A stretch of 4,404 bases of DNA, from the IMG/VR virus record IMGVR_UViG_2582580934_000001. One strand, given 5' to 3'. The notes below the pieces were generated by a model. It was given only the letters and a program-made list of their open reading frames with translations, did no database searches and was not told the origin of the DNA. Position numbers and translations under genes: made by a program. Below, piece after piece: positions 1 to 4,404 of this stretch. The stretch comes from a virus. Its lineage: Duplodnaviria; Heunggongvirae; Uroviricota; Caudoviricetes. How positions within the stretch are numbered: the first letter of the stretch is position 1; the number at the start of each line of letters is the position of its first letter.

Positions 1-480
1 AAATCCGAAACTGCAGCGGCATCATCGAAGAACGCGGCGAAAACCTCAGAAACGAATGCAGCTAACAGCGCACAGGCGGCAGCGACCTCACAGACTGCAT
101 CGGCAAACTCCGCGACAGCAGCCAAAAAATCAGAAACCAACGCGAAAAATAGCGAGACAGCCGCAAAGACGAGCGAAACCAACGCAAAGTCCAGCCAGAC
201 GGCAGCGAAGACCAGCGAAACGAATGCCAAAGCCAGTGAAACTGCGGCGAAAAGCAGTCAGGATGCAGCGGCTCAAAGCGAGAGTGCCGCAGCCAGTTCT
301 GCAAGCGCGGCGGCTGCTTCTGCCACTGCATCAGCTAACAGTCAAAAAGCAGCAAAAACCAGTGAAACCAACGCAAAGGTGAGCGAAACAGCGGCTGCGA
401 ACTCAGCGAAAGCATCGGCAGCAAGCCAGACGGCAGCTAAAGCAAGCGAAGATGCAGCCAGAGAGTACGCAAGCCAGGCT
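1..480 (+). repeat. Degenerate in-frame tandem repeats encoding SETNA(K)/SETAA(K) units (tail-fibre shaft repeat region)
   Basis: SETNA codon blocks at 46-60, 130-144, 172-186, 214-228 and 361-375; SETAA blocks at 4-18, 151-165, 235-249 and 382-396. The A/C/G-rich low-complexity DNA yields long spurious ORFs in the other frames (56..382 +, 62..331 -). Confidence 0.75.
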
Positions 481-1800
481 GCGGAGCCGTATAAATATGT
501 CTTACAGCCGCTGCCTGATGTGTGGATACCATTTAACGATTCGCTGGATATGATTACGGGCTTTTCGCCGTCATATAAAAAAATTGTTATTGGTGACGAT
601 GAAATAACGATGCCTGGCGACAAGATTGTTAAGTTTAAACGTGCATCGAAAGCAACCTATATTAACAAATCTGGTGTGCTGACAGAGGCTGCCATTGACG
701 AGCCACGATTTGAACGTGATGGCCTGCTTATTGAGGGGCAAAGAACAAACTACATGCTCAATTCGGAAAGCCCTGCCAGTTGGGGGCGATCGTCAAATAT
801 GGATGTGCCCGAAACAGGGACGGATAATTTTGGTTTTACCTATGGAAAGTTTGTCTGCAACGATTCTCTGATTGGGCAAACCTCAGCCATTAATATGGCA
901 TCAATTGCTGCAACAAAGTCAGTTGATGTCTCAGGCGATAATAAACACGTGACAACCTCATGTCGTTTTAAAACAGAACTGCAGGTAAGGTTGCGTATCC
1001 GGTTTGATAAATATGACGGTAGCGCAACAACTTTTCTTGGTGATGCGTATATTGATACACAAACGCTTGAAATTAATATGACAGGCGGTGCTGCCTCAAG
1101 GATTACAGCGAGAGTCAGAAAGGACGAAGCTACCGGATGGATTTTTGCAGAGGCAACAATTCAGGCAATTGATGGGGAGTTAAAAATAGGCTCTCAGATA
1201 CAGTATTCTCCTAAGCAGAGCGGGGCAACCGTATCTGGTGACTATATTTATCTGGCCACCCCACAAGTAGAAGATGGGCCTTGTGTATCATCTTTTATTA
1301 TATCAGGAGCGACGGCGGCGACCCGCGCAAGCGATATAGTTACAGTTCCAATTAAGAATAATCTTTATAATCTTCCTTTTACGGTTCTTTGTGAGGTACA
1401 TAAGAACTGGTATAAAACGCCAAATGCAGCGCCACGTGTTTTTGATACCGGCGGTCATCAAACCGGAGCGGCTATTATTCTTGGCTTCGGTCGTTCAACA
1501 GATTACGACGGATTTCCTTATTGCGATATTGGAGGAGCTAACAGACGGGTAAACGAAAACGCATCGCTTGAAAAAATGGTTATGGGGATGCGTGTAAAGT
1601 CAGAGCAGTCTACGTGCTCAGTAAGTAACGGGCATATATCCAGCGAAACAAAAACCACATGGTCCTGTATTCAGAACACCGCAATTATCCGTATTGGAGG
1701 CCAGACTACAGCCGGGTTACGTCATTTATTTGGTCATGTCAGGAATTTCAGAATATGGCACAAGGCATTGACTGATGCTCAGGTGGGGGAGTCAATCTAA
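1..1800 (+). CDS. Phage side tail fibre protein, 5'-partial (enters from upstream of window); Ala/Ser/Thr-rich repeat shaft followed by a lower-GC distal region with a LamG/concanavalin-like jelly-roll tip
   Basis: Frame 1 is open from nt 1 to the TAA at 1798-1800; the GTG at 379 in the ORF track is an internal codon of this longer frame. Nt 1-400 translate to KSETAAASSKNAAKTSETNA...KTSETNAKVSETAAAN with nine SET(N/A)A units, typical of Stf-type prophage fibre shafts. The last ~170 aa carry a LamG-like motif series (PFTVLCEVHKNW, RVFDTGG, AIILGFG, IRIGGQ, FGHVRNFRIWHKALTDAQV). Confidence 0.9.
   Translation, partial: KSETAAASSKNAAKTSETNAANSAQAAATSQTASANSATAAKKSETNAKNSETAAKTSETNAKSSQTAAKTSETNAKASETAAKSSQDAAAQSESAAASSASAAAASATASANSQKAAKTSETNAKVSETAAANSAKASAASQTAAKASEDAAREYASQAAEPYKYVLQPLPDVWIPFNDSLDMITGFSPSYKKIVIGDDEITMPGDKIVKFKRASKATYINKSGVLTEAAIDEPRFERDGLLIEGQRTNYMLNSESPASWGRSSNMDVPETGTDNFGFTYGKFVCNDSLIGQTSAINMASIAATKSVDVSGDNKHVTTSCRFKTELQVRLRIRFDKYDGSATTFLGDAYIDTQTLEINMTGGAASRITARVRKDEATGWIFAEATIQAIDGELKIGSQIQYSPKQSGATVSGDYIYLATPQVEDGPCVSSFIISGATAATRASDIVTVPIKNNLYNLPFTVLCEVHKNWYKTPNAAPRVFDTGGHQTGAAIILGFGRSTDYDGFPYCDIGGANRRVNENASLEKMVMGMRVKSEQSTCSVSNGHISSETKTTWSCIQNTAIIRIGGQTTAGLRHLFGHVRNFRIWHKALTDAQVGESI
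1786..1791 (+). promoter_or_regulatory. Shine-Dalgarno-like GGGGAG for the 1800 ORF, embedded in the end of the fibre gene
   Basis: GGGGAG at 1786-1791, 8 nt before the ATG at 1800; the ATG overlaps the fibre stop codon (TAATG), which suggests translational coupling. Confidence 0.5.
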
Positions 1801-2081
1801 TGAAAGATTTAACACTCAAATTTGAAGACAGGGCCGACTTTTCGGCCTTTATGGAGAGTATTGGCTATTATGATGACGAGTCGATGCAGGATGATATTCT
1901 TATCGACGTGATAGGTAACGTGTACAAAGAAACCGGAGAACTGACTGAAGATGGCGAACCGGTATGTGTTAAGGAAGACGGATATTTTGTAAACGTGCGC
2001 ATCATTAATGATTCGCAAATATCGTCATTATTCGATGAATACGTGGTTGCTGTTGAGCATCAACTTCGTGGCTGGATGTGA
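1800..2081 (+). CDS. Hypothetical small acidic protein (93 aa), unknown function, co-transcribed with the fibre genes
   Basis: ATG at 1800 with an upstream SD and 1-nt stop/start overlap with the fibre gene; stop TGA 2079-2081 lies 9 nt before the next gene. Protein is rich in D/E (MKDLTLKFEDRADFSAFMESIGYYDDESMQDD...). No family recognised from memory. Confidence 0.6.
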   Translation: MKDLTLKFEDRADFSAFMESIGYYDDESMQDDILIDVIGNVYKETGELTEDGEPVCVKEDGYFVNVRIINDSQISSLFDEYVVAVEHQLRGWM

Positions 2082-2084
2082 GGA
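2081..2084 (+). promoter_or_regulatory. Shine-Dalgarno AGGA for the 2091 ORF
   Basis: GAGGAAG at 2080-2086, with AGGA at 2081-2084 and a 6-nt spacer to the ATG at 2091. Confidence 0.55.
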
Positions 2085-2090
2085 AGAAAA

Positions 2091-3131
2091 ATGGCTACAT
2101 CGACAGTAATTCCTGATGACATCAAAACGCTAAAATCCGACGTTAGCAAATTAAAAAACGATCAAGGAAGCTACGCAACAAAATCTTATGTAGACAATAA
2201 AACAACATGGAATGGTTATTGCAATGTAATCTATGATCAAAAAACATTGCCAACAACTGGAACTATATTCAGCGGTAAGCTGCATTTGTCAAATAAGACT
2301 GGTGAAACGGAAAACGCTTATAGTGACATATATACCAGAAAAAATATTGATGGTACTAAAGATACAATGACGAGGATCGTCACACATAACGGGACAAAAG
2401 GTATCTTTTGGGACTTTAGTGATCTTTACGGAGGAACTTTAATTTTTCCAGGCAGTGATGGTTACCTTAAGATGGGGAACTGTCTCATGTCGTATGGTGT
2501 GCGGGGAAGTAACGCGCTTATTAAGTTTGATAATACAGACTCATTGCAGATCAAATATGCTAATCACGGGTCGACCATGACACTAAACACGCAAGGTACG
2601 GCGTATTCTGGTGTGTCGACGTTATTATGGGGAAATTCCAGCCGTCCTGTTGTTTATGAAGTCGGTGTTGATGGTGGCGCTTATATGTTCTATGCGCAGA
2701 AAAATACCGATAACACCTATATGTTAAGCGTTAATGGTGCATGTCATGCCACCGCATTTAACCAGCATTCCGACCGGGATCTGAAAGACAACATTCAGGT
2801 GATCGATAATGCAACCGACCGCATCCGTAAAATGAACGGCTATACATACACGCTTAAAGAAAACGGTATGCCCTATGCTGGTGTCATTGCACAGGAAGCT
2901 CTGGAAGCAATCCCAGAAGTTGTAGGTTCCGCAATGAAATATCAGGACGGTGCGAGCGGATCGGAAGGTGAAGAAGGTGAACGTTATTACACAGTAGATT
3001 ATTCTGGTGTTACTGGCTTGCTTGTTCAGGTAGCCAGAGAGTCAGACGACAGAATAACAGCACTGGAAGAAGAAAACGCAGAATTAAGACAAAGATTATC
3101 TGTAATTGAGGCGGCGCTTGCGTCTAAATAA
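2091..3131 (+). CDS. Tail fibre / tailspike-like protein (346 aa) with C-terminal intramolecular chaperone auto-processing domain (peptidase S74 type)
   Basis: ATG at 2091 with a good SD; stop TAA 3129-3131. Residues 227-346 read SDRDLKDNIQVID...RIRKMNGYTYTLKENGMPYAGVIAQEALEAIPEVV...YYTVDYSGVTGLLVQVARE...ALEEENAELRQRL, which matches the conserved pattern of the endosialidase / T5 pb1-type chaperone domain (SD-R-LK, G-IAQE-P-VV, DYS-L-V, terminal coiled coil). The N-terminal ~226 aa are AT-rich and Gly/Thr/Asn/Tyr-rich, as expected for a beta-rich receptor-binding part. Confidence 0.88.
   Translation: MATSTVIPDDIKTLKSDVSKLKNDQGSYATKSYVDNKTTWNGYCNVIYDQKTLPTTGTIFSGKLHLSNKTGETENAYSDIYTRKNIDGTKDTMTRIVTHNGTKGIFWDFSDLYGGTLIFPGSDGYLKMGNCLMSYGVRGSNALIKFDNTDSLQIKYANHGSTMTLNTQGTAYSGVSTLLWGNSSRPVVYEVGVDGGAYMFYAQKNTDNTYMLSVNGACHATAFNQHSDRDLKDNIQVIDNATDRIRKMNGYTYTLKENGMPYAGVIAQEALEAIPEVVGSAMKYQDGASGSEGEEGERYYTVDYSGVTGLLVQVARESDDRITALEEENAELRQRLSVIEAALASK
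2769..3128 (+). other. Domain: intramolecular chaperone / autoproteolytic C-terminal domain; predicted cleavage Ser codon at 2769-2771 (Ser227 of the 2091 ORF)
   Basis: HSDRDLKDN motif; the Ser in the SD-R-LK context is the established self-cleavage residue in characterised S74 domains. Assignment is by motif recall, not by search. Confidence 0.7.
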
Positions 3132-3137
3132 TATTAA

Positions 3138-3160
3138 GGGGCCGAGCGCCCCGTTTTATT
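3138..3160 (+). terminator. Rho-independent terminator ending the fibre gene cluster
   Basis: GGGGC (3138-3142), loop CGAGC, GCCCC (3148-3152), followed by GTTTTATT (3153-3160), 7 nt after the stop of the 2091 ORF. Confidence 0.7.
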
Positions 3161-3173
3161 GGGTAGGATGAAA

Positions 3174-3467
3174 ATGGATATAACACCTTTCCTTCATGCG
3201 CTTTGTGCTGTGGCTGCGCAGCTACTGATTGGTCTTTTTACCGGGAACTGGGCTTACGGGGCGATAGCCGGTTGTACGTTCTTCATTGCGCGTGAACACA
3301 CCCAGGCAGAATATCGCTGGATCGAAATGTTCGGGCATGGCAAGCGAATGAATATGCCGTGGTGGGGCGGTTTTGATACACGTGCATGGGATGTGGCAAG
3401 CCTGATGGATTTTGCTGTGCCGGTGGTGGCGTGTCTGCTGGTCTGGCTGTTGGTTAATCGTGGGTGA
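3174..3467 (+). CDS. Hypothetical small membrane protein (~97 aa from ATG 3174; in-frame alternative starts at ATG 3168 and TTG 3159), two predicted hydrophobic helices
   Basis: AGGA at 3165-3168 lies 5 nt before the ATG at 3174; stop TGA 3465-3467. Hydrophobic stretches FLHALCAVAAQLLIGLFTGNWAYGAIAGCTFFIA and ASLMDFAVPVVACLLVWLLV. GC is about 55%, unlike the AT-rich genes upstream. No family recognised. Confidence 0.5.
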   Translation: MDITPFLHALCAVAAQLLIGLFTGNWAYGAIAGCTFFIAREHTQAEYRWIEMFGHGKRMNMPWWGGFDTRAWDVASLMDFAVPVVACLLVWLLVNRG

Positions 3468-3477
3468 AAAAAGGTGA

Positions 3478-3606
3478 GCTGTATATGCAACGGAGGAAGA
3501 AACCCCGTTGCTGGAAGCCTGGAAAAAGTATCGGATGCTGCTGAACCGTGTTGATACATCAACTGCACCTGATATTGAGTGGCCTACGAACCCTGTCAGG
3601 GAGTAA
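3478..3606 (+). pseudogene. tfa: Fossil 3' end of a tail fibre assembly (Tfa) gene; only ~42 C-terminal codons remain and there is no start codon
   Basis: Frame 1 between TGA 3475-3477 and TAA 3604-3606 translates [42 protein letters not shown]. As I recall it, the phage lambda Tfa C-terminus is ...[36 protein letters not shown], a near match. Upstream frames are closed, and the unrelated 3174..3467 ORF sits in another frame. Confidence 0.75.
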
Positions 3607-3669
3607 TCATTGGGATTATGCCGCAGAACGTCTTAAGTAATCATTGGGATTATGCCGCAGAAACGTTGT
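3602..3669. repeat. Tandem direct duplication, 2 x 34 bp (first 27 nt identical), starting inside the tfa stop codon
   Basis: 3602-3635 is AGTAATCATTGGGATTATGCCGCAGAACGTCTTA and 3636-3669 is AGTAATCATTGGGATTATGCCGCAGAAACGTTGT. Confidence 0.85.
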
Positions 3670-3688
3670 ATGCAATAACGTTCTGCGG
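3655..3688. repeat. Inverted repeat / hairpin: 12-bp stem with one bulged A and a 9-nt loop; no following T-tract
   Basis: CCGCAGAAACGTT (3655-3667) pairs with AACGTTCTGCGG (3677-3688). The copy-1 sequence CCGCAGAACGT (3621-3631) is perfectly complementary to 3678-3688, giving an alternative pairing partner. A second 7-bp hairpin lies at 3696-3715 (ATGCACT / AGTGCAT). Confidence 0.6.
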
Positions 3689-3852
3689 TTGGCTGATGCA
3701 CTTTCGAGAGTGCATGTATTGAATTATTTCCAGCTATTATCGATTTTACGTATTTTTTGCATGAGAGAATTTGTACCTCCTCCCAACAACGACCTTCCAT
3801 GACTTTCCGGACTTCTGTGGGCCAGCGGACGATGCTGCCCTCGGATGTTGTG

Positions 3853-4404
3853 CTAATTGGGTGATGACAAATCCTGTGTATGGGTGTTTCCCTTTGTGCG
3901 TGCGTTGATGCTGGTAACGGTGAACGTCATGATGAACACAACCGCGAATAAGACGACAATCGTCGGAGCTGGTGCACTGTCGATAAAAAAGGACAACCAG
4001 ACACCAGTCATTGACACTATTACCGATATGCCAATCGCCAGTAGGAGCGCAATATGAAAGCGTTGTGTCAGGAGTACCGCAATGGCGCCAGGCGCAATGA
4101 GCAGAGAAATGGAGAGAATGATACCTACCGCTTTCAGCGTCGCCACAATGGTCAGAGAGACCATGCACAGCAGCCCATAATGCAGACATCTCGTATGCAA
4201 ACCGCTTACCTGCGCCTGTTGATAATCAAAGCTGAACAGCAAAAAATCCCGCCATTTTACGCTAATAACAAGTGTAACCAGCCCGGCAATAATCACCGTC
4301 TGGATTATATCGCCGATGGTTACCCCGAGCATGTCGCCGAAAAGAATATGGTCAAGATGTACGTCTGGTTTGACTGCAATATACAAGATCAGACCTGCGG
4401 CAAA
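3853..4404 (-). CDS. sitD: ABC-3 family divalent-metal (Mn/Fe) ABC transporter permease, SitD-like; 3' portion only, N-terminus lies beyond the window edge
   Basis: Minus-strand frame is open from nt 4404 down to stop TAG at 3855-3853. Translation ...LFGDMLGVTIGDIIQTVIIAGLVTLVISVKWRDFLLFSFDYQQAQVSGL...AVGIILSISLLIAPGAIAVLLTQRFH...FIDSAPAPTIVVLFAVVFIM aligns with the ZnuB/MntB/SitCD permease pattern (LFGDLLAV...LSxTISPDLAxxxG...xVGxLLxxSLLIxPAAxA...SGPxIVL). The sitD name is contextual (last permease of an operon next to prophage genes) and the symbol is less certain than the family. Confidence 0.8.
   Translation of the reverse strand, partial: FAAGLILYIAVKPDVHLDHILFGDMLGVTIGDIIQTVIIAGLVTLVISVKWRDFLLFSFDYQQAQVSGLHTRCLHYGLLCMVSLTIVATLKAVGIILSISLLIAPGAIAVLLTQRFHIALLLAIGISVIVSMTGVWLSFFIDSAPAPTIVVLFAVVFIMTFTVTSINARTKGNTHTQDLSSPN

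Follow-up and report, generated by a model that had tools for sequence, protein, structure and literature searches.

A probable horizontally mobile receptor-binding cassette on the side-tail fibre of a phage-21/lambda-like Escherichia coli prophage

Introduction

Branched lateral tail fibres made up of LtfA and LtfB are known from the T5-like phages DT57C and DT571/2 (Golomidova et al. 2016, PMC4728585; cryo-EM in PMC10713586). We have analysed a stretch of 4,404 nt (the window, from whose first base all positions are counted). It comes from a phage-21/lambda-like prophage of E. coli, of which it is the tail-fibre end, and it resembles this system in several respects. In both, two fibre genes follow each other, the first encoding an anchor to the tail together with a long trimeric shaft of alpha helices, and the second an anchorless fibre that is thought to attach to the first via a conserved N-terminal segment. 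The shaft encoded in the window is 79% identical at the DNA level (nt 34–188) to part of the T5 ltf gene for the L-shaped fibre, the second fibre ends in the same self-cleaving S74 chaperone domain, and one T5-like contig carries the window's own distal module directly after LtfC. The two systems also differ. The anchor in the window is of the lambda Stf type (PF08400) and not of the T5 type, the first fibre lacks an S74 domain and ends instead in a conserved motif weakly resembling LamG, and this fibre is always followed by a protein of 92–93 aa, of which term searches of PMC4728585 and PMC10713586 found no mention. Physical branching, furthermore, is a prediction in the case of the window.

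With the Stf/Tfa system of lambda (Ur-lambda) the locus shares its genomic position after J and lom. The N-terminal 117 aa or so of Stf and the flanking DNA are 84% identical, protein identity is 60% through aa 290, and a 3′ stub of tfa is 85% identical. A structure of the N-terminal domain is available (PDB 9e7m). What the window has lost is a working Tfa chaperone and the distal receptor-binding part of lambda Stf, which is related to the T4 long-fibre tip according to reference 34 as cited in PMC11338833; it has a lectin-like module, a small protein and an S74-type second fibre instead. When the N-terminal part of lambda Stf was joined by engineering to distal parts from P2, K1F, K5 or KL106, the particles were functional and had a new specificity (Brodel et al. 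2024, PMC11338833), a laboratory counterpart of the natural graft in the window. Those fusions were designed, at points picked by the authors, whereas the window holds a natural fusion at a domain boundary, together with companion genes.

Variable lateral-tail-fibre loci have also been described in the small siphoviruses of the BASEL collection (Drexlerviridae, Dhillonvirus, Queuovirinae), where conservation within a phage group is confined to the 5′ end of the first fibre gene, fibres contain one, two or more proteins, and the O-antigen is presumed to serve as primary receptor (Maffei et al. 2021, PMC8594841; Humolli et al. 2025, PMC11990801). ESCO3, JenP1, VogelGryff, tunus and tinuso carry the cassette described here or parts of it; the carrier in the window, in contrast, is a temperate lambdoid prophage. 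Beyond those descriptions we add the exact joint that the carriers share, at nt 505, and the linkage to a small ORF. We conclude that nt 505–3137 very probably represent a horizontally mobile receptor-binding cassette of the side-tail fibre, for which a Stf of the lambda/phage-21 type now supplies the N-terminal anchor and the coiled-coil-like shaft. It is a clear example of the well-known mosaicism of tail fibres and no new kind of system.

Results and Discussion

The genome CB209 is 99% identical to the window, and there the full Stf has 728 aa and is encoded downstream of J and lom. In the window stf runs off the left end, and its frame-1 translation over nt 1–504 is an Ala/Ser/Thr-rich shaft (34.5% Ala, 19% Ser) with repeats of 21/42 nt (7/14 aa); direct-repeat families with this spacing occupy nt 29–450, and a period-42 tandem repeat was also detected. 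Across phages repeat length varies, so that Stf measures 686–812 aa. The gene content read from the letters in the original prediction, namely a distal fibre part, a small ORF, a second fibre and a tfa remnant, was borne out by ORF and domain searches: stf stops at nt 1800, a 93-aa ORF occupies nt 1800–2081, a second fibre gene of 346 codons nt 2091–3131, and the tfa remnant nt 3487–3606. All of these, and every other feature below except sitD, lie on the plus strand.

When the DNA of eight phages is aligned, the sequences upstream of nt 505 are unrelated and those from nt 505 onwards near-invariant. The conserved stretch starts with QPLPDVWIPFNDSL at nt 505 (aa 169) and forms a junction box, QPLPDVWIPFNDSLDMITGFSPSYKKI (nt 505–582), with which conservation in the distal module begins. 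The carrier proteins (P2-like, T5-like, Drexlerviridae, Nonagvirus and a second lambdoid type) all switch at the same residue, at QPLPDVW. Counting that of the window itself, the distal module, at 86–96% amino-acid identity, sits on six different N-terminal parts; the second lambdoid carrier has another anchor with the same shaft, and in the P2-like carriers the module follows baseplate J/I, with the Ala-rich repeats upstream absent altogether. Identity was compared per 100 nt over 13 loci. As had been predicted, the two sides differ in their best-matching phages: nt 1–480 match IdasGreatGrand best (94%), which is different distally, while nt 505 to about 3137 match PhiR63_1, Tritos, 2G7b and the virulent Nonagvirus ESCO3. 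Phage 21 becomes homologous at nt 479, ESCO3 at nt 505 (505–3067, 89%) and the Drexlerviridae phage tunus at nt 463 (463–2162). The exchange of a receptor-binding module of the host-range type, as originally proposed, is supported by these matches and by the presence of one module on six N-terminal parts, the receptor role itself being a probable one. The proposed breakpoint near nt 480 agrees with a compositional change point at nt 489 and with homology starts at 463–505, but the joint itself is at nt 505. This is where the distal domain begins, outside the repeats in which recombination had been placed, and the P2-like carriers manage without repeats.

Lambdoid prophages and unrelated virulent E. 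coli phages share the cassette. Over nt 1–3584 the window is collinear with several lambdoid phages, so the graft is old and now vertically inherited within that group. A rival reading is that the cassette is native to lambdoid prophages and was picked up from them, during infection of lysogens, by virulent phages (Nonagvirus, Drexlerviridae, T5-like) and by P2-like ones. It is very common in E. coli chromosomes: at least 80% of it is present in 364 of 5426 complete genomes, and parts of it in 1807; most protein matches to it carry the lambdoid PF08400 anchor, and prophages are an obvious reservoir for recombination. The module's GC at the third codon position (GC3) of 0.39, however, fits Nonagvirus and Drexlerviridae backbones (0.37; the J-like gene of ESCO3 has 0.374, and those loci have an overall GC of 0.44–0.45), not the lambdoid J, K and L genes (0.65–0.67), and a tfa stub points to an earlier, different, chaperone-dependent tip at the lambdoid locus. 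We therefore regard a lambdoid origin as unlikely, though a reading to be kept in mind, as composition by itself cannot fix the direction of transfer and a third donor is possible. The copy in the T5-like phage has drifted in composition, to a GC3 of 0.22.

The right edge of the low-GC cassette is marked by a terminator-like hairpin found in a terminator scan, GGGGC-CGAGC-GCCCC followed by GTTTTATT (nt 3138–3160). Homology to Nonagvirus stops at nt 3067, and homology restricted to lambdoid phages restarts at nt 3165–3174. Next comes a gene for a small membrane protein (nt 3174–3467, phrog_1443), of 97 aa or, from a TTG at nt 3159, 102 aa, with a backbone-like GC of 0.53. Its homologue is annotated as a putative membrane protein in the phage 21 record; it is 88–100% identical in all nine lambdoid phages examined and was not found at the Nonagvirus, Drexlerviridae and T5-like loci compared. 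Beyond it lies the tfa fossil, the last 39 codons and stop (nt 3487–3606), which matches positions 103–130 of 131 in the Caudo_TAP profile (E = 1.5e-13) and is identical to lambda Tfa 156–194 at 33 of 39 residues (85%). At the DNA level nt 3486–3628 are 89% identical to the 3′ end of lambda tfa and the 23 nt downstream, and RefSeq treats the remnant as a pseudogene without an N-terminus. On either side of the replaced stretch the prophage runs collinear with lambda (lambda 19458–19999 and 22437–22608). As the fossil is the end of lambda tfa, a lambda-type stf-tfa tip has probably been replaced, in keeping with the original view of the fossil as what was displaced; the cassette would most likely have taken the place of the distal part of stf and of most of the chaperone gene, leaving the 39-codon stub.

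The stub could instead be the remnant of a chaperone that once served, in a cassette of this same type, a second fibre dependent on Tfa, and that decayed when this fibre received a self-chaperoning S74 tip. At the P2-like locus L021 the small ORF is indeed followed by an uncalled second fibre of about 307 aa with the same N-terminal motif, whose tip looks P2-gpH-like by eye, and then by an intact 175-aa Caudo_TAP gene. Against this, the stub and the next 23 nt are 89–90% identical to lambda itself, the DNA downstream (nt 3651–3804) and the 5′ end of stf are lambda-like too, and the membrane-protein gene stands between fibre 2 and the stub. The lambda-like stub, downstream DNA and stf 5′ end fit a simple replacement within a lambda-type backbone, and we consider a former fibre-2 chaperone improbable.

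Sliding-window GC exactly matched the values that had been counted by hand, 0.567 (nt 1–120), 0.392 (541–660), 0.342 (2101–2220) and 0.525–0.55 (3181–3360), and together with change points it confirms that composition is not uniform and that the low-GC stretch is real. Segment means are 0.556 (1–480), 0.429 (481–3140) and 0.508 (3161–3640). The maximum-likelihood change point within nt 1–1800 is at nt 489 (0.562 to 0.440; likelihood ratio 21). On the right it is at nt 3137 within nt 2800–3640 (0.442 to 0.515); from composition alone this edge is weak (likelihood ratio 4.3), but it coincides with the hairpin, where the module had been predicted to end, and with homology breakpoints. The step near nt 480 is largest at the second codon position (GC2 0.69 to 0.46, change point nt 463, likelihood ratio 25), because the shaft is rich in Ala, Ser and Thr (about 34%, 19% and 11%; shaft GC2 about 0.68–0.69), and amino-acid content accounts for roughly half of the GC step. 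Within stf GC3 falls from 0.488 to 0.385, which is only modestly significant (chi-square p = 0.027; best change point about nt 571, likelihood ratio 8.4). One might thus take the whole drop as a by-product of protein composition, an Ala/Ser/Thr shaft giving way to ordinary globular domains, with nothing foreign about it. We find this very hard to sustain, as the neighbouring J, K and L genes have a far higher GC3 than the module, the homology breakpoints coincide with the change point and already contradict such a reading, and six unrelated N-terminal parts carry this one module. Set against the prophage backbone the foreign signal is clear (module GC3 0.389, gene J 0.670, p about 1e-35). Low GC as such is not peculiar to the cassette, since the tape-measure and gpM-like genes of the prophage have 0.45 and 0.41.

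The first cassette product, the distal module of Stf (nt 505–1800; phrog_1419/5939 tail protein; GC 0.444, GC3 0.387), makes up the distal two-thirds of the protein and comprises the box, a beta-sandwich domain (about nt 763–1281) and a C-terminal region with a conserved motif at its end (nt 1627–1785). NCBIfam GTA_spike_fiber matches aa 372–572 of Stf (50.8 bits, cut-off 36), and the terminal motif weakly resembles LamG/ConA (Laminin_G_3, E = 0.0016, under the Pfam cut-off). AlphaFold2 was confident for 173 of the 434 residues of the distal part, residues 90–262 (pLDDT 80–95). The best Foldseek matches are baseplate and tail-fibre complexes of Pseudomonas phages Pa193/E217, CBM4/6/16/35 modules and legume lectins (E 5e-5 to 1e-2), weak fold matches with TM-scores of about 0.25–0.5, so that the modelled beta-sandwich bears a weak resemblance to carbohydrate-binding modules and lectins. 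The distal module is the probable primary-receptor binding part, and its sandwich would bind a surface glycan as a reversible receptor.

The second product is a small acidic protein (nt 1800–2081, 93 aa, pI 4.05, phrog_1361), whose start codon overlaps the stf stop by one base (TAATG), which suggests translational coupling of the two genes. Profile searches found no Pfam or NCBIfam family for it. Its AlphaFold2 model (pLDDT 82) has an alpha/beta fold without a significant match in the PDB (best E = 0.017), and its BFVD matches are uncharacterised phage proteins only. As it lies directly 3′ of the fibre gene in lambdoid, Nonagvirus, Drexlerviridae, T5-like and P2-like settings, it is an obligate companion of the distal module in every context examined, and we suggest that it is a dedicated assembly or joint factor.

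The third product, fibre 2 (nt 2091–3131, 346 aa), matches phrog_4563 tail fibre over its full length. A conserved N-terminal motif, MATSTVIPDDIKTLKSDVSKLK (nt 2091–2156), is followed by a variable part, predicted to bind a receptor, and a C-terminal Peptidase_S74 domain (nt 2769–3131; aa 227–278, E = 6e-14, 52 bits, cut-off 22), which belongs to a family of self-cleaving chaperone domains. The motif is kept in phages whose fibre 2 is otherwise different, including the uncalled P2-like one. We suggest that this 22-aa N-terminus docks on the Stf tip and so gives a branched fibre, that fibre 2 provides a second specificity, and that the S74 domain folds the trimer and then cleaves itself at Ser227, which is found in the sequence S227-D-R-D-L-K232.

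Compared with PhiR63_1, fibre 2 is 100% identical up to nt 2180, about 0.43–0.70 identical over nt 2181–2510 and 100% identical again from about nt 2660. Nt 2181–2640 (about aa 31–183) are thus a replacement patch separate from the rest of the cassette: about 50% identical to phages that are otherwise identical, it has its nearest phage relatives in the virulent Nonagvirus JenP1 (92.5%) and in PhiR11_1 (90%). Its GC is 0.37, as against 0.476 in the PhiR63_1 allele, with a change point at nt 2447; the lowest GC of the window falls in this patch, the deepest trough being nt 2101–2447. Of the single graft originally placed at nt 480–3160, the foreign module stands, but at least four further breakpoints lie inside it and make it a nested mosaic, and the GC trough belongs to the separate patch in fibre 2. 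We propose that conserved linkers alternate in the cassette with variable stretches. The linkers would be the box, an island made of the 3′ end of stf, the small ORF and the 5′ end of fibre 2 (about nt 1690–2160), and the S74 domain, and recombination at them could swap specificity modules, entirely or in part, between lambdoid phages, which are temperate, and virulent Nonagvirus, Drexlerviridae, T5-like and P2-like phages. That the variable stretches were instead made in situ by a Pin/Gin-type invertible segment or a diversity-generating retroelement is scarcely credible: a Pin-type serine recombinase does lie downstream of the cassette in PhiR63_1, and Mu, P1 and e14 are known for tail-fibre tips that invert, but the variants are fixed alleles in different phage genomes, and the window has no inverted repeats flanking the fibre segments (the sole inverted pair is of 18 nt with 83% complementarity) and, in ORF and domain searches, no recombinase or reverse transcriptase.

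Outside the low-GC cassette, sitABCD adjoins the tail-fibre end of the prophage. The window includes the 3′ part of sitD, for an iron/manganese ABC transporter permease (nt 3853–4404, minus strand; ABC-3 family, E = 5e-40; annotated as part of sitDCBA in RefSeq), which is cargo of the prophage.

Organization of the locus

The 4404-nt window shares 99.2% identity with part of the E. coli CB209 chromosome, where the RefSeq gene order (tape measure, M, L, K, I, J, lom, stf) is that of the end of a lambdoid tail operon. RefSeq calls the stf product, of 728 aa, a 'prophage tail fiber N-terminal domain-containing protein'. Downstream of stf it lists two hypothetical genes, the gene for a 'tail fiber domain-containing protein' and a tfa pseudogene, with sitDCBA on the opposite strand. 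In the window, stf lacks its 5' part and ends at nt 1800, where the ATG of a 93-aa ORF (nt 1800-2081) overlaps its stop codon (TAATG). Next come a 346-aa fibre protein, here called fibre 2 (nt 2091-3131), a hairpin terminator (nt 3138-3160), a small membrane protein gene (nt 3174-3467), a tfa stub (nt 3487-3606) and the 3' part of sitD on the minus strand (nt 3853-4404). The layout is common to phage 21 and sequenced lambdoid phages including Tritos, 2G7b, HannyBb, the PhiR series, ev207 and ev243. Stf has its anchor domain immediately to the left of the window: the full-length homologues P0002 and P0003 (728 aa), which are identical to the query where they overlap it, contain the N-terminal prophage tail-fibre anchor PF08400, and the Stf N-terminus matches the tail fibre protein of PDB entry 9e7m (E = 6e-49).

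Position of the fusion point

From comparison of sequences, we conclude that the locus most probably represents a horizontally exchanged, mosaic tail-fibre specificity module. Two properties of such a module are seen here, sharp breakpoints with different nearest relatives on each side, and occurrence of the same module in unrelated backbones (lambdoid, Nonagvirus, Drexlerviridae, T5-like and P2-like). The limits of homology were taken from pairwise BLASTN of the window against 13 phage loci. Homology to phage 21 begins at nt 479, the virulent Nonagvirus ESCO3 matched nt 505-3067 at 89%, and the Drexlerviridae phage tunus matched nt 463-2162 at 78%; upstream of the joint, DNA alignment finds unrelated sequence in all three. 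Searched separately, as the original prediction had suggested, nt 1-480 have their best match in IdasGreatGrand (94%), the distal part of which is different.

From nt 505 on the sequence is near-invariant and codes for QPLPDVWIPFNDSLDMITGFSPSYKKI, and the box that it opens (nt 505-582) is conserved across all carriers. Protein searches returned the distal module at 86-96% identity on differing N-terminal parts, with the switch always at the same residue. These are the lambda Stf anchor (PF08400); Nonagvirus fibres (ESCO3, VogelGryff); Drexlerviridae fibres (tinuso and a 52.5-kb contig); a T5-like 108-kb contig, where the module comes directly after LtfC; P2-like myovirus fibres located after baseplate J/I, in which the upstream part consists of Phage_fiber_2 repeats and is not Ala-rich; and a second lambdoid type with another N-terminal anchor and the same shaft. 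Because all carriers switch at the same residue and the sequence is near-invariant from nt 505, the joint is placed at the start of the distal domain, at nt 505, and not within the repeats. The breakpoint originally placed near nt 480 does separate different relatives, but it has to be moved 25 nt to the right, and the view that recombination took place inside the Ala-rich repeats is not borne out for this joint. The repeats differ in length among phages (Stf of 686-812 aa; a 189-nt indel relative to PhiR63_1), and since the shaft is found on another N-terminal anchor, recombination within them happens too. With this correction, the predicted graft of a receptor-binding module is a real and well-delimited feature that had been correctly interpreted.

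Modular exchange of fibre tips between unrelated phages was reportedly described by Haggard-Ljungquist et al. in 1992, by Hendrix and Duda in 1992 and by Sandmeier in 1994. Biologically, the locus is an expected case of tail-fibre mosaicism and no surprise. Tip exchange is established for the lateral fibres of small siphoviruses (PMC8594841) and for the branched fibres of T5-like phages (PMC4728585), and tips have been exchanged in lambda Stf by engineering (PMC11338833). The useful yield of the locus is an exact natural fusion point and an uncharacterised partner protein. Attachment of a phage, or of a delivery particle derived from a phage, to particular bacteria is decided by the tail-fibre tips, and nt 505, with its QPLPDVW box, is a precisely mapped natural fusion point at which one receptor-binding module is found on six N-terminal parts. 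A second set of conserved linkers permits independent exchange of fibre 2. Fusion point and linkers can serve directly as a design rule when lambda-type particles are engineered, and the 93-aa partner protein may then have to move together with the module.

Base composition and origin of the module

The hand-counted GC values were reproduced to the third decimal. Mean GC is 0.556 in nt 1-480, 0.429 in nt 481-3140 and 0.508 in nt 3161-3640. A maximum-likelihood analysis puts one change point at nt 489 (likelihood ratio 21). A second one, at nt 3137, is weak on composition alone (likelihood ratio only 4.3); it falls together with the terminator and with breakpoints in homology. Around nt 480, the step sits mostly in codon position 2 (0.69 to 0.46), because the shaft is made up of 34% Ala, 19% Ser and 11% Thr, and GC3 changes from 0.49 to 0.39 (p = 0.027). 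As position 2 dominates and the drop in GC3 is smaller, protein composition accounts for about half of the visible step. The foreign signal of the module against the prophage backbone is strong, with a GC3 of 0.389 versus 0.670 for gene J (p about 1e-35). Low GC is not peculiar to the cassette (nt 505-3137), since the tape-measure gene of the same prophage has 0.45 GC (GC3 0.38) and the gpM-like gene 0.41 (GC3 0.34); L, K, I and J have 0.55-0.59 (GC3 0.55-0.67). This places a second compositional boundary inside the prophage tail genes, between positions 1870-5434 and 5434-10882 of their locus (L001).

The GC3 of the module (0.39) is close to that of Nonagvirus and Drexlerviridae backbones (0.37) and unlike that of the lambdoid J-K-L block, which favours an origin of the cassette among virulent phages whose GC is about 44%. 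In the T5-like contig (L014, 7796-9091), the copy has 87% protein identity and a GC3 that has drifted to 0.22, which fits its host genome (pb3/pb4 GC3 0.25) and suggests that this copy of the distal module has long been resident there. In E. coli the cassette is now common and largely inherited within lambdoids: at least 80% of nt 505-3137 is present in 364 of 5426 complete genomes, and parts of it in 1807. Some chromosomal copies are probably disrupted by IS3-family insertion, since an IS3-family transposase is annotated inside the stretch matching the window or cassette in several E. coli genomes (H3, H11, H14, H15, H22, H96). In PhiR41_1 (L017), a 108-kb circular record, an stf of this family is split into two ORFs and followed by the small ORF and the membrane gene; this record may be a large, phage-plasmid-like element that carries the shared cassette, or it may be concatenated.

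A mosaic within the module

Conserved and variable stretches alternate along the cassette, as seen both in a table of identity per 100 nt and in a 40-aa identity profile along Stf. The middle of the Stf distal part comprises at least two independently assorting blocks: protein identity to phage 21 is 90-95% at aa 361-560 and only 28-68% beyond, and PhiR40_1 has the opposite pattern. It is followed by a conserved island at about nt 1690-2160 that begins ~38 codons before the end of stf, takes in the small ORF and extends ~22 codons into fibre 2. PhiR49_1, PhiR46_1 and IdasGreatGrand possess this island despite unrelated or highly divergent flanks. Within fibre 2, a patch at nt 2181-2640 is sharply bounded with respect to PhiR63_1, identity being 100% up to nt 2180, 0.43-0.70 in the patch and 100% again from about nt 2660. 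Its GC is 0.37 in the allele of the window versus 0.476 in that of PhiR63_1, and the patch is the reason for the deepest GC trough (nt 2101-2220). The nearest phage relatives of the patch are the virulent Nonagvirus JenP1 (92.5%) and PhiR11_1 (90%). An invertible segment or a retroelement can be dismissed, as the window has neither suitable inverted repeats nor recombinase or reverse transcriptase genes.

The two fibres and the small partner protein

The shaft (nt 1-504) has a periodicity of 7/14 residues and DNA similarity to the T5 ltf gene, both of which fit a three-helix coiled coil of the LtfA type, the structure that LtfA adopts in the DT57C virion (PMC10713586). Beyond it, the distal part belongs to phrog_1419, and Stf aa 372-572 match the phage/GTA head-spike-fibre domain of NCBIfam (GTA_spike_fiber, NF048003; 50.8 bits, cut-off 36). 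The same residues are the sole confidently modelled stretch of the distal part, a beta-sandwich with structural neighbours, at modest scores, among Pseudomonas phage baseplate and tail-fibre complexes, carbohydrate-binding modules and legume lectins. The model was built on a shallow alignment in which all listed homologues are at least 76% identical, and as only 173 of its 434 residues are confident, it is informative neither for the first 86 nor for the last 170 residues. The C-terminal motif IRIGGQT..RHLFGH.RN.R.WHK.LTD is kept in every variant and gives a LamG/ConA match below threshold. No S74 domain was found in Stf by Pfam, with the C-terminal part searched to E up to 10, and permissive Pfam searches with the box, the fibre-2 body, the small ORF and the membrane protein returned only a sub-threshold Laminin_G_3 and a chance PhoR match. 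By analogy, we infer that the Stf distal part may bind a glycan as primary receptor; receptors of this type have been suggested for lateral fibres in small siphoviruses and in T5-like phages (PMC8594841, PMC4728585).

Fibre 2 contains a Peptidase_S74 domain (PF13884) at aa 227-278 (52.4 bits, gathering cut-off 22), which starts with S227-D-R-D-L-K232. This Ser at the putative cleavage site, with Lys five residues on, probably corresponds to the Ser/Lys pair of the K1F endosialidase chaperone. The domain is predicted to be a chaperone that cleaves itself off once the trimer has folded, with a mature product of 226 aa and a released one of 120 aa. Fibre 2 opens directly on a short conserved motif and lacks an anchor domain, so that of the two adjacent fibre genes only stf is anchored. 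The motif, MAT(S/V)T(V/T)IPxDIxxLK, is found in lambdoid, Nonagvirus, Drexlerviridae and P2-like fibre 2 proteins with differing bodies; the fibre-2 N-terminus in the T5-like locus (L014) is different. The conservation of the 22 N-terminal residues across divergent bodies suggests that they could dock onto the Stf tip, as in the branched LtfA/LtfB fibre.

A further fibre 2 is encoded in the contig of a P2-like prophage (L021), where an uncalled ORF of ~307 aa (2550-3472) stands behind the small ORF and starts with the same motif (MATVTTIPADITNLK). Its tip looks P2-gpH-like, and the ORF is followed by an intact Caudo_TAP chaperone gene of 175 aa (3472-3999).

Wherever the distal module occurs, the 93-aa protein is encoded with it, also in phages without fibre 2 (phage 21, PhiR40_1, ev243). 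As it is found even where fibre 2 is absent, its role would seem to be tied to Stf and not to fibre 2. The protein is acidic and, from an alignment of database hits only, was modelled confidently as a small alpha/beta fold. A fold search gave no significant solved structure; the best matches, to NusG, PII and ribosomal proteins, all have E above 0.01 and were rejected as noise. A search of BFVD returned only uncharacterised phage proteins, and family searches place the protein outside all named families. Our best guess is a dedicated assembly or joint factor. It is conceivable, if on balance doubtful, that the protein, the last ~38 Stf residues and the 22 N-terminal residues of fibre 2 make up a portable 'branch joint', with the 93-aa protein as a new partner replacing Tfa. 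If so, phages of at least five lineages, with non-contractile as well as contractile tails, would use it to plug in a second receptor-binding protein.

The locus resembles lambda Stf in its PF08400 anchor and in gene position after J and lom, but differs in that its distal tip is of another family and is not followed by a functional Tfa. With the LtfA/LtfB branched fibre it shares two adjacent fibre genes with an anchor on the first only. However, both Ltf proteins end in S74, whereas here only fibre 2 does and the first fibre has a small partner protein instead.

The right-hand end of the locus

Nonagvirus homology stops at nt 3067, and from nt 3165-3174 on matches are to lambdoid phages only (92-100%). 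The membrane protein gene belongs to phrog_1443 and has a backbone-like GC of 0.53; judged by eye, its product has three hydrophobic stretches. All nine lambdoids that were compared have the gene behind the cassette, and none of the virulent carriers of the cassette has it. A consensus scan after the terminator found no sigma-70 promoter for this gene.

The tfa stub corresponds to residues 156-194 of lambda Tfa (33 of 39 identical) and is followed by lambda-like DNA. With 39 codons it falls short of a full-length Tfa, covering only positions 103-130 of the 131 in the PF02413 (Caudo_TAP) profile, and RefSeq annotates it as a pseudogene. Homology to lambda runs over 19458-19999 (the 3' end of lom and the 5' end of stf) and resumes at lambda 22437, so that the stretch replaced by the cassette and the membrane gene is, in lambda, the distal stf plus four-fifths of tfa. 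This supports the original reading of the 39-residue remnant as a sign of what was displaced. Less probably, the stub descends from the chaperone of a Tfa-dependent second fibre: in the P2-like locus a fibre 2 with the same N-terminal motif and, by eye, a P2-gpH-like tip is followed by an intact Caudo_TAP gene.

The junctions of the sitDCBA cargo differ between the window (nt 3543-3852) and phage 21 (L002, 6950-10730). In phage 21, sitDCBA is preceded by the initial part of the tfa stub, and the equivalent of nt 3671-3806 lies beyond sitA, whereas in the window this segment is positioned before sitD. A literature search found no papers that treat phage 21 in combination with sitABCD and its side tail fibre.

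Just past the tfa stub, the window has a perfect 27-nt direct repeat with a spacing of 34 nt (nt 3602-3662, AGTAATCATTGGGATTATGCCGCAGAA), a 34-nt tandem duplication; in CB209, the closest genome, the counterpart of the window is 34 nt shorter (4370 versus 4404). Further on, nt 3651-3804 match lambda (L010) twice, right behind tfa (4070-4109, 97.5%) and beyond ea47 (5662-5809, 83%), about 1.6 kb apart. As the DNA past the stub matches lambda on both sides of ea47, this implies copies of a short direct repeat on either side of ea47 in lambda, with the window representing the same site without ea47.

Follow-up and report, generated by a model that had tools for sequence, protein, structure and literature searches.

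The locus analyzed here raises the question of whether three genes lying between a side tail fiber gene and a fragment of tfa form one functional unit. The window, meaning the whole 4,404-nucleotide stretch of DNA that was studied (IMG/VR record IMGVR_UViG_2582580934_000001, a virus of the Caudoviricetes), carries three open reading frames on the + strand at 1800-2081, 2091-3131 and 3174-3467 (genes 1, 2 and 3), whose existence and positions were confirmed. Gene 1 matches phrog_1361 over its full length (E=2.5e-46), gene 2 matches phrog_4563 ('tail fiber protein', aligned over residues 1-346 of 346, E=7e-209) and gene 3 matches phrog_1443 (E=2.9e-58). Because these matches run end to end and each gene recurs in hundreds to thousands of genomes, the three are genes rather than chance reading frames. 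A preliminary description regarded them as either a novel multi-component receptor-binding apparatus or structural genes accompanied by a cargo gene, and leaned toward the latter. That preference is borne out, as genes 1 and 2 travel with the fiber in several virulent phage families and gene 3 is separable from them. The region is quite probably made of two unrelated things, a two-part side tail fiber encoded by the fiber gene with genes 1 and 2, and an independent cargo gene, gene 3.

Layout of the locus

The proximal fiber gene starts upstream of the window, which holds its distal 599 codons (1..1800, + strand), and thus its N-terminal tail anchor lies outside. The portion within the window encodes a shaft rich in Ala, Ser, Thr and Glu, with 42-nt repeats at 133-251, followed by a lectin-like globular domain. 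The protein belongs to phrog_1419 ('tail protein', E=1.7e-257), contains the NCBIfam GTA_spike_fiber domain (E=1.2e-13) and is named 'prophage tail fiber N-terminal domain-containing protein' by PGAP in strain CB209; it is a side tail fiber of the Stf type. Its globular domain is a sequence relative of the R. capsulatus GTA head spike fiber Rcc01080 (PDB 6tb9, E=1e-7 over ~245 residues), although in the GTA this domain sits on head spikes, whereas in the window it ends a tail side fiber and is followed by accessory genes.

The linkage of genes 1 and 2 to the fiber gene and the terminator behind them, both proposed in the preliminary description, are evident at the nucleotide level. The fiber stop codon overlaps the start of gene 1 (TAATG at 1798-1802), the gap between genes 1 and 2 is 9 nt and includes GAGGAA, and a hairpin with a T-run resembling an intrinsic terminator closes the fiber genes at 3138-3160 on the + strand (GGGGCCGAGCGCCCC, then GTTTTATT). 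Gene 3 starts 14 nt further on, and 611R6, a P22-like phage, has the same hairpin along with its membrane gene. The suspected tfa fossil is real as well, since in strain CB209 PGAP annotates the C-terminal remnant at 3487-3606 (+ strand) as a pseudogene ('tail fiber assembly protein, missing N-terminus'). In phage 21 and many other lambdoid phages, part of this remnant accompanies the membrane gene. The fragment marks the right-hand edge of the fiber cassette and is a scar of recombination.

A probable two-part fiber module across phage groups

The fiber module consists, in order, of a proximal fiber with a lectin-like end, an acidic protein of ~92 aa and a distal fiber with a shared N-terminal motif. 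It occurs in temperate phages (lambdoid and SSU5-like) and in strictly virulent ones (T1-like, Dhillonvirus, Nonagvirus/Seuratvirus and T5-like). Carriers of this order include the lambdoid phages Tritos, 2G7b, PhiR63_1 and PhiR11_1, the Nonagvirus phages JenP1 and ESCO3, KarlJaspers (Hanrivervirus), KarlBarth (Dhillonvirus) and the T5-like EC104 and IrisVonRoten; the SSU5-like PhiR41_1 has the fiber and the small gene with no distal fiber after it. Virulent phages carry little cargo, and so retention of the module in them argues for a role in the virion or its assembly. These phage groups have unrelated tails and share, as partners, the fiber end and the small protein. Fibers of this type never occur with tfa, the small gene coming next instead, and the premise that a canonical locus would have only tfa was therefore misleading: this fiber type has cognate downstream genes of its own. 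Nor is the apparatus novel, as had been considered, because the arrangement of fiber, small protein and distal fiber is already annotated in BASEL phages and has been modeled for IrisVonRoten as a proximal fiber with a galectin-like C-terminal domain and a distal fiber with an intramolecular chaperone (PMC11990801).

The conserved stretch of the module is contiguous, running from the final 40 aa of the fiber through the small protein to the opening 15-20 aa of the distal fiber, and its flanks are variable. The last 40 codons of the fiber gene (1678..1797, + strand) end in …RIGGQTTAGLRHLFGHVRNFRIWHKALTDAQVGESI and encode residues that are 58-100% identical, while identity over residues -130 to -40 falls to as low as 20% at loci with an identical small protein. 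Within the distal domain of the fiber only these 40 aa are conserved across all alleles and phage families, and the same C-terminal motif recurs in lambdoid, T1-like, Dhillonvirus, Nonagvirus and T5-like phages.

Gene 2 (2091..3131, + strand) encodes the distal, second tail fiber of 346 aa and opens with the 15-codon peptide MATSTVIPDDIKTLK (2091..2135, + strand). The motif M[AV]T[SKV]T[VIN]IPxDIxxLK stands at the start of the distal gene in lambdoid phages, KarlJaspers, KarlBarth, JenP1, EC104 and IrisVonRoten, and beyond it the products differ (346 aa with S74, 234 aa, 225 aa, 576 aa and 98 aa). Consistently, in E. coli genomes with another distal fiber, nucleotide similarity breaks off where the motif ends, at query base 335. 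A hypervariable cassette at aa 31-130 (2181..2480, + strand) is 45% identical to its counterpart in phage Tritos, compared with 91-100% in the flanks of the same protein, and presumably represents the receptor-binding specificity region. The distal fiber as a whole is an optional, exchangeable cassette, for which a 234-aa version exists and which phage 21 lacks.

The self-cleaving chaperone domain recognized earlier in the 346-aa protein was recovered as Pfam Peptidase_S74 (PF13884) at aa 227-278 (E=6e-14), scoring 52.4 bits against a Pfam cut-off of 22 bits. The intramolecular chaperone covers aa 227-346 (2769..3128, + strand), and PDB 6f45, the distal subunit of the S16 long tail fiber, aligns to gene 2 across it. 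Self-cleavage is predicted at Ser227 (HS|DRDLK) with Lys232 as its partner, a dyad read from the sequence. S74 chaperones of the K1F endosialidase, T5 pb1/Ltf and S16 gp37 likewise combine a Ser-Lys dyad with a C-terminal location on a trimeric fiber, but the mature part of gene 2 is short (226 aa), and neither an endosialidase nor any other enzyme domain was found in it. The gene 2 product is 85% identical to a 'putative endosialidase-like protein' of the virulent phage JenP1.

Among known systems, gp22-gp23-gp24 of the T5-like phage IrisVonRoten (Bas32) have the same gene order and belong to the same families as the window's fiber module. The proximal fiber has a lectin/galectin-like end with the C-terminal motif of the window's fiber, the 92-aa protein is 76% identical to that of EC104 (itself 39% identical to gene 1), and the distal fiber, which begins with MVTKTVIPTDITKLK, carries an intramolecular chaperone at its end. 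IrisVonRoten differs in that it is virulent, anchors its fiber through LtfC, has no membrane-protein gene and makes a T-shaped distal fiber of 574 aa with two binding domains, compared with 346 aa in the window. The BASEL completion paper models this fiber without discussing the 92-aa protein (PMC11990801). A second fiber protein borne on the first rather than on the tail is also found in DT57C and DT571/2 (PMC4728585, PMC10713586); in DT57C, LtfB is attached via LtfA, with a conserved N-terminal 45 aa common to phiEco32 gp15 (PMC4728585). Both the LtfA/LtfB pair and the window have self-cleaving S74 chaperone ends, and in both a conserved peptide at the N-terminus of the second protein is taken as the attachment element. 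However, no small gene separates ltfA from ltfB, the sequences of the attachment peptide and of its partner region differ from those here, and LtfA ends in an S74 domain whereas the window's proximal fiber ends in a lectin-like domain.

The small acidic protein and proposed attachment of the distal fiber

The product of gene 1 (1800..2081, + strand) is acidic, as originally noticed, with 93 aa, a pI of 4.05 and 22 D+E versus 7 K+R. Searches of Pfam, NCBIfam and PADLOC returned no match for it. Its AF2 model is alpha/beta (pLDDT 81) and gave no informative match in fold comparison, and comparison with Tfa and known chaperones revealed no similarity. Homologues occur in 181 phage records from at least six phage groups, always directly after a lateral or side fiber gene. 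Gene 1 is a fiber-specific accessory protein in the genomic place of lambda Tfa. The locus resembles lambda stf/tfa in its position after J and lom, in the family of the N-terminal fiber anchor and in the translational coupling of a small gene to the fiber gene; it differs from lambda, which has no second fiber, in the domain that forms the distal half of the fiber, in the dissimilarity of gene 1 to Tfa and in keeping only a 40-codon remnant of tfa.

In the mechanism we propose, the long proximal fiber would be anchored on the tail by its N-terminus and would present the lectin-like globular domain at its far end. Gene 1, translated in step with the fiber, most likely aids the folding or trimerization of that end, and its product may also remain as part of the joint. 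Gene 2 would provide a short distal fiber, whose own C-terminal S74 chaperone would assist trimerization and then cut itself off at Ser227. The conserved 15-residue N-terminal peptide may dock the distal fiber onto the conserved proximal fiber end or onto the small protein, and the variable middle of gene 2 may supply a second receptor specificity. We infer docking from conservation, part of which could be explained by genetic linkage of neighboring segments.

A possible, though doubtful, alternative is that the small protein is not a folding helper but a permanent structural joint, a trimer at the proximal fiber end that holds the N-terminal peptide of the distal fiber. In its favor, three conserved elements adjoin one another (the C-terminal 40 aa of the fiber, the small protein and the motif that opens the distal fiber), and the IrisVonRoten homologue bas32_0023 is annotated 'tail fiber protein'. 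In addition, one small-protein allele is found with fiber domains just 20% identical to each other, which is unexpected for a helper tuned to the variable domain and expected for a protein that contacts conserved surfaces only. However, the small gene persists in phage 21-type lambdoid phages and in PhiR41_1, which have no motif-bearing distal fiber anywhere, indicating that gene 1 is not a joint alone, and in rV5-like phages the small gene has diverged and the next gene lacks the motif. Quite improbable is a 346-aa protein that acts as a free-standing spike or fiber fixed straight to the tail tip, independent of the long fiber. Its own chaperone could allow it to fold alone and its N-terminus is short, yet the same N-terminal motif is found on unrelated tail tips (lambdoid, T1-like, T5-like and Nonagvirus), and the gene bearing it always lies two genes past a fiber with the same conserved C-terminal end. 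A 15-residue peptide followed by a coiled coil is also probably too small for a baseplate-binding domain by comparison with anchors like that of T7 gp17.

The membrane-protein gene

Gene 3 (3174..3467, + strand) encodes a small inner-membrane protein that had been described as having ~97 aa and two helices. The 97-aa reading frame is real, beginning at an ATG preceded by AGGA with the identical start called by PGAP in strain CB209, but the AlphaFold2 model (pLDDT 90) has three helices (4-23, 26-53 and 74-96). A loop is highly conserved (AREHTQAEYRWI…GKRxNMPWWGGFDxRxW). Searches of Pfam, NCBIfam, PADLOC and PDB gave no match for gene 3, and its model gave no informative fold match. The family comprises 438 clusters at 50% identity. 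Of 5426 complete E. coli genomes, 1900 carry gene 3, with up to seven copies per genome and 3885 places in total, versus 1745 for genes 1 and 2.

The distribution of gene 3 bears directly on whether the three genes are one new multi-component receptor-binding or host-interaction apparatus, which is hardly tenable. The genes are adjacent, co-oriented and found together in many E. coli prophages, and 72 of the 80 IMG/VR loci with the membrane gene also contain a small gene and a distal fiber, but gene 3 and the other two also occur apart. Gene 3 is present and gene 2 absent in phage 21; genes 1 and 2 are both absent where gene 3 follows the tailspike gene in the P22-like phages Gally and 611R6, or tfa in phiHAP-1. 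Seven annotated virulent fiber-module loci have no gene 3 after the distal fiber, and among the matches listed (60 of 73 records) a gene 3 search gave no fiber-module virulent phage group and no full-length virulent-phage match. Across the 80 loci gene 3 is combined with at least three small-protein types and with two distal-fiber types or no distal fiber, so that the supposed three-gene insert consists of separable modules that reassort. A terminator separates gene 2 from gene 3 here, and gene 3 is an inner-membrane protein with bacterial chromosomal homologues outside prophages. A single apparatus is thus largely refuted by the distribution of the genes. Very improbable, too, is that any of the three is a known or candidate anti-phage defense, toxin-antitoxin or regulatory element. 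Accessory genes are known to cluster at the end of the late operon (P2 fun/Z, cor, HK97 gp15), but none of the three genes has a PADLOC match at E<=1 or belongs to such a Pfam or NCBIfam family, in agreement with the earlier failure to see a motif of this kind. The Tai tail-assembly-inhibition proteins differ in both size (26 kDa) and location in the genome.

It is unlikely, to a lesser degree, that gene 3 serves the lytic cycle rather than the lysogen, for example as a late modulator of the envelope or of lysis co-transcribed with the late fiber genes. Just 9-12 nt, holding only a ribosome-binding site, separate it from the preceding late gene in phage 21, PhiR49_1 and PhiR41_1, no promoter of its own was found, nor any sigma-70-like one upstream of it here, and partial homologues occur in large Aeromonas phages. 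Against this, gene 3 was not seen in the examined virulent coliphages that share the fiber module, it reaches seven copies per genome with homologues in non-prophage chromosomal contexts, and its place in P22-like phages is the tailspike-to-int region, the site of lysogenic-conversion genes, where it follows an O-acetylase gene in 611R6.

Gene 3 is independent and very common cargo at the prophage end, from a large proteobacterial family whose members temperate phages carry immediately after the genes for receptor binding. Small membrane or envelope cargo genes near phage host-range genes include T4 Imm, HK97 gp15, P22 SieA, phi80/N15 Cor and P2 fun/Z. Gene 3 is like these in encoding a small membrane protein beside receptor-binding genes, mainly in temperate phages, and in a presence or absence that is independent of the structural genes; it showed neither sequence similarity nor an informative fold match to any of these, and its family differs in having non-phage chromosomal members too. 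In Alphaproteobacteria the homologues have housekeeping genes as neighbors, a context more in keeping with a cellular function than with a role directed solely against phages. Our best guess is that the gene 3 product targets a conserved component of the inner membrane or envelope in the infected or lysogenic cell, for instance to hinder the entry of other phages. In sum, the locus represents ordinary phage architecture plus one uncharacterized passenger gene.

Organization and history of the locus

The window forms the right end of a lambdoid prophage and is 99.9% identical to Escherichia coli strain CB209, in which the gene order runs from the tape measure to J, lom, the fibre, a hypothetical protein, a 'tail fiber domain-containing protein', another hypothetical protein, a tfa pseudogene and sitDCBA, followed by the chromosomal genes uspF and ompN. 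In the window the final 599 codons of the gene for the side tail fibre (1-1800, plus strand), here called the proximal fibre, are followed on the same strand by gene 1, encoding a small protein (93 codons, 1800-2081), gene 2, encoding a distal fibre (346 codons, 2091-3131), gene 3, encoding a membrane protein (97 codons, 3174-3467), and a tfa remnant of 40 codons (3487-3606); sitD lies on the minus strand from 3853 to the window end at 4404. The close packing of these genes reported in the preliminary description is borne out in its details. The start of gene 1 overlaps the fibre stop (TAATG), the 9-nt gap between genes 1 and 2 contains a ribosome-binding site, and gene 2 is followed by a terminator-like GC hairpin with a T-run (3138-3160), upstream of gene 3, which starts 14 nt past it.

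The tfa remnant marks the right-hand crossover by which a lambda-type stf-tfa pair was replaced with this fibre type and its own downstream genes, and in phage 21, as in many more lambdoid phages, part of this remnant accompanies gene 3. The exchange of the distal fibre came later and took place behind 15 conserved codons at the start of its gene.

Tandem 42-nt (14-aa) repeats occupy 133-251 in the Ala/Ser/Thr/Glu-rich fibre shaft, where related genomes vary in length. Directly past the tfa remnant lies an exact direct repeat of 27 nt (AGTAATCATTGGGATTATGCCGCAGAA; period 34 nt; 3602-3662), and because CB209 is 34 bp shorter there, the 34-nt unit is a strain-polymorphic duplication. It is followed by an 11-nt inverted repeat (3621-3631 / 3678-3688) and a 20-nt palindrome (3696-3715). 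Extrapolating from sitD (3853-4404, minus strand), the iron/manganese transporter operon sitABCD is cargo of this prophage, and in classical phage 21 it occupies the same place, directly past the membrane-protein gene. In several E. coli genomes the fibre locus is broken by insertions of IS3-family transposases.

Proximal and distal fibres and their junction

The proximal fibre matches phrog_1419 ('tail protein'), and its globular distal domain is akin to the head spike fibre of the Rhodobacter gene transfer agent (NCBIfam domain; PDB 6tb9, E=1e-7). It lacks both an S74 domain and a Tfa partner. At the end of its lectin-like domain it carries the C-terminal motif RIGGQ…RHLFGH.RNFRIWHK.LTD (in the window, …RIGGQTTAGLRHLFGHVRNFRIWHKALTDAQVGESI), which recurs in 11 further fibres, drawn from 6 phage groups.

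Gene 2 matches phrog_4563 ('tail fiber protein') across its whole length. The self-cleaving chaperone domain proposed in the preliminary description corresponds to a Peptidase_S74 match (PF13884) at residues 227-278, with a score of 52.4 bits (E=6.3e-14) against a gathering cut-off of 22 bits. The Ser-Lys dyad of this family (S-D-x-x-x-K) is found at the start of the domain (HSDRDLKD, S227 and K232), and the long tail fibre of phage S16 has a chaperone end with which the domain aligns. Gene 2 thus carries an intramolecular chaperone by sequence, and its C-terminal domain is predicted to release itself by autoproteolysis once the protein has trimerised. At the other end the protein opens with the motif M[AV]T[SKV]T[VIN]IPxDIxxLK (MATSTVIPDDIKTLK, 2091-2135). 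Residues 31-130 (2181-2480) are 45% identical to those of the lambdoid phage Tritos, compared with 91-100% in the flanks, and the divergent segment is sharply bounded; such hypervariability is what a receptor-binding cassette would be expected to show.

The order of a fibre gene, a protein of about 92 residues whose start overlaps the fibre stop, and a further protein is common to phages of very different kinds. It is found in the lambdoid phages Tritos, 2G7b, PhiR63_1, HannyBb and PhiR11_1, in the virulent Nonagvirus phages JenP1 and ESCO3, in T1-like KarlJaspers, in the Dhillonvirus KarlBarth, and in T5-like EC104 and IrisVonRoten; in the SSU5-like plasmid prophage PhiR41_1 the fibre and small gene occur without a distal fibre. 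Three elements are conserved across these groups, namely the ~40 residues that end the fibre, the small protein, and the 15 residues that open the product of the next gene. Downstream of this 15-residue peptide the sequences are completely different between carriers, and what follows may be an S74 fibre of 346-351 residues, a coiled-coil protein of 234 or 225 residues with a chaperone-like end, a T5-like fibre of 574-576 residues, or the 98-residue protein of KarlBarth. The same boundary is visible among E. coli genomes. Genes 1 and 2 together are matched over at least 80% of their length in 515 complete E. coli genomes, and in many of those sampled from the other 561 matching genomes the similarity ends at query base 335, the exact end of the 15-codon motif. 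Because the tails of these phage groups are unrelated and the only partners they share are the fibre end and the small protein, the peptide probably joins the distal fibre to the tip of the proximal one; its conservation suggests that it would act by docking the one onto the other.

Architectures of this kind have been described. In phage DT57C, LtfA carries LtfB and a conserved N-terminal stretch of the latter is taken as the attachment element (PMC4728585; PMC10713586), and the locus studied here resembles it in having a two-part fibre whose second part would be attached via a conserved N-terminal stretch. For IrisVonRoten, the published model has a galectin-like domain at the C-terminus of the proximal fibre and an intramolecular chaperone in the distal fibre, and attachment of the distal to the proximal fibre was predicted in the BASEL completion paper (PMC11990801); its bas32_0022, 0023 and 0024 are the counterparts of the fibre, gene 1 and gene 2. 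Genes 1 and 2 belong to this known, recently described kind of multi-part lateral fibre, and the earlier suggestion of a novel apparatus is not supported. The Tai tail-assembly-inhibition systems were considered and ruled out, as Tai proteins are 26 kDa in size, are encoded near Q and target J.

In KarlJaspers (4270-4947) and VogelGryff the protein past the small gene, of 225 residues, is named 'putative lateral tail fiber chaperone' in the BASEL records. It starts with the docking motif of the distal fibres, its end resembles an intramolecular chaperone, and by these features it is more likely a short distal fibre.

The small protein encoded by gene 1

Gene 1 matches phrog_1361, a PHROG family of unknown function, over its full length (E=2.5e-46), and its product is strongly acidic (pI 4.05), as had been noted previously. 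No Pfam or NCBIfam family matches it at E<=1, there is no PADLOC match, and a sequence search of solved structures returned no relative. The AlphaFold2 model is a moderately confident alpha/beta fold (pLDDT 81) that in a search of BFVD resembles uncharacterised phage proteins alone, through generic fold matches. A second profile search retrieved nearly the same close E. coli set with little added diversity. By tblastn the gene was found in 181 phage records, each time at a fibre gene, with diverged copies in rV5-like myoviruses; the PhageMaP essentiality paper holds no data on the rV5-like homologue.

Gene 1 occupies the position that tfa has in lambda and is translationally coupled to a fibre having no other chaperone, which suggests that its product is an assembly helper. 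Membership of the Tfa family itself was rejected, since no similarity to Tfa or Caudo_TAP-type families appears in Pfam, NCBIfam or solved structures; the protein may act like a Tfa without being one. The alternative is that the small protein is a permanent joint between the two fibres. The small gene is retained in phage 21 and its relatives, and in PhiR41_1, all of which lack a distal fibre, so it cannot be merely a joint for that fibre. A distal fibre encoded elsewhere in phage 21 was also considered and ruled out, as a scan of the whole 42.9-kb genome found no gene with the docking motif. The way in which alleles are combined complicates the reading as a helper. Identical small-protein alleles pair with fibre domains that are just 20% identical from 130 to 40 residues from the end, and conservation of the fibre persists in the last 40 residues only, so the small protein can read conserved surfaces only. 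Covariation between the small protein and the variable domain of the fibre is weak (r=0.18-0.38) and confounded by linkage. In sum, gene 1 very likely encodes a fibre accessory of some kind, and the role of helper ranks somewhat above that of permanent joint.

The membrane gene and its carriers

Gene 3 matches phrog_1443, also a PHROG family of unknown function, and has no match in Pfam, NCBIfam or PADLOC; a scan of 101 diverse relatives against Pfam gave sub-threshold PhoR-anchor matches alone, in 6 of them. A search of solved structures by sequence found none. The AlphaFold2 model is a confident three-helix membrane bundle (pLDDT 90), which replaces the two-helix topology proposed before, and a fold search of the PDB with this model returned generic helix bundles. 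The family comprises 438 clusters at 50% identity, all of them stand-alone proteins of about 90-130 residues, and is seen across the alpha-, beta- and gamma-proteobacteria, extending to Aeromonas, Comamonas, Halomonas, Sphingomonas-type alphaproteobacteria and Desulfovibrio. Among the 101 diverse members no variation is seen at R40, E41 and W72 and almost none at H8, Q44, A45, E46 and P83; in the model these residues lie round the junction of helix 2 and a nearly unvarying loop, on one membrane face.

The preliminary description treated the three genes as one insert, comprising either a novel apparatus or structural genes with a cargo gene. The division into structural genes and cargo stands, and the notion of a single three-gene set does not, as gene 3 is separable and occurs without genes 1 and 2 in P22-like phages and in the Halomonas myovirus phiHAP-1. 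In phage 21 a copy 95% identical lies directly past the small gene; in PhiR41_1 gene 3 likewise comes after the small gene; in P22-like Gally and 611R6 it is downstream of the tailspike, and in phiHAP-1 it comes after tfa. In 611R6 (vB_EcoP-611R6, 3270-3800), a podovirus, it lies past an OafA-type O-acetylase and is accompanied by the final ~165 nt of the S74 fibre gene and by the same terminator, so gene 3 moved between morphotypes with a scrap of its left neighbour. None of the seven virulent fibre-module loci examined has gene 3 past the distal fibre, and among the 60 of 73 tblastn records listed there is neither a member of the virulent fibre-module groups nor a full-length match in a virulent phage. 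The small gene is upstream in all 80 IMG/VR loci with a close copy of gene 3 (at least 3 types), and the distal fibre in these loci is of 234 residues (39), of 346 residues (33), missing (6) or degraded (2). Among related phages gene 3 is therefore present or absent independently of the flanking structural genes, as is expected of a moron; it is an independent cargo gene and a very common passenger. Of 5426 complete E. coli genomes 1900 carry it, at 3885 places in all; the median number of copies is 2 and the maximum 7.

Further afield, the upstream neighbour of the homologues in Comamonas, Pantoea and Leclercia is a tail fibre or spike. The alphaproteobacterial homologues adjoin housekeeping genes (NAD-dependent DNA ligase, pirin, RNase PH, DAHP synthase) rather than phage genes, so the family is not confined to phages. 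In 59-61 loci from different species the neighbours are heterogeneous both upstream and downstream, and a conserved partner gene was not found among them.

In the window there is no sigma-70-like site upstream of gene 3 and no terminator downstream. No conserved promoter was found before the gene in its various settings, where the upstream sequence varies with context, and in several phages it must be read together with the late fibre genes. Gally has a 240-nt AT-rich intergenic region (3260-3500) before the membrane gene, unlike the tight coupling in lambdoid phages, and a promoter proper to the gene might lie there.

As to function, no link to a known anti-phage defence system was found for any of the three genes, in keeping with the earlier remark that no such motif was evident; no PADLOC-DB model is matched by any of the proteins (0 families at E<=1 for each). 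Gene 3 has been taken up by temperate phages of at least four morphologically different groups, beside receptor-binding genes. From its position and the type of its carriers, superinfection exclusion or another effect on the envelope is at most a reasonable guess. We consider rather doubtful the more specific proposal that this large, unnamed and repeatedly captured family of small inner-membrane proteins alters phage entry or the cell surface via a conserved target in the inner membrane or envelope and so constitutes a new and extremely widespread factor of lysogenic conversion or exclusion.

One consequence of these results is that two 'hypothetical proteins' beside prophage fibre genes can now be named, one as a fibre accessory protein and the other as an exchangeable distal fibre with a putative 15-residue docking peptide, which affects counts of receptor-binding genes in E. 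coli prophages and the prediction of host range. Taken together, the fibre's 40 C-terminal residues, the small protein and the 15-residue peptide resemble a natural plug-and-play socket for engineering, and this socket-like junction is common to lambdoid, T1-like, T5-like and Nonagvirus phages. Of the three genes, it is gene 3 only that holds potential for discovery, being among the commonest accessory genes of E. coli prophages and lacking a family name. If the proposal for its function is true, about one in three complete E. coli genomes would carry an exclusion or conversion factor, in as many as 7 copies.

What the first reader, a model, noticed from the sequence alone, without database searches (positions are those of the whole stretch)
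1800..2081. Translationally coupled 93-aa acidic protein between the two fibre genes
The fibre stop and this start share TAATG, so the protein should be made in step with the fibre. It is strongly acidic and has no hydrophobic segment. Candidate roles are a fibre-specific chaperone or adaptor replacing the lost Tfa, or an acidic DNA-mimic anti-defence protein riding in the late operon. Sequence alone cannot separate these.
Basis: inference. Interest (0 to 1): 0.5.

Follow-up and report, generated by a model that had tools for sequence, protein, structure and literature searches.

The report
Small partner protein of phage fibre
A real, conserved 93-residue acidic protein is always encoded right behind one particular type of phage tail-fibre tip in at least six coliphage lineages, so it is most likely an unstudied helper or connector of that fibre rather than an anti-defence protein.

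Summary
The ORF at 1800-2081 is real: 93 aa, pI 4.05, net charge -15, no hydrophobic segment, ATG sharing one base with the fibre stop (TAATG), with its own Shine-Dalgarno. It belongs to PHROG 1361 (function unknown) and has no Pfam, NCBIfam, PDB or known-fold relative. In about 253 of 258 loci examined, from lambdoid, T1-like, Dhillonvirus, Queuovirinae (Nonagvirus and Seuratvirus), T5-like and rV5-like phages, the gene directly follows a fibre gene. That fibre has a C-terminal region homologous to the window's (GTA-head-spike-fibre-like plus LamG/galectin-like). The gene after the small ORF varies. When it encodes a second fibre, that fibre starts with a conserved 15-residue peptide (M-A/V-T-x-T-x-I-P-x-D-I-x-x-L-K) and carries its own chaperone: an S74 domain or, in one locus, a canonical Tfa. 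Phage 21 keeps the small gene under equal purifying selection with no second fibre and no Tfa. The protein therefore belongs to the upstream (proximal) fibre. It is most likely that fibre's trans-acting assembly factor, and possibly part of the socket for the distal fibre. "Replacing the lost Tfa" is not supported, and a DNA-mimic role is unlikely. No experiment has addressed it.

The parts
1..1800 (+). 3' part (599 codons) of the proximal side tail fibre gene. It has an Ala/Ser/Glu-rich shaft and then a globular C-terminal region of about 430 aa, which is the conserved partner of the small ORF.
   Evidence: phrog_1419 at E=1.7e-257. The C-terminal region is 43-93% identical to the fibres that precede the small ORF in 8 other phages. 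PGAP calls it 'prophage tail fiber N-terminal domain-containing protein', 728 aa in the source genome.
727..1329 (+). GTA head-spike-fibre-like domain inside the fibre (aa 243-443 of the 599 read).
   Evidence: NCBIfam NF048003 GTA_spike_fiber, E=2e-13. It also matches PDB 6tb9, the RcGTA head spike fibre Rcc01080, at E=1e-7.
1627..1785 (+). C-terminal end of a LamG/ConA-like (galectin-like) domain, ending ...RHLFGHVRNFRIWHKALTDAQVGESI.
   Evidence: Weak Pfam Laminin_G_3 match, E=0.007, below the gathering score. The end motif is conserved in all partner fibres. Humolli et al. 2025 describe a protruding C-terminal galectin-like domain in the homologue IrisVonRoten Gp22.
1785..1791 (+). Shine-Dalgarno GGGGGAG for the small ORF, inside the end of the fibre gene.
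   Evidence: Read directly from the sequence. SD-like purine runs occupy the same place in the other phages: AAGAGG, AAGGAG, GGGGGA.
1798..1802 (+). TAATG stop/start overlap.
   Evidence: Among unique junction sequences, 12 overlap by 1 nt with an ATG start and 11 overlap by 4 nt (ATGA); two further 1-nt junctions had a mis-located start.
1800..2081 (+). The small acidic protein gene (93 aa), a member of PHROG 1361.
   Evidence: AF2 model: pLDDT 80.9, order beta-alpha-alpha-beta-beta-alpha, with a low-confidence but conserved C-terminal tail.
2091..3131 (+). Distal fibre / second receptor-binding protein (346 aa).
   Evidence: phrog_4563 at E=7e-209. Peptidase_S74 at aa 227-278, E=6.3e-14.
2091..2135 (+). 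Conserved N-terminal 'plug' peptide MATSTVIPDDIKTLK of the distal fibre.
   Evidence: The same motif heads otherwise unrelated downstream proteins in lambdoid, Drexlerviridae, Dhillonvirus, Nonagvirus, Seuratvirus and T5-like phages. All 199 exact motif occurrences found lie directly after the small ORF.
2769..2924 (+). Intramolecular chaperone (Peptidase_S74) core of the distal fibre.
   Evidence: Pfam PF13884, 52.4 bits against a cut-off of 22.
3138..3160 (+). Terminator-like hairpin GGGGCCGAGCGCCCC followed by a T-run, closing the fibre/small ORF/distal fibre unit.
3174..3467 (+). 97-aa two-TM membrane protein (phrog_1443). It directly follows the small ORF in phage-21-type loci.
   Evidence: phrog_1443 at E=2.8e-58. 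The phage 21 annotation gives 2 TMDs. It follows the small ORF in 48 loci.
3487..3606 (+). Remnant of a tail fibre assembly gene (tfa); only the last 39 or so codons remain.
   Evidence: Caudo_TAP PF02413 positions 95-130 of 131, E=2.4e-16. PGAP marks it as a pseudogene 'missing N-terminus'.

Best explanation
The 93-aa protein is a dedicated accessory protein of the upstream (proximal) side tail fibre. It is made in step with the fibre by coupled translation. I propose that it binds the fibre's globular C-terminal region (GTA-head-spike-fibre-like plus LamG/galectin-like) and acts as that region's trans-acting folding and assembly factor. This is the job that an S74 domain or a Tfa does for the distal fibre.

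Where a second receptor-binding protein is encoded downstream, that protein docks on the same fibre end through a conserved 15-residue N-terminal peptide. The small protein may stay bound and form part of that junction.

Shown here: the gene is real and under purifying selection; it is linked to one fibre C-terminal domain type across phage lineages; it persists whether or not a distal fibre is present; and it is unrelated to known chaperones. Inferred: physical binding, chaperone activity, and whether it ends up in the virion.
For: 1. Linkage. In 8 annotated phages from 6 lineages the small gene overlaps the stop of a fibre gene whose last ~430 aa are 43-93% identical to the window's. In 258 loci, about 253 have that fibre ending within 12 nt of the small ORF's start. 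Divergent fibres come with divergent small proteins: HMD-P3, AKFV33 and BRET.

2. The downstream gene is not conserved: a distal fibre in 200 loci, a membrane protein in 48, something else in 5.

3. Phage 21 has the fibre, the small gene and the membrane protein, but no distal fibre, no plug motif and no Tfa anywhere in its genome. Its allele is as constrained as the window type: pN/pS 0.33 against 0.35.

4. Distal fibres bring their own chaperone, S74 in 7 of 9 distal proteins scanned or a Caudo_TAP Tfa in L200. The proximal fibre has neither. The small protein is therefore the only candidate helper for it.

5. Stop/start overlap plus an SD, with no terminator before 3138, is the usual fibre/chaperone layout.

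6. The most distant members keep a conserved C-terminal tail, P-x-R-x-W-A, which the AF2 model leaves at low confidence (pLDDT about 50). That would fit a partner-binding peptide.

7. The homologous fibre of AKFV33 is a virion protein with its C-terminal peptides intact, so the domain in question is retained in the particle.
Against: There is no direct evidence of binding or chaperone activity, and no co-folding could be run here. Adjacency alone would also produce co-inheritance, because fibre modules move as blocks. The fold is a generic alpha+beta sandwich with no resemblance to Tfa, gp38, gp57A or S74 domains. No electrostatic complement to the acidic protein was found in the fibre C-terminus or in the plug peptide. 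The strict rule that every plug-bearing gene follows the small ORF (199 of 199) fits a structural adaptor role equally well. Humolli et al. 2025 presented predicted IrisVonRoten fibre complexes in terms of Gp22 and Gp24 and did not discuss the small protein.
Confidence: 0.5

Rival explanations
1. It is a structural connector. The small protein is a stoichiometric virion component that sits on the end of the proximal fibre and forms the socket for the conserved N-terminal plug of the distal receptor-binding protein. This would resemble T4 gp35/gp36 between the fibre halves. In phage-21-type phages it would simply cap the fibre.
For: All 199 genes starting with the plug motif are directly preceded by the small ORF. 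The plug is conserved while the rest of the distal protein falls into at least 5 unrelated families. When the small protein and the fibre end diverge strongly (HMD-P3), the distal N-terminus changes too. The same T-shaped receptor-binding domain sits on a different N-terminus, with no small ORF, in Gordonclarkvirinae. The family keeps a conserved, apparently flexible C-terminal tail.
Against: The gene is kept under the same constraint where there is no distal fibre. In rV5-like phages no plug-bearing gene follows it. The plug could dock on the fibre itself. No virion proteomics covers a 10-kDa protein: the AKFV33 study analysed only four gel bands.
Confidence: 0.25
2. It is a transient cap. 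The protein masks the glycan-binding LamG/galectin-like domain of new fibres inside the producing cell or just after lysis, and is shed before infection. This is the role proposed for the Alteromonas phage fibre chaperone 'caps'.
For: It is linked to a lectin-like C-terminal domain. It is small, soluble and acidic. There is a precedent for chaperone caps shared between distant phage families.
Against: This is purely analogical. The Alteromonas chaperones resemble intramolecular chaperone domains, whereas this fold does not. Nothing here tests masking.
Confidence: 0.1
3. It is an acidic DNA-mimic or other anti-defence protein that merely rides in the late operon.
For: The window allele has net charge -15, and most members lie between -8 and -18. 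The protein is small and soluble.
Confidence: 0.03
4. It is a functional replacement for the lost Tfa, serving the 346-aa fibre or both fibres.
For: A truncated tfa lies downstream at 3487-3606. The small gene sits between the two fibre genes.
Against: It co-exists with an intact Caudo_TAP Tfa in L200. The 346-aa protein has its own S74 chaperone domain. The small gene is present where no second fibre exists. There is no sequence relation to Tfa.
Confidence: 0.03

Closest known systems
Trans-acting tail fibre assembly proteins (lambda Tfa / Mu gpU / P2 gpG; Pfam Caudo_TAP PF02413)
   Same: Both are small proteins encoded immediately after the fibre gene they would serve. Both are translationally coupled to it, move with the fibre's C-terminal domain between unrelated phages, and may remain on the fibre tip.
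   Different: There is no sequence relation (no Pfam hit; hhalign probability 0.4%). The protein is about half the size of a Tfa. It co-exists with a real Tfa in L200. The partner is a globular LamG/GTA-spike-like domain, not a Stf/gpH-type fibre tip.
Fibre plus cognate chaperone 'cap' modules of Alteromonas phages V22/A5 (Gonzalez-Serrano et al. 2023, PMC10579305)
   Same: A fibre and a small downstream partner are shared as one module between morphologically different phage families, and chaperone dependence may vary.
   Different: Those chaperones resemble intramolecular chaperone domains. This protein is a generic alpha+beta sandwich with no such match. Its function is untested.
T4 long tail fibre connectors gp35/gp36, between proximal gp34 and distal gp37
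   Same: The gene order is proximal fibre, small connector, distal fibre. Under the connector reading the small protein would sit at the junction.
   Different: No homology was found. T4 gp35 is about 370 aa (my recollection). Here the small gene persists without any distal fibre.
Branched dual-RBP systems with a conserved N-terminal docking peptide (Klebsiella KP32-type and G7C gp63.1/gp66 with a T4gp10-like branching domain; T5-like DT57C LtfA/LtfB)
   Same: A second receptor-binding protein with a short conserved N-terminus and a variable body attaches to a first fibre. The modules are exchanged horizontally.
   Different: Those systems are not described as needing a separate small protein. 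No T4gp10-like domain was detected in the fibre by Pfam or NCBIfam. DT57C LtfC is a different protein: a 140-aa collar encoded upstream of ltfA.
IrisVonRoten (Bas32) Gp22/Gp24 proximal fibre plus T-shaped distal fibre (Humolli et al. 2025, PMC11990801)
   Same: This is a direct homologue of the window's arrangement. Over the aligned region Gp22 is 51% identical to the window fibre, Gp23 is the small protein (39% identical), and Gp24 begins with the same plug motif.
   Different: The paper describes Gp22 and Gp24 only. The small Gp23 is annotated 'tail fiber protein' and is not discussed.

Membership tests
PHROG 1361 (phage protein family of unknown function) | Full-length match to the family profile | tested here: met
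   E=2.5e-46, residues 1-93 on profile positions 1-92 of 92.
PHROG 1361 (phage protein family of unknown function) | Conserved core motifs shared with distant members (M-K/R-D-x-x-L-K-F; D-x-I-G; G-Y-F/H-V-N-x-R; P-x-R-x-W-A) | tested here: met
   Alignments A1-A3. Invariant or nearly invariant columns include M1, L6, F8, G39, N65, R67 and W92. The window has a variant tail, QLRGWM.
Tail fibre assembly protein, Caudo_TAP (PF02413) | Sequence match to the Pfam model or to a member | tested here: not met
   No Pfam hit at E<=1. hhalign of the family profile against the L200 Tfa gives probability 0.4%.
Tail fibre assembly protein, Caudo_TAP (PF02413) | Encoded directly downstream of the fibre it serves | tested here: met
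   Stop/start overlap with the fibre gene at the junctions examined.
Tail fibre assembly protein, Caudo_TAP (PF02413) | Required for fibre folding or trimerisation | not testable with these tools
   This needs co-expression or a deletion mutant.
Intramolecular chaperone of fibres and endosialidases (Peptidase_S74, PF13884) | S74 domain with a Ser-Lys dyad | tested here: not met
   No hit in the small protein. The domain is present in the downstream 346-aa protein.
DNA-mimic anti-restriction proteins (Ocr, ArdA and similar) | Sequence or fold similarity to a known mimic | tested here: not met
DNA-mimic anti-restriction proteins (Ocr, ArdA and similar) | Strong, conserved negative charge | tested here: inconclusive
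   Net charge is -8 to -18 in nine members but only -4/-5 in AKFV33 and BRET. The surface pattern could not be examined because no coordinates are returned.
DNA-mimic anti-restriction proteins (Ocr, ArdA and similar) | Early expression and a location independent of structural genes | tested here: not met
   The gene is coupled to a late fibre gene in about 253 of 258 loci.
T5-family LtfC collar protein (DT57C gp109) | A 140-aa beta-rich protein encoded upstream of ltfA that forms the dodecameric collar | tested here: not met
   In IrisVonRoten and AKFV33 the collar gene is a separate ORF upstream of the fibre.
Three-gene branched-fibre module (proximal fibre with LamG-like end / small protein / distal RBP with the MxTxTxIPxDIxxLK plug); defined here, not a named family | All three parts present in this order | tested here: met
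   Window 1-1800, 1800-2081 and 2091-3131. The same order is seen in PhiR63_1, JenP2, IrisVonRoten, KarlJaspers, KarlBarth, VogelGryff, AKFV33 and BRET.

The most novel reading that the evidence does not exclude
The small protein, together with the LamG-like end of the proximal fibre, forms a universal socket. The 15-residue N-terminal peptide (M-A/V-T-x-T-x-I-P-x-D-I-x-x-L-K) is the matching plug. This would be a three-part plug-and-play system, shared by lambdoid, T1-like, Dhillonvirus, Queuovirinae and T5-like coliphages, that lets any receptor-binding protein be hung on a side fibre. The small protein would be a new kind of virion connector unrelated to the T4 gp10-like or gp35/36 solutions.
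Probability: 0.25. Interest if true: 0.65.

Novelty: new variant of a known kind. Interest (0 to 1): 0.42.

Why it matters
Side and lateral tail fibres set the host range of coliphages and are the main target of phage and delivery-particle engineering. This module occurs in at least six lineages, including model and collection phages (phage 21, BASEL Bas06/17/25/32/48, JenP2, AKFV33), and in many E. coli prophages. Its third gene is annotated 'hypothetical' or mislabelled, and the one paper found that discusses this fibre architecture leaves it out.

If the small protein is needed for folding of the proximal fibre or for docking of the distal one, fibre swaps that omit it will fail. The conserved plug peptide would also give a simple rule for grafting new receptor-binding proteins. 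Finally, the analysis clarifies that the truncated tfa in this prophage is a relic of a distal-fibre exchange, not a loss that had to be compensated.

Tried and rejected
1. Sequence families. Pfam, NCBIfam and PADLOC gave nothing for the small protein. PDB sequence searches with the single protein and with the profile gave only chance-level hits.

3. Co-folding. Chimeric inputs would not be accepted, and the tool returns no contacts or PAE. The second AF2 job was therefore left unused.

4. 'LtfC' of DT57C looked like a candidate name for the protein. It is a different, upstream 140-aa collar protein.

5. Virion proteomics. The AKFV33 study analysed four gel bands only and says nothing about orf136. 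Literature searches by identifier returned nothing.

6. Electrostatic complementarity between the acidic protein and the fibre end or plug peptide was not seen.

7. Programmed -1 frameshift fusing the fibre to the small protein. I read the junctions printed by eye and found no conserved slippery site; the junctions keep an SD instead.

8. Stop-codon read-through fusing the small protein to the next gene. By my count from the annotated coordinates, the two genes are in frame in only 7 of 12 lineages, so this is not a conserved feature.

9. The third homologue search with distant members mostly returned close relatives.
Full report
OBSERVATION. The window is part of a phage-21-like prophage of Escherichia coli. 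It is 99.9% identical over 100% of its length to strain CB209, where PGAP annotates this gene order: gpJ, lom, tail fibre (728 aa), hypothetical (93 aa, WP_000654166.1), tail fibre domain protein (346 aa), hypothetical (97 aa), a tfa pseudogene and sitDCBA. The ORF at 1800-2081 starts with an ATG whose A is the last base of the fibre's TAA (1798-1800). GGGGGAG lies at 1785-1791. The product has 93 aa, 22 acidic against 7 basic residues, pI 4.05 and charge -15. It has no hydrophobic stretch: the highest 19-residue Kyte-Doolittle mean is 0.52. No promoter-like or terminator-like site lies between the three genes, and a GC hairpin with a T-run follows the 346-aa gene at 3138-3160.

IS IT A GENE? 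Yes. It is a full-length member of phrog_1361, function unknown, at E=2.5e-46. tblastn finds it in 186 phage records. An exhaustive HMMER scan of 1.84 billion representatives finds only 51 clusters, many of them fragments, so the family is small and narrow. Among species-representative genomes it was found only in Escherichia, plus one probably mis-binned MAG. Across 66 distinct alleles of the window type, pN/pS is 0.35.

WHAT IT TRAVELS WITH. I inspected annotated loci in eight phages:
- Lambdoid: phage 21, PhiR63_1 and PhiR40_1.
- Drexlerviridae: KarlJaspers.
- Dhillonvirus: KarlBarth.
- Nonagvirus: JenP2.
- Tequintavirus: IrisVonRoten.
- Vequintavirus: CarlMeissner.

In every case the small gene overlaps the stop codon of a lateral or side tail fibre gene. 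The last ~430 residues of that fibre are 43-93% identical to window residues ~170-599, while the N-terminal parts are lineage-specific.

In a wider set of 258 loci from IMG/VR and GenBank, about 253 have such a fibre ending within 12 nt of the small ORF's start. A tblastn search with the fibre C-terminal region finds 219 phage records, 201 of them near full length. That is close to the number holding the small protein. The excess is explained at least partly by members too divergent for the first query, such as AKFV33 and BRET. These do carry an 88-aa family member, at E=9e-24 and 7e-26 against the distant-member profile.

The fibre region contains a domain related to the RcGTA head spike fibre (NCBIfam GTA_spike_fiber, E=2e-13; PDB 6tb9, E=1e-7). 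It ends in a LamG/ConA-like segment (weak Pfam match). For the 51%-identical IrisVonRoten Gp22, Humolli et al. 2025 describe a galectin-like domain protruding from the C-terminus of a 'proximal fibre'.

WHAT FOLLOWS IT. The downstream gene is not conserved. In the 258 loci it is a fibre-like protein in 200, the 97-aa membrane protein (phrog_1443) in 48, something else in 5, and lost at a contig end in 5. These proportions depend on how the loci were collected.

The fibre-like proteins fall into at least five unrelated families of 98 to 574 aa, yet all begin with the same peptide:
- Window: MATSTVIPDDIKTLK
- KarlJaspers: MATVTNIPADITALK
- IrisVonRoten: MVTKTVIPTDITKLK
- KarlBarth: MVTKTNIPADITALK
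- JenP2: MVTKTIIPTDITTLK
- AKFV33: MTTYTNIPQDITKLK
- VogelGryff: a one-residue-longer variant.

A DNA-pattern scan of IMG/VR for this peptide was combined with the loci already held. It gave 199 occurrences, all directly preceded by the small ORF.

The same T-shaped receptor-binding body occurs in Gordonclarkvirinae on a different N-terminus. There it has an unrelated upstream fibre and no small ORF. In HMD-P3 the fibre end, the small protein (33% identity) and the distal N-terminus are all divergent together. The picture is a three-part module: a proximal fibre with a lectin-like end, the small protein, and an exchangeable distal receptor-binding protein with a conserved N-terminal plug.

WHICH PARTNER DOES THE SMALL PROTEIN SERVE? 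Three observations point to the upstream fibre.

1. Phage 21 and PhiR40_1 have the fibre, the small gene and then the membrane protein directly. The complete phage 21 genome has no plug motif and no Tfa. Yet the phage-21-type allele is as constrained as the window type: pN/pS 0.33 against 0.35. rV5-like phages also keep a 110-aa version with no plug-bearing gene after it.

2. Distal proteins bring their own folding aid. Counting the window's 346-aa protein, 7 of 9 scanned have a Peptidase_S74 intramolecular chaperone domain. In locus L200 the distal protein is of the gp34/gp37/gp53 type and is followed by an intact Caudo_TAP Tfa. The small protein and Tfa therefore co-exist and are not alternatives.

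3. The proximal fibre has neither an S74 domain nor a Tfa.

By elimination and by position, the small protein is the proximal fibre's own accessory factor. Whether it leaves after assembly (chaperone) or stays (cap or connector) cannot be decided here.

The Tfa fragment at 3487-3606 (Caudo_TAP positions 95-130, E=2.4e-16) is best read as a relic of an earlier Stf-type distal fibre plus tfa. That pair would have been replaced by the S74-bearing 346-aa protein and the membrane protein. This step is inference.

STRUCTURE. AlphaFold2 with a 24-sequence alignment gives pLDDT 80.9 and pTM 0.67. The order of elements is strand 2-8, helix 11-20, helix 27-32, a long hairpin at 33-48 and 54-68, and helix 75-81. 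The last ten residues are at pLDDT about 50. That tail carries the motif P-x-R-x-W-A, which even the most distant members keep. This would suit a peptide that becomes ordered on a partner (inference).

RIVALS. The connector model explains the plug rule and the three-way divergence. It has to treat the phage-21 and rV5-type cases as caps. The transient-cap idea is analogical. The DNA-mimic idea has several problems:
- The gene directly follows this fibre type in about 253 of 258 loci; the exceptions were near contig ends or not followed up.
- It is coupled to a late structural gene.
- Its charge falls to -4/-5 in AKFV33 and BRET.
- It has no fold or family support.

The literal 'Tfa replacement' idea is contradicted by L200 and by the S74 domain of the 346-aa protein.

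LITERATURE. I found no paper that addresses this protein. Identifier searches returned nothing. The first BASEL paper notes only that lateral fibre loci are variable. The second describes Gp22 and Gp24 of IrisVonRoten but not Gp23. DT57C 'LtfC' is a different protein. The AKFV33 proteomics confirms the homologous fibre, ORF137, in virions, including peptides from residues 767-781. It analysed only four gel bands, so a 10-kDa protein would have been missed.

VERDICT. The protein is a member of a narrow, uncharacterised family that is an integral part of a horizontally mobile fibre module. The best-supported mechanism is a dedicated accessory factor of the proximal fibre's lectin-like C-terminal region (confidence about 0.5). 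Its acting as, or also as, the junction piece for the distal fibre is the main alternative (about 0.25). This is a new variant of a known kind, the fibre accessory protein, and not a new kind of system. Interest is moderate, mainly for fibre engineering and for completing the parts list of branched coliphage fibres.

Noticed in passing
window 3487-3606 (+): C-terminal remnant of a tail fibre assembly gene (Caudo_TAP positions 95-130, E=2.4e-16; PGAP pseudogene). It is probably a scar of an earlier distal-fibre/tfa pair replaced by the S74-type fibre.
   Followed up: partly
window 3602-3628 and 3636-3662: Exact 27-nt direct repeat with 34-nt spacing (AGTAATCATTGGGATTATGCCGCAGAA), starting at the stop codon of the tfa remnant. 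The best-matching E. coli genome spans 34 nt fewer and aligns in two pieces, so this may be a tandem duplication private to the window's source. I did not locate the gap.
   Followed up: partly
window 3853-4404 (-), and phage 21 locus L259 21967-25416: sitD, and in the source genome sitDCBA, lies directly after the fibre module. Phage 21 carries the same sitABCD operon at the same place, so the iron/manganese transporter is phage cargo here.
   Followed up: partly
window 3174-3467 (+); P0232, P0233, P0235: 97-aa two-TM protein of unknown function (phrog_1443) placed after a terminator. In phage-21-type loci it follows the small ORF in frame. Three metagenomic variants have lost the stop codon (to W, C or R), giving 194-aa small-protein/membrane-protein fusions. 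These could be real or sequencing errors.
   Followed up: no
window 1800-2091: The small ORF and the 346-aa gene are in the same frame, separated by TGA plus three codons. By my count from the annotated coordinates, the same holds in 7 of 12 lineages, so read-through fusion is possible here but is not a conserved feature.
   Followed up: partly
L001 5270-5947 (KarlJaspers), L261 3980-5146 (VogelGryff): Genes annotated 'putative lateral tail fiber chaperone' start with the plug motif and contain a Peptidase_S74 domain. They look like short distal fibres with an intramolecular chaperone, not free chaperones.
   Followed up: partly
P0209, P0231: Some small-protein alleles are mosaics: the N-terminal half resembles one subtype and the C-terminal half another. 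Recombination breakpoints therefore fall inside the 280-nt gene.
   Followed up: no
GenBank records MG0656xx 'Campylobacter phage', OR84xxxx 'Listeria phage': Records labelled as Campylobacter or Listeria phages carry near-identical copies of E. coli rV5-like or T5-like fibre modules. They are probably mislabelled or contaminated entries.
   Followed up: no
AKFV33 ORF137 (L268 2445-4799): The homologous fibre runs at 95.8 kDa on SDS-PAGE against a calculated 83.1 kDa. The difference of 12.7 kDa is close to the 10.2-kDa small protein. Anomalous migration of an acidic, Ala/Ser-rich protein is the simpler reading.
   Followed up: partly
window 1-500: The fibre shaft is a run of imperfect Ala/Ser/Glu/Thr/Asn-rich repeats (..AKTSETNAK..), which also gives long spurious ORFs in other frames and on the minus strand.
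   Followed up: no

Follow-up and report, generated by a model that had tools for sequence, protein, structure and literature searches.

A short S74-bearing gene in a phage-21-like Escherichia coli prophage as the probable distal subunit of a composite side tail fibre

The window, that is, the whole 4,404-nucleotide stretch of DNA analysed here, is the tail end of a phage-21-like (lambda-like) E. coli prophage beside sitDCBA (Table 1). It begins within the gene of the side tail fibre Stf, listed by RefSeq as a 728-aa 'prophage tail fiber N-terminal domain-containing protein'. Stf matches PHROG 1419 and is laid out as an Ala/Ser/Thr-rich repeat shaft, followed by a domain resembling the head spike fibre of gene transfer agents (NCBIfam GTA_spike_fiber at residues 243-443, E 2e-13; PDB 6tb9, the RcGTA head spike fibre, E 1e-7) and by a lectin-like end (...HLFGHVRNFRIWHKALTDAQVGESI); a match to Laminin_G_3 was weak. 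The gene of a stand-alone 93-aa protein comes next and leads into the fibre gene under study. Tight gene packing, signs of translational coupling and the terminator-like hairpin that follows the fibre gene suggest that the latter is co-expressed with Stf. An intact gene for the chaperone Tfa was not found after the fibre gene, where only a 39-codon remnant of it lies.

Table 1. Features of the window, with positions counted from its first letter
Feature	Position	Strand	Basis or remark
Stf (side tail fibre), C-terminal 599 codons, proposed proximal fibre	1..1800	+	frame open from base 1
93-aa stand-alone protein, candidate adaptor or chaperone	1800..2081	+	always between proximal and distal fibre genes
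Shine-Dalgarno sequence GAGGAAG of the S74 fibre gene	2080..2086	+	good site; overlaps TGA stop of the 93-aa gene; read from sequence
Putative short distal tail fibre precursor, 346 aa, 38.0 kDa	2091..3131	+	intact ORF, ATG start
15-residue N-terminal tag MATSTVIPDDIKTLK, proposed docking element	2091..2135	+	
Predicted short coiled-coil stalk, residues 10-26	2118..2168	+	AF2 helix 10-26
Beta-rich mature body, ~residues 45-226, presumed receptor-binding part	2223..2768	+	
C-terminal intramolecular chaperone (S74), residues 227-346, 13.2 kDa, predicted release after trimer folding	2769..3128	+	
Ser227 codon TCC, predicted scissile/nucleophilic Ser	2769..2771	+	S74 profile position 1
Lys232 codon, predicted general base of Ser-Lys pair	2784..2786	+	five residues past Ser227
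GC-rich hairpin GGGGCCGAGCGCCCC then T-rich run, terminator-like	3138..3152	.	consensus match only; just 3' of the fibre gene
Tfa gene remnant, last 39 codons	3487-3606		RefSeq pseudogene

The fibre ORF is not due to chance, because its product is covered end to end by PHROG 4563 (profile positions 1-346 of 346, E 7e-209), orthologues of equal length are present in the phage genome records of Tritos, 2G7b, PhiR11_1, PhiR46_1, ESCO3 and JenP1, and the gene is present in 11-13% of complete E. coli genomes (616-717 out of 5426). These genomic copies are mostly 90-95% identical, with intact-gene annotation among the matches listed. A competing gene on the opposite strand was considered and rejected, the sole ORF overlapping the fibre gene there being 44 aa long. 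We are dealing with a common, broadly known kind of part for which a PHROG family already exists, and the arrangement is far less unusual than an earlier, sequence-only reading of this DNA had assumed. At present, such genes go by names like 'hypothetical', 'endosialidase chaperone' and 'tail fiber domain-containing'.

Could the gene nevertheless be in decay, no more than the 3' end of a formerly longer fibre gene that was truncated and left without function in a defective prophage? A true remnant does lie just downstream, in the last 39 codons of Tfa (3487-3606), and the C-terminal half of the fibre resembles the ends of much longer fibres. Decay is highly unlikely, however, for a gene that comes with a start codon and a ribosome-binding site of its own as well as the conserved tag at the N-terminus, that matches its PHROG profile over the full length, and whose many E. 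coli copies are so similar and, among the matches listed, annotated as intact. In addition, intact orthologues of the same length are found in deposited phage genomes, including one from Nonagvirus, a genus of virulent phages.

Both the S74 chaperone that the sequence-only reading had placed in the C-terminal 120 aa and its predicted cleavage site behind 226 residues were borne out by profile searches. Residues 227-278 match positions 1-57 of 58 in the Pfam profile PF13884 (Peptidase_S74) with 52.4 bits, against a cut-off of 22 bits, and an E value of 6.3e-14. Ser227, with which the motif SDRDLK begins, falls on the first profile position; 226 residues lie upstream of it and Lys232 follows five residues on. 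Both residues are nearly invariant in alignments of 17 and 59 sequences, and their counterparts in the T5 fibre pb1, Ser1264 and Lys1269, show equal spacing (PMC4690869). The S74 domain forms the C-terminal end of the protein, after the predicted beta-rich body (residues 45-225). The profile of the fibre family also matches the C-terminus of S16 gp37 (6f45, E 2e-10) and the ICA domain of MyRF (7dc3, E 2e-8), and PDB sequence searches did not match the T5 pb1 and K1F endoNF chains. Apart from the Pfam S74 match, NCBIfam and Pfam returned nothing for the fibre, its body included, or for the 93-aa protein.

From these features, we infer that the fibre cleaves itself at Ser227, which would yield a mature chain of 24.8 kDa and a released one of 13.2 kDa. 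The C-terminal position of the domain, the scissile Ser and the Lys five residues on are all shared with T5 pb1 and the K1F endosialidase chaperone (PMC4690869). Cleavage of pb1 needs a correctly folded trimer and thereby exposes the receptor-binding tip; upstream 'folding sensor' residues, Arg1250 and Asp1239, are supplied by the neighbouring chain (PMC4690869). In the present fibre, R185 is invariant across the 59-sequence alignment. Unlike this fibre, pb1 is a protein of 1396 aa with a tail-attachment N-terminus of its own.

Names such as 'putative lateral tail fiber chaperone' and 'endosialidase chaperone', found in the records of PeterMerian, ESCO3, JK16 and others, raise the possibility that the protein is no virion component, acting instead in trans to assemble the long fibre. 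The names appear to derive from the title of the Pfam domain, though, and the T5 S74 domain serves its own chain before cutting itself off (PMC4690869). The shortest homologues, which carry only ~100 residues ahead of the S74 domain, would suit a chaperone acting in trans. Residues 45-226 of our protein would not, being beta-rich, split into alleles and homologous to real fibre tips; moreover, Stf genes of the phage 21 type exist without an S74 fibre. We therefore consider a trans-acting role improbable.

The presumed receptor-binding body was predicted by AF2 to form strands at residues 50-110 and 170-220, with pLDDT values of ~80-90. Its first module, D1 (~residues 45-118), exists as at least two alleles, and an allele mosaic was seen. 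The second module, D2 (~150-225), is common to the tips of long fibres and contains a T4 gp34-like repeat motif (family profile match, E 7e-5). By tblastn, the protein was 43-60% identical to the C-terminal tips of T5-like, rV5-like and mEp lambdoid fibres, the similarity setting in at ~residue 123-198. The mature part is as small as had been proposed, at only 226 aa, but with two beta-rich modules it is not the simple knob envisaged.

The N-terminus had been described as an amphipathic stretch lacking a recognisable attachment domain. A short coiled coil is indeed predicted, in which we read the hydrophobic positions I11/L14/V18/L21 as two heptads, and no catalogued attachment domain was found there by Pfam or NCBIfam; in place of such a domain there is a conserved tag, very small and presumably serving attachment. 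Homologues differ in how many heptad repeats the stalk has, with repeat insertions at this point, and the family profile matches the trimeric coiled coils of Lpp, P22 gp26 and T4 fibritin. Sequence and structure model together lead us to infer that the fibre is a trimer.

The tag of the distal proteins follows the pattern M-[AV]-T-x-T-[VIN]-I-P-x-D-I-[TK]-x-L-K, which the fibre in the window fits. In 18 of 18 distal proteins compared, taken from five phage lineages, M1, T5, I7, D10, I11, L14 and K15 do not vary; beyond this near-invariant tag, the rest of their mature parts measures 98 to 463 aa and in many cases shows no relationship. The same tag is carried by a 98-aa non-S74 protein of KarlBarth and by a 576-aa fibre of L6jm. 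A tblastn search with residues 1-37 found the tag in 60 phage records, none of them DT57C- or phiEco32-like. As a test for those phages this is weak, since the tagged IrisVonRoten was missed as well, and a short or distant similarity may have escaped the search.

Around the tag, a constant gene order emerges. In ~20 loci from lambdoids, Nonagvirus, Drexlerviridae, Dhillonvirus and Tequintavirus, a long fibre with a GTA-spike-fibre/lectin-like end is followed by a gene for 85-93 aa and then by the tagged distal protein. Every cassette examined had the tagged gene directly 3' of the small gene, and the latter directly 3' of the long-fibre gene; the small gene adjoins the tagged gene in all loci inspected and, by coordinates, in several further records. 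The long fibres share the C-terminal sequence ...RIGGQT..G.RHLFGH[IV]RN[FL]R[IV]WH..L[TS]D, present in the 14 proximal fibres listed as well as in KarlBarth, L6jm and nimi. A fusion of the 93-aa domain with a fibre was also sought in a profile search of 1.84 billion representatives, but none emerged: the long matches were only PKD- or TPR-repeat proteins with many weak stretches, which we regard as repeat artefacts.

These comparisons bear on whether the protein might instead be an independent short fibre, fixed directly to the tail tip (J, the distal tail proteins or the tube) and not by way of Stf or the 93-aa protein. Separate short fibres are present in many phages, and weak densities at the tail tip of DT57C have been interpreted as possibly folded-back LtfB (PMC10713586). 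Across the five lineages, however, the tail-attachment N-terminal ends of the long fibres are unlike one another, the tail tips differ too, and the J genes vary in size and position, and yet the tag stays constant. Its sole constant companions are the C-terminal domain of the long fibre and the small protein, an argument that makes direct attachment to the tail tip unlikely in our estimate.

The closest known system is that of IrisVonRoten (Bas32, Tequintavirus), whose genes gp22-gp23-gp24 form a homologous cassette in the same three-gene order. The C-terminal 571 aa of gp22 are 55% identical to the Stf of the window, gp23 and the 93-aa protein share 39% identity, and gp24 opens with MVTKTVIPTDITKLK, the same tag, and has an S74 chaperone domain at its end. 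An AlphaFold-Multimer model shows the distal fibre gp24 attached to the proximal fibre gp22, at the C-terminus of which a galectin-like domain protrudes; the text of that BASEL study is inconsistent on whether the partner of gp24 is gp22 or gp23 (10.1101/2024.09.12.612763). With tag conservation and gene order, this homology gives indirect, comparative support to the earlier suggestion of a fibre that docks on the primary one by a very short element at its N-terminus.

There are also differences. IrisVonRoten is a T5-like virulent phage and the host phage here a temperate lambdoid. The 574-aa gp24 is portrayed as a T whose receptor-binding domains are a Gp12-like RBD1 and a T5-like RBD2 (10.1101/2024.09.12.612763), and its mature part comprises 463 aa as opposed to 226 aa in our fibre. 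When the family alignment was compared with gp24 by hhalign, the chaperone domain alone aligned (columns 239-352 to gp24 460-571). Since only this intramolecular chaperone (IMC) aligns, the tag aside, which was recognized by inspection, the cargo between tag and IMC appears to have been swapped relative to gp24. We had also considered a trimmed T-shaped fibre retaining the same T5-like RBD2, and rejected it on the same hhalign result. Judged by its sequence, the protein of the window fits the IrisVonRoten cassette type but not the T-shaped dual-RBD fibre.

Branched, L-shaped fibres have been described for LtfA/LtfB of DT57C and DT571/2 and for gp14/gp15 of phiEco32 (PMC4728585, PMC10713586). 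In the DT57C type, the second S74 fibre protein lacks homology to tail proteins and is inferred to be attached through the first fibre, and the two fibres bind different O-antigens (PMC4728585, PMC10713586); docking of LtfB or gp15 may proceed via a conserved N-terminus of ~45 aa (PMC4728585). The gene order differs from that of the window, no small protein being described between both fibre genes, and DT57C LtfA ends in an S74 domain where the Stf here ends in a lectin-like one. The RBPseg atlas contains a fibre class, TC7, with a coiled-coil N-terminus and an S74 C-terminus (PMC12143355), which our fibre may resemble in domain layout; the paper is silent on tag and cassette. Finally, Stf-Tfa of lambda is encoded at the corresponding place behind J and lom and fulfils the same accessory role in adsorption; its N-terminal Stf domain is of the same type (phage_tail_N in relatives). 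The lambda fibre tip, however, requires the separate chaperone Tfa, in place of which we find a lectin-like end, the 93-aa protein and the S74 fibre.

We therefore propose, with a probability of roughly 0.7, that the gene encodes a distal, exchangeable subunit of the composite side tail fibre made by a lambdoid prophage resembling phage 21. Most likely, to go by the sequence comparisons, this subunit plugs onto the end of the main side fibre via its conserved 15-residue tag. Three chains would assemble, nucleated by the C-terminal S74 intramolecular chaperone; once the beta-rich body had folded, each would cut itself at Ser227 with Lys232 as the base, freeing a 13-kDa fragment and leaving a mature subunit of ~25 kDa. 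The mature trimer would then comprise the tag, a coiled coil of two heptads and a pair of beta-rich modules. Its tag, possibly together with the first part of the coiled coil, would plug into the distal end of the primary fibre, where the socket may be formed by the lectin-like C-terminal region of Stf, the co-encoded 93-aa protein, or both. Each side fibre would so present two binding surfaces, the lectin-like domain of Stf and the tip of the S74 fibre, the latter most likely recognizing some variable glycan of the cell surface, for instance O-antigen, in reversible adsorption.

Some observations count against this proposal. For a receptor-binding tip, the mature part of certain tagged homologues is small, at only ~100 aa. 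Moreover, Stf and the small gene occur without a distal fibre: phage 21 and several relatives possess the same kind of Stf and a 92-aa gene without any distal fibre, and in rV5-like phages fibre end and small protein are present but a tagged gene is missing. Since the tagged gene is lacking in all of these, the socket components evidently work without a distal fibre.

A broader proposition, which we put forward tentatively and hold to be rather doubtful, is that the tag, the 85-93-aa protein and the lectin-like Stf end constitute a universal plug and socket, with the small protein as a dedicated adaptor and with unrelated tips swapped between temperate lambdoids and four virulent siphovirus lineages. 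If so, tips as different as S74 fibres with 98-463 mature residues and non-S74 proteins such as the 98-aa protein of KarlBarth could be exchanged while leaving the rest of the tail untouched. This would amount to a portable docking standard, not described as such, that could serve to retarget lambda-based particles.

Side tail fibres help set which E. coli strains a temperate phage adsorbs to, and hence where prophage cargo, sitABCD for one, can go. If the short tag suffices for docking, it would offer a very small handle for placing new receptor-binding tips on lambda-like particles. For annotation, genes of this kind, in about one-eighth of complete E. coli genomes, may be understood as encoding the distal member of a fibre cassette of three genes.

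The 346-aa fibre gene product matches PHROG 4563 ('tail fiber protein', 346 positions) from end to end (E 7e-209), and the gene is found in 616-717 of 5426 complete E. coli genomes, which argues that the reading frame is not a product of chance. The fibre gene and its neighbours are tightly packed, and the start of the upstream 93-aa gene overlaps the stop codon of the side tail fibre gene (Stf) in the sequence TAATG. That the fibre gene is a decayed remnant is highly improbable, given intact orthologues of the same length in deposited phage genomes as well as its own start, ribosome-binding site (see the table) and conserved N-terminal tag, the first 15 residues of the protein.

The sequence-only reading had placed an S74 intramolecular chaperone at the C-terminus of this frame, and this is borne out for both the frame and the domain: Pfam Peptidase_S74 aligns from its first position to residues 227-278 (E 6.3e-14; 52.4 bits against a cut-off of 22 bits). 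The cleavage codon predicted at 2769-2771 proved exact, being the TCC of Ser227, with which the motif SDRDLK begins. Lys232 lies five residues further on; in alignments of 17 and 59 homologues, this Ser-Lys pair hardly varies. The same spacing is seen in T5 pb1, where Lys1269 activates the scissile Ser1264, the bond between Thr1263 and Ser1264 is cut to free the chaperone and cleavage fails in an S1264A mutant (PMC4690869). The predicted products of the window's protein are 24.8 kDa (residues 1-226) and 13.2 kDa (residues 227-346). Some records name such proteins as chaperones, and the protein might thus serve others in trans; we deem this unlikely, however, because the S74 domain works in cis where studied, in T5, because the body resembles a fibre and comes in divergent alleles, and because the Stf of phage 21 manages without a 346-aa protein.

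An AlphaFold2 monomer model of the protein is weak overall (pLDDT 66), with a helix at residues 10-26, beta strands at about 50-110 and 170-220 (pLDDT 80-90) and a C-terminal domain of mixed alpha/beta structure that finishes with a long helix. By inspection, I11, L14, V18 and L21 form two heptads; homologues carry one to several extra heptad blocks inserted at this site, and the family profile matches the trimeric coiled coils of Lpp, P22 gp26 and T4 fibritin. The same profile matches the segment LWGNSSRPVVYEVG...FYAQKNTDNTY...VNG to a repeat of the T4 proximal long tail fibre protein gp34 (E 7e-5).

The tag, MATSTVIPDDIKTLK, is the most telling part of the protein. Among 18 distal proteins, M1, T5, I7, D10, I11, L14 and K15 never vary and P8 is kept in 17, while the rest of the mature part spans 98-463 residues. 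A 234-aa protein of PhiR49_1 keeps the tag at an overall identity of only 31%; gp24 of IrisVonRoten keeps it as well, and there a profile comparison with the window's family aligns only the chaperone domain. In the Dhillonvirus KarlBarth the tag sits on a 98-aa protein without an S74 domain. Some tagged S74 proteins, of only 224-234 aa, would be left with 98-115 mature residues, comprising the tag and coiled coil plus a very small tip. In a tblastn search, residues 1-37 retrieved 60 phage records.

At every locus that we opened, the tagged gene lies directly 3' of a gene for an 85-93-aa protein of one family, which in turn lies directly 3' of a long fibre gene whose product ends in ...RIGGQT..G.RHLFGH[IV]RN[FL]R[IV]WH..L[TS]D... 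These loci were from lambdoids (CB209, Tritos, PhiR46_1, PhiR49_1, PhiR11_1, IdasGreatGrand, PhiR55_1), Nonagvirus (ESCO3, JenP1, one metagenomic contig), Drexlerviridae (swan01, PeterMerian, three contigs), Dhillonvirus (KarlBarth) and Tequintavirus (IrisVonRoten, L6jm); in further phage records, coordinates show the adjacency of the tagged and small genes. The tail-proximal N-termini of the long fibres differ by lineage (MAVQISGVLKDG..., MAIRLQGILVDG..., MAIYRTGQASMD..., MAITTKIIVQQI...), and in Drexlerviridae this three-gene cassette does not adjoin the J gene. Since only the long-fibre C-terminal region and the small protein always accompany the tag, we propose that it docks on one or both of these rather than on tail proteins peculiar to a lineage. 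That the fibre attaches straight to the tail tip is improbable, as the tag stays constant across different tails. The constant tag and cassette order thus lend indirect support to the earlier suggestion of a short second fibre docked on the primary one, and the sequence comparisons support the fibre gene product as the distal S74 fibre of a composite lateral fibre. More tentatively, and at well below even odds, the tag might be a portable 15-residue plug with its socket in the small protein, common to all five lineages.

A distal fibre of this kind is known, and the gene, a common one, already has a catalogue entry as a tail fibre. The genes gp22-gp23-gp24 of IrisVonRoten constitute the same cassette: gp22 is 55% identical to the window's Stf over 571 aa, gp23 is 39% identical to the 93-aa protein, and gp24 shares the tag and the S74 end. 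In the BASEL completion paper, AlphaFold-Multimer models attach gp24 to the proximal fibre (the partner is named gp22 in the legend and, once in the text, gp23), whose galectin-like domain protrudes C-terminally as a possible extra receptor-binding domain (10.1101/2024.09.12.612763). According to the first BASEL paper, small siphoviruses can build their lateral fibres from two or more proteins; genetics of DT57C indicated that LtfB, the first 45 residues of which match phiEco32 gp15, attaches via LtfA (PMC4728585); and among the fibre classes of RBPseg is one whose N-terminus is a coiled coil and whose C-terminus is S74 (PMC12143355). In the BASEL, DT57C and RBPseg papers we found no statement of the 15-residue tag, the constant small protein or the cassette in lambdoid prophages.

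The portion of Stf that the window covers carries a GTA head-spike-fibre domain (NCBIfam E 2e-13; PDB 6tb9 E 1e-7) and, at its C-terminal end, a weak lectin-like match. Phage 21 and rV5-like phages keep this fibre end and the small protein without a tagged gene, so the role of the small protein is not limited to holding a distal fibre; possibly it caps or chaperones the lectin-like end and doubles as socket. Its profile also matched very long repeat proteins in 3-11 stretches each (P0305, P0320, P0329, P0335, P0339, P0342, P0347 and P0355 of the profile search). Of six long matches scanned, four were PKD-repeat proteins and one a TPR protein, and we took these multi-stretch matches as repeat artefacts; a distant relationship of the central beta-hairpin to PKD-like domains is possible. 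The Stf shaft (1-400, + strand) is built of an Ala/Ser/Thr/Lys-rich repeat, KSETAAASSKNAAKTSETNAANSAQ...; its GC content is 55% and its AT skew is strong (0.64). Related genomes vary in repeat copy number, to judge from several matches that begin at base 151, and the short frames given for this region in the table are probably by-products of the repeat.

Features of the window and, in the last five rows, short tagged S74 proteins at compared loci
Feature	Position	Strand	Remarks
ORFs at Stf shaft, 89-108 aa	56-382, 62-331, 130-276, 342-623	other frames/opposite strand	
Stf	1-1800	+	3' part of the gene; CB209: 728 aa, 'prophage tail fiber N-terminal domain-containing protein'
93-aa protein	1800-2081	+	CB209: 93 aa, hypothetical protein
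Ribosome-binding site GAGGAAG	2080-2086	+	overlaps stop codon of 93-aa gene
Fibre gene, 346 aa	2091-3131	+	CB209: 346 aa, 'tail fiber domain-containing protein'
Terminator-like perfect GC-rich hairpin GGGGCCGAGCGCCCC	3138-3152	T-rich runs on both strands	between fibre and membrane-protein genes
Predicted membrane protein, 97 aa	3174-3467	+	TTG start at 3159 in ORF listing; PHROG 1443 ('unknown function'); CB209: 97 aa, hypothetical protein
Tfa remnant, lambda-type tail fibre assembly protein	3487-3606	+	last 39 codons, no start codon; RefSeq pseudogene
sitD, 3' part (iron/manganese ABC transporter permease)	3853-4404		minus strand; Pfam ABC-3, E 5e-40
L005, 224-234 aa	4801-5505		
L016, 224-234 aa	3194-3868		
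L017, 224-234 aa	3501-4196		
L018, 224-234 aa	3501-4205		
L019, 224-234 aa	3501-4184		

The 4404-base window aligns to E. coli chromosomes at a best identity of 99.9%. In strain CB209, the order runs from the tape measure gene on to gpJ, lom, Stf, 93-aa, 346-aa, 97-aa, Tfa remnant, sitDCBA (opposite strand), uspF and ompN, so the window covers that end of a lambdoid prophage which carries the tail-fibre genes, with sitABCD adjoining. Phage 21 has the same layout without the 346-aa gene; Tritos, 2G7b, HannyBb and PhiR63_1 have the entire fibre region in common with the window at ~96% identity. Because sitDCBA immediately follows the tail-fibre module both here and in phage 21, the operon appears to be phage-borne cargo. 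The Tfa remnant suggests that the present cassette replaced an older Stf-Tfa module. Between this remnant and sitD (about 3600-3670), the window holds ~31-34 nt more than CB209, which looks like a short tandem duplication, as the two BLAST alignments to CB209 share 31 nt of its sequence. The 97-aa membrane protein, with two transmembrane segments in the phage 21 annotation, follows the cassette in lambdoids; its absence from the Nonagvirus, Drexlerviridae and Tequintavirus cassettes places it outside the fibre module, and it may be a moron or exclusion gene. No hairpin like that after the fibre gene is present in phage 21, PhiR49_1 or PhiR55_1, where the membrane gene starts within ~10-15 nt of its upstream neighbour.

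Judging by the gene packing and the hairpin, the fibre gene would be expressed together with Stf as part of the late operon. The S74 domain would drive trimerisation and cleave itself off at Ser227 once the body has folded, and tag and coiled coil would dock on the distal end of Stf, the 93-aa protein or both, giving a composite fibre with two binding surfaces. A variable glycan is the likely receptor, by analogy with the side fibres of T5-like phages, Drexlerviridae and lambda. Residues 26-125 (2166-2465) exist in at least two alleles: per block, 23-25 of 25 residues are identical to PhiR11_1 and the Nonagvirus JenP1, with 24-25 for JenP1, as against 8-15 of 25 to Tritos, to whose allele this module is only ~40% identical. 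Residues 200-325, by contrast, are the same as in Tritos, from which the last 21 differ at one position. From residue ~123-198 on, the protein is 43-60% identical to C-terminal long-fibre tips of T5-like, rV5-like and mEp lambdoid phages. The allele pattern marks the gene as a recombinant mosaic, as would be expected of a receptor-binding part, and the likeness in residues 26-125 suggests that temperate lambdoids and the virulent-phage genus Nonagvirus exchanged fibre modules recently.

What the first reader, a model, noticed from the sequence alone, without database searches (positions are those of the whole stretch)
3174..3467. Small two-helix membrane protein as candidate prophage cargo
It has normal GC (about 55%) between the AT-rich fibre module and the tfa fossil, and sits after a terminator with its own SD. 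Small membrane proteins at this position in prophages are often lysogenic-conversion or superinfection-exclusion factors. I do not recognise the sequence, so this is positional inference only.
Basis: inference. Interest (0 to 1): 0.45.

Follow-up and report, generated by a model that had tools for sequence, protein, structure and literature searches.

The report
Uncharacterised phage accessory inner-membrane protein
The ORF is a real, strongly conserved 97-residue membrane protein that phages of many kinds carry right after their receptor-binding (tail fibre) genes; about a third of complete E. coli genomes have it, but nobody knows what it does.

Summary
The ORF at 3174-3467 is real. It encodes 97 aa, has an AGGA Shine-Dalgarno 5 nt upstream, and has 53% GC against about 42% in the fibre genes. 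A short hairpin plus T-run precedes it. It matches PHROG 1443 ("unknown function") over its full length and has no Pfam, NCBIfam or PADLOC match. It is phage 21 gp24 ("putative membrane protein").

It occurs in 1900 of 5426 complete E. coli genomes, up to 7 copies each, and across alpha-, beta-, gamma- and delta-proteobacteria. dN/dS is about 0.15-0.19.

AlphaFold gives three helices (pLDDT 92), not two. Invariant residues (H8, R40, E41, Q44, E46, W72, D79, P83) cluster at the probably cytoplasmic membrane face.

In lambdoid, P22-like, P2/HP1-like and DGR phages it is the first gene after the receptor-binding protein, often overlapping that gene's stop codon. It also sits among P1-like accessory genes, stands alone in Aeromonas chromosomes, and has decayed in HC6-like phages.

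So it is an autonomous, dispensable accessory gene, which supports "cargo". Expression in lysogens is not shown: the window has no promoter, and most relatives look co-transcribed with late genes. My best guess, by inference only, is phage exclusion or envelope alteration acting from the inner membrane. A holin-like lysis role is the main rival.

The parts
3138..3160 (+). Short GC hairpin (GGGGC/GCCCC, 5-nt loop) plus GTTTTATT. It is a terminator-like end of the S74 fibre gene and travels with the target gene in phage 611R6.
   Evidence: Consensus scan. Fold is -10.8 kcal/mol with z = -0.6, so it is not remarkable. The same hairpin plus a fibre 3' remnant precedes the gene in vB_EcoP-611R6.
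3165..3168 (+). Shine-Dalgarno AGGA, 5 nt before the ATG at 3174.
   Evidence: Read from the sequence. An in-frame ATG at 3168 overlaps the SD and is absent in phage 21 and Gally, so 3174 is the start. RefSeq uses the same start.
3174..3467 (+). CDS of 97 aa plus stop. It is a member of PHROG 1443 and equals WP_000355602.1, UniRef name 'Ybl63', the orthologue of phage 21 gp24.
   Evidence: dN/dS is 0.15-0.19.
3183..3290 (+). Residues 4-39: hydrophobic helical hairpin (helix 4-23, turn G24-N25, first half of helix 26-53). It carries small or polar i+4 stripes: H8-A12-Q16-G20-G24 and G29-G33-F37-E41.
   Evidence: AF2 model, hydropathy, column conservation.
3291..3392 (+). Residues 40-73: conserved core R40-E41-H-T-Q44-A45-E46-Y-R-W-I and the loop G.GKR.NMPWWGGFD.R.W72. 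It carries about 5 K/R per sequence across the family, so it is probably cytoplasmic.
   Evidence: Invariant and near-invariant columns in A1 and A2. Positive-inside count.
3393..3461 (+). Residues 74-96: third helix/TM with conserved D79 and P83. It is the variable, mosaic 3' third of the gene.
2091..3131 (+). Context: 346-aa tail fibre with a C-terminal Peptidase_S74 intramolecular-chaperone domain, the gene immediately upstream.
   Evidence: Pfam E 6.3e-14. PHROG 4563.
3487..3606 (+). Context: 3' fossil of a tail-fibre-assembly (tfa) gene.
   Evidence: Caudo_TAP positions 103-130 of 131. RefSeq pseudogene.
3853..4404 (-). Context: 3' part of sitD. sitABCD is cargo of phage 21 in the same position.

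Best explanation
The ORF encodes an autonomous phage accessory protein of the inner membrane. It has about three helices, and a conserved polar and aromatic cap sits at what is probably the cytoplasmic face.

Most likely (inferred, not shown) it acts on a conserved host inner-membrane process so that the infected or lysogenic cell resists further phage attack. That could be a block of entry after adsorption, or a change in an envelope or glycan pathway.

Shown:
- The gene is real and under purifying selection.
- It is not needed for virion formation.
- It moves as a unit at the 3' end of receptor-binding modules.
- It can persist alone in a bacterial chromosome.

Inferred:
- Membrane topology.
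- Expression timing. In most phages this is probably late, read through with the fibre genes. In P22-like phages it is possibly an independent unit.
- The exclusion function and its target.
For: 1. Real, constrained protein.
- Full-length PHROG 1443 match.
- 426 clusters at 50% identity, all stand-alone and 60-146 aa.
- dN/dS is 0.15-0.19, and the core stays invariant where synonymous sites are saturated.
- R40, E41 and W72 are invariant. H8, Q44, A45, E46 and P83 are at least 90% conserved among sequences only about 32% identical overall.

2. Membrane protein.
- Three confident helices and a matching hydropathy profile.
- The 40-73 loop has 5.2 K/R per sequence against 0.45 at either end.

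3. Accessory and autonomous.
- Homology starts at the ATG while the upstream DNA differs.
- The same gene follows Stf plus a 92-aa gene in phage 21, a P22-type tailspike in Gally and 611R6 just before int, and tfa in P2-like phiHAP-1.
- It also follows gpJ in Comamonas and pectate-lyase, GDSL-lipase or S74 tailspikes in Enterobacter-type prophages.
- It follows HP1-like fibres in Aeromonas and an Mtd-like DGR target protein.
- It lies among ead/eaa accessory genes in a P1-like plasmid.
- Four Aeromonas genomes have a stand-alone copy between pirin and RIO1/LpxL genes, with no phage genes nearby.
- HC6-like phages keep only a frameshifted relic, so it is dispensable for plaque formation.

4. 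These positions are where known conversion and exclusion genes sit: cor, P22 gtr/oac and P2 Z/fun. This rests on established knowledge, not on a test here.

5. Gally has a strong terminator followed by a 190-bp AT-rich spacer before the gene, which is a moron-like layout.
Against: - The window has no promoter.
- Tight coupling or overlap with upstream late genes in many loci suggests late rather than lysogenic expression.
- Intact copies occur in jumbo Aeromonas phages.
- Known exclusion proteins are usually narrow and fast-evolving. This core is near-invariant from Escherichia to Comamonas and Sphingomonas, which fits an enzyme or ligand site, or a very conserved partner, at least as well.
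Confidence: 0.4

Rival explanations
1. It is a holin-like or lysis-timing membrane protein (holin, antiholin or accessory) made late with the tail fibres. T4 t and T7 gp17.5 likewise lie directly after the fibre genes.
For: - Size about 97 aa with about 3 TMs.
- It is the last gene of the late fibre operon in most loci.
- In Comamonas prophages it is followed, with start/stop overlap, by two multi-TM proteins, a PHROG 3108 protein and a spanin-like protein. The PHROG 3108 protein has a GLQESR...FWQFE motif that I read as lytic-transglycosylase-like.
- In Aeromonas phage 62AhydR11PP it follows PHROG 3108 and a Gly-zipper membrane protein.
- One of 53 members hits Phage_holin_8 weakly, at E 0.0036.
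Against: - There is no charged C-terminal tail. The protein ends 0-6 residues after the last helix.
- No holin family reaches threshold, and PHROG lists the family as unknown.
- Phage 21 has its complete S21/R21/Rz cassette elsewhere (established knowledge; cited in PMC12315714).
- The stand-alone chromosomal copy in Aeromonas has no lysin nearby.
- E. coli genomes tolerate up to 7 copies.
- The loop is conserved far more than holins usually are.
- The lysis-gene assignments of the neighbours are my reading. No library confirmed them.
Confidence: 0.13
2. It is a minimal membrane-embedded enzyme, ion or metal site, or regulator. It would change a lipid-linked envelope precursor or an inner-membrane machine, giving serotype conversion or shut-off of glycan export in late infection, rather than simply plugging an entry route.
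For: - The invariant H8, R40, E41, Q44, E46, D79, W72 and P83 are predicted to lie at one depth at the membrane boundary.
- The upstream receptor-binding proteins are mostly glycan-directed: P22-type tailspike, pectate-lyase-like, GDSL esterase and S74 fibres.
- In 611R6 it shares the conversion locus with an OafA-type O-acetylase.
- Aeromonas chromosomal copies lie near two lipid A acyltransferase genes.
Against: - No similarity to any enzyme family or solved fold.
- 97 aa is very small for a catalyst.
- The conserved polar residues could just as well be an internal helix-locking network.
- The lipid A neighbours are convergent and separated by a RIO kinase gene, so the linkage may be coincidence.
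Confidence: 0.2
3. It is a tail-fibre or tailspike assembly or maturation factor occupying the 'tfa slot' behind the receptor-binding gene.
For: It sits immediately 3' of receptor-binding genes in most phage loci, often translationally coupled.
Against: - It is an integral membrane protein.
- It follows unrelated fibre and spike types, including ones with their own S74 chaperone.
- It is found away from fibres in a P1-like plasmid and alone in Aeromonas chromosomes.
- It has decayed behind an intact fibre gene in HC6.
Confidence: 0.04

Closest known systems
HK97 gp15, T4 Imm and P22 SieA (inner-membrane superinfection-exclusion proteins that block DNA entry)
   Same: These are small phage-encoded inner-membrane proteins that are accessory to virion production. 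HK97 gp15 also lies inside the tail gene cluster. This comparison rests on established knowledge (PMC3594210 and PMC10883804 were listed).
   Different: There is no sequence or profile similarity: the Pfam scan of 53 members, including the Imm_superinfect, SieB and YebO models, gave nothing. This family is much more widely and tightly conserved, and no exclusion phenotype is known for it.
Cor (lambdoid phages, N15, phi80) and T5 Llp: exclusion lipoproteins encoded next to receptor-binding genes
   Same: The genomic position beside the receptor-binding gene is the same, and both are accessory.
   Different: Cor and Llp are outer-membrane lipoproteins. This protein has no lipobox: H-A-L-C11 does not fit, and C11 is not conserved. 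It has three hydrophobic helices.
Serotype-conversion cargo between tailspike and int in P22-like phages (gtrABC, oac) and small polymerase inhibitors such as D3 Iap
   Same: It occupies the same locus in Gally and 611R6, in the latter beside an OafA-type O-acetylase. It is membrane-embedded.
   Different: There is no GtrA or acyltransferase domain, and no glycan phenotype has been tested.
Class I holins (lambda S105) and fibre-adjacent holins (T4 t, T7 gp17.5)
   Same: It is about 100 aa with three predicted TMs, sits in a late operon directly after fibre genes, and lies beside putative lysis genes in three loci.
   Different: It has no charged C-terminal domain, no match to a holin family, a strongly conserved loop, and survives as a lone chromosomal gene.
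PHROG 1443, phage 21 gp24 'putative membrane protein', UniRef 'Ybl63'
   Same: It is the same family by full-length HMM match and is 95% identical to phage 21 gp24.
   Different: Nothing. These are catalogue entries without function.

Membership tests
PHROG 1443 (uncharacterised phage protein family) | Full-length match to the family HMM | tested here: met
   E 2.8e-58, residues 1-96 against profile positions 1-96 of 97.
Moron / lysogenic-conversion cassette | Inserted at a module junction and absent from otherwise syntenic relatives | tested here: met
   It lies at the end of the fibre module before sitDCBA or int. It is decayed in HC6. Its presence is independent of fibre type.
Moron / lysogenic-conversion cassette | Base composition differs from flanking phage genes | tested here: met
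   53.4% GC against 41.5-41.7% upstream.
Moron / lysogenic-conversion cassette | Own promoter and terminator (an independent transcription unit) | tested here: not met
   No sigma-70-like site was found at 2900-3900 on the + strand. There are 10-18 nt gaps or overlaps with the upstream late gene in many loci. Only Gally shows a terminator plus an AT-rich spacer, and its promoter-like matches do not exceed shuffles.
Moron / lysogenic-conversion cassette | Expressed from the repressed prophage and changes host phenotype | not testable with these tools
   This needs RNA-seq of lysogens and phenotyping.
Known inner-membrane exclusion families (T4 Imm, SieB, HK97 gp15/YebO) | Sequence membership in the family model | tested here: not met
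   No Pfam hit for the window protein or for any of 53 family members. No PADLOC hit.
Known inner-membrane exclusion families | Blocks phage DNA entry when expressed alone | not testable with these tools
   Experimental.
Holins | Small protein with at least one TMD | tested here: met
   97 aa with three helices.
Holins | Hydrophilic, highly charged C-terminal domain | tested here: not met
   The protein ends N-R-G right after helix 3. The family's C-tails average 3.7 residues with 0.43 K/R.
Holins | Gene adjacent to an endolysin gene | tested here: not met
   This is not so in the window, in phage 21 or in most loci. It holds only in L004, L007 and L028, beside PHROG 3108 proteins whose lysin nature is my reading.
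Holins | Match to a described holin family | tested here: not met
   One sub-threshold hit among 53 members (Phage_holin_8, E 0.0036).
Cor/Llp-type exclusion lipoproteins | Signal peptide with a lipobox cysteine | tested here: not met
   There is no [LVI][ASTVI][GAS]C motif, and C11 is I, V or L in relatives.
GtrA / O-antigen acyltransferase conversion proteins | GtrA-like or Acyl_transf_3 domain | tested here: not met
   No Pfam hit.

The most novel reading that the evidence does not exclude
The family is a minimal three-helix membrane module whose invariant His/Arg/Glu/Gln/Asp/Trp cluster is a true active or ligand site. It could be a tiny enzyme, a metal or ion site, or a specific inhibitor of a universal proteobacterial inner-membrane machine (for example a lipid-linked glycan, LPS-export or energy-transducing complex). 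Phages of all tail types would deploy it together with their receptor-binding proteins, and Aeromonas would have domesticated it.
Probability: 0.15. Interest if true: 0.7.

Novelty: new member of a known kind. Interest (0 to 1): 0.4.

Why it matters
The gene is in classical phage 21 and in about 35% of complete E. coli genomes, often in several copies. It also occurs in prophages of at least four proteobacterial classes. Despite this it has no domain assignment, no structural relative and no literature.

Three things are unusual for a small phage membrane protein. The core is near-invariant. The gene holds a fixed place directly behind receptor-binding genes of every tail morphotype. A lone copy persists in Aeromonas chromosomes.

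If the protein excludes phages or alters the envelope, it would be a very common and overlooked determinant of phage susceptibility, which matters for phage therapy host-range prediction. If it is a lysis or late-infection factor, it would add a widespread player to late phage development. Either way the test is cheap: one 294-bp gene and a classical phage with genetics.

Tried and rejected
- Pfam, NCBIfam and PADLOC scans of the protein gave nothing. The only item was a sub-threshold PhoR N-terminal hit (E 0.066; 3 of 53 members, best 0.0035), which I judged to be composition, a TM hairpin plus a charged stretch.
- A PDB sequence profile search found no relative.
- Foldseek against BFVD and PDB gave nothing with E below 0.7.
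- The afdb50 library was not available.
- Literature searches for WP_000355602, phrog_1443, ybl63, and phage 21 with sit or side tail fibre found nothing relevant. The phage 21 genome announcement does not discuss the gene. The Hf4s and Chi-lambdoid papers do not mention it.
- A dual-start (Met-Lys-Met) antiholin-style motif at 3168-3176 was rejected. The SD spacing fits only 3174, and the upstream ATG is absent in relatives.
- A lipoprotein reading was rejected because there is no lipobox.
- A functional link to sitABCD was rejected. Most homologues have no sit genes nearby.
- A specific link to S74 fibres was rejected. Many contexts lack S74.
- A coding gene on the antisense strand (ORF 3254-3568, - strand) was rejected. 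Conservation, dN/dS and homology boundaries fit the + frame.
- The scan with alignment A2 for related loci failed because it had no conserved stretch. A1 was used instead.

Full report
**Setting.** The window is the right end of the tail module of an E. coli lambdoid prophage that abuts sitD. Reading left to right:
- The 3' part of a side-tail-fibre gene runs to 1800 (PHROG 1419).
- A 93-aa acidic protein lies at 1800-2081 (PHROG 1361, function unknown).
- A 346-aa fibre with a Peptidase_S74 intramolecular chaperone lies at 2091-3131.
- The ORF in question lies at 3174-3467.
- A 3' fossil of a tfa gene runs to 3606.
- sitD lies on the minus strand from 3853.

Classical phage 21 has the order stf, 92-aa gene, this gene, sitDCBA. 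There it is annotated 'putative membrane protein'.

**Observation.**
- The ORF, its AGGA Shine-Dalgarno 5 nt before the ATG, and its composition all hold. GC is 53.4% against 41.5-41.7% in the two genes upstream.
- The upstream 'terminator' is a 5-bp GC hairpin plus a T-run. It folds at -10.8 kcal/mol, which is no better than shuffles.
- No sigma-70-like promoter lies between it and the gene.
- The coding status is beyond doubt. The ORF matches PHROG 1443 over its full length with E 2.8e-58.
- It has 453 homologue clusters at 90% identity and 426 at 50% identity, all stand-alone proteins of 60-146 aa.
- dN/dS is 0.15-0.19 against E. coli relatives, and the protein core stays conserved where synonymous sites are saturated.
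- DNA homology with phage 21, Gally and 611R6 begins exactly at the ATG, while the upstream sequences are unrelated.

**Anatomy.**
- AlphaFold2 with a 28-sequence alignment gives a confident model (pLDDT 91.8) of three helices: 4-23, 26-53 and 74-96. 'Two-helix' is therefore probably wrong.
- Residues 4-39 form one long hydrophobic stretch, best read as a tight hairpin, and 74-95 form a third span.
- In 53 relatives that are only about 32% identical overall, R40, E41 and W72 are invariant. H8, Q44, A45, E46 and P83 are at least 90% conserved. The motif is G-R-E-x-[AT]-Q-A-E-Y-R-W-I followed by G-x-R-x-x-M-P-W-W-G-G-F-D-x-R-x-W.
- Small or polar i+4 stripes (H8-A12-Q16-G20-G24 and G29-G33-F37-E41) suggest tight helix packing.
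- The 40-73 loop carries 5.2 K/R per sequence, against about 0.45 at each terminus. By the positive-inside rule, the loop, the N-terminus and the conserved polar cluster therefore face the cytoplasm. This is inference. TMHMM, as quoted in GenBank, gave 2 TMDs with N-in and C-in.
- There is no lipobox and no charged C-terminal tail.

**Distribution.**
- The gene is in 1900 of 5426 complete E. coli genomes, with a median of 2 and up to 7 copies, always annotated 'hypothetical protein'.
- It is in 72 phage records and in phage-plasmids.
- It is in species-representative genomes of Escherichia, Leclercia, Pantoea, Aeromonas, Comamonas, Acidovorax, Pigmentiphaga, Chelativorans, Sphingomonas, Halomonas and Desulfovibrio.
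- The only name any source gives is 'Ybl63', and no paper mentions it.

**Context: the main evidence.** The gene is the first gene after the receptor-binding protein in phages of every tail type.

| Phage or prophage type | Gene immediately upstream |
|---|---|
| Lambdoid siphoviruses | Stf, S74 fibres |
| Comamonas prophage | gpJ, then a 72-aa gene |
| P22-like podoviruses | Tailspike; the gene lies just before int, the conversion locus |
| P2-like phiHAP-1 | tfa; the sheath gene follows |
| HP1-like Aeromonas prophages | Fibre; start overlaps the fibre stop |
| Enterobacter/Leclercia-type prophages | Tailspike carrying a pectate-lyase-like, GDSL-lipase or S74 domain |
| Two DGR phages | Mtd-like gene; bAvd follows |

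- In 611R6 the gene lies beside an OafA-type O-acetylase.
- In roughly half of 53 loci the upstream same-strand ORF ends within 45 nt of the start or overlaps it.
- In the Enterobacter-type prophages the next unit downstream is a separate LexA-box-controlled umuD/C-like moron. The gene is therefore the last cistron of the fibre operon.

**Exceptions to the fibre position.**
- A P1-like plasmid carries the gene among ead/eaa accessory genes near hot, humD and phd-doc.
- Four Aeromonas genomes (A. aquatica, two A. media and A. taiwanensis) carry a lone copy between pirin and RIO1, two lipid A acyltransferase genes and a SLAC1 gene, with no phage genes nearby.
- Jumbo Aeromonas phages carry intact copies.
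- HC6-like phages keep only a frameshifted, stop-interrupted relic behind an intact S74 fibre gene.

**What follows from this.**
- The protein is not a virion or fibre-assembly component.
- It works without phage partners.
- It is dispensable for plaque formation.
- It travels with receptor-binding cassettes. A mosaic breakpoint lies inside the gene itself.

It does not support independent expression in the lysogen. In the window and in most relatives the gene would be transcribed with the late fibre genes. Only the Gally-type arrangement looks like a separate unit, with a strong terminator and then a 190-bp AT-rich spacer, and its promoter-like matches there do not exceed chance.

**Mechanism.** No library or fold search gives a lead. 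I commit to the reading that best fits position, autonomy and persistence in a chromosome. The protein is an inner-membrane factor that acts through its conserved cytoplasm-facing cap on a conserved host membrane process. Its effect is to exclude further phage, either by blocking entry or by altering the envelope or its glycans. My confidence is about 0.4, and the function itself is inference.

The unusually tight conservation also fits a small catalytic or ligand site, and I give that separate reading 0.2.

The main rival is a holin-like or lysis-timing role (0.13):
- For it: late co-expression, three TMs, the T4 t and T7 17.5 precedent, and placement beside what look like lysis genes in Comamonas prophages and Aeromonas phage 62AhydR11PP.
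- Against it: the missing charged tail, complete lysis cassettes elsewhere in phage 21, the lone Aeromonas copy, and the tolerance of many copies per genome.

A fibre-assembly role is close to excluded (0.04).

**Novelty and value.** The sequence family is already catalogued (PHROG 1443, thousands of 'hypothetical protein' records), but it is functionally blank and unrelated to any characterised exclusion, conversion or holin family. It is best filed as a new member of a known kind, the small phage accessory membrane proteins. The interest is moderate. Nothing here is mechanistically surprising yet. However, the gene's prevalence, its invariant core and its fixed position behind receptor-binding genes make it a worthwhile and cheap experimental target.

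Noticed in passing
window 3602-3628 and 3636-3662; hairpin 3653-3690: A perfect 27-nt direct repeat, AGTAATCATTGGGATTATGCCGCAGAA, straddles the end of the tfa fossil. The second copy runs into a 15-16 bp hairpin, CCGCAGAAACGTTGTATGCAATAACGTTCTGCGG (z = -2.9). It may be a junction scar or a terminator between the prophage end and sitD.
   Followed up: partly
window 3168-3176: An in-frame ATG-AAA-ATG (Met-Lys-Met) resembles the lambda S dual-start motif. However, the SD overlaps the first ATG, and phage 21 and Gally lack it, so it is probably a coincidence.
   Followed up: yes
window 1800-2081: A 93-aa acidic protein (PHROG 1361, no Pfam match) is conserved between the side tail fibre and the S74 fibre or the target gene in phage 21, E. 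ruysiae and an SSU5-like plasmid. It is possibly a fibre adaptor or chaperone. Its function is unknown.
   Followed up: no
L057 (phage HC6) 2969-3162; also ST1UNAM, PBM-2, PBM-3: A frameshifted, stop-interrupted relic of the gene lies directly after an 859-aa S74-type fibre and is unannotated in the records.
   Followed up: yes
L060 about 6330-6350; L062 6683-8184: A perfect LexA box, TACTGTATAAATACACAGTA, precedes a 79-aa plus 105-aa (UmuD-like) pair, with a UmuC/IMS polymerase as well in L062. This is a separate SOS-controlled moron just downstream of the target gene.
   Followed up: partly
L036 and L038, 6836-8691: The target gene is inserted between an Mtd-like receptor-binding gene and bAvd of a diversity-generating retroelement in Comamonas nitrativorans and Pigmentiphaga humi prophages.
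   Followed up: partly
L015, L017, L019, L024 (Aeromonas chromosomes) around 8001-8320: A stand-alone copy lies between pirin and the convergent RIO1 kinase, two lipid A acyltransferase genes and a SLAC1 gene. There are no phage genes nearby, which looks like domestication.
   Followed up: yes
L004 2499-2996; L007 8970-9521; L028 8973-9524: PHROG 3108 proteins ('unknown function') carry a GLQESR...F(W/L)QFE motif that I read as lytic-transglycosylase-like. They lie beside multi-TM and spanin-like ORFs, so they are probably unannotated endolysins.
   Followed up: partly
L002 (phage 21) 6386-9835; window 3853-4404: sitABCD (a Mn/Fe transporter) is cargo of phage 21 at the same junction as in the window. 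In the window a tfa fossil separates the target gene from sitD, whereas phage 21 has none.
   Followed up: no
window 3174-3467 compared with L006 4001-4288: There is a mosaic breakpoint inside the gene. Codons about 18-50 are nearly identical at the DNA level between the window and Gally, whereas the 3' third is strongly diverged. This suggests the conserved core serves as a recombination anchor for swapping receptor-binding cassettes.
   Followed up: partly

Follow-up and report, generated by a model that had tools for sequence, protein, structure and literature searches.

The closest described relatives of the locus analysed here are the tail fibre assembly (tfa) genes of lambdoid phages and prophages, represented by Tfa of phage lambda and TfaR of the Rac prophage, whose products belong to the Pfam family Caudo_TAP (PF02413). 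Some fibres manage without such a protein. The S74 domain, found in endosialidases and T5 fibres, folds the fibre trimer and then cleaves itself off; fibres of this kind are known to fold without a separate Tfa. Fragments of tfa occur in DLP12-type prophages, where the order in the "tfaD/tfaX" region (K-12 names) is nohD, a fibre pseudogene, a tfa pseudogene, the ybcY methyltransferase gene and another tfa pseudogene. Invertible tail-fibre segments of the Pin/Gin/Cin type are flanked by a 26-bp crossover site, TTnnnnnAAACCnnGGTTTnnnnnAA. Experiments have shown that the stf-tfa region of lambda undergoes homologous exchange with that of the prophages Rac and Qin, and that Rad52-like recombinases are needed for this (De Paepe et al., 2014; PMC3945230).

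The window, by which is meant the whole stretch of 4,404 nucleotides that was analysed (IMG/VR record IMGVR_UViG_2582580934_000001), comes from an E. coli prophage of lambdoid (Rac/phage 21-like) type and covers its distal end. In many chromosomes of E. coli, DNA with 99.1-99.9% identity to it is flanked by lom on one side and by sitABCD-uspF-ompN on the other. The features of the window are collected in Table 1. With lambda Tfa and TfaR it has in common the last 39 codons of the gene, at a protein identity of 85% (lambda) to about 95% (TfaR and PhiR26_1), as well as the sequence just past the stop codon and the hairpin downstream of it. However, the remnant in the window has lost the start codon with its ribosome-binding context and some 150 codons from the 5' end of the gene, and no fibre gene stands directly before it. 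The DLP12-type fragments are similar in that a 3' tfa remnant lies behind an S74-type fibre gene and adjoins cargo genes, but their breakpoint is an independent one; the remnant in DLP12 and Ayreon is ~10 codons longer and follows the fibre gene directly, with no membrane ORF between them. Like the traces of homologous recombination reported for lambdoid phages (De Paepe et al., 2014), the remnant is a short, highly conserved segment between unrelated DNA, while it differs from them in being a dead gene end and not a shared functional gene, and in being known from sequence alone. Another close relative is phage 21 (OL657228), which has a side tail fibre gene, a small ORF, the phrog_1443 ORF and the same joint, followed by sitD-sitA on the opposite strand. 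Phage 21 differs from the window in having neither the second fibre gene with an S74 domain nor the DNA corresponding to window positions 3544-3832, and it retains 19 remnant codons.

Table 1. Features of the 4,404-nt window and the evidence on which each was placed.
Feature	Position	Strand	Evidence
Side tail fibre gene (stf, Stf/LamG-type), 3' two-thirds	ends 1800		ORF list, profile searches
93-aa ORF, phrog_1361, function unknown	1800-2081		ATG at 1800, overlapping the stf stop codon
Second tail-fibre gene, 346 aa, with C-terminal Peptidase_S74 intramolecular chaperone domain	2091..3131	+	Pfam, PHROG
Terminator-like GC hairpin and T-run between S74 fibre gene and membrane ORF	3138..3152	+	consensus scan: GGGGCCGAGCGCCCC then GTTTTATTGG
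97-aa small membrane protein, phrog_1443, WP_000355602 (RefSeq), function unknown; left partner of joint	3174..3467	+	ORF list
Breakpoint interval AAAAA, from membrane-ORF stop to first tfa-derived base	3468..3472	.	alignments of joint-bearing and intact-tfa loci
Degraded tfa-derived stretch GGTGAGCTGTATAT, ~"GELY", about 4-5 codons	3473..3486	+	hand alignment
tfa 3' remnant, last 39 codons and TAA of lambda/TfaR-type tail fibre assembly gene; pseudogene	3487..3606	+	Pfam, tblastn, PGAP
34-nt insertion, repeating 27-nt AGTAATCATTGGGATTATGCCGCAGAA (tfa stop and left hairpin arm), then tail CGTCTTA	3602..3635	.	direct repeat, 34-nt period
Conserved hairpin just downstream of tfa, GCCGCAGAAACGTT...AACGTTCTGCGGT	3654..3690	.	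alignment, inverted repeat
sitD 3' part (iron/manganese ABC permease), cargo operon adjoining tail-fibre module	3853..4404	-	Pfam ABC-3, E 1.6e-40; RefSeq annotation

The tfa-derived frame has 42 open codons from 3478 to a TAA at 3604-3606. The corresponding 42-aa peptide matches Caudo_TAP with an E-value of 1.9e-16 (60.9 bits, the cut-off being 22.1), and the match is confined to positions 95-130 of the 131 in the profile, that is, to 36 positions at its very end. The peptide also matches PHROG tail-fibre-assembly families. When full-length lambda Tfa, TfaR and PhiR26_1 Tfa were compared with the window by tblastn, a single real match was found, placing amino acids 156-194 at 3487-3603 (E 1.6e-17); residues 1-150 of the three proteins were found in no frame of the window even at a permissive E-value, the next best match having an E of 0.44. 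In matching RefSeq genomes these bases bear the PGAP label "tail fiber assembly protein, incomplete, missing N-terminus". An earlier, sequence-only reading had proposed that a Tfa C-terminus of about 40 codons survives from 11 nt past the stop codon (TGA, 3465-3467) of the membrane ORF, and both this and the peptide match itself were upheld by the database searches. It had further described the frame as closed upstream and without a start. The closure is real, being due to a TGA at 3475-3477, but two start-type codons, TTG at 3508 and ATG at 3535, are found in frame within the remnant. Fusion to, or read-through from, the membrane ORF is ruled out, since the two are in different frames: the membrane ORF ends at 3467, and the frame of tfa is interrupted by the TGA at 3475-3477.

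The remnant thus matches the family profile, but it is not full-length, is not a complete ORF with its own start codon, and is preceded directly by an unrelated membrane ORF and not by a client fibre gene. To judge from these comparisons, it is a Tfa-family derivative without the status of a functional member. Objects of this sort, and the present one in particular, can already be found in public annotation.

At the DNA level, the intact tfa genes of lambda and PhiR26_1, tfaR and tfaQ-type genes resemble the window from 3486/3487 onwards, and blastn similarity to Ayreon and to a DLP12-like locus starts at 3475. The degraded stretch GGTGAGCTGTATAT corresponds to GTTGAGCTGGA[G/A]ATC in intact tfa and has been put out of frame by a deletion of 1 nt. 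Compared with the Ayreon/DLP12-type allele, 11 of its 14 bases match with one gap, and only 0.125% of the 14-mers in the window do as well. Left of 3473 the alignments with intact-tfa loci display no similarity to any tfa allele. Since tfa homology reaches 3473 and goes no further, the alignments place the join in the A-run at 3468-3472, immediately past the stop codon of the membrane ORF. The breakpoint had been estimated at about 3468-3490, and it is now narrowed to the left edge of that interval. A longer, frameshifted tfa upstream had been named as the observation that would speak against the fossil; all that was found is the trivial extension of 14 nt at 3473-3486.

The membrane ORF that forms the left partner of the joint is a confident member of phrog_1443 (E 2.8e-58), a family without assigned function in PHROG, and it has no match in Pfam or NCBIfam. 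Its homologue in phage 21 is annotated as a putative membrane protein with two TMDs. Because a terminator-like hairpin lies upstream of it, the membrane ORF may be transcribed independently of the late operon; a search of 3050-3900 gave no sigma-70-like promoter. The phrog_1443 ORF is also found directly after the tailspike genes of the P22-like phages JEP4 and vB_EcoP-611R6, just before int (L011 3489-3788; L012 3001-3288), and in 611R6 it is preceded by a 114-nt piece of the 3' end of the S74 fibre gene. More distant relatives are present in Aeromonas and Halomonas phages. The ORF resembles a moron moving together with receptor-binding modules.

Further upstream, the 93-aa ORF occupies the slot where a fibre chaperone would be expected, and in phage 21 its phrog_1361 homologue is the sole gene between stf and the membrane ORF. 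In several otherwise near-identical strains, for instance AMSCJX02 (L001 3712-4940), an IS3-family element separates the 93-aa ORF from the S74 fibre gene; the window is without this element. In the shaft region of stf (window 1-480, compared with L001 1377-1754), repeats rich in Ala, Ser, Lys and Glu ("KSETNA...") align in two registers 189 nt apart, which indicates that strains differ in the copy number of the repeats. A weak Rfam match to isrG (E 0.65) lies at 250-496 on the minus strand.

The string TGA AAAAA GGTGAGCTGTATATGCAACGGAGG, which spans the joint, is identical in six loci or phages: the window, other sit loci, PhiR49_1, the Qin-like prophage of E. coli B (beside pinQ), strain LSC52 and phage 21. 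A seventh type, found in phage ev243 and in a prophage near potB, has the same breakpoint with one A fewer, and a different tfa allele follows it. A probe of 106 nt across the joint detects it in 1739 of 5426 complete E. coli genomes (~32%), in up to four copies each, and the joint-bearing loci in complete genomes number about 2700. Of the IMG/VR contigs, 104 have an exact 30-mer of the joint. In these contigs the DNA located 150-650 nt downstream of the joint falls into at least 12 unrelated clusters, including ybcY-type methyltransferase, pinQ and sitD contexts. On the other side, at least eight clusters are seen upstream of the membrane ORF, in which the ORF follows, among others, a long S74 fibre gene, a short fibre gene or the Stf/LamG fibre gene directly. 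Phage genomes carrying the joint are those of phage 21, PhiR49_1, 2G7b and ev243. The breakpoint is thus nucleotide-identical in unrelated contexts. As the same joint is present in so many genomes, phages and contexts, the founding event most plausibly took place once, long ago, in a phage ancestor. The joint is, on this evidence, best seen as an ordinary inherited mosaic scar with a single old origin that was not made locally, and the membrane ORF and the tfa remnant have been carried about since then as a mobile unit. The founding event was probably an illegitimate join in an ancestral lambdoid phage. The sequence-only reading was right in that a tfa fossil abuts an unrelated membrane-protein gene, but its view that this directly documents the remodelling of the locus is not supported. 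What the joint would record is the history of a mobile cassette and not that of the sit locus.

Behind this one joint, more than 30 variants of the remnant peptide are found, with C-termini typical of different tfa families (PTNPVRE, PALP, LIQP, PEEPDTM and PVIPEV). Such variety is the pattern expected if crossovers with resident intact tfa genes repeatedly re-link the cassette to new downstream DNA. At the chromosomal site of the window (lom-sitD), strain SW07163 has an intact stfR-tfaR adjoining sitD. This allele and that of the window share only lom and the first ~350 nt of stf (88%) on one side, and 3487 through sitD (96-98%) on the other. In strains with an intact stfR-tfaR at lom-sitD, similarity to the window begins exactly at 3487. 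The window-type allele is present at the sit locus in about 131 genomes, within a set of 284 that cover at least 80% of 3440-3700, and both alleles are common in E. coli. The alternative alleles accordingly share only their flanks, and the flanks are mosaic.

The remnant has kept an identity of about 95% with the 3' end of tfa where other lambdoid prophages have the gene intact. This identity and the mosaic patterns suggest that it works as the right-hand homology arm in swaps of fibre cassettes. The sharing of flanks alone with SW07163, together with the exchanges described between lambda, Rac and Qin (PMC3945230), points to a cassette received through the tfa remnant as the right arm. Most likely the sit locus got a ready-made cassette, which would have replaced the stfR-tfaR module by homologous exchange via the remnant and the conserved 5' end of stf. 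Inversion of a tail-fibre segment around the tfa region was also considered and was rejected, as the window contains no match to the Pin/Gin/Cin crossover site with up to three mismatches allowed.

A possible reason why tfa could be lost is found in the second fibre gene. Its product matches phrog_4563 (tail fiber, E 7e-209) and the S74 domain of Pfam (PF13884) at amino acids 227-278 (E 6.3e-14), and it contains the Ser...Lys motif HSDRDLKDNI from amino acid 227, with SDRDLK at 227-232. With both the domain and the Ser/Lys dyad present, autocleavage of this fibre is predicted. A second, independent type of joint, seen in Ayreon and DLP12-like prophages, also has a tfa remnant directly behind an S74-type fibre gene, and neither phage 21 nor the other deposited joint-bearing phage genomes contain an intact tfa in the tail-fibre region. 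The loss of Tfa is probably tolerated because the fibres of the cassette carry their own Peptidase_S74 intramolecular chaperone, so that the Tfa chaperone would no longer be needed in these cassettes. This independence of Tfa concerns the S74 fibre, and the first fibre, of Stf/LamG type, is not covered by the S74 argument.

At the end of the remnant, the window has an insertion of 34 nt that is absent from every close match in the 5426 complete E. coli genomes. Neither the GTDB species representatives nor IMG/VR contain an exact copy of the novel joint it creates. The tail of the insertion, CGTCTTAAG, agrees with the alternative allele (ybcY-type) of the DNA that follows tfa, and its arm, CCGCAGAACGT, pairs perfectly with 3678-3688. 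A simple tandem duplication was rejected, since there are several differences between the two copies in their tails. The insertion looks like a hybrid scar, and it may be an assembly artefact. The hairpin at 3654-3690 is common to lambda, the sit locus with intact tfaR and the ybcY-type loci, and its folding gives z-scores of -2.7 to -3.7. It exists as two alleles (in the window and at L002 5181-5215), GCCGCAGAA(A)CGTT/AACGTTCTGCGGT and GCCGCAGCACGT/ACGTGCTGCGGT, and in the ybcY-type an A-T to C-G change has kept the pairing. The spacer between the remnant and sitD (3654-3804; L004 4725-4872; L008 4900-4999) is 80-83% identical to the lambda b region in the ea47/ea31 interval (lambda about 24161-24308) and to DNA near ynfT/ydfJ in the Qin-like prophage of E. 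coli B. Given the likeness to lambda, the spacer can be regarded as old b-region DNA of a phage. In phage 21, sitABCD comes directly after the same module of tail fibre and membrane ORF (L010 3886-7291), and this shared position indicates that the sit operon is here phage-borne cargo and not a chromosomal neighbour.

It is very likely that 3473-3606 is a non-coding 3' fossil of tfa, descended from a single ancestral joint, carried in a mobile unit, serving as a homology arm and brought to this locus by cassette exchange. That the remnant instead has a function, either as a mini-peptide with the C-terminal motif of Tfa (32 aa from the TTG at 3508 or 23 aa from the ATG at 3535) or as a small RNA related to IS009, is decidedly improbable. 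The frame is indeed open to the native stop codon in most copies, GGAGGA lies 10 nt upstream of the TTG, and the DNA is highly conserved. However, the TTG and the SD-like GAGGAAGAA were already part of the coding sequence of tfa, and the ATG arose by a V>M change that is private to a few copies. A comparison of 79 remnants with 76 intact tfa genes from IMG/VR showed that the remnants carry W12>R, W12>L, W12>stop, L9>R and W32>R as well as frameshifts and truncations, none of which occurs in the 76 intact genes; the conserved Trp is changed to Arg, Leu or a stop in many copies. In phage 21 and some sit loci (L010/L007), 289 bp corresponding to window 3544-3832 are absent, the endpoints lying in an 8-nt direct repeat, GATGCTGC (3534-3541 and 3831-3838), and this deletion both cuts the remnant in phage 21 short and removes the hairpin. 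Counts of synonymous and non-synonymous variant types do not tell the two groups apart (22/28 in remnants and 7/13 in intact genes, Fisher p 0.6), probably because most variation has been imported from functional alleles, and the argument for relaxed constraint rests on a handful of radical changes that are phylogenetically non-independent. As for an RNA, the Rfam model RF02111 (IS009) matches 3465-3563 with an E-value of 5e-13, but its 62.8 bits are below the gathering score of 117, 122 positions of the model are replaced by 22 nt, and the part that aligns is unstructured and tfa-like. The last 70 nt of the model at its 3' side resemble the 3' end of tfa, and the Rfam family appears to overlap a tfa-type gene end; the literature mentioning IS009 gives no function for it. 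Membership in this known RNA family was rejected, as the match is sub-threshold and amounts to tfa-like sequence. We conclude that the remnant is a decaying, non-coding pseudogene.

Selection might act on the hairpin at 3654-3690, for instance as a terminator or stabiliser for convergent transcription, with the remnant as a spacer travelling along. Its retention in lambda, sit loci and ybcY-type loci, its folding and the pairing-preserving change are in favour of this, but there is no T-run on either strand, the terminator scan did not call it, phage 21 and 7-9 IMG/VR contigs have kept the joint without the hairpin, and the copies in the pinQ context diverge before reaching it, so that the proposal is an unlikely one. 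Creation of the joint in situ, in this prophage and at this chromosomal site, would make it a record of local remodelling and would fit with a remnant placed between the fibre cassette and the sit operon at a locus whose other allele has an intact tfaR. This would, however, require the sit locus to be the ancestor of all copies of the joint, including those in phages and beside pinQ, ybcY and potB, which makes it highly improbable and close to refuted. Least credible of all, to the point of being refuted, is that frameshifts and point mutations eroded a complete tfa where it stood, with no truncating recombination. The 1-nt deletion that separates 3473-3486 from the main remnant agrees with such decay, but Tfa residues 1-150 are nowhere in the window, and the DNA upstream is a complete, conserved and unrelated gene.

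The preferred reading, a fossil inherited within a cassette, implies the following course of events. In an ancestral lambdoid phage, an illegitimate join would once have put a fibre cassette ending in the phrog_1443 ORF about 5 nt upstream of tfa codon ~151, removing the first ~150 codons of the gene. With self-chaperoned S74 fibres the Tfa chaperone would have been dispensable, and phage 21 makes a virion without an intact tfa. The joint is now a constant part of a mobile unit, made up of the membrane ORF and the remnant, which live phages carry as well as about one in three complete E. coli genomes. With the remnant as right arm and the conserved 5' end of stf as left arm, the unit could be exchanged by RecA or by phage recombinases of the Red/Rad52 type, and in the prophage of the window, between lom and the phage-borne sitABCD, it would have replaced the stfR-tfaR module in this way. 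The remnant itself presumably encodes nothing and slowly decays.

The tfa remnant by itself is of little import, being a routine pseudogene call in textbook lambdoid mosaicism. What this analysis adds is the breakpoint at nucleotide level, the single origin and very wide distribution of the joint, and the recognition that it concerns the history of a cassette and not of a locus. It is doubtful that the phrog_1443 gene and the tfa 3' remnant together form a portable adaptor, or recombination "landing pad", selected at the level of lineages, or that the pair yields a short peptide or RNA. If the adaptor reading were true, the remnant would persist in a third of E. coli genomes because it offers every fibre cassette that has it a docking site for homologous recombination with any tfa-bearing lambdoid phage. 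For phage engineers, the 3' end of tfa is a natural and tolerated swap point, and the joint provides a clean nucleotide-level marker for tracing the spread of a self-chaperoned side-tail-fibre cassette.
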